A DNA stretch of 63,995 nucleotides, counting the filler, from Vannella sp. (Eukaryota): NCBI GenBank assembly GCA_023345925.1. It is 6 parts of 6 records of this genome, joined end to end, with 100 filler letters (N's around TTAATTAATTAA, not from the genome) between each part and the next. Parts side by side here need not be neighbours in the genome. Positions count along the whole stretch, not along the records: positions 39,048 to 54,280 come from JAJQQN010000321.1; 5 more parts are not named here. One strand, 5' to 3'. A model generated the notes under the pieces. It was not told the origin of the DNA, searched no databases, and worked only from the letters and a program-made list of their open reading frames with translations. The translations under genes were made by a program, and so were the position numbers. Within the stretch, counting starts at the first letter, position 1. Each line of letters opens with the position of its first letter. This document shows positions 1 to 63,995 of the stretch, one piece after another.

Positions 1-87
1 CTCAAGTGCTCTGCTTGCAAGAAGCCTATCACCTCAGAGTACGTTCAAGTAGCTGGCAGTCCCTTCCACCGAGAGTGCTACGCCTAG
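1..87 (+). CDS. 3' end of a LIM-domain protein (5'-truncated)
   Basis: Frame 1 reads LKCSACKKPITSEYVQVAGSPFHRECYA*, the CxxC...HxxC first zinc knuckle of a LIM domain. Not in the ORF track. Confidence 0.7.
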   Translation, partial: LKCSACKKPITSEYVQVAGSPFHRECYA

Positions 88-153
88 TCGGATGGTGACG
101 ATCAAGATAGTGATAAACGCTAGTCCCGCGTCCTAACCAGAGATGTGAAGGGT

Positions 154-1881
154 CTATTGCATCTTGTTGAGCTGCTCTTGCTTCTCCTCCTCGTTATCAA
201 GGAAAGCGCTGCTGAACTTGTCGAGATCAAGGTGCAACTCAGCACCCGTGTCAATGGCAGCCTCGCCCTTCTTTGTAGATCGTTGGCTAGCTATCATTTC
301 GATGTCTTCTGCAGCTGCATAAGCATAGCGAGTGTTGTTGGAGGTGGGGCGCCACAGCACGACAAGGGACAAGAGAACCACGTAGTACAAGAGATGCCAG
401 AATGCCTGGAACACCCACCAGGAGCTCCACATGGCATCCTCTTCCTCGGTGACCACCAGGAGTGTCTGGTAGCCCACCACCAGTACGGTGAGAGTACCGC
501 TGATGCCGAGAACGACAAACAGGTCAGTGTACATGGCCAACTTGGTCTCTTGGTTACGGAGCTTCAGTGTGTTGATCGTACGCATAAGAGAGAGGAAGAT
601 CCACCAGTAGAATGTCGTATCGAGCAATGCAGCGGGGAACACAATGACGGTCGCTACAAAGCTAATGAACTCGCTGTCGCCTTCGCGGAGGTAAGTGAGA
701 ACCAGCTGCTGGATCAGACTGACGACGAAATAGATGCCGCCAAGCGCGTAGACCTTCTGTGTCTCACTTCCGAGGTTGGGCTTGACAACCCCAAAGCCCA
801 GGGACACTGATAGGACCAATAGTCGGCTCACAGTACGCTTCAGAGTGCTTGCACACACTCCAATCGCAATGGCGCCCCAATGGAACTGTCCGTGATGGTT
901 GTAGGAACGAAAGTCGAATTCCCACGTGATGCACTCCACCATTCCCAGGAAGATCACTCCAGCGATGCAGTTCTGGAGCATGAGAAGCTTGTTCCAGTGG
1001 ATGGCTGAAATGAGAGCCCACATGAATCCAGTCACCATGTAAACCACTGTCATGATCGCAAAGAACTTTCCAGAACTGTTAGTAAGGCTCTCCACACGTC
1101 CCCCGGTGTCATACCCAAATGAAAGGATAAAGCTCCGCAGAGAGATGGCCGAAAGGATTCATCCAGGACACGTCACCGTCGATATAGACGGTGCCGACCT
1201 CCGAGCCAGGGCAATTGAAGTAGCGCACGTAGAAGATACCACTTGCGGTCACATTATCATAGCTCTACTCTCTTCTGTCAGACGGGAGGCCTCACTGGAG
1301 TGGAGCACTCACCTTTTGGAGGTGGACTTGAGTTCCCCCGTTAAAGTCAACATCAAGCACTTGCACGTGGTTCTCGTCAGTCACAATGACCTCTCCTGGT
1401 ACTTTACAGATCTCTTCCGTGACCATGTCTGGAGTGCAGCAGTAATAGACCTTGATAACAGAAGTCAGAGAGCGCGCGTGGGAAATCAAGGACGCACCGC
1501 CCCACTGGGAGAGACGTAGCCAATCGAAGATGCTCGCGCTGAATAGTAGACTAGAACTTGAACGTGCCCTTTGGTGGGCTCCTCAGTGCGGAAAGTGTCT
1601 GTAAATCCATTCAGACGCGTGTCCTCTTCTCGCCCCTCTTCCACGGTAGAAGGGAGCACCTACGGTCAATTGAAAGAGTAGTTATGGCATCTCCAACCCA
1701 AGCTTCCTCGTTGGAGATGAGACCGATCTTCAATCGCATCGTCTCATCCTCAGGCAACTGAGAAAGTCAGCGCCCATGCTTTGAACAGCCTCCAGCCTAC
1801 CAGACGATTGTCGAAAAGAATGTTTCCCCCAACAGCAAGAGCCACCAGCCCCAGTAACAGGAGGACTCGCCCGGAGACCAT
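154..1881 (-). CDS. TMEM87/GPR107 (lung seven-transmembrane, GOST family) protein, multi-exon
   Basis: Signal peptide MVSGRVLLLLGLVALAVGG; 7TM region with KRTVSRLLVLSVSLGFGVVKP and LWRPTSNNTRYAY motifs; short GT-AG introns in the 5' half. Confidence 0.88.
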
Positions 1882-1973
1882 GGAAAGACTGACCACGAAC
1901 GTGTCACCTCCCTTCCCATAATATTTATCTTCGGATTGTCCAGAATGTCTCTAAAGACCAATTAACCGGCCCT

Positions 1974-3597
1974 TTAACATTGTTTATTGAGGAATGGACA
2001 AAGTGCAAGCCAAGAGCCGCTGTTGGGGGCGGGCGGAACTTCCAGGAGGCGGGCGAGAAGGCTGTAGAGGTGAATGTTCTCGCTCTGATAGGGAACGGTT
2101 AGATCAGGGGTAAAGAAGTCGCCCACCCCCAGTAAGAACGCGCTCATCGATGCCAAGCGGGGATCGTATCCGTGTCCGCCCAGATCAGCGGGATTCTGCG
2201 CCGCTCTGGCCCGGGATGTGATGGTCCAGCCCTCTTCTGCCGTCAACAGAAGATCGGCAATCCGTGGGTGGTTTGAATAGTGCCAGTCGGGGGAGATAGT
2301 CGTGGGCTGGCTCACAGAAACATGTTCGATAGTCCTCAACTCAAAGAGCAAAGCGGATGTGCGCCCGTGGAGGGCCCTGATCGTTGTGAATGGGCCCCAA
2401 CTGATGACCATTGCATCATGAACGATGTCGATAAAGTCCTCAAGATAGATGGTCCGTTCTGGCGCGGTTTCCGCCATTCCATGATCTGACACGATCACAA
2501 TGTTCACTTCTTCGTGCTCTCCCGTCCGTTTGCTCAGACCATCAACGAGCTTCCCAAGCGCACCATCGACACGAACAACCGCATCAAAGACAGCTTGAGA
2601 GAATGGACCGGACTCGTGGCCGGCGCTGTCCACTTCAGAGAGATAAAGGCTTATGAACCGGGGTCGCACTGCTACAGGGAGTTCGAGCCAGTTAAGAACT
2701 TTCTCTACTCGCTGTTCGCTATCCAGCTCACTCCCGAACGGCACAGAATAGTTCGGCCGCATTCCTGCGCAATCGCTTCCTGGCCATAACACGGAGGCGC
2801 TGCACCAGTTAGCATGGTAGAGATGATGGAAAGGTGCCCTTACCTGATACCTCCATAGCGCTGAAAGGTCTCCCACATAGGCTGGCCCCCGTACCAGTCC
2901 GGGTTTTGGGCAGAGGCATTGAAGAGGTTAAAGTACTCCTCCGTGTCTGGATCGTACATGAAGTTGTCGACTATCCCGTGTTCATCCGGGTAGAGCCCAG
3001 TGATCATCGTCCAATGGTTAGGGTAAGTCACTGAAGGCATAACCGGTCGAAGAGACCCGATGGCCCCTTGAGAACGGAGCCTGTCCAAGTGAGGCCGAGC
3101 CTCTGTTAGCCTCTCGTCGCTCCAATACTCTGCTTGGAATCCATCAATGGATACCAGGATGACAGTGCGCTTCGTTGTCTGCTGTGGTTAGGAGGACAGT
3201 GCAAGCTTCCCCACTTTCTTACCTTCAAAGGTGCCCCACTGTCAAGAGAGTCTGTGCGAATAGTTTGTATCATGAAACCTGTCGCAATCAGAGCAATAAC
3301 CACGCCCACAATCACCAGAATGGCCAGGAAAACGGTAAACTCGTGTCGCAGTCGTCTCCTCGGGATAGGTTCCTCCCACAGTCCATCTTCCAGGCCAATA
3401 GGAAGCGCCAGATCACCAACTACATGAAGTTCCACCTTTGGAACCAAAACATCAGCGGAAGAACCCACTCAAGATGCAAAACGTACATCTTCCTCCTCCC
3501 TTCCCCATCTGGCATCCTCCAGTGGTTCCCTCAGGCTACTTACGTCCTTATCAGACACTTTCTCCCCTACCATGTCGGCTAGCCCCGCATCCGCCAT
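1974..3597 (-). CDS. Type II membrane ectonucleotide pyrophosphatase/phosphodiesterase (NPP), multi-exon
   Basis: PSVTYPNHWTMITGLYP (catalytic Thr), VDSAGH, VSDHGM and GGHGYDP motifs; N-terminal TM anchor. ORF breaks coincide with GT-AG introns. Start inferred. Confidence 0.9.
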
Positions 3598-3645
3598 GGG
3601 AACACCAACGAATGAAGCATTTCCCCGCAGTCTTTCGCTCCCTCC

Positions 3646-4452
3646 ATGCTGGTTGTGTTGACGGAACAGCACAAAGAGGACTTGGCCCTTCTACGAGACC
3701 TGCCTCCATCAGGTAGGGTCCTTGATTGGACGACAACCTCTGTTTGTACTCACAACAGAAGCTTTGGCTGAGTTTGGGAAGATCGCGATGGAGTTCCTCC
3801 GCCGTGGGCCGAACCCCAAGATCTACGCGGGTGCAGCACGTGAGATAGGCCTTCATGCAATGAAGGGAAGGTTGGAATGGGCTGACGCATTGCAGAGAAA
3901 CTGGAGGCCAACCCTGCAGACATCAAGGCAGCCGTGGAGGCTCTCTCCTACGTCTTTGCGGAGTGCGCCAAGGCCAACACGAACGAATTGGACTTTCTGG
4001 ATACGATGATGGTACTCGCCTTCCCTCCAGAGATCAATGAAGGCTTGAAAGGAGTGCGAATCGTCGACCAATGCTGCCATACCGGGTCCACTGACCAGGG
4101 TTGGGGAGCAGATGTACGAGTCACACCGCAAAGAGCTGAGGTCGATCCTCGCCGAGCTTTCCTTTGGTATCCCGCACTACGACAACGTTTCATGGCGTTT
4201 GGACGTTCAAGTGGCCAGCAGGACTCTCAACAAGCAGGTCGAACCCATTTTCACCATCAAACTGGAGACTCTTGAACCTGGTACGGGTTCTGGCTCTTCT
4301 CTGCATCCCCTTCCTGACCTCTCTTAGAGCATCGCGTCCGCTACCTCCAAACTGACATCGCCAACCTCAAACACATCGTTGCTGAGCTTGAGCGAGCACT
4401 TCAAGAGCTCAAGTCTGCCCATTGCCGCCGAATCATCCGCAACGTCAAATAG
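3646..4452 (+). CDS. COMMD2: COMM domain-containing protein 2, multi-exon
   Basis: Spliced product MLVVLTEQHKEDLALL..AEFGKIAMEFLRRGPNPKIY..WRLDVQVASR..LQTDIANLKHIVAELERALQELKSAHCRRIIRNVK* matches COMMD2 along its length. Confidence 0.9.
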
Positions 4453-4563
4453 GACCGTGAACGAGGCGCCCCCTCTTGCCCCTAAACTCCCTTCGTCTTC
4501 CTCCTCTTCCTCCTCTTCCTCCTCTCGAAAGGGTCCATTTGGGAGAGGGCCAGTCATTCTGGG

Positions 4564-5820
4564 ATGTCGGAAAACGAAGAGGGGTTGGAGGAGCCTTTGT
4601 TGGAGGGGACGGCTTTGCTGGGTGCTCTTCGCTCTTGGGATGAAAAGGAGTTGAGAAGAGCAGTAGATGCATTGAAGGTAAGGCCTTGCCTTCAAGGAAG
4701 AGGCAGGGCTGAGAGAGAACTTGTGTAGGCCCTTTCCAATGAGAGAGCGCTCCCGCTCCTTACCAATGACGAGCTCTTCGATGCAGTCTCATCCTATTGG
4801 CGCTGGGATCATGTTGGGACAGTAAGGCAGCACCAACAGGGGAAGACAACCTAACACGCGGGCGAAACTGCAGCACGGCGACGTTATCTGTGAGCTGCTG
4901 GGGCACTGGTACCAGATCGACTCGCAACTGTTCAGGAACTTTGTGCTTGCCTTCCTACCTACCATGTTGTGGAGCTTCGTATTCCGCCTCTCCACAGGAA
5001 CGTGCCTTTCGGGGATTGAAAGCGTCCTTGTCGCCATCTACAACTGCAGTACCGTAGATGATCTGGGAAAGGGAAGCACCTTCACAGTACCCTCCCTTTT
5101 GGGGTCATCCTCGCTCCACACACCCGCTCCCAACAGCAAAGAGAACACAAGTGACGAGGTTTGTCTCCTTGTTGCGTCCCTCCTTCGCCTGACACTGTCG
5201 ATCAGAGCTTTGTAGTGAACCGATCTCTCTCTAATGTGATAGGAAGAAACACAGAAGGTCACCTTGTACTAGAAGGGCCGTTATCGCGCTCCGCATTGAT
5301 CACAGAAGCTCTCGTCCAGTACGCCAACCACTTCACCAACCTGCATCACTTCAGCCAGGACTCCTTCTTCAAGTTCATCGAGTCGTGCGTAGAAGGCTCC
5401 CACAGCCAAGGAAAGGGAGGCTAACGGTGGACAAACAGTTGGGTTGCCACTGGAGTGGATGACATCCACGAGAAGCCCGGTGCTCACTGCACGAACGGAT
5501 TCTTGGAACGTACTGATCAGACGAGCCCTTCTTCGGTCTCTGAGATCAAAGGACGGTTCCGCCCGTCCTCTTCCCAAGTGGTGTCCGTCCCTTCCGAGCT
5601 GAAGCTTTACGAGGAGAAGCAGCTGACACTACACGAAAGCTACTTGATGCAAGCTCTCAAAGTGGTGGGCTTCTGCTTGCACGAGAACCAGCAACGAGTC
5701 AACGCCCTGCACGCTCTCCACGCCATCCAACTAAGAGCTTGTCTCGACCTGATGCCGCGAGTTCTGATGGTTGCCAACGCCCTTCTGCACAAGTTCGACT
5801 CAGAAAGCCTCCACACTTAG
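4564..5820 (+). CDS. Hyccin/FAM126-like protein (PI4KIIIalpha complex subunit), multi-exon
   Basis: ICELLGHWYQ..FRNFVLAFLPTMLWSF..SGIESVLVAIYN..FTVPSLLGSSSLHTP and C-terminal AIQLRACLDLMPRVLMVANAL resemble conserved hyccin blocks. Confidence 0.75.
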
Positions 5821-5867
5821 GGAATCTACCGTTTATCTCTCTACTTTGCCCTCTTTCAGAGCCACTC

Positions 5868-7583
5868 TCACTGCACTAGCAGTCCCGGGACGCCTTTGAG
5901 GCCCATCTTCCCCACAGTCCTCTTCAGCAAGACAGGTTGCGAGGTAAGGCCGAGGTAGGTGGCGTAGAGGTTGGCTGTGGAAACGAGAGTCGTCGAATTC
6001 CATCCCAACCGGCGCGTGTTGGAGTTGTAGTACCCCAAGAAGGCTTGGTAGGCCTGCTCCCCAGCCAATCGAAGCTCTTGGTTCTTAGAGACTGTACTCC
6101 ACACTCGGTGAAGCTCCTGTCGCATTGGAGTCGCACACAAAGCGTCGACCTCTTCGGTAGACATCCTGTTGATGGGAAGGTCTTTGAGCTCTCCCAAGAT
6201 GCACCGCTCAAAAGGGCATATGAGCAGGATACCCTGTCCCTCCATCCCTGCACGAGCTGTACGGCCCAGGCGGTGAATGTACTGCGCCCTTTCGGTAAGT
6301 CCCACTTGCAGAACCAAGCTCACTCCTTCGTAGTCCATTCCACGGGCGCTCACATCAGAGCTGAACATGACCAGGTTACTTTCGTCGCGGAACTTGGCAC
6401 TAGCCTTGGTACGGTAAGCCTGTGACTTGCGAGAATGCATCTCGATCACGCTCATCTTCGTTTGCGAGAACAACTGGGCGTAGAAGCCTGCTGATCTTGC
6501 TGTGGGGAAGAACACAATCACCTTGAAGGGCTGGCTAGCAGCTTGGCAGGTCTCAATGTGGCGAGTCAAGCAAATGTCGATCAAATTGATCTGTTGGGAC
6601 AAGTCCGCAACGATGGCGTGTTGCTGCACTTGATGGTTCGTTTGATCGTCCTCCTCGCTAACGGTGTTGACAAAGTCATGGTCTGGCTTGAGGGTTGTGC
6701 GAATGAAGCCCTCCAGCTCCTTTGGGACGGTGGCACTGAAAAGGAGGGTTTGGCGCTCCTTGGGAAGGAACTTCATGATCTTCTCCAGCTCGATGCGGAA
6801 TCCCTGCTCTAGAAGTTGATCTGCCTCATCCAGGACAAGAACAGAGATCTGAGAGAGTCTGGAGCTGACGTTTGGCGTGTTGGCGAGGTGATCGAGCAAA
6901 CGGCCGGGTGTGGCCACCAAGATGTCAATGGACCCTTTCAGAACGTTGATGTCCTTGTTCATAGAGAGTCCTCCCACAAAGACAGCTACGTTGATGCTCT
7001 TGTGGAAAGTACAGAGCTGGGTCGCCTCCGCAGCGATCTGGGAAGCGAGCTCGCGAGTAGGAGAGATCACAAGCATTGAGATCTTCTGAGATGTTGCTCC
7101 TTGCTTTGCAGCAATGACACGCTCCAAGGAAGGGAGGAGGAAGCCCACTGTCTTGCCCGTTCCAGTCTTTGCTTTGGCGAGAACGTCTCGTCCAGCCATG
7201 ATCCGGGGCAAAGTGGCGTCCTGGACCAAGGAGAGTCGTTCAAACTTGAGGACCTCAGCAATAGCCTTCTTAGAAAGGGGCGAAATGCCCTCCAAAGAAG
7301 CAAAGGTTGTTGCAGAAAGATGGGCTTCGTGTTTGGGTCGTTTGGGCTCTCTTTCTCCCTCTGGGAGAACTGAAACTGGACGCTTATCGGAAACTTGGGC
7401 TCCGTTTTGTCGCCCTCCTGAAGACTGAGACCCCTGCGGCTTTGGATCACGACTCTCCTGACCAGCGCCAGCACCACCGCGCCCTCGTCCTCCTCGTCCA
7501 CCACCACGCCCGCTACCTCTTGGTCGGTATCCTCCTCTACGACCTGATCCACCAGCTCCCGATGTATTTCGACCTCCCTCCAT
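5868..7583 (-). CDS. DEAD-box RNA helicase (Mss116/CYT-19/plant RH25-31-like) with RGG-rich N-terminus; intronless
   Basis: AKTGTGKT, PTRELA, TPGRL, DEAD, SAT, SARGMDY, HRLGRTARAG; C-terminal QAYQAFLGYY..KMGLKGVPGL typical of this subfamily. Confidence 0.92.
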   Translation of the reverse strand: MEGGRNTSGAGGSGRRGGYRPRGSGRGGGRGGRGRGGAGAGQESRDPKPQGSQSSGGRQNGAQVSDKRPVSVLPEGEREPKRPKHEAHLSATTFASLEGISPLSKKAIAEVLKFERLSLVQDATLPRIMAGRDVLAKAKTGTGKTVGFLLPSLERVIAAKQGATSQKISMLVISPTRELASQIAAEATQLCTFHKSINVAVFVGGLSMNKDINVLKGSIDILVATPGRLLDHLANTPNVSSRLSQISVLVLDEADQLLEQGFRIELEKIMKFLPKERQTLLFSATVPKELEGFIRTTLKPDHDFVNTVSEEDDQTNHQVQQHAIVADLSQQINLIDICLTRHIETCQAASQPFKVIVFFPTARSAGFYAQLFSQTKMSVIEMHSRKSQAYRTKASAKFRDESNLVMFSSDVSARGMDYEGVSLVLQVGLTERAQYIHRLGRTARAGMEGQGILLICPFERCILGELKDLPINRMSTEEVDALCATPMRQELHRVWSTVSKNQELRLAGEQAYQAFLGYYNSNTRRLGWNSTTLVSTANLYATYLGLTSQPVLLKRTVGKMGLKGVPGLLVQ

Positions 7584-7830
7584 ACTCCAGACAGACAGGA
7601 AAAGCCATCGAAACCACCAAATGCTCGCGCAACCGACCCCCAATAGTGACCAATCAAATCTCTCCGTTCCCTAATCCAGAAGAGTAAAGGAGAGTGAACC
7701 ACCCGTTGTGAAGTGCTTCAAAATTCGACTGACACCTAAACGAATAATCGTCTCGTGTGGGAGACTTTTGAACGAAGTTGGTGGCAAAAGATTCTTGGGA
7801 TTCTGAACACTTTGTTTCGGGCTGGAGGGA

Positions 7831-10800
7831 ATGGCTGTGGGTCGGTACCTCCTGCTGGCGGTTCTGCTGGCGAGTGTCCTTGGTGATCAACCCCGATGTG
7901 AAGAGAAACGCATCCGAATCGGCAGAGTGAGTGGAATCCCACCCATCGCGAACATGATGGCCTGACAGGAAGGACAGACTCTTCTCGACTCTCCTGTGAA
8001 GCAGTTCTTCTACGCCTCTGAAGACCAACAGGTAGGTGTCTCCTCTCACTCACTCAGTACCCTGACCCATTCCAGGACATCTACGTACTGACCGAACACG
8101 GCACCGTCTACCAAAGCACCGACGAAGGAGCCACTTGGGTCAACAAGATGAGCGGGTTTGAGCGTTGGAACGACCCTTCTCTGGCCTTCCCAGCAGGAAA
8201 GTCGGGTGTTAAAGCTATCCATGGCTCTGGTGTGAACAACATTGTAGGAGGGCTTCCCCTTCTGGTTCCTGCTTCATTCGCCCTCCTCACTGCTGTGACA
8301 GGTCTACTTTGAGGGATTCGGTCTGTCATACTGGGTGACTCGTGGAGATGGTCGCTTTAAGCTGTATACTTTGGGAGAGGTGGTGGAAGGGCGCATCGTC
8401 GGACAGCTCCTCTACAAGCTCCATGCTCACCCCACTAACCCCGTCTACGTGATGCGAATGGTGTACAATGACACTTGCTTCTCCAGCGACTATGAACAAT
8501 GCTCGATTCAGTGCCAAGTCAGCCCTTTCCAAGGCGCAGACAACACTTGGACCACCATTAACAACTACACCTTTAGCGCAAGCTGGGGTGCAGAGGAGAG
8601 CCAGATCTACCTGATCTCCATGGAACCATCGCAACAACCAGCCAACCAACTCAGCGTGAGCCCTCTGGACCCCGGCCACAAGATGGTCATCTTCGACCAA
8701 TACGGCGGGCGCGTCCTCCGGCAAGTACCAAACGTCATGACCTTCCGCTTCATCAACGGAGTGGTCTACTTTGCGAAGATCCTCCCGAACGGCTCTGTGA
8801 AGACGTACCTCAGCACGGACACCGACTCGGCCTCCGAAATCATCTACAACGGATCCGCCAACTACACGGCTCTCATCTTCGAAGTGCTCGAGAGCACCCC
8901 TGAGATCAGCTTTGTGGCCATTCGCACGTCCCGCAACGTGGAGTTTGGCAGCCTTTACCAAAGCGTCTCTGCGGACGCTCACTACTGGATGAGTCTCCCT
9001 TTCATTCGAATGAATGGCAACGGAGCTGAGTTCTATGCTACTAAGGGTGCGCCGAGCCATCCATTGCCCAACTAACCGGCCTTCCAGACTTGCCAGGCAT
9101 CTACTTGGCCAACGGGTATGAACTGGACGACATCCAAGCTGACTTGAACTCTCGTGTTCAATCTAGGATCAGCTTCGACAAGGGTGGAGTGTGGCATTCC
9201 CTCAAGGACCAGGAAGAGAACCAGGTGCGTTCACGCCCTTTGAGGCATCCCTTGGGAACGGGACTCACGGGATGGACCAGATCAATCTCTTCATTGGTGA
9301 GGAATACGCCCAGCAGCCTGCCATCTCTGATCCTTCTGCTGTTGGTATCCTAATGGCGCTGGGTAACGAAGGCAAGTACCGCCAGCACCTGACAGACGAC
9401 GTCGGTGTCTACCTCTCTCGCTCTGGCGGCTATCGCTGGGAGAGAGTCCTCGATGGACGCTACCACTTTAACTTTAACGACCACGCGTCCCTCCTCTTCG
9501 CGATGCCTGCCGGGAACGAGACCAGCCAATTGCACTTCTCGTGGAACCAAGGCCTTTCGTGGGATAACTGCACGTTTGGGGACACCTTCACCGTCAGCAA
9601 GATTCACACGAGCTCACAGTTCTACAACGCTGGCTTTTTAGTGCTGGGTTCCTATGCCAACGGGCAAGGCACTATTCTGTCGGTTGGTTTCGGCGGCACA
9701 GGAAAGCCCAGGTGCACTCCCGATGACTTTGAGCTCTTCAAACCAAAGGCTGGAGGCGTCTGCCTTTTGGGAGAGTCTACCGCCTACCTTCGCCGCAAGC
9801 GAGATTCGGAATGTGTTGTTGTTACCGTGCCGGAAGTGCCCGCTGACCAATTCACCTGTGAATGCTCCCGCTTGGACTACCAATGGTAAGGTCGCGTCTC
9901 TTTTTATGCCGGACACTCACTCCCAATAGCGATGGAGAATGCTTCGCTGAACGCCACGTGGAGGGTCAAGCCAACACAATTTGTGTGAATGTCTGTGCAG
10001 GAACTGACAGAGACCCCACACTGCCCCCAGCCAACTGCTTTGGAGAGTATCTTCAAACTCAGGGATACCGCAAGGTTCCTGGTGACGTCTGTGAGGGTGG
10101 CGATGCTTCACTCTATGAGAGCATCTTGGTACCCTGCTCTGGGGCTCCCATAACTTCAGCCCCGTCTCCCTCCTGGAATGCCTCGACCCCAACTGCATCC
10201 GTTACAATCAAAGCTTCAACCGTCACTCCGTCTCCAACCCTCTCTAGGAAGGCATCCGGAGCATCTGAGCCCTCTCCTTCTGTAAGTGCGCTACGGGTCT
10301 CCACCTCGGCTTCCCCAGAGCCCAAAACACCTTCCAACACACCATCTCCTTCCGTATCTACCAAAGTGTCCATTGCACCACAGACTCCTGTTCCCTTGAA
10401 TTCTACCACTCCAGTGGCCACTCCTGTTCCCTTGAATACCACCACTCCAGTGGCCACTCCTCAGGTTTCGTCCGCTTTCACGTCTTCTCCAGCACCTAAA
10501 ACACCCTCCGAGACGCCATCGCCTTCCCTTTCCATCAAAGTGTCCAATGTGTCATCTCAGACTCTGGTTCCAACGAATACCACCACTCCAGTGGCCACTC
10601 CTGTTCCACTGAACACCACCACCACTCCAATGGCTACTCCTCAGGTTTCTTCTGCCTCCTCGCCCTCTCCAGCGGCTGGTTCTCCCAGTTCTCAGGCCTC
10701 CAGAACAGAGGATGATTCGGGATCGGTCAGTCCCTCCATGACGGTCAGCCCCTCTCCGACTGTCAGTATTCAAAGAGCAACCCCCGATACCAACGACACC

Positions 10801-11024
10801 GATTGGTATGTTGTGGGCTGCGTCGCCCTTGGTGTTGGTGGTGTCCTTGTCTGCCTCGCATTAGGACTTTTAGTGATTGCCCGAAAGTAAGAGCCAAACG
10901 AATGATTCAACCCGTTCTCACCCTCTCTAGAATCTGGAAGTCTCGCAGGACCAAGCGCATTGGCACAATCATTCCCGACAGTGATGTATTCTCTTTGGAG
11001 GATAATGACGAATGGGAACTCTGA
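7831..11024 (+). CDS. VPS10/sortilin-family type I membrane receptor with mucin-like stalk, multi-exon
   Basis: Signal peptide; Asp-boxes (SFDKGGVW, SRSGGYRW, SWNQGLSW); Cys-rich 10CC motifs CLLGESTAYLRRK and GYRKVPGDVCEGG; Ser/Thr/Pro stalk; TM helix; acidic tail after the last intron. Confidence 0.88.
10321..10656 (+). repeat. Coding tandem duplication (~174-bp unit x2) with nested 33-bp TTPVATPVPLN repeats
   Basis: PKTPSxTPSPS..KVS..QT..NTTTPVATPVPLNTTTP..ATPQVSSA occurs twice; accactccagtggccactcct recurs. Confidence 0.85.
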
Positions 11025-11163
11025 GTTACTTTCGTCCATTTTAGGAACTATTCTCGTAAATGAAAATTTGATTGGTTCAATAAATGTTCGTTGAATCAGA
11101 TCGATCTGATCGTTTCGCGCGAGCAAGCGAGTTTGCTTGTCAGTTCTTTCTCTGCGTTTGACC

Positions 11164-11820
11164 ATGGTCAACCCCCTCACAACCACAGAGGGTACACTCC
11201 CCACGAAAGTTGTTCCCCCCAACAACTTTGCGATGGTGGTACCCGGTGTTTACAGGTCTGGCTACCCCACACCCCAAAACTTCTCCTTCTTGGCTTCCCT
11301 TGGGATCCGATCGATCCTCTATCTTTGCCCGGAGGATTACCCTGAAGAGAGCATGGCCTTCTTAGAGCAGAGTGGAATACAACTCCTCCGTCACCCAATG
11401 GAAGGAAACAAAGAGCCTTTTCGCGTCATCCCCGAGAACAAGGTTTGCGAGGCTCTTTGCACTCTGTTAGATCCAACCAACCACCCAATTCTTATCCACT
11501 GCAACAAAGGCAAACATCGCACTGGTTGCATCATCGGCTGTCTCCGAAAGATGCAAGGTTGGTCGCTGACTCCCATCCTCAGCGAGTATCGCCTCCACGC
11601 TGGTGCAAAAGCTCGCAGCTGGGATCAACAATTTATCGAGTCCTTTGACGAGGCGCAGATCGAGACGCGCAATGGCCTTCTCACCCCGTCTTTCTGCCTT
11701 CCCAAAGCCACCCCAGTCACTCACAAGTCAACGCACTTACGTTGGGATCCTCAACTTCGTCTCTGCGACTTTCCACGAGGCTCACATCCCTCCCCCCTTC
11801 CCTGCTTGCGTCCGCTATGA
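11164..11820 (+). CDS. SIW14: Siw14/PFA-DSP atypical dual-specificity (inositol pyrophosphate) phosphatase
   Basis: PPNNFAMVVPGVYRSGYP, HCNKGKHRTGC active-site loop, DQQFIESFD. Confidence 0.9.
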   Translation: MVNPLTTTEGTLPTKVVPPNNFAMVVPGVYRSGYPTPQNFSFLASLGIRSILYLCPEDYPEESMAFLEQSGIQLLRHPMEGNKEPFRVIPENKVCEALCTLLDPTNHPILIHCNKGKHRTGCIIGCLRKMQGWSLTPILSEYRLHAGAKARSWDQQFIESFDEAQIETRNGLLTPSFCLPKATPVTHKSTHLRWDPQLRLCDFPRGSHPSPLPCLRPL

Positions 11821-12002
11821 AGGAAGAATGGATGAGCCAGACTCAGCTATGAGATAAGCCAGGGTTACCCTAGTGCTTCCTGTGCTCCATTCTCTTCCTT
11901 TAGTGCCCTTTGCGGGTTCCCAGTGTTTGTCCCGACGCGGAGAGCAGAAGTGACAAATACATGTGAATATTCTTACGTCGTTCCACTCCATTGGTGACCA
12001 TG

Positions 12003-13562
12003 TCACGTTAGATCCATATCCGTGGGCTTGAGGGGGGTCGTAGGAGAGATCAACCACGAGGTATCACAAAGAGCAGCAGCGGGGATGTTCTTCTCCACCA
12101 TCTCAGCCAACAGAGCCCTGCTATGGCCTAAACATCGCTCCAAAGAAGAAGAACGAGTTTTCCCAAAGAGTTCTGTCCTCCCTTGACCGTCAGCAACCCT
12201 TTCAGGCCGAGAAGAGGGGAACATACCCAAGATCGCTCCATTGACGGTCACCGCCAGTTTGAGGCGGAATGAAGCTGAGAACAAGTAGCCCACAGGGCTT
12301 CCTTTGGGATCAGGGTATGCCAACAGTGAGAACACGTCTTCTAGTAGTGTTTGGTGCTCCAGAACGAGCGGGTCCTCGAAAGTGAAGTGGCGGCGGCCGA
12401 AGAGGATGGTGGCCTCTGGAGTCTCCGTCTGGATCATCTGAATGAAACGGTGGATCTTCAACTGGAACTGAATGTCCTTCCTATCTGTAAGCGCCTGCGG
12501 GTGGTCCCTCTCAATGATCTCTTGAGCAGCTTTGACATCACCCAACATGATGAGACGGAGGATCACTTGGCGGTTCTCAATCGCAGCCAGCTCTTGACTC
12601 GTTGGGCTCTGTCGAAGAGAGCGAGAGAAGGCTTCCACTGTCTTGGAGTATCCGTGGTGGATCAGAAACTGCAAAATCATCTGCGGAATCTTCGCCTCCA
12701 GTTGGTCTCCAAAGTGCGTTTGAGCGTCCGACAGCATCTCGCTCCGCTCACGGAGAGCTTCTGAAGCAAAGTCGAAGAGGAAGGGCTTTTGGCCAAAGTT
12801 GGCTTCCACAATCTCGCCGGGAGTTCGAAGTCCCACCGTGGGATGAAGCGGTTCCGAGAGGATTCCCCGAAAGGCCACTGCAAGGGAGAGTCCGTTCTTT
12901 GTATAGAACACTGTGTTACTACGGAAGTTGACGCAGCAGCCGACAACGTCGCCTGTGGTGAAGGTTGGGCCATATTCATTTCCGCCTGAACCACGGAATA
13001 GGAACCTGGGTACACGGTAAGGGCATGGATCAGATCGTAGAGTGCCACTTCATACCCATCGTCAGCATGGTATCCATAGGAGTGCTCGTCCCATCCAGGG
13101 AGACGAGTCAGAGCCGTGGAAGGTGACGAGAGGCCGATGCCAATGTGCCTACAAGGAGATAAAACGTCAGCACAAGATCCATGAAGGCACAGAGATGGCT
13201 TCTGTAGCTTACCCGTCGCGCCCTTTGCTCACAATGAGAATCTCAAAGTAAAATAAGCCGCATGAAGGGGGGATGGGCCTTTCGGTTCGGATTGCCGCTG
13301 CATCCGTATCAAACTTACCCGTTCCCTTGTAAGACACCCGAAGGCGGTTCTCACTCAGGACGAGGTTCTTGCACTTGTTGTTGGGGTCCCAAAGGCAGGG
13401 AACAGCGATCTGCTTCAAGGACGCGTTCTCCGACATTTGCGAGAAGGCTGCCATACCACCTTCTAAAGGGGCCCTCTCAATCACTCTTGGTAAGCCCTCG
13501 CCCCCCAGCAAAGGTGAAGACACAAGTGGACCGTCCTCGACAGGCCCACCCGAAAGCTCCAT
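12003..13562 (-). CDS. RanBP9/10 (GID/CTLH E3 complex subunit; SPRY-LisH-CTLH-CRA), multi-exon
   Basis: [43 protein letters not shown], Lis[24 protein letters not shown]. Confidence 0.92.
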
Positions 13563-13632
13563 CAAAATGAGCCGAAACCCAAATAAAGACCAGTGTGAAG
13601 GAAATCTACATTATTTAGAGCGGTAATGGGAC

Positions 13633-14820
13633 TTAAGGATTGTTCAAATCATATTCCAATTCGACCGAGACCCTTTCCAGGTCCTCGTCGAGGGTGTCTT
13701 CTGGAGTAAAGTTCGTGAGCGCCCCTTTCTCTGGGTAATAGAGAGAGGGAGGGGCCCAGGTGCGGCTCGGTTCAGGGTAAAGCGGCTCGGTAGGGTAGGA
13801 GTGATACTCTGCCTCAGAAGGAGCAGAAAAGAACCTGTCCACTTGAGGTGGAGGGTGATAGGGCTCCATGGGGCCTCTGGTCAAGTCATGCGCAAAGAGG
13901 GTACTTTCAGGTACCGAATCGAAAGTGGGGAAGGTGGAGCGCGAAGCGACCCCCAGTTCTGGTTCAGAGCTGGAGAAGCTCATTCCTTCGTTGGCTGTCC
14001 ACCATCCATTGGGGGTGTACGTTCGTTCGGGAAGAGTCTGTCCCACGGAGGCTGATTTCCTTGACACGAAGTTGGTGTGGTCCGCCCTTCTCCAGCTGTG
14101 AGGTGCCATGGAGGTGTTGTGAGGTACCTCTGCCATATGGTTCATATAAGATACTCTTCCGTGGTCTTCGAGAACGGTGTCGCCCGCTAGAGAGGGCGGA
14201 GGAGGGAAATGGGCACTGAAAGGGGTCCCAGGATGACCTCCCTCAGAGGCGCGTCGCAAGTAATCCATCGATTGGCCAGTGTGTTCTTGGCGCAGTGGCT
14301 GAGCACTTCGAAAGGATGACTCAGAGCGATGAAGTGAGCGGATGTTGTGTGCTTCGGGTTGAAACGCGAACTTGGAGGATTGGTCAGTGAAGAGCAAAGG
14401 ATTCTGGGGAGTTGGACCTGGTGCTTCATAAGAGGGTACCATGGACGTGCTGTGAGTGAGCTTGTGGGAAGAAGTGGCTGTGAAGAGAGTCGCATCATCC
14501 GCTCCCAAGCGGCGACTACGTTGTGAAGGGGATGACATGCTACGGCGAGCTGGGAGAAGTGCAGAAGGGGTGATTGGGGTGGAGGGAAGCTCCAAAGAAT
14601 GGTCTGCATCATTCCAGTTGCCAAGGTAAACACTGTGCGGGTCGTGTCGAACGCCAAGAATTCTCTTGTTCGGTCGTCTCCCGGGTTTTCTGGTCTTCTT
14701 CTTCACTATGGGGAGACCTGGGGAGGGAGCTCCCGGCCTCTCGTCCATGCAGTCGGCAGGGCAGGACTTAAAAATGGGGCGCAGACCATTCCCAGAATCA
14801 TATGATTTTCGCCCAACCAA
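13633..14820 (-). CDS. Hypothetical Ser/Pro-rich protein with basic NLS-like patch
   Basis: Open frame of 395 codons filling the space between genes; KKKTRKPGRRPNKR patch. No domain recognised and the true start is uncertain (probably MDERPG). Confidence 0.55.
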   Translation of the reverse strand: MVGRKSYDSGNGLRPIFKSCPADCMDERPGAPSPGLPIVKKKTRKPGRRPNKRILGVRHDPHSVYLGNWNDADHSLELPSTPITPSALLPARRSMSSPSQRSRRLGADDATLFTATSSHKLTHSTSMVPSYEAPGPTPQNPLLFTDQSSKFAFQPEAHNIRSLHRSESSFRSAQPLRQEHTGQSMDYLRRASEGGHPGTPFSAHFPPPPSLAGDTVLEDHGRVSYMNHMAEVPHNTSMAPHSWRRADHTNFVSRKSASVGQTLPERTYTPNGWWTANEGMSFSSSEPELGVASRSTFPTFDSVPESTLFAHDLTRGPMEPYHPPPQVDRFFSAPSEAEYHSYPTEPLYPEPSRTWAPPSLYYPEKGALTNFTPEDTLDEDLERVSVELEYDLNNP

Positions 14821-14938
14821 AAGAATATTTCCTAATATGGGACTTTAAAATTCAAGAAATTTATCAATTTCTTCCCTTTTTTGGCTGAAGCACCTCATTC
14901 GGATTCTAGGCGAACCGCCCGGTTTGGGGTATTTTACA

Positions 14939-16124
14939 TCATGATGACATGAGAATGGATTGCTTTAGGGTCTGTGTGGAGCATGAGGAAGATCCCAAAT
15001 GGGAAGGAAGGGCGGCTCACCTTGTACTCTTCGTATTCCCGTTTGACAGGTTCGCGATCCTGAACAAATTGGACTGGCCGGCGATTGTGGCTGGCAAAGT
15101 TCGCTTGGTAAGTGCACAGCAACTTCTGGAGGGCTTTCTTGCGTTCCCTCATCTCCTCGAGAGTGAGAACTGTTCGTTCGCCTAAGTTCTCCTTCTGGCC
15201 CTCCTCTGGTGAACAAGGATTGCTACTAGAAGGAAGTGGCGTAGCATCTTCTGGGCTCTTGAACTCCACCAGCGCCTTGTAGCGTTCGTACAATGGGCGG
15301 AGAGACTCTTTTTCCTTCTTCGAAGGCTGCGAAGGGGTGTCAGGAGGGACGAGAGGAACACTGCCGACTTACGAAGTGGCCATAGCGGTTCTGAAAGGCG
15401 AGGTCGTAGTTGCGGAGTTCCCATTTGAGGGCGGCGCGTTCCTCCTCCCTTTGGGAAGGGCTCATCTTCTTGATGTCAAAAGGGCGGCTGGCAGAGGCGT
15501 GAGCGCGCTTCAGCTGACGCAAGGCATAGGAAAGAGGGTTTTGCAGATCAAACTCGGGGCAAAACGAAGCGGGGATGGAGTCTTCAGCATTCAAGGCTGC
15601 CAGGCGTTCATCCACAAGCACAGGATTCGTGGACAAGTCCCCAGAGGCTTCAGAGGACTCATGTACTATCTGACTGCTATCTTGGGGCACCGGTCCCGTT
15701 CCCTTCTCGTAGTAAGCCCCAAACACACGGATCTGGAGAAGGAAGTCTCACCAGTACGAGGAAGTCGAAGTGCTCTAAGATGGAGGAGATGATACCATTA
15801 ACATGACGTGAATCTTCCACCATACGAAGCATTGACTCATGGCGGGGTCGAAGCAGGTTAGGCCCCAGCACAATGGCAAGGTTGGGGATGCCCATTTTGT
15901 TGATCTGCACCGAATCGTCACGGACTGGTCCAGGAGGAAGAAGATTAGGGAGCTCACATCAACGTTCTTTGCCACTGTCAGCAGAAAGGCGCATAAGCGG
16001 GTGAGGAGAGCCTTGTGGGAGACTGGCAAGGCGTTGACAAGCTTCCGGATGTTGCTCATGCGGTATGCCAGGTCTGTCGACTCTGTAAGAAGGTTCTCGT
16101 CAGTATTGGGGCGAGGAAGGCAAC
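14939..16124 (-). CDS. FAM13-like RhoGAP, 3' part (5'-truncated at contig end)
   Basis: RhoGAP end NKMGIPNLAIVLGPNLLRP followed by two FAM13-type helical repeats (EERAALKWELRNYDLAF..LYERYK; RKKALQKLL..DREPVKREYEEYK). Confidence 0.8.
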
Positions 16125-16224
16125 NNNNNNNNNNNNNNNNNNNNNNNNNNNNNNNNNNNNNNNNNNNNTTAATTAATTAANNNNNNNNNNNNNNNNNNNN
16201 NNNNNNNNNNNNNNNNNNNNNNNN
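16125..16224. other. Artificial contig linker
   Basis: 44 N + TTAATTAATTAA + 44 N; identical design at five sites. Confidence 0.98.
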
Positions 16225-19200
16225 TGTGGCTAGGAAGGGTAATGTGAATTCAGGAGAATCCAAGAGCAAAGGTCGAGTGAGTTTTGGTCGGAAATCGTTC
16301 CGCTTCAAAAGCTTGAACAGTCCAGTTCCCAACGGAACTGGAGCACCTACAATGATGCATTCACTGACTCCCTCGATGGTGTCTCCACGATTGTACACAG
16401 CAGCATCGAATAGATGATCGGTCGTCTTCTCAAAGGATGCTAACATCAAAACACTAAGGAAGGTTAGCACAGCAAAGGGGTCACCAAGTGAGACACTAAC
16501 CTGTCCTTCATCTTTTGTACACCGTGCCGCTGGATGCCGAGGCACATTCCTTTGAAAGTCATGATGTCAGCCAACAACATAAGATGTCGCGTGTCCACCG
16601 CTATTCCGTGGTTCCTCATTGTCATGCTGATTTCATTGATGATGGTAATGCGCGCTGCCTCAATTCCCAAAACCCGCTCCACCTCCACAACATCGTTAGA
16701 AACTGCTTCTCTTCCGACCACTCCATCCACATTCATCACACTTTGGAGATCATCGCCCTCCACAACCAGTCCATATGTTTCTGGTGACTCAGTCAAGATG
16801 GATATCACTGCACGACTGACTGAAGCGATGCCCTCAATGAGAACTTTGGGAAGGGCGCGCCGAAGAACTTCCAGATTGAAGAACAGGTTCTCCTTGAGGG
16901 CTGAGTGGTCTGGATAGACCACCAAGATGTCTTCGCCTTGAATACCAACATCCTTTGTCGCCACCTTCTTGTTGCTAATGATAGCCTCTCTGATGGATGT
17001 GATAGTTACTCCTTGCAACTGCAACTCGCGAATAGTCTTGAGCGAAACCTTGACAGTGATGTAGCAATTTGACTTGTCAAAGACCTTCGTAATGCTTTCA
17101 GAGACTTCACCTAGTGTAGTACGTTCTACTCGACCCTTGACGACACGGGCAAAGTCGCTGTTGTGCTTCAAAGTCAGTGGCGCGTTGACGATTGGGGTAC
17201 TAATGTTCTTAGAGGCACTGATAATCTCCCGGATACGCGGAACACCCTGAGTGATATTCATACTTGCGACACCAGCAAAGTGGAAGGTCTTCAGCGTCAT
17301 TTGAGTTCCAGGCTCTGAAATTGATTGTGCCCCAAGGGCTCCAACGGCAGTACCTGGTTCGATAATTGCACGATGGAATTTCAAGGCGCAGGTTTCGAGG
17401 AAGCGATTGAGGATGCCCTCTGAGATCATCCACTCACTCGCATTGATTTGGCGAGCAAGCCTTGGTGAAAGAGGGCGTTTGGGATCCCAGTTTTCGATGG
17501 CCCGCTCCTGTTTAATCAAGAACGTCACTTTGCCGCTCAAAAAATCAGCAAGGCTTTCTTTGAACGTCTCAGAGCATCGAGATAGCACCGGACCTTGGAT
17601 AAGAGGATCGATAAGATTACGGAGCTCAGCTGAGTTCAGAGGCTCTTCTGAACCAACCAACTCCATGTGAACGGAGATGGATTGATTAAGGACACGTTCA
17701 AACTCCATTGGGACGTTGTTCCCTTCCATATTACCAGGATCGAGGGAGTCTCCTCCATACTCAAATTGGATAACCGTTGAAGAGGCATTGCGAACAGTGT
17801 GGTCGTATTGAACGGAGAGATCCTCAAGAGCTTTCATCAGCTTCCGCGCCATGTATCCTGTCTCGGCTGTTTTCACTGCTGTGTCAACAAGACCTTCGCG
17901 ACCACCCATAGTGTGGAAGAAGAACTCTGTGGCTGTCATTCCAGAGTAAAAGCTGTTTTTGACAAACCCTCTAGCTTCTGGAGATTTGGCTGGGCGAAAG
18001 GTTAGAAATGATTATCAAACAGCGTCCATAGAGGTAGATTCATACTTACAGTGGAACTCAAAGTGGGGCAAAGTTCGATTGATGAATCCTTCTGTCACAC
18101 GGGAACCACTGACAGTTTGCTGCCCAACACAAGCAACCATCTGAGAAATATTCAAGGAGGAGCCCTTCGATCCAGAGTAGGCCATGATAAGTGGAGCATT
18201 GCTAAAGTGCAAGTACTCCGAGCAGAGTTTTCCAGATTCAGTACGGATGTCTGACAACTCTTTGTTCATCTTGTGTTCGAGAGTTGTCTCAACAGAACAA
18301 CCTGGAGATGCCTCCAGTCGCCCAAGCTTCCAATCTTCCAGGAGGCCCTCACATTTGGCATAGTTCTCCTTCATTACTGCCTCCTTGGCATTGTTGAGAG
18401 CCTCTGAAGCCTGAACATCATCAATTCCAATAGAAAAGCCCCGATCAGCTTGATTAAGAGTTAGATTTGGCGCATCAGAATTTTTTGACTTACTGAAAAA
18501 GCGTCCGCAAAGCTTCGCAAGGCAAGACATGCGATTCGCTGCTACCTCTGGGCCAAAGTCTCGAAGCATCAAGTGGAAGACGCTTCGCTTACTTCCACTT
18601 CCTAAGATGCTCTTGTCCATTGTACCGCACAGGAGTTCGCTGTTTCTTATAACCATGAATGCATCAGAAGGATCCATCTCTTCCAGCTTCGTAGCGTAAT
18701 TCTTTCCCGGACCACGATGATTGATGAGCACTTGAGAGGACTTGTTTGGGCGGAAGAGAACATTAAAGAGTTGCTTTCCCGTGTAAAGCACCACTGGCTT
18801 CAAGATAGCAGGCTCTGGCAAATCGATGTGCATAGTGGCATCAAACATGTACTGGCAATACTGCCAAAAGCGCTCGCGAGTAAGGAATGTGTCCTTTCGC
18901 GAGAGAATGAAAGACGCTGTGATGAAATCCTGGATAGCTGCAATCAGCGGCTCTCCTGATCGAGATGTGATCAAGTTTCGGGTGACACCCATTAGGTTCC
19001 AAGCCTCTGCACGAGCCTCTTCTGTTTGTGGAAGATGTAAATTCATCTCGTCGCCATCGAAATCAGCATTGTAAGGTGTACAAACACACTCGTTGAACCG
19101 GAAAGTGCGCCAAGGCATGATTTTGGCACGATGGGCCATGATGGACAGCTTATGCAAAGAGGGTTGACGATTAAAGAGAACAACATCGCCGTCCTCCATG

Positions 19201-20709
19201 TGTCTTTCGACGATATCTCCAATGCGAAGCGAAATGGCGATCTTCTCTCGGACAGCTTGAGGCAAATGCCCAATTTTTTTCTTCGTTCCATCGCCATACT
19301 CAACGTAGTTGGCTCCAGGATGAACCAGGGAGCCAGCAATCACTAATTTCCGGAGTTTCTCAATATTGTGTGAGAAGACACGCTCGGGATAAGTCATCAC
19401 CATCGCTACAAGAACGGGAACAGCAACTTGGTCAATACGCAAGTTAGGGTCTGGAGAAATGACAGTGCGAGAAGTAAAGTCAACTCGTTTTCCGGACAAG
19501 TTTCCGCGGAAGCGTCCATGCTTGCCCTTTAGGCGCTGGCAAAGAGAACGGATCTTCTTGATAACATCCTTGCTTGGGGGAGTAACGCCAGGACAGTCAC
19601 TGTTGAGATAGACAGCAGTGTTGAACTGTAAATACTCCCAATCCTATCGCAAATGCGTCAGCAATCACTGAGTGAACTAATCCATCCCATCTCACCCCCA
19701 TTATCTGTGAGATTGTCTTCCCCTCCTGCATGGCTTCACGGCAGATGTTGTTAACGCTGATGATGTCAGCAATCTTCACAGTAAGGTCATCCTCATTGCT
19801 TCCACCAACTCCAGGCATCATCACAGACGGGCGAATGCACAAAGGAGGCACCAAGTGATTCGTCATTATGAATCGTTCTGGAAAAGGAGTGTCGAGCAAC
19901 TCTCGATCCTCCGCTGGAATGCGTTCAAAGAGACGAAGAACCTTTGCTGGATCGAGGTCTTCCATGGCCTTGCTGATGTGGGGCTCGATCTCAGAGTTAT
20001 TCTCTTTCGCGTTGTTGAATAAGAGCAGGTGTTCCTCAGTCAGCCCTGTCTTGAGCGGCTCGTGAACAAGCTTAAGCCCAGTGCCAACCTTGCGAACAGT
20101 CCCGTTCTTGCTTCCACAGTGAGGACAAGTGGAGGCCCTCTTGCACTTGACCCCGATCTCTTCCTTGATGATCACGTACTTCTCTTGATAAGAGTGACAT
20201 GCCCTGAGCTTCTTCAAGTAATTGGCGCGCTCTGCATCGTTCAGCAGAAGCTTAGAACAAGACTACACCACAGAACGAACGAAGGGTGAGGATACATCGA
20301 GATGTGATCGAGGGAGGAGGGCATAGCTCACCTTGCAGATGATCTGGAGGGTAAAGTGCGTCGTTTTGAAGAACCCAAAGTGGAAGATAGGCACGCAGAA
20401 GTCGATAAAACCAAAGTGTCCGACGCAAGTCACCGGATCTTCGTTACACGTCTGACAAACAGATTTCTTATGCCCTGCACCCATGCGAGAATCAAGAGGA
20501 CCATGCGGGTAGGGCATCTCGATGCTCCCTTGGTACATATCACGATGGGACACCTCCAAGTGCGATAACTGTCGCACCTCCGTCGAGCTGAAGGCACCAA
20601 ACTCCAACCTCCCTCTACCCACTCATGTTACACTCACTTCCTACATCTCATCAGCGTCTTACATCTTCTGGGGAAGGCCCTCATCGAAGACAAAGGTCTT
20701 CTGACTCAT
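16225..20709 (-). CDS. POLR3A: RNA polymerase III largest subunit RPC1, multi-exon (stop lost at contig end)
   Basis: [42 protein letters not shown] and SECIIVG are RPC1-type; no heptad CTD seen in the sequenced part. Confidence 0.95.
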
Positions 20710-20799
20710 CAACTCGCCAAATGAATGAAAAGAAATGATTAAATTTCATGGATAATTGAAGGCCAGTGAACAGCTTCTTCAGAGCATTCATTTGGCGCT

Positions 20800-21195
20800 A
20801 TGTCGGACGAACGACCCCTTCTCTCCTCCCGCATCATCCTTGCGCAGGTGATTGGCCGCGTATGCTTCCCCAAGAACCAGGCATCTTTATTGTGTAAGTT
20901 CAAGAACCAGTACAACCCAAGTGAGTGTGACGAGGCCATTGAAGAGAAATTCGAGTGCCAGAAGACCATGTAGGTTTGCTCCTCCTCTTTTCTCGTTTGG
21001 AACCCAGGCGTGCGGAGTAGATAGAGCTAAGCATCTCATTTTTATGTATTTAGCATCGAGGAGTTCCAGGACGAGGAAACCTTCATTAACTATCGGGACT
21101 GTCTCGAGAGTAACGAGTTCCACTTCAACGTCTGCCAAGACGAGAAGGAGAAACTCACTGAGTTCATCCACACCACCAACTACCGATACCTCTAA
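20800..21195 (+). CDS. NDUFA8: NDUFA8-like twin-CX9C mitochondrial complex I subunit (2 exons, 103 aa)
   Basis: Exons 20800-20969 and 21054-21195: ..VCFPKNQASLLCKFKNQYNPSECDEAIEEKFECQKT..FINYRDCLESNEFHFNVCQDEKEKLTEF. Missed by the ORF track. Confidence 0.72.
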
Positions 21196-21317
21196 ATAAG
21201 AGCGATCAGACCTTCTCCTCTTTGTATTCAGGCAGCTGGTGATCGACACACCAATAAACAGCAAGCAAGCCCAGCCATGCATCAACCACCAGCATCTAGA
21301 GAGGAAGAGAAACTTGT

Positions 21318-23704
21318 TTACTTAATTGCGACAACGACAGGCCCAGTGGAGGGCGTGTTTGGCTTCGACACAGTCACGACATGTCCTTTAGAACCAGTAG
21401 GCTGGCACGTGACACGACTTGGGTCAATCTCAAACGGCATGTTGACCTACTTCTTGTAAGAGGAGTCTTCAAAAGTGTCAACGCGAAAGCTTACCTTCTC
21501 CTTGCGAGTTATCGTCTGGGTGAGGAGTGAGGCGCCTTCTTGGCTCTTCTCAGTGTACTGGCTCTCAAAGCATAGCGTCCTTTTGTTGATGATTTTCAAC
21601 TCCACGAGCGTGTCGTTCCGGCAAGGGTCCGTGGTGAAGAGGATCGCATCAGCCACCTGCTGGACTTGCATCTTCAGGCGCGGGAGGGGCGAGTCTGCGA
21701 TTGCAGGGAGAGAGTACGAGTAGATACTCTGCTCTCCATCAACGACACCTGCAGCTACGGCCTTGCTGATGAGGATCTGTACCTCAGAGGTTGGGGTGTA
21801 GGATGCCGACACACTGGAGGGGGAAAGGTTGAAGGGGAGTGTCCACTGTGGAGGGTAGGGTTAAAAGGAGACCACACATAGCCCTCTAGAGAACTTACCT
21901 CTTGGATAGAGGCCTTGTCAGCTCCTTCCAGACGAAGAAGATTGTTCTCCAGTGTCAGTTGAACAGATTCGCTCTTTCCAGGGACAGGAAGGGATAGTAT
22001 GGCGTAGTTGATACCATCAGATGTTTCTGTGCATAGAGATGAGCCATATTTCAGCGACAGTCGCCTCCTGCAACGCACCTTTAAGGAAATCACATCCTGG
22101 TACCCTTCCATTGACTCCTTCATCAAATGCCTTCGCAAAGGCAGCAACGGTCATGTTGTGCTTCTGGCTATGTGGTCCAGTTCCTACACCAATGACTGTA
22201 AGATCGGGGTTTAAGAGAGCCTTTCTCTGAGCACGCGAAACGTCGCCGTCGTCAATCAACCATCGCACCACAACATCACGTGGCGAGTTAGCGAGCACTC
22301 CATAGTTAGCAAGCTCAATGATTTGACCATGCCATTGTCCAAACTGGGTCAACCGCTTGCTTGACTCTGTTCCACAAGCGCTAGTAGTTGTGGTCAACCC
22401 CACGGGCCCGTTAGCATCCACCAACATCTGACAAGATTGGCTGAGGCCCTTAGAAAGCGTGAGTGGCTTGCACTGCTGAGAGAAAGCCTGCAAGAACTCA
22501 ATGGCTCCCTCCAACGCGCCGACTCCTTCAACAATGTCCTCCCCTGCTGTAGTCCCGTACTTCTCGATGAGATCCACCAGGTAGTCTGTGTAAGCATCAG
22601 GACTCTTCCGGAGGGCATTAATCTCTTGCAGTAGCCTCTCAGGAAAGTCCCCTGAAGCTGCTTCAGAGCGATTCTCAGTTGGAGCTTGTGTTGGCTCTGG
22701 TGCCGCCCTGGGCTCTTCAACAGCTCGTGGAGGTTGCTCCTGTTGCGCTTTCTCTGCAGCTTCTACTAAGCTCTTCTGGTAGTCGATCTCCACCATGAGC
22801 TCTCGATTGACAGCAAGAGCCTCGTCCAGACTGTTCCGCAACTCTTTGGCAGAGGCACTGAGCTCGCCATTCTCCTTCTCTAAGAGGAGTACTTGCTCTT
22901 CTATCTCAGTGGATAGTGTCTTGTTAACGCTGTGTTGCTCAGCAAAGAGCAAAGCTTGTTCTTCCATTTCATTAGCCAGCTCCTTTACTCGAAGAGACAA
23001 GGTCTCCACCTCTTTGGACTTGACGCTGAGCTCCTCGTTCTTATCAGTGATCTCTTTGTTGAGTTGTGCGACCTTCTCGTCCAAAGACTTCTCCGAACTT
23101 TGGATTTCCGTCAACGACTCGACCTGCTGACGCAGGTTGGCGATAATTGTGGTGTTTGCTGCACCATCTGACTTGAGGGCATCCACTTCCTTCTGAAGCT
23201 CTCGCCTCCGGCTCTCCTCCTCCGTCCGCACTTCCTCCGCTTTCTGTTTGAAGAGCGTAAACTCTTCTTGGGATGTGGTAAGCTCTGTTTGTAAGGCGGT
23301 ACTGCGTGTTTGATACTCTGACAATGACTGTTGCAGTTTCGCTGCATCCGTACTGGCTGTTTGGAGCTTAGTTAGCTCCAGCTTGAGGGCGTCGATCTCT
23401 TTTCGAAGGTTAAAGACCTCTTTCTTATGAGCGGCGTCCTTCTGCATGAGCTCTTGATTGAAGTTACTTGCTACAGCTGAAGCAGCTTTTGTCCCAGCGC
23501 CTTCGTCTTCACGTTGTTTCCTCCGCTCCGCCACCCGCTTCATGATATCTTGGCGTCTCCGTTCCTTCTCATCGATCTCGCCCTCGTCTGGAGCACTCTC
23601 CGAAAGGCGCTTCCGCTGTACCATCTCAGCCATCTCTGCACTCATCTCCGCCTGTCACAAAGTCAGCCCGCCGACCTCATTCTCCGGCAGGTTGTCCTCA
23701 CCAT
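21318..23704 (-). CDS. Coiled-coil + CAP/SCP-like + C-terminal HSP20-like beta-domain protein, multi-exon
   Basis: About 300 aa of heptad coiled coil; CAP motifs LQEINALR, EGVGALEGAIEFL, WLIDDG..R..R.ALLNPD..IGVGTGPH; spliced C-terminus ending VNMPFEIDPSRV..VTVSKP..VAIK*. Confidence 0.75.
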
Positions 23705-23933
23705 GACCGGCTGGAAATAAAATGTCTTCCTCACGGCGGACTCCCTTTGGGAACCTTTATTTGGAGGAGATGACTGGTCCGGTAGGGGTGGAGAGGGTCC
23801 TTTTGTGGGAGAGGGTGGACTAAACAAGGAGAGAGGAACATGCTATCGTTAGGAGTACGCAGTGGGATGGTGGAACGAGGGTTTAGTTGGGTGTGGAGCT
23901 CTGCTGAAGAACGAGCGAGAGTGCCGGCGTACG

Positions 23934-24195
23934 TTACACGGGGAGGGGTTCTGGAGGGGGAGTTGCCAGGTAATAGATACCCATGATGAGCAGAATGATG
24001 GCTGCGGGCCACAGGCATAACCAACCAATGCCGGTAATCAACCCAATGACAAAACATAATAACGAGAGGAGGAAGCAGGTCATTGCTTTACTGGAACCAG
24101 CGTTCGCATTCTGCACACTACACAGAAGGTCAGAGTCTCCTTCCCACTCGCCGTACTTCTCTCTTCACCCACACAACGACTTGTGTCTCCGCCAT
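23934..24195 (-). CDS. Small two-TM membrane protein (2 exons)
   Basis: Spliced MAETQVVVVQNANAGSSKAMTCFLLSLLCFVIGLITGIGWLCLWPAAIILLIMGIYYLATPPPEPLPV*. Confidence 0.55.
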
Positions 24196-24314
24196 GCCCC
24201 AAAGATGACCAAATAAATGAATTCCGTTCTCAAATAATTATTTCTAATCATTTATTTTTGTCTTTACGACTAAAACGACTTCTCTGGGCAGTTTGTCATT
24301 CAGGCCGGTTTGGC

Positions 24315-25415
24315 ATGCGGGCGGTGGGGTGGTTGGTGGTGCTTCTGGGTGGGCTAATACTCTGTCCTTTTTGGCTGTTTCCAGGAGTAGAGCCTGATGA
24401 GGAGGCTTTTCCAATCAGGGGCTTGTTTGGTCACAATGGGTTGGGAGACTTGTTTCCGGAGGATAGTGCGGCGGTTTTGTGCTTTCTGAAGCACTGTAGG
24501 AAGGATTGGTGTCATTCAGATGATAACCAACTATCTGGAGTTGAGTTTGATGTCCAATTGAGTAGGGATGGAGAGCTTATTCTTCACCATGACGAGAAAC
24601 TTGCTCCTGGAGTCCTTTCAAATGACCAGATGCAGAGCCTGGGGGACTACAAAGCCGATCAAATCGCACAATTTGACATTCGTTCTCATTTTTGCCATCA
24701 CAATGTCTCTCTCTCAGAGCCCTTGAATGAGATACACCGGCATCTTTGTCAAGATGGAGCTCCTTGTGCCTCTCAGCTGTTTATTTCCACTCTAAGACAA
24801 GCAATATTGAGTCTAAGCGACTTGAATATGCCATTGCAACTCGCCATTGAGATCAAGCCAACCATCACGAACTCCTCGATGGCGATAGAGAAGATCAAAG
24901 AGCTCTTTAGAGAGTTCCCAGAGCTGTACAAGTCTGCTTTTGTGATAAGCTTTGTACCCCAGGTACTTGTTGAAATGAAGAGGCAGGAGCCATCCATACG
25001 AACAGGATGGATTATCCTTCCCACCCTATTAGAGAGTATTTGCAAGTCTGGATTGTTGAAAGAGCAGTCCTTATGGGGACAGATAGCGTTGTGTGATCTC
25101 CCTTACGTTACTTCTATGGTGGACTTCTTTCTCTCATATTTGCAGGAGTTCATTGCTCCTCGATTGGGCCTGGATTTCATTTGCCCTCATTTTAGTTCTC
25201 TTCCTGGCGACCCAATTTCAAACGCAGGGATCATTGCTCAGGAAATTCGAAGGTGGAAGTCCATTCTGAGTCCCTCATCGAGGGTGCATTCGGTGTACTT
25301 TTGGGGAGTGTCTCTGGATGACCTCCCAGCACCCTGGAGGAAAGCTTATTTGGAGATTCTTTCAGCAGAAGGTGTCGCATTCACTACAAAGACTTGGCCT
25401 ATTTCAACTGATTGA
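24315..25415 (+). CDS. Glycerophosphodiester phosphodiesterase (GDPD/GDE1-like), intronless
   Basis: N-terminal signal/TM; GVEFDVQLSRDGELILHHD, IEIK and VISFVPQVL motifs. Confidence 0.85.
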   Translation: MRAVGWLVVLLGGLILCPFWLFPGVEPDEEAFPIRGLFGHNGLGDLFPEDSAAVLCFLKHCRKDWCHSDDNQLSGVEFDVQLSRDGELILHHDEKLAPGVLSNDQMQSLGDYKADQIAQFDIRSHFCHHNVSLSEPLNEIHRHLCQDGAPCASQLFISTLRQAILSLSDLNMPLQLAIEIKPTITNSSMAIEKIKELFREFPELYKSAFVISFVPQVLVEMKRQEPSIRTGWIILPTLLESICKSGLLKEQSLWGQIALCDLPYVTSMVDFFLSYLQEFIAPRLGLDFICPHFSSLPGDPISNAGIIAQEIRRWKSILSPSSRVHSVYFWGVSLDDLPAPWRKAYLEILSAEGVAFTTKTWPISTD

Positions 25416-26856
25416 GATGAAACTTAAACTGAAGCACACATCCATTGGATTCATCTAAGTCACCAATCAGTAAGTCAGTTCCAACCAATTTGCGCAAGTA
25501 TATAATCAACATAACTGTTCCAAAGCCGTCTCATTTTCATCTGTTATGTATCAGTAGATGGGGGACTAGACCTGAACCAAGTCCGAGAGAAGTCACGAGT
25601 GGCGAGGGCATTTCCCCTTGTTTGGGTGGGTCCTCAAACATCCAAAATGAAATCACTCCAAAAGCTTATCCTGAAGAGATGGAGGTCATCAGGGCAAGCT
25701 ACGAGGGAATTCGTGGGCCATAGTGAAGGGCTTCCCCTCGTTTTTCAATTTAATAGATGTCCTTTATTTTTCAATACGAATAACCAGGAACCAAGCGATT
25801 CGATTCTGACAACGTCAGAGGAGGCAAAGGTACTTGCAAAATTTTCTAAAGGCAACGGTGGGAAGTTTCGGGACAGCAACCGCTTCTACTTCTTGGATGC
25901 AATGACCGTGTGCCCTTCTGAAAGATACTACAATTATGAAGTATAGCATACTCTGAACCATTTTAGCAAAAATGGCATGGGTTCGCCCTAGTTCTCAAAA
26001 TTTTCTTCTTTGAAAACAAGATTTCTCCTCTCCCATAAAGTTCCCCTGAAACCCTCCCATTTCTTATTATTCAGGAAGAGCTTGAGCCTGATGAGCCTGA
26101 TTGAGAAGAGAGAAAAGAAGAGAAGAGAGGAGAGAGAAAGGCGAGGTATCATTCATTCTGTTGAAAAAGTTAGAAAACACGCTACAGTTCAAGAGGATTG
26201 TACCCACTTATTGTCCTAGGACTACTCAGAAAGCTCTGTAGCGATATAGTCAGAATTTTCAGTCGCATGACAAGGATCTTACCTTTTGTTCATTAGGCGC
26301 CCAGTTTCAACCTATAATTGGAAATCAGATGTGCCTAATCTCAGTTTCAGGGGTTTAAGACTAACCTTTTAGAAGCCTCCATGAGATAGCAGCTCTCGCC
26401 TTTGCTCTCTCATCTCTTCTAAACTTTTCTTTTCAACGCTGATGTGTCGTGTACTGTGGAACATTAAAGTTGGGCACATTTCAAGTACTTACCTATTTTT
26501 TCTAGGGCACCATCAGAGCTACCCCTCCTCCGGTTAGTACAAAACCTAAACCTGAGCAGCTGACTGCGGCTCAGACCCCATCCGGATTAACAAACAGAAT
26601 CAAAAGCATCAAAAGCCAGATTCGACGAAAGGAAAGGTATTTCCGAAAGGAAGCCAATCCAAAGTTCAACAAATCTCAAAGGTTCACCCACAAGCAAAGT
26701 GCACTGACGCGGGATAGATTATTGATCCTAGGGAGCTTGAAAGAGTGTCAAATCGATTTGAAGCAGAAAATCAGTAAGTTACTTCAGGGATTAATGTTGG
26801 AAGAATACGCACGCAAATTGACAGGGTCTCTCTCACTCGCCCGTCTTGCAGTGCGC

Positions 26857-26956
26857 NNNNNNNNNNNNNNNNNNNNNNNNNNNNNNNNNNNNNNNNNNNN
26901 TTAATTAATTAANNNNNNNNNNNNNNNNNNNNNNNNNNNNNNNNNNNNNNNNNNNN
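26857..26956. other. Artificial contig linker
   Basis: N44-TTAATTAATTAA-N44. Confidence 0.98.
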
Positions 26957-27727
26957 GGAATGGGAATGGGAGGGACGAAGGGGCTGATGGATCAGTCACT
27001 TACGACCTAAAAGCATCCCCATTATGGTGAGTTCTTCTCCTTCTCCTCTTCTTCTTCTCTTCTTTTCTTCCTTCTCTTCTTCCTTTCCATCCCCTCAATA
27101 TGAAGCGCACCAAATAAGACAGAATAGCAAGTTGTCATTTGGGAGGCTGGAAAGTGGGAAGCGTCCACTACCATGAAGAAGTCCAAGAAGTGCGAAGAAG
27201 AGGAACATCGGGTCTTACAGTCTAGAAGAATGCCAGTTACTACGCGATTCACTGATGGAGATGAGCGCACCTGATTAACATTGATTTGGGGCAGCGAGAG
27301 CAAGTATTGAACAATCTCAGTTTTGCCATGCTCAGAAGACCAGGTCAGGAAGGTCTGCTTAAAGTCAGGAATTCGTCAAACTCAACAGGGATCAACTATT
27401 GGGCAGAAGAGAAGAAGGGATTCCGAATCTTTAGGAGATGCTTGCGCGACTCCCATTTGACTGATGAACTTATTTTCAAAGACACCGCATCTCTCCCTAG
27501 TCTCCCGACTCCTCTCTTCTGTTTTCCGAACTTACTCTCTAAAAGCATCCCCATTATGGTGAGTTCTTCTCCTTCTCCTCTTTACTTGCTAAGAGCCCCT
27601 TATTCCTGGAACGCACCTCATTGAGCCTCTCTGGGTGAGCTCCCACAAAGGCTTTAACTTTGGCTAGCTGCCCAGAGCGGATGGCTTCCCGGTGCTCCTG
27701 ATCCAGGTGCTTCTTATTCAGGTCCAT
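26957..27727 (-). CDS. Ankyrin-repeat gene, 5' exons only (runs off the contig; could be a pseudogene)
   Basis: Exon 27727-27617 MDLNKKHLDQEHREAIRSGQLAKVKAFVGAHPERLNE and exon 27354-27271 TFLTWSSEHGKTEIVQYLLSLPQINVNQ, each followed by a GTGCG donor. Confidence 0.55.
27007..27582. repeat. Exact 44-bp direct repeat (27007-27050 and 27539-27582)
   Basis: ctaaaagcatccccattatggtgagttcttctccttctcctctt present twice, 532 bp apart. Confidence 0.92.
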
Positions 27728-27794
27728 GTTCGCAGAGAGGGGAACCAACAAAAATGCCAATGAGCGAGCTTTAAAAGGAGGGCATCACACTGTT

Positions 27795-29040
27795 TCATAA
27801 TGAAAGTCTCAGGGCCTTCAAAGGGGGCAAAAGAGAAAACAAATTATTTATTAGCCAGCATGCTTCGTTCACACTGGCGGGGTGGTGTTCGATGATAGCA
27901 TGAGCTTTAAGAAGCTTGTAGCACTGTGTAGCCAGCGGATCTTTGATGAAGTGACATGACGGAGAAGGGATCTTCTTCTGCACTAAGAAATCCAAAGCCA
28001 TCGCAAAGGCTGCTGGTTTGCGATCAGACACGAACAGCTCTTTGTTCATAAAGCAAGTAATAATCATAAGGTGAGCAAACCTCCTCCTCTGACGCAGACA
28101 TCGACCGTGGATCCCTAAACCTGCTCTTCCGAAGGATCTACTCCAAGAGAGCTCTTTCAATGCAACCGCAGACACGCTTGTTCCATCAAAGTCTCTTTAG
28201 CCTCTCCAACAAGCTGTCTTCTTGGTTTTCGGACCATGAAAACTCCAATGTAACGAAAAGCTGGTCCACCTGCAAAGCGATGTCACTTGTATGTCTCGGT
28301 CGCAGTCTTTCACGATTGCGACCTTTACACTGTACCAACGTGATCATGGGGAGCACTTGAACATCCAAACACCTTTTTCATGCTTCTCATGAACCACGCA
28401 TGTTGCGTCTCCCTTCCAAAGAGAACGCCAGAGTGGATTGGACAAGAGTACGAACCACTTATCAGGAAGTAGTCTATCCTGTGAGCTCTGGAGAGGAGAG
28501 GGAGCACATTCTCCAAAGGCTCTCTGTGCTCCAGACCCACCTTCAAGGGAGCCAGGGAAAGGATGCTGACCAAAGCCACCACTAACGTCCTCTGGTCCAC
28601 ACTATTGCATCCCCATTCTCACAAGGAGACAACAATCCTCGAAAGCCAAGGTCAAGTGGAGAGTGTTTGTTGAAGCACGCTGTACTTCCGTTTTCGCAGT
28701 GAAACACCCCACAACAGAGGCCACATCCCGCAACCTAAGCCACCGTCCTTTGCAAGACACGGAGGAAGACATGGAAGAAGGAGACCTCTGCCGGTGCTCC
28801 TCCATCTCCACCAGCTATCATTGAGGAGTAAACGAAAGCGTTCATCTACTTGACATTAACACTCAGATTCACCTTCTCCTGAGGACGCAAAGGAGGGATG
28901 TTCACCTTCACGCCCTTAACTGCACTATCCACTCTCCTGAGGTCCTCCTCATCGCGTATCTCAATGAGGTTCGTGAGGCTGTCGGTTGGGTTGACGAGGA
29001 AGCCTGATCCAACAAAGATCCAGGCCTTCTGCACACTCAA
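27795..29040 (-). CDS. Probable multi-exon hypothetical gene or degraded gene
   Basis: Chain of short minus-strand ORFs with plausible splice sites; no consistent model or family recognised. Confidence 0.3.
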
Positions 29041-29073
29041 GGGGTCATTTCCCGGTGGGGTTGGACGAAGGAC

Positions 29074-30434
29074 ATGTCCTCCATGTTTGTAAACAACGCT
29101 ATTGTCGATTTGGAGGTTAGTGTCGGGGTCTAGGCCATCTACTAGGCTAAAAAGAGTCAATTAGGACTCGGTGGACGTCCCTACTTGGTGCAAAGAGTAC
29201 CGAGGAAGCTGGGAGGAGGCTCCAGAGACCGAAGAGGAGCTTGTCCAGCAAGAGGTAGAGCGAAGAAAGGCTCGTCGAAGGTAGTAACCCTGCCATTGTC
29301 TCTCTTCAATATCTGAGGGGTCTATCACCTCAGCAAAGCTTCAAAGCAGGCGCTTGGCAACATTCGACGAGGGATGAACAGACATCTCATGCTCGTCGTC
29401 GATCTATCGAAGATCCGGGTTGATGCTGTACTTGAGTACCTAGAGGAGTTCATCTTTGCCTTCTTTGATCAGAACCCGATCTCCCAGCTGGGTGTGATCG
29501 TTACCCGCAACGGACATGCCGAAAAGATCTCAGAACTCTCTGGGAACGCCAGTCGCCATGTGGAGAGCCTACGCAATCTCGAAGAAGGCGGCTTACCTTC
29601 ACTTCAGAATGCCTTGCAGATGGCTGGAGCCTCGATGAAGTACAAACTCAATCGATTCCGACACTCCGTGCCTTCTGACACGTCTCCAGGATACTTCCAA
29701 GCCATGGAAGTAAGGAAATCGTGGTAGTGTATACCTCACCTAGCACATGCGACCCCGGAGATATCTTCGAAACGATCGAATTCCTCCAAAAATCAAACAT
29801 CCGGGTTTCAGTGGTCGGTTGGGGAGCCGAAGTTTTCATTCTTCGGGAAGTTGCAAGCAAGACTGAAGGCATCTACCATGTAGCTTCTAATAAGGCTCAC
29901 TTTCAAGAGCTACTGCATGACCATTGCCCTCCTCCGCCCACTCTAAACAAGTTTGCTGGGGCGGCAGTGAGCCTTGTCTCCATGGGATTCCCACAGAAAC
30001 TGCCTGAAACTGCAGTTGGACTATGTTCATGGTAAGTGAGCTCTTCTAATAGCTCTGACAATCACTGAAAGAGTATCTTCAGCCATCAGAAGCTCCAAAA
30101 AGGAGGATATTCTTGCCCCAAGTGCGAGAGCAAATACTGCTCCCTTCCTGCAGACTGTGTAGTTTGTAGCTTATCCTTGGTAGCTTCGCCACATCTGGCA
30201 CGATCCTATCATCACCTCTTTCCACTGGCTACTTTCATCGAGAAGAAGTTATCTGAAGGAACCGGGGTTGAGCAATGTTCCTCTTGCCAGAAGGACATGA
30301 ACGGGCTTCATATCGTCGGAGAGAGAGCCCTTTATATGTGCCCGCGATGCTCGCAACCGTTCTGCTATGACTGCGACCTCTTCCTCCACGAAACCCTCCA
30401 CAATTGTCCTGGATGTGAGATGTTGAACCTCTAA
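29074..30434 (+). CDS. GTF2H2: TFIIH subunit p44/Ssl1, multi-exon
   Basis: RRGMNRHL, FFDQNPISQLG, PSLQNAL, TCDPGDI, SPHLARSYHHLFPL, C-terminal FCYDCDLFLHETLHNCPGC. Confidence 0.95.
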
Positions 30435-30451
30435 ACCACCCACTTGAGAGC

Positions 30452-32046
30452 TCATATCAGATTCGCACTCTCTGCTTCGAGGATTAATCGCTGAAGAGAG
30501 TCGTTCGACCCAGATTGATTGTCATTCAGCGAGTCGCCGGACTTGGAGAAACCAAGTGCTCTTTGAACAATGTTTCCGGACCGGCTGAGCGGAGGTGAAC
30601 ATGGAGTGGGTGATTCTGAGCGCTCATCTCCCAAGAGCTGCTCAAGTAACTCGTTCTTTGCTCGATCCACTTCGAAAGGATCGAGAATGATCAGTTCGTC
30701 AAAGGCGTCCTGCTCCCGGGACTGATAAGTGAATTCGTCATCTTGTGGGAAGATGACTTGGCTTTGTAAGTAGACTTCCTGTCTGGCAATCTCTTGGATG
30801 ATCTCTTCTTCAATGGCTTGCATTCGGTCAGCCTTTGCCAACTCTTTTTGGAAGGGATCCAACTGCTCCAAAGAGTTTTGCTCCTCTTCGATGAGTTGGT
30901 CTAACATCTCATCAAGATTAGTCCAGTCAGACGATCTGAATCGGCCTGCAAGAGATGTATCTGAGGTAAGAATAGCTCCCAGAGCAATGTGGACGGAGGA
31001 TTCGGGGCTGTCACACTTAATGTAAGGCAGAAGGTCACGAAGACGTTGGGACTGCAAGCATTGCTCACGCTGGGAGTCGCTGAATACTTTCATGATGTCT
31101 TCTCCCTTCTTTTTGATGTCCTTGACTGAGCAAAGAGCTCCATGGAAGGGCTGAGCGGGAGTGACATCCAATAAAAGATCAATCAAAGTGTGATTTTTCG
31201 TGCTTTCGGCGAGCTGGAGCATAGATAACCCTGCGTTTGTAATAGCTGTCGTATTGGCGTTGTTTTCTATCAAGCTCCGAACCAGGAATTCGTTATCGCT
31301 CTTCACAGCAAAGTGAAGAGCCGACCATCCCTCCACATTCGTCGCATTTACGTCTGCCAGGTGATTCTCAAGGACTCTGCGACACAGTTTCACATCTCCA
31401 GACTCTGCACCTGCACACAGGAGCCTCCCTCCCTCCTCCATTATCAGGTCGACAATCCCTTTGTGACGCGCGGACTTTGCAATCTCAACCGGCGTCCGGT
31501 TGTACGTGTCAGCCAAGAAGATGTCAGCGTTGCACTCAAGAAGTAGTTGTACCGCGTTTCGACGGCCTCTGAAGGCGCTCAAGTATCTAGGGAGCTTCAG
31601 TTTTGGCATGAAGGTGGAGCAATCAGAACGTACAGCGGAGACCAGCCGTCTACAGTAGTCTGATTGATGTCAGCTTGATGCTCTATTAGTGTTCTAGCGA
31701 TACTACAATCCTCTCCTGCAGCATTGCCCCATCCACAGCTCAGGTAAAGCGGACTTCGCCCTTGTTTGTCGCTGACGTTCACCCAAGCGCCTGCTTTCAC
31801 AAGGCGCTGAGCCACATGATAATGCCCATTAAAAGCAGCCCAAAACAAAGGCGTCCAGTCCTCCTCATCACGCCTAGGCCACGATCAGAACCACCGGAGG
31901 CGAGCCATAGCGTCTTACAAGTTCACATCGAAGCCCTTGTTCCGCCCAAGGATAGCCTCCACCTCCTCCAAGTGCCCTTCCTTCACAGCGCAAGCAAACT
32001 TGCCCCCGTCCCGCTTCGAGCGAGGTTTAAGCTTGAAGACGGACAT
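30452..32046 (-). CDS. Ankyrin-repeat protein with acidic/coiled C-terminus, multi-exon
   Basis: Multiple ankyrin motifs (WTPLFWAAFNGH, GRSPLYLSC, GWSALHFAV). Confidence 0.85.
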
Positions 32047-32125
32047 ACAATGATCGAATAATTGACCGATTATGATGTGATAATCACGGTTCTATTTTGG
32101 GAATGCTCTTTTTGGGTTGGCGGGC

Positions 32126-34100
32126 CTAAATCGAAACAACTTGATTTGTATCAATTGCAAGGATGGCAGCCAACGCAGTGTCGAAGGTGGCCAGAGCATA
32201 ACCCTCCTGTAAGGGGATGGTGGTTAGTCGCTGGCTGCAATGGTGGTGTCGTGGAGAAGGTACCTCGCCTAATGCTGACTCATCCAGGATGAAATGATCC
32301 ATTATCCGGCACTGCGAAAAGATGCAAGGGACTTGGGAAGTTACAACAGCGTAGACAAGGAGAGAGAGAACATCATCAGCGGATCTAACTTTGTTGACTA
32401 ACACGCCCAACCGCTCATTAAAGTTACTTACAAGGTCACTGAGGTTTTCACTTGTTCGTGGTAGAAGCACTCCACTGAGTTGCAAAGAATATTGATGGAT
32501 TGCACCAAATGATGGACCTTGTCGTCAATATTCTTCTGCAGTGGTAACTGTCTGAGATACTCCAATGACGAAGTATACTCTTCGAGTGAGTTCCCACTCT
32601 CCTCTACAAGGACAGAAGCAGTATTGACATGCTAAAAATGAGGGACTTGCATTTCTGGACTCTGCCTTGGACTTACTTGGTTAATGGAGCATAAACGCTG
32701 TGGGACTCCAAGCATGGCGGGCTCATCTTTGAACCTACTAAGTTCTGCAATCTTAAAATCCAAAAGGTCGTCTGTTTCTTGGTACTGTCCGAAAGGTCAG
32801 AGGCTTCAACTCGCTTCAACAGCACCTCCTACATGTGAAAGATAGATTGGTAAAATAGAAGGATATAGCAAGTTCATCACTTGCGTGTGAACGCTCCGGG
32901 TAACTTCCGTCTCCCATTTTTCCAAGTCCAAAGAAAGATATCGTTTCGTTATTCCCTGTACCATCGCCTCTGTCCATTCTGGTCAGGTAAATCAAATAGA
33001 GAGGTTTTCAATATGTACCAATAAACTCTCCTACAACCTTGGAGAGGTCTTTGATAGGGCAGGGGGTCGGAACACACAAGAAAGTGACATTGAAATACTC
33101 CAGAAAGTCTTCCAATGCCTTCCCAAATGGATGTGTTGGATTACTACATCAAGAATGAGTACTTTTGGATCACTCCGTAGTCAAACTGACCCCAGAATGT
33201 TGAAGAGAAACTCCTCTATCGAGGAATAATCAGTGTAGAATGGATCTAGAAGGTCCACAGCCTCACTATCTTCTATCTGACGCATCAGTTAGATACAAAA
33301 TATGATGATGGGGACAATCAGAGCCTCCTCTTACCTGCCAGCGCCCATCCAAGGTGGGGATAGTGTATATCTCAACTCTCCTCTTCAACTTTCGCTGCTC
33401 CTGGATAACAGAGGCGCTGAGCTCTTCATGAAGGGTCTTTGCAGCAGTGAATTCTTCAATAACACTGCGGAGAACTGGCAGCTGCTGCTGGTAGACCGTG
33501 TGCAAGGGAGAAAGACTGGGGTCTTCCTCTCCTTCTTGGGTCCCTTCGCCTTCCTCAGAGTCTTGAGCTCCCAGAAGAGTCTTTTTGCTCTCAAGCTTCT
33601 GTCTAGAGACAAACATCTCCGCTGTCTGGACACAGGAGCGAGAGAGGGCAAACAAAGAGGATACAATTTGATCTGCGTTGTGCCCTGCGCTCCATTGTCA
33701 ACCGTTGGACACCTTGGTGACATCGTTCAACCTACCTTCCCACTCTTCATCGCGTAAGGATGCTTTCAGTTGGCGCACTTGCTGCATCGCATTGTCCACA
33801 GCTTGTTCGTACTCCATGTAGAGGTTCTAGAGCCCGCGTGAGTCTCTCCTTCGTGAGAATAGACCCTCCTACACTTGGGGTATGAAAGAGAGGCACAGAA
33901 GTGTCTGACTTCTTCACTCGGTCGAGACGGAAGGAACCGCGGTCGGTTGGAGTGAATCCGTGGACGAAGTGGAAGTCGTCGGGCTCTTCCTCATCACTAC
34001 CCACTACTGCACTCCACTGTTGCCATCTCTTCGACTGTTGGCGAGTCGCAGCAATGGCATTGAGGACATACTCGCCACCCGACACCTGTTGCGTCTCCAT
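32126..34100 (-). CDS. VPS9-domain Rab5-family GEF, multi-exon
   Basis: SADDVLSLLVYAVV and EGYALATFDTAL VPS9 motifs at the C-terminus. Start inferred (METQQV). Confidence 0.78.
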
Positions 34101-34206
34101 CTTCCCACCAAATGACCTCTCCAAGACCTCACAACCCTCCCTAGCCCTCCTATAACACAGCTACGATAGGTAAATGATACATTCCGGCGTTCCCACGTAC
34201 AGAAGT

Positions 34207-34720
34207 TCACGACATGTAGTCATGGGTGCTACATGAAGGTCAGGAACGTTGAGTGGAGGTGCTGGGAGGGGTCCTACCTGTTTCTCAGCCTCTGTGAGAC
34301 GTACTCTTGGTTGAAAGAGGCAAGAGACTCGCGTTGCTCGTCCAGGTGATGGGCGAGAATCCCGTCATTAGTGTCTGTGAGTTGTGCAAGGCGTTCAGCC
34401 AACGCCTTGGCGACGATAGCGTCCGCGTCCTTGAGGGAGAACTGCCTTTCTTTGGTGGAGAGCTCTTCCGAACTCTTCAATTGAACTTCTGCAAGCTTCG
34501 CGAGAACGTGTTTGTTGATCTTTGAGAGATCTTGCCACCAACAAGGTCAGTATCCCTTCCTGGAGATCAAAAGCAGCTCACCCTTCCCCCCAGTTGGCTT
34601 CACAACCACTGTTTGAGCTCGCTGGGGCTTCCAGTCGTTATCTCTGCGCTTCTTACTATCAGAGTAGTCCTCTTCCTCCTCTTCCTCCCATGCAGAAGTC
34701 TTCCTTTTACCAGTGCTCAT
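34207..34720 (-). CDS. Akirin-like nuclear protein (3 exons, 137 aa)
   Basis: Exons 34720-34582, 34530-34278 and 34228-34207; KKRR NLS; C-terminus FSLKDADAIVAKALAERLAQL..ILAHHLDEQRESLASFNQEYVSQRLRNSTHDYMS*. Confidence 0.75.
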
Positions 34721-34961
34721 CTCTATCGTCCTCCAAACAATGAGCTTTTCCTCCTGCCTGTGAAAATTTATGTTGTCAGGTCAAGATGGCTTCAAACATG
34801 AGTTCAGGTCCCCGTTGGGAAGGCCAATCAAAACATGCCACGTGTCACTATTTCGTTACTCCATCAATAGAAAGCCGAAGGAATTTGACAATAACTTCGA
34901 TTTTGTGTTTGGTTCGTCACAACGAGACTTCTGGAAGGTTCATTCCATTTCTAAGCTCCAG

Positions 34962-37370
34962 ATGGACCGCCCTTTGAGATCGGGGGCTTCTTTTAACTCG
35001 GTGTTGCGCGGCACGTGGGGTGATGAGGTGCCTGATGAGGAGGGAGCTTCGTTCATGGTGGGAGAAGCGGCGTACACGTATCGTGATCAAACCGAGGAAG
35101 CCAATCAGCAAGCCTTTGACACACTCCGCGCTTCTCTTCGCAGTCTTGACACAGAGATCTCTTTAGATCAACCTGCTATACCAAGTCATATATCCTACCA
35201 ACGCATCAGGATCGACGCCCCTTCTGGTAAGCCCTTTTCCCCTTCCCTTGACAGCCTTATTGAATGGGGACCATCACAGACCCTCTTCCTGAGGTAGTAG
35301 AGGTCTGTAAACTGATCTCATATGCAACACGCTTGCGAGAAACGTACCTGTACGTGCCAAACAATGAGGTGGGTCTCTCAACTCTTCATTTCGGCTGTAT
35401 CTTGCTGAACTACGGGTTCCTGTAGTACCATGCATTCAGCTTTCTCAATGTCAATGAGGTAGAGGAGATCCCTGGGGCTTGCGATCGCATCATTAAGGAA
35501 AGAGACGGCATCTGGCATGTTTACAACTCCCAAGAAGGTCTCTCCTCTCTTCCCCTCCCTTTCTGAGAGCTGACATCTTCTCAGAGCTCGATCAAAACGT
35601 ACAGGCTACGAAGATCATCCCCTTTGCCACCTTCGCCAAGGATCTTTATCAACTCACCCGGATCATCTCTTATGGACCAGCTAAAACCTTGGCCTACGGC
35701 CGCCTCGAGCTGCTACAGTCTCAGTTCCATGTCCACAAGTCTCTAAATGAACAGAAGGAGGCCAATGTCCAGAAGACAGTGCCACATCGAGACTTCTACA
35801 ACGTCCGGAAGGTTGATGGGCACGTCCACCACTCTTCCTCGATGAATCAGAAGCATCTGCTCAACTTCATCAAGCAAAAGCTAAGGGACTGTGGCGATGA
35901 AGTGGTCATCTACCGTGATGGCAACCAATTGACACTCAGTCAAGTCTTTGAGAGTCTCAATCTCTCTCTTTATGACCTCAGTGTGGACACTTTGGACGTG
36001 CATGCACACAACGACACCTTCCACCGCTTTGACAAGTTCAATCTCAAGTACAATCCCTGTGGGCAGAGCCGCCTTCGCGAGATCTTCTTGAAGACGGATA
36101 ACTTGATCCAAGGGCGCTACCTGGCAGAGCTCACAAAGGAGCTTTGCAGAGACCTAGAGGCTTCTAAATACCAGTGCGCAGAGTGGAGGATCTCTATCTA
36201 CGGTCGCAATCCGAATGAATGGGACAAATTGTCTCACTGGGTGATGGACAATCAAATTTACTCGGATAACGTCCGCTGGTTGGTTCAGATACCTCGCTTG
36301 TTCTCTGTGTATATCGAGAACAAGACGCCAGACATGAAGTGCTATTTGGACTTTCTCCGAAGTATGTCAATTCTGGACCTTTTGGAAGACCAAGTGACTT
36401 ACGCATCTGGTCAGATGTCTTTGAGCCACTCTTTGAGGTCACAAGGAATCCGCAATCTAACCCCACTCTTCACCAGTTCTTGAAACAGGTGGCTGGATTT
36501 GACACAGTGGACGATGAAAGCAAGCCTGAGCGAGCTATCTCGAAAGGGTAAGCGTTCTTGACTGGATTGATGTTTATTCTAACGATGGTAAAGCATCCCG
36601 TTGCCTGGGAACTGGGTATCGGACAAGAACCCTCCTTACAACTACTATTTGTACTACATGTATGCAAATATTACCTCTCTCAACCGCTTCCGAGAGGCTA
36701 AGGGGATGAGTGAGTGACTTCTATGACATTCGTACTCTACCACACTAATGGAAGTCACTCAGATACCTTCTCCTTCCGACCCCATTGCGGGGAAGCTGGA
36801 GATGCCAGTCATTTGGCAGGCTCTTTCCTTTTAGCAAACTCGATTAACCACGGTATCAACTTGCGGAAGGCCCCAGTTCTTCAGTATCTTTACTATCTTA
36901 CTCAGATTGGATTGGCCATGTCCCCTCTCAGCAATAACGCACTTTTCTTGCATTACTCGCGCAACCCGTTCCCAGACTTCTTCGCGCGTGGACTGAACGT
37001 GGCCCTATCCTCTGACGACCCTCTGCAGTTCCACTATTCGAAGGAGGCTCTCATTGAAGAGTACAGTGTCGCCAAGGCAGTTTGGAGACTAACTTCCTGT
37101 GACCTCTCAGAGATTGCTCGAAACAGTGTCACTCAGTCTGGCTTTGAGCATCACACCAAAGAAAGCTGGTTGGGAGAGAGCTACTGGCTTCCAGGTGTTG
37201 CTGGAAACGACATCCGGAAGACAAACATTCCAGACATTCGCATGTCCTTCCGTGAAGAAGCCTTGATCGCTGAGTGGACTTATATCTTGGAAACTGCCAA
37301 GGAGAGGAATCTCTCTGCAAGCTCAGACAGACCAATGACTCCCACCTTTGCCAATCTATCGCGCTGGTAA
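34962..37370 (+). CDS. AMPD: AMP deaminase, multi-exon
   Basis: [55 protein letters not shown]. Confidence 0.96.
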
Positions 37371-37403
37371 TCGGCTCCGCAATTTTTACTGTACAAGGGC
37401 ATT

Positions 37404-38570
37404 CTAGATGATGACAGGGTAATAGGCGAATGTGTACGCAAAGAATACAACTAAGACAACAAACAACATTCCCACACACCATCCAGAAGAGATCTTGATG
37501 CTCCTTTGCACCGGTCGGCCTTCCTGTGGGATGGGTAAGTCGGAAAATAGACTCCCACAGGGGACCTACAGCATCTAGATCATCGTCTGAGTGCATGTGA
37601 GGGGTATCTATCTTAAATGCAGGGAGATATTGAGGTTCTCCTGGGCCCTGTTGAGCCTCCTCGTCGGTTGGGGCTTCCTCTTCGGTTCCTCCGCTGAGAA
37701 GTTGGACTAATTTCCCTGTTCCGCTGACCACTGTACTCAGTTTCCACATTGAACGTAACCTTAGATCCTGTTCTGTGACGCCAGGGGAAGATGGGGAAGG
37801 TAGAGTGCCTGGGCTGGTCACATCCACTTCAGAATCCGAACGAATCGAGTTGCCTGTGCTTGTGGTATCGATAGGAGGAAGATTGGGACACTGGAGTGCA
37901 TCTATGACTTGGTGTGCTTTGCTGTACCAACCTCTCATCGACTCTGAGACCTGAACTAGCTTAGGAATCAGCTTGTTGAGTTGTGGAATCACTTACCTTC
38001 GCATGGAGGTAGCTTTCAGCGATGTTTTGAAGGCCCCATACTCTTTTTGTACACTCAACTTGTGCTTCAAGCCACACCTTACACTCTGAGGAGCCTTGAG
38101 GGGAGACCATCCAGTTGGCCGAGATCTTGAATACGTTGCCCATCGAGTTTTCAGGCGTTATGGAGTTGTAGACTTGGAGAACCGAATGCACCTCTCCTTT
38201 AGAGCCCTTCTGCCACTCGAACCTCTCCGTTTCGAGGCAACGAGAGACCTCGGCGACTATCTGACATGAACAAAGCCCTCGATAGCCATGTCAGAGACCC
38301 ACCTGTCGATTCTGTTGCCTCCTTATCAACCATAGAGTAGAAACATATCCTTTGGTAAGAGTTAGAAGGCGGCCCTTGCTCAATCCACTCCGAAACGTCG
38401 ACATCTACCCTCCATCAGCTCCCCACGTCCCACCAGCGTACCTCCCACTCACTCTGGTCGCCCCTATCTGAGTGGAACTGCTTCTTAAAGTCTGGGAGCG
38501 AGTAAATGATGCGAAAGTACTCTTCTACACCCACGGGGAAGACTTCCTCGACCTCGAAGGTCCTCACCAT
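37404..38570 (-). CDS. VASt/StART-like lipid-transfer protein with C-terminal tail anchor, multi-exon
   Basis: MVRTFEVEEVFPVGVEEYFRIIYS..FHSDRGD..VSEW; VFKISANWMV..CKVWLEAQVECTKRVWGLQNIAESYL; spliced end GWCVGMLFVVLVVFFAYTFAYYPVII*. Confidence 0.68.
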
Positions 38571-38834
38571 CCCCGGCTCCCCTCAAATGAGGTCAAAGGA
38601 GACCTCATTCGACCTCAGATGAGCTCCTGGAGCCCACACGAAGCGGTCAAGTGAAGTCGGTGGTCGGCCGGGATCATTCTTTGGGCTCTGGGGGATGGAC
38701 GACACGCGGGAAGGCTCAGCGTTGCTACTCCAGTGCTGGTTCCGACAGAGGAAGACACGGAAGACACTGTTAAGACGACGTAGGGCAGAGCGAGGGGCTG
38801 AGAAAGTGAGAGGCTGATGTTGGATGTAGGGAAG

Positions 38835-38947
38835 ATGACTGCTAAGAGGAGGAACGTGGCCCAGGAGCTTCTGACGACAGAGAAGGAATACGTATCTAAT
38901 CTACAAACTCTCCTGGAGGTACGGAACCCTCTGATCTCCCCAGCAGC
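38835..38947 (+). CDS. RhoGEF (DH domain) 5' end, truncated at contig end
   Basis: KRRNVAQELLTTEKEYVSNLQTL is the canonical DH helix 1. Confidence 0.8.
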
Positions 38948-39047
38948 NNNNNNNNNNNNNNNNNNNNNNNNNNNNNNNNNNNNNNNNNNNNTTAATTAAT
39001 TAANNNNNNNNNNNNNNNNNNNNNNNNNNNNNNNNNNNNNNNNNNNN
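38948..39047. other. Artificial contig linker
   Basis: N44-TTAATTAATTAA-N44. Confidence 0.98.
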
Positions 39048-39310
39048 GATCCTCATCCTTCGTCCTTCAGGCAAAGCTTCGCCTCAGTCTTTCAGGTGAA
39101 AAGCTTGTCCGTCATTTCCCATTCCACTTGAGATAGGCCCATTTAGGAAAAAGAGATTGGCCCAAAGACCAAAAAAGTGTTTGACAGTAGTTCTCGAGGA
39201 GCACACGGAACCCATTGAAGACCCAAACCCATAAAATTTGCATTCTTTCCAAGACAAGAGCAATAGAAAAGTATCATCCGGGTCAATTGATGTCGGAGCT
39301 TTTATGAGCA

Positions 39311-39394
39311 TTTCCCCTCTCCATTTTACACTTCCCCTCTCCATTTTACACTTCCCCTCTCCTTTCACACTTCCCCTTTCATTTTGCGCTTCCC
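39311..39394 (+). repeat. ~20-bp pyrimidine-rich minisatellite (~4 copies, decaying)
   Basis: cttcccctctccattttaca in tandem just upstream of the RNB gene. Confidence 0.85.
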
Positions 39395-39450
39395 GTCTGC
39401 TCGGCGTTGCTTCACCTTTGTCGTTCGTATTCTGAGAGCGAGCAATCACT

Positions 39451-41985
39451 ATGTATTCTCTTGCTCGTGATGTAGCTCCCAGGGTTACGCCGGTGCAGAG
39501 TGAAAAGCGTTCTCCCTCTTTGCGCTCTCTCGGGGTTGTGAATTCGATTACTTCGTCTCCTGGGGCCGCTCCTCCCTTTGCTTTGCCTCTCATCCCTTGT
39601 GAGGCTATTTCTAGTGGCCCCCGATACGAGGATCACCTTTCAAGCAGCGCCCTTCGAGAGAAAGCTTCGAATGGGAGGTACCGAACGGGCACTGTTCATG
39701 TGATCGACTATCCGTCCACAATGGGCGTCCTTTTAGACGACTCTGATGAAGCTGTACTCTTGGCTACTATGCTGGATGCCAACCGGGCCGTCCATCGCTC
39801 TATTGTTGTTTGTGAGATCTTGGAAAGTTCGGAGACCCTGCTCTATCCACCTGGAAAGCGTTATGGAAGGGTGGTTCATATTCTCATGTCCCGAATCCCT
39901 TTGCTTGTGGGGTACTGTCATCCGACAATCAATCGATTCCAATGTTTAGACAAACGCTATCCTCCTCTCCGAGCAGATGGGGACATCCTCACTCACTGCA
40001 AGGACGCGCGTAATGCTCCAGCATTTTACAAAGTCCAAATCAACCAGCCCTGGAATGCCAGCAAGTTCTACCCCGGTTGCCTGCTAAAGGAAGTATTAGA
40101 GCCGTGTGACCAAGAGAGCTATCAGCATCATCTGTCCTTCATCTCAATCGAAACGGAAAAGGACAAATTGCTGCTTCAGAGATCTCTCATCGAAGATGCA
40201 TCTTCTGAATCAATTGCCACCCTCCGAATCAAGAATCACCCAAGTAGGATGTTCGCTGTCTTTCCAGATGGCCGGAGTATCCGAGTCCTTCCAGAATCAG
40301 CTGGCCGGTCTTTAGATGGTGATAAGGTCGCTGTGGAACTGATACAAGGGTCAGCGTCAGGAGAGATTTCCGCGCGCATAATTAGCGTCGTTGAAAAAGC
40401 CCCTCTGCCTCTCAGATTAACGGGTACTATCAGCAATAACTTCTTCAATCCGCACAATAAGAGCTATCCGAGCCTCGTGTTCTCTTCATCCCTGAAAATG
40501 AGTTTCCCAAAGGACCATTTCTATTTGGCCACAATGCAGGAATGGACTAGCAAGTTCCCTAAATGCGCAACGTTAGTCTCTCTTGGCCCAATGACTGACC
40601 CTGAAGCTCAAAAAGTAACTCTGCAGATGCACTTCAATACGGAAGAGTTTGACGACCACCAAAAAATTCTTGAAGACGATTGGACTATCCCCGAAGAGGA
40701 ACTGAGATGTAGAACCGATTTGCGTAACAAGCTTTCCTTCACTATTGATAACGAAGGATCTCGGGATCTTGATGATGCGCTCTCTTGTGAGAGACTCCCC
40801 AATGGAAACTTTGAGGTTTGGGTACACATCTCTGACGCTTCCTATTTTGTTGTGGCAGGATCTGAATTGGACCTTCTCGCTCGCTACCGGGGATCTTCCA
40901 TATACTTGGAGAAAGGAAACGACCTTCCCATGCTTCCGTTTAATCTCTCTGAAAGGCTTTGCAGTCTCCTGGCCGATGAAGATCGCTTGGCTATCTCCGT
41001 CCGGTGGGAATTGAATCCGAATGGGAAGCAAATTTCTGTCCAAGTGGTTCGCTCTGTGATTCGGTCTCGACTTCAACTCTCATACGACATTGCAGAACAA
41101 ATCCTTTCCGAGCCAGCTGTCGTCAGTGAGCCACTGAGTCTTGCATTGCACAATCTCCTTCTCATCATCCCTGCTTTGCGTGACAGAAGAGAGGCGAAAA
41201 TGGATCAGAAGACCTTGGGCTCTTCGACTGAGAGAGTCGAGGAACATCCGATGACGAAGATGCTGGTTTCCGAAATGATGGTCCAAGCAAACAAGGCTGT
41301 TGCAAAGTGGATGATTTCTCGTTGTAAGGAGGGAATTCTCCTTCAAGGATTCGCCCTCAAGCCCGCGGTTGGTGATACTATCGAAGAAGATGGCGAGCAA
41401 GCATACCAGTTCTCTAAGAGAGGAGGTCCTTTGGTAACTCAGGCAGGTCACTCAGTCAAAGAGTATCGACATCCTCGATTGGGGGTCTCCTGCTATTCAC
41501 GATTTACCTCTCCGATTCGGCGGTACACGGATTTACTGACTCACAGAATAGTAGTTGCACTCCTCTCGAACGAAAGCCTCCCGTACAGTCCAGAGGAGTT
41601 GAGAGAGATTCTTTCAGAAATACCCTTCAAGAGATGTACCTTAATGCAAGAAGTGGCTGATTTAATGAGGGCATACAGGAAGGCTGAATCATTCCCAGAA
41701 CGTCAAGCAGCCACTGTTGTCTCTCTAACGAATATTGGCATTCTCCTTCAACTCCCTAATCATGAGAAGCCTCACTTTATCAAGTACAAGCAAGCTAATG
41801 GCCTCAATTTCACTCCACAAAAAGACATGTCTTCCCTTCTCCTATCGTGGACTTCCGAGTTCGGTCATGTTTGCAGGACCAAGCTCCAGGCTGGCTCTTC
41901 TGTGGATGTCGAATTTGTCCCTTTTCTTTATGCTTACTGTGGTTGGCCAAGTACCCAACCCCGATTGTGCCCAAACGAGGAATAA
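39451..41985 (+). CDS. RNase II/RNB-family 3'-5' exoribonuclease (Dis3L2/HELZ2-like), intronless
   Basis: TIDNEGSRDLDDALS catalytic loop, VHISD, RGSSIYL, CSLL..DRLAISV, YSRFTSPIRRYTDLLTHR. Confidence 0.9.
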   Translation: MYSLARDVAPRVTPVQSEKRSPSLRSLGVVNSITSSPGAAPPFALPLIPCEAISSGPRYEDHLSSSALREKASNGRYRTGTVHVIDYPSTMGVLLDDSDEAVLLATMLDANRAVHRSIVVCEILESSETLLYPPGKRYGRVVHILMSRIPLLVGYCHPTINRFQCLDKRYPPLRADGDILTHCKDARNAPAFYKVQINQPWNASKFYPGCLLKEVLEPCDQESYQHHLSFISIETEKDKLLLQRSLIEDASSESIATLRIKNHPSRMFAVFPDGRSIRVLPESAGRSLDGDKVAVELIQGSASGEISARIISVVEKAPLPLRLTGTISNNFFNPHNKSYPSLVFSSSLKMSFPKDHFYLATMQEWTSKFPKCATLVSLGPMTDPEAQKVTLQMHFNTEEFDDHQKILEDDWTIPEEELRCRTDLRNKLSFTIDNEGSRDLDDALSCERLPNGNFEVWVHISDASYFVVAGSELDLLARYRGSSIYLEKGNDLPMLPFNLSERLCSLLADEDRLAISVRWELNPNGKQISVQVVRSVIRSRLQLSYDIAEQILSEPAVVSEPLSLALHNLLLIIPALRDRREAKMDQKTLGSSTERVEEHPMTKMLVSEMMVQANKAVAKWMISRCKEGILLQGFALKPAVGDTIEEDGEQAYQFSKRGGPLVTQAGHSVKEYRHPRLGVSCYSRFTSPIRRYTDLLTHRIVVALLSNESLPYSPEELREILSEIPFKRCTLMQEVADLMRAYRKAESFPERQAATVVSLTNIGILLQLPNHEKPHFIKYKQANGLNFTPQKDMSSLLLSWTSEFGHVCRTKLQAGSSVDVEFVPFLYAYCGWPSTQPRLCPNEE

Positions 41986-42176
41986 ATCAGCTTTAACGCA
42001 CTTTCGATGACCTCCATGTTAGATATCCACAAGGTATCGAGTAAGAGACGCGTGAAAGCTCTCTTTAATGCCTTTCTCGACACCCCCAAGCGGGTGTGGC
42101 AGCACAGAGAGTCTTGATATCGGCTTATTCATTGTTCGAGGTCAATATGGAGGAGAGTTACATGGTAGTCCGTTCC

Positions 42177-43468
42177 CTAGCCTCTAAAGCGAACAATTCG
42201 GGATAAGGAAGTGGTGGAGGACCTCCAAATGGCTCGGATGGAGCCTGATTGTCTCTCGTGCCTTGTTTGGGCTTTTCGAGAGCATCCAAGCTCTAACTGG
42301 ACAAAGAAGAAGAAGATAAATCCGTCTCCCTCCTCCAATTCGAAGGGGGAAAGGCGAACCCTTCCCCACCTCCCTTCTTTGCCAAAGGCGCTATCAGATC
42401 GATCATTTAGCGAGTGTCTTCCACACCAATGGAAAGCTTTGAAACATTCTGCTTTTCCCTTGCTTTGGCCATTCTCTTTTCCTTCCTTCCTGGGTCCGGT
42501 CTCGCCGCAAGGTTGGTTGTGGGAAGCAACTTGGCCGTCTTCTTTGCTGCTTTGAGGCGTAATGTTATGTCCGCTTGGTAGTGGCAGTCTCTCCTTCACG
42601 TGCGCTTCATTTCTCTCCAGCCGCCCCGCAGATGTGGTCTTTCTGGTGTTGCTGTTCGAGTGTGAGCCATGGAGGCATCCTCAAGAAGATGAATCATCCT
42701 TCGTACTTTGACCTTCGTCCTCTGGGGTGAATCTCAATGCAGAATAGTCCTCCACGAGCGTCTTCTGAGCCAAACAACATCTCCAAAGAAGCCTTCCTCC
42801 TTCCTCCTTCCTCGTCCGAACTAGTATGATAAGGATGACTTCACATTTTGGCTCCATTATCAAAGCTGCACAGCCACCACCAACAAGCAACCAGCAAGCC
42901 AAACAGCAAACCAAGGGCGACCGCCTCCCTCAGAGCCGCCAAGAGCGTGGGAAAGCGAAGCGGATTTCGACGAATCACAGTGCAAGGCTCTTTGGCCCTT
43001 GAATAATTGAAAATCCCGATTAGGACGCCTTTCAATTGCTGGCAGCAGCCAAAGAACCTCCGCTTGCTCATCAGAGCGGATCATCCTTAAAGTAGGAAGA
43101 GATGATCTTCTCATTGAGCGAACCTGAAGCCTCTGACAAGCTGGAAGGAGTAGTGGTTTGGTCCACCTTCTAATGTAGATCTCAGAGGATTCTTGCCTTT
43201 CGGATAAGTTGTGTTCTTTCTCTCGCTTCAAACCAAGCTCACGATGAAGTGGTGAAGGGCACACCAAACAGCTCCTCATGCTTCAAGACTTCTCTTACTG
43301 CAAGAGCATCACGCTGGTCAGTTGGTGAGTATCAGCAGAACTGAAGCTAACCGTTGTCGTTCAAGAGAGCCTGAGGAAGAAAGGCACCACTGTTCGCTCC
43401 TTGGACTGGTTTCCCCTTGTTTGTAGACGTTTCGTCAGGGCGCAAGGTGCTTTCCACTCTCTTCATCA
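42177..43468 (-). CDS. Probable multi-exon hypothetical low-complexity protein
   Basis: Series of minus-strand charged ORF segments; no family recognised and the model is unresolved. Confidence 0.3.
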
Positions 43469-43975
43469 TCCAACTTCTTTGTGAGGATTAATAAGGGCTC
43501 CTCCTCCCTGAGGAAGGGGGATACGTACAAAAACACCTCTCTTCTCAGGCAGAGAAGGGGTGAAAAGCCTCATTTGCAGTTGAAACAGAACCAGGTGTTG
43601 AAGATACGGAATGAAGTCACTCAGAGGGCTATCAACACGTACCTCCCATATCCCTCACAGAGCGTCTTGGTGGACTGCGCCACCATGCTCGCAACAAACT
43701 GCCTTTTATTGCAGTTTGAATACCTCAAAAGAACTCTCTTTCTTGAAGTGAAAGTTGATTTGTCTTTGGGCTTCTGGCAAGCAGTCAGCACTTCCCAGAC
43801 AATCGATTACAGGATTATTCTGATAACTGTTCCCAGTTGGATCACGGTCCATCGGTCTGCCTCGCCTGAACAGGGTAAACCTTCTGTTAAAGAAAGTGCC
43901 AGGAGCCGATTCTTTTTTGCAGCCAATCGACGGGGCCTGACAGCAGGCGACTTTTTTACTTTGTTTCTCTCTGCC

Positions 43976-46900
43976 ATGGGCAACACCTCCTCTAAGACTG
44001 CCACGACCAACCTCTCGTCCAAGGACTTGGCCCTCCTTCGTGAGAAAATCATCAAGGAGTATCCTTGGCTTCAAGACGTGGAGGAGAGTATGCTCATCAC
44101 GGACATGAGGCTTCCTGACTGTCCCATAGTCTTTGCGAACAACGACTTCCATGAGATGACTCAGTACTCTCATGAAGAAGTGATTGGCTTCAACTGTCGC
44201 TTTCTTCAAGGCAAACATACGAACCCGCGGACCGTGGACAAGATTCGCGAGGCTGTGAAGACTGGCAAAGAGATTGAGGTTGACATCCTCAACTACCGCA
44301 AGGATGGCACTCCTTTCTTGAACAACTTCCTCATGGTTCCTCTCCACGCCAAGAAGAACCGCCCAGCCCTGGTCACCCACTTCCTCGCCGTGCAAAAGGA
44401 CGTCACCTACCTCCTCGAAGACGACGATCCTTCTGGATGGCACTCAGCCCAGATCGCCTTGTGGTTGGAGCGTGCTGGATATGGCGAGTACGCCGGTCCT
44501 TTCATCGAACATGAAGTCTCCGGGGCGCAGTTCCTTGAAATGAACGCATCTCGCCTCAGAAAGATCGGTATTGTGGACCGCACCGTGCAAATTCGACTGG
44601 TCAGGCTTATCCAACAGCTGGCCTCACAAGGCCCCTCGTTTATCCCAACTCTTGGCCGCTCAAAGGTTGAATCTGGCCCTGACCCGAAGAGTGACAGCCT
44701 TTGGGACGAGCATTCCAACAAAGGAGACACTTTTCCACGCGCTATTGACACTCAATCCTCCAGTGACTTGGCCAGCGCCAACTCAAATGGAGTCTACATG
44801 GCTGTCAATCTTCACCAGCCCCGTCAAGCGGCCTATTGGCGCCGAAAAAAGCTTCTGGATGACGACTTTCAAGTCCTCGAAGGAGATGGCAAAGAAGTGG
44901 ACGCCATTCCACTTGACATCCTCCTCCGGTTTGTCCTCTTTCATGTGGAGAGACAAGAAGAGATTGGAACACCCCAAGAGATGCAAATCAGCTGCCACTC
45001 TCTTCTGTACCACGTCAAACGAGCCATCCGTGGCATCCTCCTCTTGGAAAGCTCCATCTTCCTTCTCATGAACGTTGACGGCACGTGGCAGCGAATCACC
45101 AGCCAGCAGAACTTCAGGAAGTATTTGGCCCAAGGTAAGAACGCTCCCTACCGAAACCATTCCTAACCCAGCTTTAGTCACTTCCAGTACGAAGGAAGTG
45201 GACGTGCGCGTGTGTGAGCAACAAATCGCTTTGGAAATGCCTTTAGAAGGTGGAAATAATGCGGAGGGATTCTCGGAGCATGCTGTGGATGAGCTCAGCG
45301 AGATGAACGTTGCGTTCTCCTTTGTCATCCCGCGAGACACTTTCAGCAGCCGTGCCTTGTTGTTTGACTCTGTGATTGGCCGCGGTACTCCCAACAGTTC
45401 TCTGCACTCTACCCCTGATTTGTGGAGAGATCTGGACACTCTCAAAGACCAAAAGGGGCTTTGCTTTGTCATCCCCTGCACCGCTTCAGGCGTTCTGATT
45501 GAAGGCGCCGAATTTGCGTTCCGTGAGAAGTAAGAGTCCTCCTTTCCAAGCGCTATTGTTCTTATCAATCCAATCTTTGCAGATGCGTTGATATCTTGAG
45601 AGAGAGCGCAGAAAACCACTTTGGCGAGATCCCATTGGGCACTGCCATCCTTGCCCAAGTGAACTTAAGCTTCGTCGTTTTACTGGTAATGTCCCACAAC
45701 GATCTTCTCAAGGCGAAAGGAAGTGATGACACTTACTATCACTCCTTCCGGTCTGTTCTTGCCGCTGTCTCCCATCACAATCGCAGAATGGAAGAGAATC
45801 AGCCCAGCGAGATCCCTTCCATCTTTCCCGAGCCAGAGCAAGCCGCAATCATCAACCGCATCCTCTTCCCTGTGTACTTCCCCAATCCAGTGTCTGGCAG
45901 TAGCAAGAGCAAAGCTCCCGAAGCTCTCAAGTTTGGTCACCAAGTCTCCGTTGCCATCTCCTCGTTCATGCACTGGCTCTCAGCTTCCAAGAAAGACAAC
46001 GCACTCGAAACGCATCGCGCGTATCTTTCCACAGCTTTGCGAGACCGACAGCTCCGTCGAGGCATTGCTGCTTATGCTGGAAAGAAGGAAGAGAAGTTCG
46101 CAAACTATCTGGCATCAGGAGACCTGGCCAATCGTGGATTGATGGACCGACAGGAGATCGGCTGGCTTGTGGACGCTTGCGCCTTTGAAGGCGACAAGAC
46201 CTCCCCTTTCACTCACAATCGGCGCCTTCAACGTTTGGGACATGTGGCTTTGGCAGCTTTGCTCTCGAACAAACACTTTCAGACAGGAGAGGTGTTCCAA
46301 GTCCAACTGCGCAATGCCATTGTGAAGAACGCTCACTGCCTGGGTTGGCTGGTGAAAGCAGCATCTGGAGGCGGAGTGTCTTTCTGCCCAGTCGTGTCTT
46401 TGAATGACTTTGGCAAGCTGACTCGCTTTGCGCGAGGCGGCACTTGCACTCTTTACCGTGCCAAATGGAATGAAGAGGTGATTGCCGTGAAACTCTTCAA
46501 CGAGGAAGAGAGATCCACTGACATTCGACATGAAGTGGCTCTGTTGAGCCTCTTGCGCCATCCCAACGTCCTTCCAGTGTATGCGTATGGCACCTCTTTG
46601 TATGAGAACAGCATGCGGATGTTCTGTGTCAGTCCTTATGCAGAGAGAGGGTCGCTTTACAGCGTTCTTCGAGACAAATCGGGCCAGTTTGACCACGAGA
46701 AGAGAATCCACGTTCTCCAACAAGCTGCCGTGGGAGTGGAGCATCTCCATTCCCTGGGCTTAATCCACAGAGACCTCAAGTCGCTGAACATCCTCATCCG
46801 AGAAGACTGGGCGGTTTGGGTCGCTGATATTGGGGCCACACGGATTGAGGCGGACTACATGACTGTCAATGTGGGGACGCCCTTTTGGATGGCCCCTGAG

Positions 46901-47185
46901 ACGTTCACAACGCAAGAGTACTCCCAGAAAGCGGACGTTTACAGTTTCGGGATGATTCTGTTCGAGATGATTACTGGGAAGCAGCCTTTCGAGAAGATCT
47001 CCGCGTACGAAGTTCCAATTCTCATCTGCAAAGGACAGCGTCCTCCACTTCCTGCCAATCTGGCCAAGCCCTGGCACAAACTGATCACGAGCATGTGGTC
47101 CGAGAAGCCCTCCAAACGCCCCACCATGCACAAAGTTGGTCTTTCTCTGACCGCCCTTCAAAACGTCCCTTTCTTGGGCCCTTAA
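43976..47185 (+). CDS. LOV-SAM-(ubiquitin/PB1-like)-macro-like-TKL protein kinase (3 exons, ~1037 aa)
   Basis: Exons 43976-45134, 45178-45529 and 45583-47185 join in frame. MGNTSS myristoylation-type start; GFNCRFLQG LOV motif; SAM; kinase AVK, HRDLKSLN, DIG, GTPFWMAPE, DVYSFG. Confidence 0.9.
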
Positions 47186-47858
47186 CAACTCGCTGCTTTC
47201 AAAGAGAGTTAACAAACTTCATAAACTCAACAAACTTCCACACATTCTGTGAATCAGTTGAGGAAAGAACACTCATGGAGGCGTCAGTGACTACTATCGG
47301 CACTTCAGACCCATCTTGGCCATCCTTTTCACTGCAATTGATCTCTAAGTAAGTTTTACCTCTTTAGAAGCCTCCAGGGACTCACCTGAAGGCAGAGAGA
47401 GGCAAAATATCGGTGAATTTCGTCTTTCTCGGAGAAATCCGCCCACAGGCAGAAGTTTTAGAGAGCTGTCAACAGAAGCTTTTTAACAATTGTTTCCCAG
47501 GAAAACTAAATCCTGCTTGTGGCCGGAGGAAAGACCAGGAGGTTCGAGCTAGTGACTCACCATGGAATGAGGTATTGATTTATTCCTCACTGGTTCCTCT
47601 TGGCTTGATGCCTTTGATGTTAAAGGACACGTTGAAGATGTTCGCTAAAATCACAAACCCTACAGGTGATGGTGCTGATTGTCGGCTCCATCTCCAACAG
47701 CTGGTTCCTCTGAGTTGGTTAATAGTTTGTCTCAAGATTCCAAGTTCGGGTTCCTTTGCACACCGGAAACCAAACCAGACCTAACACTAATCCACAGACA
47801 GGGAAATAGAGAGCACCAGAAGGCATATTATCAAAATATCTAAGAATGGATTTAGAAG

Positions 47859-48389
47859 TCAAAAGTGAATCATCCGGAACGGAACGTACCGGAAAGACTG
47901 AGTGCGAACTAATTCTCGATTAATGGCGTCTCGGATATGACCCCTTCTTTGGCAGGCATCAAAAGTCGGATCCTCCATAGTCATGTGTGCCGAGGAAAGC
48001 CACCTATCAAAAAAGAAGCTTGTGCTACTGCGGTGTGAGGAGCCAAGAGACTGTAACTCGAATCTGATTTGGTTTTCGTCAAAATAGAGGAATTTCGTGC
48101 GATCGTGAAGCGTCCACAGCTTATCCTCATATTCAGATGGTCCACTGATGCACCAACTCACAAAGTTTGATGGGAAACAGACAAAGGCACGAGGGATTGT
48201 GAGAATCCAGAAGGCTGTCTTATCTTCCAAATTGCTCAATAACCGACTCTGCAAAGAGGCATTTCTCTCTTGCCTTCGGTGGACCTCAATGAAGTCCTCT
48301 ACCGTACTTTTTGCCTCCACTACCGCTTTCTGGAACCTCAAGTCCTTCGACGAAAGCACTTTGCCGCATTTTGGTTGGTCAGACACCAA
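47859..48389 (-). CDS. Hypothetical protein (partial model)
   Basis: 176-codon open frame with a possible upstream exon; no family recognised. Confidence 0.35.
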   Translation of the reverse strand: MVSDQPKCGKVLSSKDLRFQKAVVEAKSTVEDFIEVHRRQERNASLQSRLLSNLEDKTAFWILTIPRAFVCFPSNFVSWCISGPSEYEDKLWTLHDRTKFLYFDENQIRFELQSLGSSHRSSTSFFFDRWLSSAHMTMEDPTFDACQRRGHIRDAINRELVRTQSFRYVPFRMIHF

Positions 48390-48632
48390 TCATGTGTGTG
48401 AACCAAAGCTGCCTGATAAGAGATGAATCTTACCGGACCATGAGCTTCTGATGAATGTTCGACCAGTGGAGAAGAAGAGGGGAATCGGGTGAAAGCCGAA
48501 ATCGAAGACCAAGAACTCATAATGAGAACCAGGGGAAATGGACGCCCCAGGTTCTCTCCCCATCAAGTATGACTCGCTTGGTTTTCCGGATGTTGAACAA
48601 GATCTCCGATCTCCAGTTTGCTTGAGAAAGGC

Positions 48633-48673
48633 AACCCTAAACCCTAAACCCTAAACCCTAAACCCTAAACCCT
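48633..48673. repeat. Interstitial telomere-like tract (CCCTAAA)x~5.6 (TTTAGGG type)
   Basis: aa followed by five perfect ccctaaa units and ccct. Confidence 0.93.
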
Positions 48674-48790
48674 TTCCTAAAGAAGTTCTTCGCTTGATGA
48701 GTGAAGGCAAAGTCAACTTTTATTTTGAAAGTTTGAAAATGTTTGGACAAGAAAAGGCGTGAGATCATTATTGTTTGGGGAGGCAAGGAG

Positions 48791-49096
48791 ATGGAGAGGG
48801 AGAAAGTCAAGTTTGTCACCAAGAACAGCGGACACACACAACCCCAGAGACCAATGGTGGAGACTCCAGAGGAGATCCTTGAAAGGGAGCTTTCAGACGG
48901 CGTGTCCCTCTCCACCATCGATTTTACCTTTGAGGAGCTCCCCGCAGCCACTCCGAAGCCTTCCGCCTACGCACAAAGTTCATTAGAGAAGGAAGAGTCG
49001 CTACTGGATCTTCCAGAGGTCTCTGGACGCAACCGAAAGCGGACCTTCGAGAAGGGCTTCGACGAAGAAGGCGCCCTCGGCAAGTTCAAGTTCTGA
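48791..49096 (+). CDS. Small hypothetical acidic protein with basic C-terminal patch
   Basis: ATG-initiated 101-aa frame MEREKVKF..RNRKRTF..GKFKF*. Confidence 0.5.
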   Translation: MEREKVKFVTKNSGHTQPQRPMVETPEEILERELSDGVSLSTIDFTFEELPAATPKPSAYAQSSLEKEESLLDLPEVSGRNRKRTFEKGFDEEGALGKFKF

Positions 49097-49210
49097 TCCT
49101 TCCTCCTTAGAGGAGTAGTCTCATCTCCTTCCCTTTTCCTATGTACTATGAATACCCACCCTTAAACAAGTGGGCCTTCTCGTAGGAGCGCTGTATTGGG
49201 AACAATCGAG

Positions 49211-52133
49211 TTAGTAGAAGCGAGTACCCGTCTTAGGGCACACGTGCGGGTCCTTGCAGCAGCCGTAGTGGACTACAGTGCCATTAGGATAGTGTGCAAA
49301 GGCACTGGAGCCCGTAATAGAGCGGCCGCAGACCGGACAATCCGTATCCTCGTCGATCTTGATGGGCACAGAAGTCTCTTGGATCAGTCCAGAGCGAACT
49401 TGGAGGTTCTCTGTGCGCAGAAGCTGCGATATAACCTGGCTGTTTCGTTTCTTCTCTGAGAGGAAGCGGAGGACCGCCTCAAAGTAAGGGAAAAGCTCCT
49501 GAATGGGAATGTTTGTGGGCAGAAGCGCCAGTGACTTGGCAGCGTTGACTTGGTCAAAGTGGCGGCGTAGAAGGGTCATGGCTGAATCTAGCATGGGCTC
49601 CTGTCCCTTGGGGGGCTGAAGATAAACTGTGAGAAGGTGCAAGTAAACGTCCCGGCTTTCGGGCGACTCTTCCCGATAGTGCTTGATACAGTACTCCTCA
49701 GCCAAGCGGTTGTCCCTTAAGTGATGCACATAGGTTGTCAGAGCTTCCTTATGCTCATGAAGGCGGCTGAGGAGAATGGCGCGCTCCTCAAAGAGGTCGT
49801 TCACGAGGAAGGCGGGCAAAAGTCTCTCAGGTGTATAGTACTCTGAGCGCTCTAGGAACTCTAATAGAAGCTTTCGTGTCTCTCCTAAGCGCCCCTTTTC
49901 ATTGGCTGCGCGTACAGGAGCCGATGGGGTCTTGCTCTTAATGTCCATCACCTTATTGAGATACTCGGACACTAGTTCGTTGTGGAAGCGCGGGTCCTCC
50001 TCCCCTCGCTCGTTAATGAGCCACTGGAGGTATGGCACTGTTATCTTCTTGGCTGTGTCCGAACGAAGGCCCTTAATGTGGTCGAGAATCACTCGAGGGG
50101 GCAATTCGTCCTCCTTAGCTCGGTCTTCCATGAAGATTTCAATGCCATCGGCTGGTGTGTCCTCCAAAGGCCATACGGAGTACTTGAGTATCAAGTCGAG
50201 GTTCTCCCTGCCTAAGCTACGAAGATATGTGATGATGTCCGCCGTGTTCGTATTTCCCCGTTTCTTCCCGAGACTGTTCACCCACTCAGTGGCTTGCACA
50301 GAGTGAGAAGGCCTTTCTTACCTGGTGAGGATGTCCAAAGCCTTTTGGTGCATCCCCTTCGTCTTGTACAGACGGACGAGGTCTCCCGTTCGCTATCCCA
50401 ACCGTCAGAAGCCCGAATGGCGCTCACACAAAGGGGTGGAGGGCCGCTCACCTCTGAATCTGTGAGCATCTTGATAGACTCTTTCAAGTTGCATCGGTTA
50501 TTGCCGCCCAGAAGGATGAAGATGGACGGGTCGCTGGTTTGAATGCACGCGCGCAACATGGCCGTGTCAATGATCTCTGTCAGGTCGTCTGTGGAGTCGT
50601 AGTCATCCAGGATGTTCTGTTTGGGAGCACTTCCTGCTGCTGAAGGGTCCCTCATGGCGCTCAGATAGCGGACAACAGCTTGCAGAGCGGCCTTCTCCGC
50701 AAAAGGATCGGCTGGACCGGGTTAGTGAGCCTACCAAGTGGACAAGAAGGTACTCGTACCTATCTTGAGTACGCCAGGCTCTTGTAAGTGGCGGGGGAGC
50801 ATGTTAGGGAAGAGCCGCAGCACTTTAAGAGGGTTGCAGTTGAGCTCTTGGAAGAGCTTCATCGCCTCATCGTACTGGCCCTTCTCGAAGAGGTGGTTGG
50901 CACACAGGTAGCGCACATGCTTCATCTGCTCGGTCTTGGTCTCTTCTGTGCCGTTCTGGGCTGGAAGGTTGTTCAAAAGGCTCAAAGCTTCGTCGTAGGA
51001 CTTGATTCGCACCAACTCGTCGATCTGGTCCACCAATGGGACAGGTACGAGTCTCCAGATGTCTCGTGCAGTGGCTACGTAGATGTGGTCGCCCTTCACA
51101 GTGAGCAGCTTCATGCGGTTGTTGATTTGCTGGACGGCAGCTTTGGATCCTTCGAAGATAGACTGCACCTCGACACAGCGAGGTAGGATTCCAATCACGT
51201 AGGGGTAGTTGTACTCTGAGAGCCTCTGGTGAGTGTCTAACCGGCTCAGGGGAGCTTGTTCTTACCGACCGTGAGCGGTCCATCGCTCCAAGTGATGCCC
51301 CACTTCTCTGTGGGTCTCCCGTTGAAGTCTGTGAAGACTCCAATGTTCCCTTTGTATAGGTGAGCCAAGTGCAATGAAGGAAGCGAGCTATCTCACTCTC
51401 AATGGCGAACAAAAGCTTGGTGGGGAGCTTGCACACCGTCGGTAGCCCTCCACGAAGCGCAGCAGCATTGAAAGGCTCACGATTCGTGTTGCCCTCGATG
51501 TCAAATACAAGGTAGCGGCTCTTCACGCCCACACAAAGGTTGGGGCCGCACCACTTCATCTCCCTGGCAGGCTCTCCCGCGTTCAGCTCGCGCTTCTCCA
51601 CGAACTGGCCGCTCTCTAAGCGGCAGATGGTGATCTTCTTGCGGTTGGATAAGGCTACGGTGACGCTATCGGCCGTCTCTTGCACAGCAAAGAGATGCGC
51701 GCCTTTCGACTTGGGGAGGACGGAAGCGAGCTTGAAGGAGGGGAGGAAGTGCACTTGGATCTGTCCTTCGGACACACTCAAGAGCATAGGTTGCTCACTG
51801 TTCTCTCGCACGACTTGCAATTGGGTGACGGGCTTCCGCGAGAAGTTCTTCAGCGGATCTTTGCTTTGGACCTGGAAGTTACCTGAGTGCGGGTGAGACA
51901 CGATGGAGGATCAGGATGGAGACTTACTGCTGTGTCCTATTTGGCGCGGTAGCACGTCGTAGCGGAGGAGGATGCCCAGCTCCGTGCCAACGAGGATCTG
52001 GTCGCCCCACACTTCGAGGCTCTCTACCTTGAGGGGGAGTTTGTCCACTACTAGGCACTCCTCATAGGCAGTGCGAGGCTTCCCGTTTCCCTGGTCAGCC
52101 TGCACCCACCTGCCTGGGAGAAGAACGCACCAT
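49211..52133 (-). CDS. VPS39: Vps39/Vam6 (HOPS subunit; CNH, clathrin-repeat and C-terminal Zn finger), multi-exon
   Basis: MPRTAYE..VDKLPLKVESL start, IIDTAML, FHNELV..YL, ERAILLSRL..H..AL, CPVCGRSI..AF..YPNG..VHYGC. Confidence 0.9.
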
Positions 52134-52232
52134 CTTAGGAGAGGAGGACGGAGAATGAAGGTTTTGCCCTTCCAGGTGTGATGGAACAGCCCTCATGGGG
52201 TTTATATCTAAGAAGAGACACTACAAAGCCGA

Positions 52233-53524
<1,292 letters not shown>

Positions 53525-53754
53525 TCAACAGGACGCCAAGAAGTGCGGCCAAACTGCCAACCACTTTGGTACCTTCTCTGATTGGGGGAAACCTCTGCTT
53601 CTGAGAAAGGGCAAATTGCTTCAGTTGTTGCACTTTGCTCCAAACAACTGAAAAGAAATGTATAACTGGGAAAACAAAGAGATGGGCAGAAGGGAGGTTT
53701 GACACGATATCGAGATCTTGAAGTTGGCGTTCCTCCGTCACTTCCTTCCTTCCT

Positions 53755-54280
53755 TCACTTCCATCGAGAGAAAGAAGCTAAAAGGGATTTGCTCTTTGAC
53801 TTGTTTTGCTGGGAATGACGTAAACCCACGCGTGAGGCTTCTTCAATGACTGCTCTGAGGCCTTCCTGGGTGAGAGCAGAACATTCCATGGACTTGTGAG
53901 CTCCCAATTGGCTGGCCAACAGTTGGCTTTCTTCCAGAGTTACAGCGGAGATCTCTAACAGTCTTTCCCCAATCACTTCATCGTCAGCGTCAGCCATATT
54001 GCTCTTTGTTCCCACAAGCAAGAAGGGTGTTCCTTGGCAACGACTAATCTGAGGATACCACTTTGTTTTGATACTCTCCAAGCTCCTTCGATCCATCTTC
54101 GAGTAGCAAAGGAGGAACACGTTCGTTTTGCGGTGCGCTGAACGAAACTCGCGCTCCGTTATGTCCAGTTCAGGCGGGTCGATCAAGTGCAGGAGCACTG
54201 GCGTGTTCTCCAGCATCAGAGCCCATGGATATCAGAAGTTATAAACAGCCTATTCACACCTTCAGGGAATGCGCCATGCA
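53755..54280 (-). CDS. Atypical Rho-family small GTPase (5'-truncated)
   Basis: VFLLCYS, IKTKWYPQI, PFLLVGTK and ECSALTQEGL Rho motifs; G3 and G4 divergent. Confidence 0.8.
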
Positions 54281-54380
54281 NNNNNNNNNNNNNNNNNNNN
54301 NNNNNNNNNNNNNNNNNNNNNNNNTTAATTAATTAANNNNNNNNNNNNNNNNNNNNNNNNNNNNNNNNNNNNNNNNNNNN
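54281..54380. other. Artificial contig linker
   Basis: N44-TTAATTAATTAA-N44. Confidence 0.98.
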
Positions 54381-54555
54381 AGCATGGCGAAAAAAAGTGA
54401 CTCAATACCTGCTCACTAAACATTTCTTGCATAACTCTCAATTTGAATATCACGTAATATCTCATACTAATGACGGGGTTCCTTTTTCTACATTAGTCAA
54501 CAAGTCTTCCACTGCGCGTGGCAAATTGATTGGATGGACTTTCTCATTTTTCAGG

Positions 54556-55925
54556 ATGCTTCCACGGTATAACGAGGTAAGGACCCGTGGGACACGATGG
54601 GAGTTATACTTAATTGAAATAGGAGGAATGGTTGAACCAAACCTTGAATAGCCTTTACACCAACGGAGCGCAACCACCACCGGGTGATGTTGTCCAGGCT
54701 GCTGGCTTCTCTTGGAGTGCTTCCATCCCCGCCTTCCCTGATAAGGGACTCACGTTACCTTCTATCCAACCGAATGCATTTGACATGTTCTCTTACCCTG
54801 CACCGAATCCTCAACAGGAACAAACACAACGGCACAAAGAGGACTACTTTGCGTTCAAACACACCTCTCAGCTTGTTGTGGACCCCAACCTTCATCGTAC
54901 TCCAGTTGCATCTCAGTACTTCAGTTTCCAAAAGCCCATCAGTTCTCCCCCTGCTCTTCCTTTCCAGACTACTGCGACATCTGCATACTTTTCTCAACCC
55001 ACCACCAGTCTACCCCCTGCAAGGGCAATCTCTTCATTTGAGCAACAGCCAACGATCCCCTCACTTACAAGGAACTTCCTGTCCGAGAAGGAGCCAGCAG
55101 GCTGGGCTTCCCTCTTGGTGAGTGCAGGTTGCACTCCTCGATTGCGCACCACTAACAATACTTAGGATCGTTATGCTCTCCACTGGGGACAACATGCGGA
55201 GAAGGAGATCGTCAAGAAGAAGGTGGAGATATCCAGCCCCCAAGATGGCAAGCCAGCTCGTCGTGTTCGCCCCAAGGTGGTAGAAGCAAAAGGAGCAATC
55301 CAGTGTGTTGGAACCAATATCAAAAAAGGTTCTCAGTGCAGGAACGCAGCTCTGATGGAGTTCGTTGGTCCCCGACCGGTCTACTGCGCTGAACACATCG
55401 AACTTGACCCAAGCTCAATCTACTGCAAGTGTACCAGCCCATACAACAAGGAGACCGGAGATGGCAAGTCCTGCAAGGAGGTCGTGCTGAAGGAGTTCCA
55501 AAGGTGTTACAAGCACTTCGAGGACCACCTCAACGAGCTACCTGAAGAGTCTGCCTTGCCCGTAGCCAAGCAAGAGCTTGAACGAGTTAAGGAGCTTTGT
55601 AAGACCCATCCACACCCTTAACTGGTCACTTACTCACTCCTCCCAAGTGAGCAAACTTGAACTGGAAGCAGCCTCAGTGAAGCGAATGAGACACGACCTC
55701 TTCCAGAGAAAGAACAAGCTCATCCCCAAGTTTGCCAAGATGGTTTCGCTCCTCGAAACCTTCATCGTTGAGAAGTCCCAGCAGTCTTCGTAAGTGGTAC
55801 ATCCCAATCTACGTGTATCATCTCCATCTCACCATTCGATCAGAGAGATCAAACAGGAGGGCCAATTCACAGGAAACTACTTGGACGGGGAACTGAAGGC
55901 CCTTTTCCCTGAGGCACAACTGTGA
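54556..55925 (+). CDS. Cys/His-rich putative transcription factor (Dictyostelium CRTF-like), multi-exon
   Basis: P/Q/S-rich N-terminus, then RRVRPK..QCVGTNIKKGSQCRNAALMEFVGPRPVYCAEH..CKC..CKEVVLKEFQRCYKH and a helical FQRKNKLIPKF end. Family assignment is from recall. Confidence 0.6.
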
Positions 55926-56003
55926 GGCTAATGCGTGAGCACTCTTGTACACACCGGAGCCATCCAACCTGTTGATGTCACCAAACTTGACTCAATAAAT
56001 GTT

Positions 56004-56801
56004 TTAACTAGGTACCAGCTGCTTTAGAAGATCGTTGAGACCAGTCATGGGCTGAGTTCGGCACAGGATGCCATCACCCGTTCTTGCAACTTGAGGCATG
56101 GTCCGTAAAGAAGCAAGATGTTTGCATTGCGTATGTGCACGTTCACTACAGGTATTAAACAACGCGAACCAGAAGTGAACGACCCACCTAAGAGATCGGA
56201 GATGCCATCCTGAGCTTCTTGCAGGGAGTGGGAGAGCTCTGCCATTGCTCTCTCATAACTCTCTGATTGAGCTTTACTTTCTTGCTGAATCTGGGCCTTC
56301 GGCTTGGTGAGGGCAGAATCAATCACTCGGACACACTTACCAATTCCAACGCCTTCCCCACAAGTGGAGTAGAGGTAGAAGGGTTCTCCCCAAGTCCTGT
56401 AAGGAGGTCGTGTTGAAGATCGGAAAAAGTTGAAGCCTCTCTCTCGGAAGCTTGGCGGAGATTTGGGGAAGCCCATCTCTCCCGAGAGGGGGTAATCAAA
56501 GGATCTCGACGAAGTTTGAAAGCAGCAGTCTTCATGATACTCTTGGTTGGTGCCAGCTGCAGTTTTTCCTCTTGGATTGGTCTTGCTCCCAACTTAACAC
56601 GGTGAGAACTTGGAACGTTGTCGTCCGAATCGATGGATTGAGTAACTTTTCCAGGTCCAGGACCAAAGAAGAACCCACCAGAGACGTCAGAGTCCTGGTC
56701 TCCTCCATCACTGGCCTGTTTCACTGTGAGACTTCATAACTTGACTGGTGACACACCTCATCAAAAAGAGACAATCCTGCCTGGAGCTTATGACGGCTCA
56801 T
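56004..56801 (-). CDS. Hypothetical coiled-coil protein (weakly BORC/BLOC-1-subunit-like), multi-exon
   Basis: Spliceable model MSRHKLQAGLSLFDE|ASDGGDQD..AQSESYERAMAELSHSLQEAQDGISDLL..NDLLKQLVPS*. Confidence 0.45.
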
Positions 56802-56917
56802 TAGAACAGGAAAAGGAGAATGGAGTGTAAATGCACTCTCTGGAAGAAATTCGCCTCTCGCACCAATCAAAAGACGGGGACTAAATATCTGGCATCATAT
56901 CCCAGATCCTCTTGGGA

Positions 56918-57941
56918 ATGGCTGTCAACATCCTCCGTTGGATTGCGGACAACGAACAAGACTTTCAACCACCTGTATGCAATAAGCTACTGTATAGTGA
57001 TCAGCTGAAAGTTATGTGCGTTGGAGGTCCCAACCAGCGCAAGGACTACCACTTAGAGCAAGGAGAGGTGGGCGCCCTGGTTGGAAGGGAGTGCGATGCC
57101 ATCTAAAGCCTCCACTGTAGGAGCTATTCTTCCAGATCAAGGGAGACATGTGCTTGAAGATAATGGAGAAAGGAAAGCCAAGGGACATTCACATCAAGGA
57201 AGGAGAGATCTTCGTCTTGCCCTCCTACATCCCCCACTCCCCTCAGGTTGGTCACTCTTCACCAATGAGCTGTCTAACTAGTATCAGAGGGCTGCTGAGT
57301 CCATTGGATTGGTGATTGAGCGGGACAGACTCCCAGATGAATTGGATGGCCTCCGCTACTACACTGACCCTGCAAACGAGGAGGTTCTCTTTCAGACCTG
57401 GTTCTACTGCACCGATTTGGGGAAACAACTGAAGCCAGTAATTGAGGCCTTCTTCTCGTCTGAGGCCTACCACACCGGGCGCCCTACCGTGGACAGTGTG
57501 CAAGCAGCTCCCTTTGAGGATGACATCGATTGCAACGTTGGCGACCCACAGAACCTGGACCAGCTTCTCGATGGCATTGGTGAAGCATCAGAAGCTCCTC
57601 TTTTTAGCAAGGGTGAACTCAAGGTGGTCGCAAGGAAGGGTCTGGACTTCTCAGCAACAGACCGAAATGTTGAGGTGAGTTACCACACTGTGTAGCTTCT
57701 TCTCACAACAATAGACGATGCTATGGCAGAAGAGAGGAAAGGTGCAGGTTTTCACTCAGCAAGAAACCTTCTCCATGGAAGAGAATGACGTATTCATCAT
57801 CCCCCCTCTCCACAGCTTCCGCGTTGAGGTAACACGGAACAGAGTAGCACTGCTTTTGTATTAATTCGGGTTCAGAGTAATGACTGCGCAGTTAATATCG
57901 AGATAACGATGGATCCTGCTGCAAATCCGCATCCCAAATAA
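56918..57941 (+). CDS. HAAO: 3-hydroxyanthranilate 3,4-dioxygenase, multi-exon
   Basis: [49 protein letters not shown]. Confidence 0.95.
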
Positions 57942-58017
57942 ATGGTGGGATTAGGGTTAACTTAAGAGCAAATTCGCCACTTGCCCGAAAGTTCCTCCTT
58001 TTATTTTAGGCGTCGCG

Positions 58018-58456
58018 ATGGTCAAGAAGCAGGTATGTTCGATCACAAATCTGCTATCTGGTGGGCCAGGGCTCACGCATTATGTTGGGTTGGAGTAGAA
58101 GAAGGCCCAGGAATCCATCAACTCTCGTCTCGCTCTCATCATGAAGAGTGGTAAGGTCGATCTGGGTTACCGCAGCACCCTGAAGAACCTCCGAAAGACC
58201 AAGGCTAAGCTCATCATTGTTTCAAACAACTGCCCTGCTCTCCGACGCTCTGAGATCGAGTACTACGCCCTCCTGTCCGGTGCTGGTGTCCACCACTACA
58301 ACGGTAGTAAGTTCAACTCAATGACTTCTTTATCAGTCCATTGACAATAATGCAGACAACATCGACCTCGGAACTGCTTGCGGAAAGTACTACCGCGTCT
58401 CCATGTTGACCATCACTGATGCTGGTGATTCCGACATCAACTTCACCGCGGCCTAA
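58018..58456 (+). CDS. RPL30: 60S ribosomal protein eL30 (3 exons)
   Basis: [41 protein letters not shown]. Confidence 0.97.
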
Positions 58457-58506
58457 GTGCGGGAATAAATCGCATGTATGGTAAATGAATCAAAGTACTT
58501 CTTCGT

Positions 58507-60476
58507 TTATGACTCTGCACATGACAATTTGGCTGGTAGAACCAACAGAGCGCCATCGAAGAACTCTTCAAAGCTCGAAGGAGGATCCTCACTGCTGAAA
58601 TGAGGCCAAAAACTCTTCACAGGCTCTCCCACGGTCACGAATGGGGGTAAGGAAACAATGGAGGGGGTGACCACTACCACCGTCTTGAACATCTCAGTGC
58701 TGAGTCCGCAATGGTCCTCCCGTAAACGTTCGAAGAGTGCAAGGAGCTTCTCATCACTCCTCCCAGGGTCATGTAGCCGTACCGGGTATTGCTGTGGTCT
58801 GGGTTGCGCTACAAGGAAACGAGGGGGCATGAATGTCTTGAAGTAGATCACATCCACACCGTGGACAGGATCCACTGCTTGTCCCGCGTAGGTGTCGGAG
58901 AGGGATTCTTGTTGGGTGTAGATGAGCGAGGGTATGACCCCACCTTGGTGTAGGACACCAAAGAACACCAGCAGAGAGATGTTAAAGATGATCCACGAGA
59001 CGATCCACCAACGGAAGCAGAAGAAGCGAGGAGCAAACAGCACACAAAGAGGGAGCAGAAGAGGCAAGAGGAAGCGAGGTTCTTGGTGTTGTGCGACGCT
59101 CAGAAGTCCACAACCCGAGAAGATACATCCCAAGAGGACCATGCGAATGGTGGTGGCCTTGGAAGGCTCATTATCTTTCGAGTTGTAGCTGAGATCGGAA
59201 GATCGAATCGCCGAGTCGCTCATTCGTGATCTGGTCAAAGGACCGTCCAAACGAGACCGAAGGCGGCCCCAAGATGCTGAGTTAATCATGGTGGGAGACC
59301 CAGGGGGACTGCGGCGGTCCATATTCCTGTCCAAAACGACCGCCGATGAGCTCCTCATGATGGAACGAGGGTTCAAAATGAGTTGGCGGACAAGGCGAAG
59401 CGAGTTCCATGCCACCAGAATCATTGCAAAGGTATGAAGAGGGCCAAATAGCACGTGCATGTTCACTAGCACGTGCAGATAGCGGGGATGAATGCCGTGA
59501 GCTGCCAGGTTGGCAGGGTCCAAGTTGTACAGGAAGCTGTTCATCACTGTCAGTTGAGGAGTTCCAAAGTAGACAGAGTCTAGTATAACAAGCACGCCTG
59601 ACACCAAAGCGATTCCAGAGAGACCCAGAATGACTCCTTTGGCAATCACTTGAGATCGAGGCACTCTCTCGATCTGATGTGATGAAGTATTGATTGGTGG
59701 AACACTGAAGATCCACAGAGGAAGGTCTACCGAGAGAGGAGGGTCAGCAAGGGGAGTTAGTGAGTGGGAGTCTCTTTACCTTGACATGGGACCAGGAACA
59801 GCTCGTGGAACACACCCAAAGCTATGGGAAAGAAGAAGAAAACGAAGGTGAACCGGGTAAAGATCCCCAGAGAGAATACAGCGCCGAACAGGAGGAATCG
59901 CCAGCTGCGAAGTGGAGCAACGAGGTGCTCGTGGGGCATAAAGAAGAGGAGAAGAGATACAGTAAAGAAGAAGGATTCGAGAATGTTCGAGAAAGGCCGC
60001 GTATACATCACCAGCATGGCCCAACTGCTTGCAAGCATGACAAGAACGGGCCCAGGGTCTTCGCCTCGCCATTGGGAGATACGAGAGGCTGTGAAATCCA
60101 CTACAAGAGAGAGAGCGAACATAACTATGCGTGGAAAGACGAGTAGAGTCCATCCATTGAGGAGAAGGGGAATCACAACAGATAAACCAGACAGGACAGT
60201 GTACCCAACGCCACTCCCAATGAGTGGAGAGATGATAGAACGACATGGAGAGCTCAAATCCGCAAACTCCCAAGGGACGAACACCGAGAACTCGAAGATA
60301 TCCGCCGCAGCAATCTCCGGGGACTGAAAGAACTCGTCCGGGTGCGGGTAGCCCATCAAGAAGATGAACAGGAAGCGCACCACGACCAGCACTATGTGCG
60401 AGGTGCACCACGCCCCTGTTGCCCCAAACACGCGCTGGTGATGGTCCACGAGCGTCCGCCACGCCCCGAAGACCAT
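58507..60476 (-). CDS. PIGZ: GPI mannosyltransferase 4 (PIG-Z/Smp3; Alg9-like GT22)
   Basis: GYPHPDEFFQSPE, PWEF, RPFSNILE, RFTF, NLAAHGIHPRYLH, HQEPRFLLP, HQGGVIP. Confidence 0.92.
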
Positions 60477-60616
60477 GCCAACCGGGCTTCGTGAAATGAA
60501 GGGGGCTGAGGTCTCCAATACATCAGTAACTGTTAAAAATATGAGTCCATTCACAAATTCATTGATCTTTCCTGACCGCTTGGGTTGGAAGACATGCTAA
60601 AGAACACCGTTGGTCA

Positions 60617-60767
60617 GAGAAAGTTCACGGCCCAGATCAACCACGTCCCCTGGCCATGGTTGAAAAGTATCTCTAAATTCGATCGGGACCTTTGAGAGAA
60701 TTCACGGCTCCACTCAACCACGTCCCCTGGCCTCCGTTGAAAAGTGCCTCTAAATTCAACTGGGACC
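60617..60767. repeat. 77-bp tandem repeat, two diverged copies at the contig end
   Basis: ttcacggc..tcaaccacgtcccctggcc..gttgaaaagt..ctctaaattc..gggacc at 60617-60690 and 60694-60767; related core at about 61292-61312. Confidence 0.85.
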
Positions 60768-60780
60768 GATGCGAAAGATG

Positions 60781-60880
60781 NNNNNNNNNNNNNNNNNNNN
60801 NNNNNNNNNNNNNNNNNNNNNNNNTTAATTAATTAANNNNNNNNNNNNNNNNNNNNNNNNNNNNNNNNNNNNNNNNNNNN
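60781..60880. other. Artificial contig linker
   Basis: N44-TTAATTAATTAA-N44. Confidence 0.98.
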
Positions 60881-61524
60881 AAACTAGCCCGTTTTATCCT
60901 CCACCGTTCCGAAGAAACTCTCAGAATGTGCAATAATCATACGTTTATGACTTTGCTCCTTTCGTTCGAATGCCCTCTCCCCTGTCACGTGACTTTTCTC
61001 TTTTAGAAAATGATATGTTTGCTTGCCCTGATGACCTCCTTTTTTTCTTGGCTTCCGACGCAGGCCACGCTCTCGCTGCGTCGAATCAAGACTCAAGCCC
61101 GCTTTGGGATCGGAGGTGATTCTCCTTTCCTTCGCTGGTGATAGAAGTGTAGGAGGTGTGGTGGCTTAACCAGCAAAGCGGTATTCCCCCAGGACGACGC
61201 AAGAGCCCGAAGTGGAGCCACGTTGAACGTGGTAATCGCCAAAGAGTTTCGAGTTTGGGCCATTTTTGAAATCCTTTTTAGGATGCCACCCCACTCAACC
61301 ACGTCCGCTGGCAGTGGGTAAGTGAGTTCTCTCTGCGTTTTACCTCAGAACCAAGGCTGAAAGCAATTGGCAACTTGGTTCTCAGAAGTTGGTTCCGGCT
61401 AGTTTTCCGAAAAGGCCCATTTGGTCCACATTTCCATCAACTTGTCAGGTTGCACGCTTGGAAGGGGATCTTTATTCCCTCTTTGAAGAGGAGACTGGAG
61501 GAAAAGTTCTTCCCTTTGGTCTCT

Positions 61525-63735
61525 TTATCCGCGGTCGGTGACACCCGGAACTGGTTCCCTCTTAGTTAGTCTCTCGCCTGTGCATAATGGACCTGTATAG
61601 ATCAGCCGAGCAGTTTCCTCAGAGTCCATTGAGTACGCAGATTTGTGCGGAGTGCACACGGTCCTGACGACCTGGGTGTATTTGTGATCAGAGCTGTGGT
61701 CTTGGAAATGTCTTTCACAGTTGTCCTGCCACTTCATCAATGATTCTGAGCTGTTAGCAGGTAAAACTAAAGTGAACTCTGACTCTGACACACCCTGGAG
61801 AAGAGCAGGGATGACTTCATTCAGTTCGAGGAGTCTCTTCATAGCCATCATCTTGCCAGTGGGCCGTTTGTAAGAACGGCAGGGGGCACCAAATTGCCGC
61901 ACTAATGGTAAGTCATTCTGTACTTCGACCTCGGTTTCAGCAATACAGTCCTTCTCCAAAGAAGTACAAGCGCAGTAGTAGATGGCCGAGAAGGGCAGCT
62001 CAGTTTGACCCTCAATGAATCCGACGAACTCACTCAGAGCCTCTTCATCCAAGAGATCAAGTCCCATCACAGACACATTCCGCATCCAATCAGCATGATC
62101 AGTCTCTTGATACAACGCATTGGCCAGGGACTTTGGAGATCTCGTGGTAATGGAAACCGAGCTTCCGAGTCTCAACATTAAAAGGGCTAAGCTCAACCCT
62201 GGTCCATTCTGTCCGCCAATCACCAGCGCGGTGGGGTCACCTGTTGTAAGAGGTCTGGACGAGAGGCACATGCTACAGAAGGCTCTAAAGATCTCCCCAG
62301 TATGGGAGATCGTACTTCTATAACACAAAGAACAGAGGTTACTGTGCCTTACTCCGAAACTAAATCTGCGGAAAGTGATCTGCCGCATCCACGAGTAGTT
62401 TCCTGCCAAGAAGGGATTGGGAGATTCGGCTTTCCGTCCACTGCCCTTTCCAACAATGTCTGTCAAGGTCATCTTCGGGCCATAGGGAACGGAAGGTCCG
62501 TAAAAGCGATTGTTCCTTCCTTTTCTTCCCGGTGCTTCTTCTTTCAGGTCCCCGACTCTGAGACTCCACATCAGAAAACGAGTGGCTTCGGACTTGTCTG
62601 ACATTCGAGCCAGGACTGTGAACCCTAGGCGTAAGTACTTCTTGATGCGTTCCAGTGTGTCGTGCCTTGCCACTGGGATAGTCCAAGTATTCAGTGACCT
62701 CAAAGCTCTCTCTGAACACAGAACCTGAGTTCCATCAAAGATAATGGCGCAGATCGACAAGTCGTGAAGTGCTAAGAGCTCTTCTTTCTCTTTCACAACG
62801 AGGCACACGAATTGAATGTTCCTGATGGGCGCTCCAACTGCGATAACGATCGAATAGGGAGTCTGGATGGCCTCCCATTTGAGTCCTTTCCCTGCAAGGA
62901 TACTTAGAAGTTGGTTCAGAGCTTCTTGCTGTTTTTGGATGGCTTCTTCAAAGGTAGCGGCCACAACAAACAGATCCACGTCAGAAGAGGGACAGAGATT
63001 GTCGAAGAACTTCTTCGTTTGACGTTGGATATCCTCTCTGGTCCAATGCACAACTGGTAGATAATCCAGAATCATCTCTTGCAACTCCAGTGGGAGACCT
63101 TTCGCGGGATTGCTGAGGACTTTCTCCACAGCCTCTCGGCTCTTGACAGCTTGTCTCACGCGATTCATCTTCTCTGCAGGATCCCTCGCTGCCAAACAAT
63201 GTAGAACTGCTGAGCCACCAAGAACGATGTTTGAAGAAAGCAAAGGAGTGATGTCGAGACCCACAAAAGTCTCCAAGTTCTCCAGAAAGTGTTCTTTGGA
63301 CTGGACTATCGAAGACCCTCTCGTGAAAACTATTGCACGACGAGTGACTGGAGCTTCATAGAATTCCTTCTCCAAAGGGCTCAATTCACGACGATGAAAG
63401 AGAGGATTCGCAAAGCCATCCTCTTGAAACGCACTGTGAACGACCCAATCAGGTGCCGGAAAGGGAGCAGGGATGTCGGAGTTTGGCATAAGTGGGCGGG
63501 TCAGATAGTAGCGAAGATTACGAGCGTCGAGATCTTGCTGAGCAACTTCCAAAAGGCAAGGCAGGAATGCACTTGCTTGAGGGTGTCGCAAAGGATCTAG
63601 TCCAGAAGGAGCCTTCAGCAACTCCATGGGCAAAGTGGGCCATTCCTCCCTATCCTGCAGGATCCTCTCAAGCACCTTCTCGACCTTGTCCCAATCGACC
63701 AACTCTCCAGACATGTACTTTGACATCTGAGACAT
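61525..63735 (-). CDS. Intronless 736-aa protein: pol-beta-like nucleotidyltransferase domain + CxxC/CxxC + degenerate SDR Rossmann domain
   Basis: IVLGGSAVLHCL, SDVDLFV, HDLSICAIIFDG..RA, RIKKYLRLGF; CSLC..CSMC; ALVIGG..G..LALLMLRLGSSVSITTRSP..DW..VMGLDL. Confidence 0.75.
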   Translation of the reverse strand: MSQMSKYMSGELVDWDKVEKVLERILQDREEWPTLPMELLKAPSGLDPLRHPQASAFLPCLLEVAQQDLDARNLRYYLTRPLMPNSDIPAPFPAPDWVVHSAFQEDGFANPLFHRRELSPLEKEFYEAPVTRRAIVFTRGSSIVQSKEHFLENLETFVGLDITPLLSSNIVLGGSAVLHCLAARDPAEKMNRVRQAVKSREAVEKVLSNPAKGLPLELQEMILDYLPVVHWTREDIQRQTKKFFDNLCPSSDVDLFVVAATFEEAIQKQQEALNQLLSILAGKGLKWEAIQTPYSIVIAVGAPIRNIQFVCLVVKEKEELLALHDLSICAIIFDGTQVLCSERALRSLNTWTIPVARHDTLERIKKYLRLGFTVLARMSDKSEATRFLMWSLRVGDLKEEAPGRKGRNNRFYGPSVPYGPKMTLTDIVGKGSGRKAESPNPFLAGNYSWMRQITFRRFSFGVRHSNLCSLCYRSTISHTGEIFRAFCSMCLSSRPLTTGDPTALVIGGQNGPGLSLALLMLRLGSSVSITTRSPKSLANALYQETDHADWMRNVSVMGLDLLDEEALSEFVGFIEGQTELPFSAIYYCACTSLEKDCIAETEVEVQNDLPLVRQFGAPCRSYKRPTGKMMAMKRLLELNEVIPALLQGVSESEFTLVLPANSSESLMKWQDNCERHFQDHSSDHKYTQVVRTVCTPHKSAYSMDSEETARLIYTGPLCTGERLTKREPVPGVTDRG

Positions 63736-63995
63736 TGCAAATGAAAACTGATTTCCTTTCCTCTTCCACGAAGAAGGACTGGTTTTACCAAAAAAAAGTA
63801 GAGGAATTGAGGATGATTATTGGATGAGAGACGAGTGATCATTGCGATAATTATTTGATTATTCCAACACCAGCGAGACTATGCGTCAGAAGAGAAAATC
63901 CACGAGCGAAGGGGAAGAGGGTTCCAAAACGCGTGTTTGCATAGAGTGCCCTGATGACCTCCATCTCTTCAGGATAAGCCTTTGGCCTGATTTCA

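Follow-up and report, generated by a model that had tools for sequence, protein, structure and literature searches.

Comparison with a transcript-derived orthologue, P0258, shows that a gene of Vannella sp. encodes a single predicted LOV-SAM-(PB1-like)-(macro-like)-TKL kinase protein, the whole architecture being conserved in that orthologue. The gene is located in the window, the whole stretch of 63,995 nucleotides (filler included) analysed here, which also contains an RNA polymerase large-subunit gene. On balance, the product is likely to be a membrane-anchored blue-light receptor kinase, in which the LOV photoswitch would free a latch located after the SAM domain and activate or reposition the kinase.

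Gene model and splice junctions

Three ORFs, read in an earlier note as one protein of about 1037 aa, are joined through two GT-AG introns into 3114 nt encoding 1037 aa plus stop (+ strand, 43976..47185); the splice sites and the collinear P0258 bear out this reading. The domain order is a Met-Gly start, LOV, SAM, a degenerate PB1-like segment, a degenerate macro-like domain, a helical region and a TKL kinase, and the predicted features are as follows.

43976..45134, +, exon 1: aa 1-386 plus 1 nt; Met-Gly, N-cap helix, LOV, SAM, linker and most of the PB1-like segment
43976..43993, +, predicted N-myristoylation motif MGNTSS; the pattern Met-Gly-x-x-x-Ser/Thr is satisfied
44018..44077, +, N-cap (A'alpha-like) helices: aa 15-34, family motif [EQ]-Y-P; AF2 helices 15-28 and 30-34
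44084..44407, +, LOV domain: aa 37-144; Cys74 44195-44197, Asn106 44291, Asn116 44321, Gln140 44393
44432..44629, +, SAM domain: aa 153-218, from Pfam SAM_1 and VIA structure matches
44804..44845, +, post-SAM motif V-x-L-x-x-P-x5-W, candidate latch: aa 277-290, ordered in the AF2 model
44921..45212, +, degenerate PB1-like beta-grasp: aa ~316-398, across intron 1
45135..45177, +, intron 1: 43 nt, GTAAG..TTTAG, phase 1, CTAAC branch-type motif, in-frame TAA if unspliced
45178..45529, +, exon 2: likely the last PB1-like strand and the N-terminal half of the macro-like domain; collinear with P0258
45381..45871, +, degenerate macro-like domain: aa ~455-600, across intron 2
45530..45582, +, intron 2: 53 nt, GTAAG..TGCAG, phase 2
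45583..47185, +, exon 3: the remaining macro-like part, helical region, TKL kinase and stop
45914..46387, +, pre-kinase conserved region: aa ~615-772, predicted helical with low confidence, no Pfam match
46409..47161, +, TKL-group protein kinase: aa ~780-1030; Lys807, Glu821, HRDLKSLN (Asp901 46772), DIG (46826), APE, DVYSFG

P0258 (1041 aa) aligns with the predicted protein from end to end (42% identity, 1059 columns) and spans both junctions. At the intron 1 point, the genomic ORFs P0109 and P0392 read into 'GK...', and the transcript P0258 stays collinear at the equivalent residue; at the intron 2 point, P0259, an ENA ORF of the P0258 cluster, stops at the equivalent Lys, and P0258 goes on as K-C. 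Exon 2 matches P0259 (36% identity over 73 aa, E 1e-16), and the orthologues P0258 and P0392 have the MGN start at the same place as the window protein. An alternative in-frame acceptor of intron 1, at 45171, would insert two residues; the acceptor at 45177, at a distance of 11 nt from the CTAAC branch-type motif (counted from its A), fits better.

It seems very improbable that the head and the kinase belong to separate genes, or that read-through of intron 1 makes a short LOV-SAM-PB1 protein the chief product. Such a gene structure would agree with the many short members of the family (320-520 aa), and both junctions are supported by the sequences of relatives, not by RNA reads of Vannella sp. 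itself; however, the collinearity of P0258, the recurrence of both break points in relatives, the macro-like match running across intron 2 and a Stygamoeba transcript (P0221), in which LOV-SAM and the same C-terminal half form one chain, all argue for one gene.

The N-terminal head

The myristoylation-type N-terminus claimed earlier stands as a predicted motif backed by family conservation: a Met-Gly start was found in 34 of the 39 head-type family representatives versus 9/153 other LOV proteins, and 27/39 representatives combine it with Ser/Thr at position 6. The N-cap motif is conserved as well (Tyr29 in 50/52 and Pro30 in 52/52 filled alignment rows).

Pfam searches assigned PAS_9 to aa 45-144 (E 1.4e-17), and the window contains one PAS_9 stretch and one NCRFLQ; a Foldseek comparison with solved LOV domains gave an rmsd of about 1.0-1.4 A for the five best matches. 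The GxNCRFLQ motif, both flavin-binding Asn (106 and 116) and the signalling Gln140 are all present (motif starts: GFNCRFLQG 44186, NYRKDG 44291, FLNNF 44315, AVQKD 44387), so that the residues named in the earlier note, including the adduct-forming Cys (Cys74), were confirmed. These four residues are invariant in 54/54 aligned Cys-bearing members, including all kinase-type heads, the alignment having excluded the Cys-less members of the family. For related LOV contigs (run X1), 28 of the 33 listed differences are at third codon positions. Judging from these motifs, the LOV of the window protein is very probably a photocycling domain.

The Cys is lost in four long family members (P0158, P0189, P0202 and P0210), which means that the LOV-SAM head can persist without photochemistry. 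They would fit a reading in which the flavin-binding head senses redox state, oxygen or temperature, or has a structural role, with the kinase under other inputs, e.g., through the macro-like domain lying between the head and the kinase; passages of PMC13737086 describe LOV domains as able to perceive other cues. The retention of Cys74, Asn106, Asn116 and Gln140 in all rows of the Cys-bearing alignment speaks against this, as do the degenerate Gly-rich loops of the macro-like domain, and we regard a head of this kind as unlikely.

The SAM domain noted earlier after LOV was recovered both by Pfam (SAM_1, aa 153-215, E 1.3e-9) and by the VIA fold comparison (Z 11.9, rmsd 1.2 A to the SAMs of DGK-delta and CNK2/HYP). 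Trp155 of SAM is located 15 residues past the LOV Gln, and the spacing is 15-17 residues in 49/49 measurable family rows. Together with the closest folds, which are the SAMs of DGK-delta, CNK/HYP and SARM1, this fixed spacing would suit a protein whose SAM-driven oligomerisation, or clustering at the membrane, is gated by light, as suggested in the earlier note, proximity then activating the kinase. The SAMs of these three proteins polymerise or heterodimerise, and Raf-like kinases are activated by dimerisation; both facts were counted for SAM oligomerisation. The core of SAM is kept, whereas the helix-5 surface (aa 201-207) is poorly conserved; a polymer interface under conservation should be visible at that surface, and gating by oligomerisation appears rather doubtful.

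The post-SAM motif offers a lead other than SAM oligomerisation, as in the model it folds back towards the LOV sheet. Its positions are filled in only 40/54 alignment rows, with Pro282 present in 28/40 and Trp288 in 31/40, and the motif is not evident in Stygamoeba P0221. Ten of the 50 VIA rows reach model residues 282-291, and the alignments of LOV structures bearing a J-alpha or effector helix (4hhd, 7tbn, 7tal, 5hzi, 5hzh, 3p7n, 4r3a, 4hj6 and 9hkf) end at model residues 283-291; the VIA ranges give the first and last residues only, so the latch may rest on few aligned positions. The scores of the AF2 head model (pLDDT 81, pTM 0.70, despite 65 low-confidence residues) suggest a packed LOV-SAM-motif-PB1 unit.

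For the next segment, labelled 'Ubl' earlier, the beta-grasp-like character was retained and the label was dropped for PB1-like, which fits better by position after SAM, by AF2 topology (strand-strand-helix-strand-strand-helix, pLDDT 73-94) and by an hhalign match of 79% to the family PB1. The segment is degenerate: on its own, the window sequence scored -0.6 bits versus 6.5 for the best shuffles, i.e., the shuffles were higher, and the PB1 Lys is replaced by Val320. No PB1 or Ubl structures occurred among the 50 VIA rows, which were taken up by LOV and SAM, and Stygamoeba P0221 has no recognisable PB1.

The macro-like domain, helical region and kinase

The earlier claim of a macro-like domain has moderate profile support: aa 479-584 matched a set of 110 bacterial macro-type proteins (hhalign 93.5%, E 2.3e-7), two of which were scanned, both being Pfam Macro, and the macro HMM gave 15.4 bits for P0258 and 9.1 bits for the window protein versus <=0.2 across 200 shuffles. 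Direct Pfam Macro matches were absent from the window exons and P0258, and exon 2 yielded nothing at E<=1 in Pfam. The PANSFGxMDGG loop aligns to PCTASGVL and the match ends before the PGLGTG loop, i.e., the Gly-rich loops are degenerate, which makes ADP-ribose binding doubtful.

The region between the macro-like domain and the kinase (aa 601-772) has 39% identity to P0258, and Stygamoeba P0221 also matches its pre-kinase part. Exon 3 residues 1-330 gave no match to the cluster representatives of 934-2665 aa (P0258 is a member and not a representative), and comparison of the exon 3 start with phage and PDB gave chance-level matches only. For exon 3, single-sequence folding gave no usable model (pLDDT 35). 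A TIR reading was rejected, the Atlas searches having given TIR-like matches <0.8 or none. The metagenome locus scan found 1 locus out of 348 pattern matches.

The TKL assignment, which is based on the nearest PDB matches and Pfam scores, agrees with the earlier note: in exon 3, PK_Tyr_Ser-Thr (E 1e-47) outscores Pkinase, and the best PDB sequence matches are TAK1 (E 2e-39) and CTR1 (E 9e-37), followed by EGFR, STE20-family STK24, BRAF, MLT/ZAK and TNNI3K. The predicted kinase has the VAxK Lys, alpha-C Glu, HRDxKxxN, DxG and APE, and deviates in DIG for DFG and in a Gly-rich loop A-R-G-G-T-C without the first and third Gly; the catalytic residues are kept in all four kinase-type sequences (the window protein, P0258, P0390 and P0221). 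HRDLKSLN and GTxxWMAPE are shared with the TKL kinases TAK1, CTR1, ZAK/MLT and RAF, while the regulatory region, LOV-SAM-PB1-like-macro-like, differs from theirs; we know of no TAK1, CTR1, ZAK/MLT or RAF kinase with a photosensor.

In phototropins, too, a Cys-bearing LOV and a kinase of the Ser/Thr type belong to one polypeptide, and most phototropin matches show 44-50% identity in LOV. Unlike phototropins, which have two LOV domains and an AGC kinase, the window protein has one LOV, a SAM directly after the LOV core and a TKL-type kinase, for which most matches to phototropin kinases show 20-26% identity; the LOV domains are on separate branches. A phototropin identity was rejected on the single LOV, the TAK1/CTR1-like kinase and a LOV not grouping with phototropin LOV1/LOV2.

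The LOV-SAM family and the possible signalling route

LOV is directly followed by SAM in 50 of the best 150 clusters, with RasGAP, RasGEF, PAS or kinase tails. The named database members belong to Tubulinea, Evosea and Discosea; all named relatives being Amoebozoa, the amoeboid host proposed earlier fits. The proposed independent assembly was not upheld, as the head is an inherited LOV-SAM-PB1 cassette common to RasGAP-, RasGEF- and PAS-tailed proteins. In the LOV tree, a branch with SH-aLRT 88, short of the 95 mark, sets 52 LOV-SAM rows apart, and another (91) sets apart 20 phototropin rows. The free tree places the Stygamoeba kinase LOV apart from the other three kinase-type LOVs; constraining the four together was not rejected (p-AU 0.63).

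No paper on a LOV-SAM-TKL protein or the LOV-SAM family was found in a search whose coverage did not extend to the Physarum supplement or to the LOV effector catalogue of Glantz et al. 2016, in which SAM is reportedly among the effectors. The earlier statement that no such receptor was known to have been described holds, within that search, for the kinase version and not for the head, which is already in print; only the kinase tail is new. Physarum polycephalum LovA (Phypoly-transcript_01902), predicted in 2015 from sequence, is a RasGAP-PB1-LOV-SAM-PB1 protein (PMC4758236); by the domain order described there, it resembles the window protein in being amoebozoan, a predicted blue-light receptor and having LOV (PAS_9, NCRFLQ) followed by SAM and then by a PB1, in whose place the window protein has the degenerate PB1-like segment. 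LovA differs in its N-terminal RasGAP-PB1 and lack of a kinase, whereas the window protein has an N-terminal head with Met-Gly, and macro-like, helical and TKL kinase parts; RasGAP matches were absent from the window exons and P0258. In Physarum roseum, according to parts of PMC12308756, the transcripts that have domains in common with the five photoreceptor genes of P. polycephalum, LovA included, are weakly expressed and not light-regulated, a pattern counted against the blue-light receptor reading.

Amoebozoan entries labelled 'LOV-phototropin' (clade E.15) appear as dataset rows, without discussion, in the consulted parts of Coesel et al. 2021 (PMC8017926); among them, Sexangularia and two Stygamoeba entries share the head type with Met-Gly, YP-cap, LOV and SAM, and three Filamoeba entries have SAM annotations. 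Eight supplement files of that study, one covered in part, gave no match to CAMPEP_0177637278, the accession of the Stygamoeba kinase.

In the favoured reading, a membrane-anchored light-gated kinase, myristoylation of Gly2 would anchor the protein at the membrane, and blue light would lead to a Cys74-FMN adduct and a flip of Gln140, by analogy with other LOV domains. As predicted, no J-alpha directly follows the LOV core, and the signal would go to the tightly spaced SAM and the P-x5-W latch looped onto the LOV sheet; latch release would free the PB1-like/macro-like/kinase part, and the kinase would dimerise or reach its substrates, with phosphorylation of Ser/Thr targets as the outcome. In sister proteins with a RasGAP tail (e.g., P0228) or a RasGEF tail (e.g., P0101), it is this tail that the head would control. 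Light probably alters kinase output (activity or access), and the modelled latch is a tentative candidate for the signal route. Against a receptor kinase, the kinase starts ~640 residues past LOV, so the coupling is not obvious.

Light makes amoebae form pseudopodia or suppress them, and the parts consulted of PMC2781859 and PMC12503944 call the photoreceptor of Dictyostelium unknown. Ras signalling is implicated in Dictyostelium phototaxis. With the predicted LOV-SAM head on a Raf-like TKL kinase here and on Ras regulators in other amoebae, this little-studied family is likely to turn light directly into signalling in non-photosynthetic cells. The chances seem about even that an ancient family of membrane-anchored blue-light receptors, peculiar to Amoebozoa, exists in which the LOV-SAM-PB1 cassette on RasGAP, RasGEF and Raf-like/TKL kinase outputs wires light into the Ras-kinase circuits steering amoeboid movement, with the present gene as the branch that bears a kinase; eukaryotes would then have two LOV receptor kinases of separate evolutionary origin, this one and phototropin. 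No dictyostelid members were present among the 20 clusters looked up, so the family may not explain Dictyostelium itself. An intact LOV fused to RasGEF, RasGAP or TKL kinase provides named, clonable candidates for amoebozoan blue-light sensing; if the reading is true, a LOV receptor kinase would have been reached by another route besides that of phototropin, and optogenetics could draw on the family for Ras regulators and kinases that are naturally light-gated within a single chain.

Gene model and the link between head and kinase

Excision of two introns (45135-45177 and 45530-45582) from the interval 43976-47185 (+) yields 3114 nt with a single open reading frame of 1037 aa, which bears out the earlier note, where three separate ORFs had been joined into one protein. 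Both introns are short and have GTAAG..YAG ends; the short-intron pattern of this type occurs 85 times in the window vs 56 ± 10 expected, and at least 85 occurrences were found in 1 of 100 shuffles.

The single-gene model was assessed by comparison with the proteins of relatives, not with RNA of Vannella sp. itself. The spliced product and the orthologue P0258 (MMETSP transcript protein, 1041 aa) form one aligned block with 444 of 1059 columns identical, collinear through both junctions; the identity is 75% for LOV, 54% for SAM, 17% for the beta-grasp unit, 36% for the macro-like part, 39% for the pre-kinase region and 46% for the kinase. The alignment with P0109 (an ENA ORF of the P0258 cluster) and that with P0392 (a separate cluster) break off into Gly-Lys at the position corresponding to the start of intron 1, and the ENA ORF P0259, which also matches exon 2, terminates at the Lys where intron 2 begins, so both intron positions appear to be conserved. 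The transcriptome-derived P0221 of Stygamoeba regulata contains LOV-SAM, no recognisable PB1, and then matches to the pre-kinase region (E 1e-10) and the kinase; P0270/P0390 is an additional orthologue of the kinase half. The fusion of the LOV-SAM head and the kinase in one gene is well supported by these protein comparisons, and their encoding by split genes is less likely.

Domains and predicted structure

A Pfam scan revealed PAS_9 (aa 45-144), SAM (153-215) and a Tyr/Ser-Thr-type kinase, and no domain in exon 2. The LOV residues Cys74, Asn106, Asn116 and Gln140 lie where the earlier note had placed them and, together with Gly71, Asn73, Arg75, Gln78 and Phe114, are invariant in the 54-row family head alignment A4, from which four Cys-less members and P0233, P0240, P0241 and P0242 were excluded. 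The kinase retains Lys807, Glu821, HRDLKSLN, DIG and APE, and its closest solved structures are TAK1 and CTR1, with EGFR, STK24, BRAF, MLT/ZAK and TNNI3K ranked lower. A Met-Gly start is present in 34 of 39 head-type representatives vs 9 of 153 other LOV proteins. In the Tara contig L002, from a marine metagenome, an ATG-GGA start precedes an apparent intron; the family head at L002:1058-1769 has apparently two introns, one after the short Met-Gly exon and one inside NYRK-DG.

In the AlphaFold2 model of exon 1 built with A4 (pLDDT 81, pTM 0.70), LOV and SAM are preceded by a long N-cap helix; behind them come residues 226-272, predicted to be disordered, then an ordered motif at about 277-290 and a beta-grasp-type unit. 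Foldseek confirmed the LOV fold, with no single structure spanning LOV and SAM among the matches listed, and VIA-align confirmed the SAM domain (Z 11.9, rmsd 1.2 Å). The spacing between Gln140 and the SAM Trp is 15-17 in 49/49 measurable A4 rows, and the helix between the LOV core and SAM is only six residues long in the model, which leaves little space for a J-alpha helix. In VIA-align, 10 of the 50 rows listed, mostly LOV2-J-alpha or LOV-effector structures, reach model residues 282-291; these matches, given as range ends only, hint that the post-SAM P-x5-W motif might dock at the J-alpha site.

The beta-grasp unit occupies the position of Pfam PB1 in sister proteins (hhalign 79%); the window sequence alone gave no score above shuffles, and the PB1 Lys, present in 36 of 44 filled A4 rows, is Val in the window protein. 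Three kinase-type proteins matched, in their middle region, a bacterial macro-type set (93.5% over aa 479-584, spanning intron 2) of 110 proteins from 120 loci, 2 of them verified as Pfam Macro. Since the glycine loops are degenerate and the spliced protein scores 9.1 bits, not above exon 3 alone (10.1), this region is probably a non-binding macro-like fold.

The LOV-SAM family and a possible mode of action

A search of 1.84 billion representatives with the three-head profile A1 showed, among the best 150 matches, 50 proteins in which SAM comes directly after a Cys-bearing LOV, including the window's own ORF P0105. The Pfam scan covered 47 of these and detected RasGAP tails in six, RasGEF in two and a kinase in one (plus P0109 via the kinase of its cluster-mate P0258), as well as PB1 (eight proteins) and, as weak matches, a second PAS behind the head (12) and a beta-propeller (2). 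P0005 (RasGAP) and P0024/P0101 (RasGEF) were found by other searches. A C-terminal RasGAP or RasGEF follows LOV-SAM in P0005, P0106, P0179, P0195, P0197, P0228 and P0238 and in P0024/P0101, P0110, P0111 and P0242, respectively; these two groups are candidates for natural Ras regulators under light control that act in opposite directions.

P0158, P0189, P0202 and P0210 (1800-2200 aa) contain LOV-SAM units twice, without the photoactive Cys, a second SAM being detected in three of the four; they are probably a light-blind branch of the family. For the window protein, a role unrelated to light is less likely.

Organism names, available in 6 of 20 clusters, are Stygamoeba and Clydonella (Discosea), Arcella and Pyxidicula (Tubulinea), and Protostelium and Planoprotostelium (Evosea); the larger result is a modular LOV-SAM family that extends over three phyla of Amoebozoa and brings the question of blue-light receptors in amoebae within reach of a direct test. 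Judged by this family range, the host of the window gene would be an amoebozoan. In the accessible part of the LOV table of Coesel et al., a similarly placed SAM annotation comes from the transcriptome of Madagascaria, a red alga, and may represent contamination or an exception to this range. A quick tree was built from 98 LOV domains (108 columns, weak resolution, bacterial outgroup on no single branch side); a branch with SH-aLRT 88 sets off the 52 family rows, and 20 phototropin rows are separate (91). The likeness to phototropins would lie in the LOV-to-kinase working; the window protein itself is not a phototropin. The supplement of Coesel et al. 2021, as far as accessible, labels the Sexangularia and two Stygamoeba heads 'LOV-phototropin' (PMC8017926).

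By its head, the window protein belongs to the family of Physarum LovA (RasGAP-PB1-PAS_9-SAM-PB1), proposed from sequence as an unconventional blue-light receptor (PMC4758236). No description of a TKL-kinase tail on a LOV-SAM head was found in the literature, and LOV-SAM-kinase is absent from the accessible portions of PMC13737086, bioRxiv 2025.06.20.660589 and bioRxiv 2024.09.02.610796; full-text searches, with supplements and LOV effector catalogues incompletely covered, revealed no description of the LOV-SAM-TKL protein or the LOV-SAM family. In P. roseum, photoreceptor-like transcripts are reported to be weakly expressed, independently of light (PMC12308756).

The earlier note's observation of this gene holds; its interpretation as a light-to-phosphorylation switch finds support in part. 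In LOV domains generally, blue light induces a Cys-flavin adduct, and Gln passes the change to the beta-sheet face. The putatively myristoylated head would form a packed unit with the post-SAM motif latched onto that face in the dark; light would release the latch, and the kinase could then dimerise or meet substrates. Since GAP, GEF and kinase tails all occur on this one type of head, a generic release or relocation step is a simpler assumption than a contact specific to the kinase. The main rival is light-gated clustering through SAM, as the earlier note had suggested; the SAM helix-5 surface is poorly conserved in A4, a mild argument against it.

Neighbouring genes and environmental contigs

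The neighbouring genes are typical of eukaryotes (RNB-family nuclease, Vps39-like, RNA polymerase large subunit, sortilin, AMP deaminase). Other features of the window are:

16467-20262 (-), gene for the largest subunit of an RNA polymerase, probably Pol III, suited as a marker for placing the host
52862-53524 (-), second kinase ORF with a Met-Gly start (MGACLS), possibly lipid-anchored judging by this start
61528-63816 (-), 763-codon open frame with no Pfam match at E ≤ 1e-4

The biofilm run X1 contains at least two other LOV contigs over 44036-44256, one with 38 differences in 221 bases, and another kinase contig over 46963-47136; the differences are mainly at third codon positions, and the contigs represent paralogues or related amoebae of the same sample. 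Run X6 gave matches to conserved motifs only. In runs X4 and X5, four 151-base contigs match the non-conserved linker (44659-45130) with 0-1 mismatches; the same or a near-identical organism is present at low cover in these two freshwater metagenomes.
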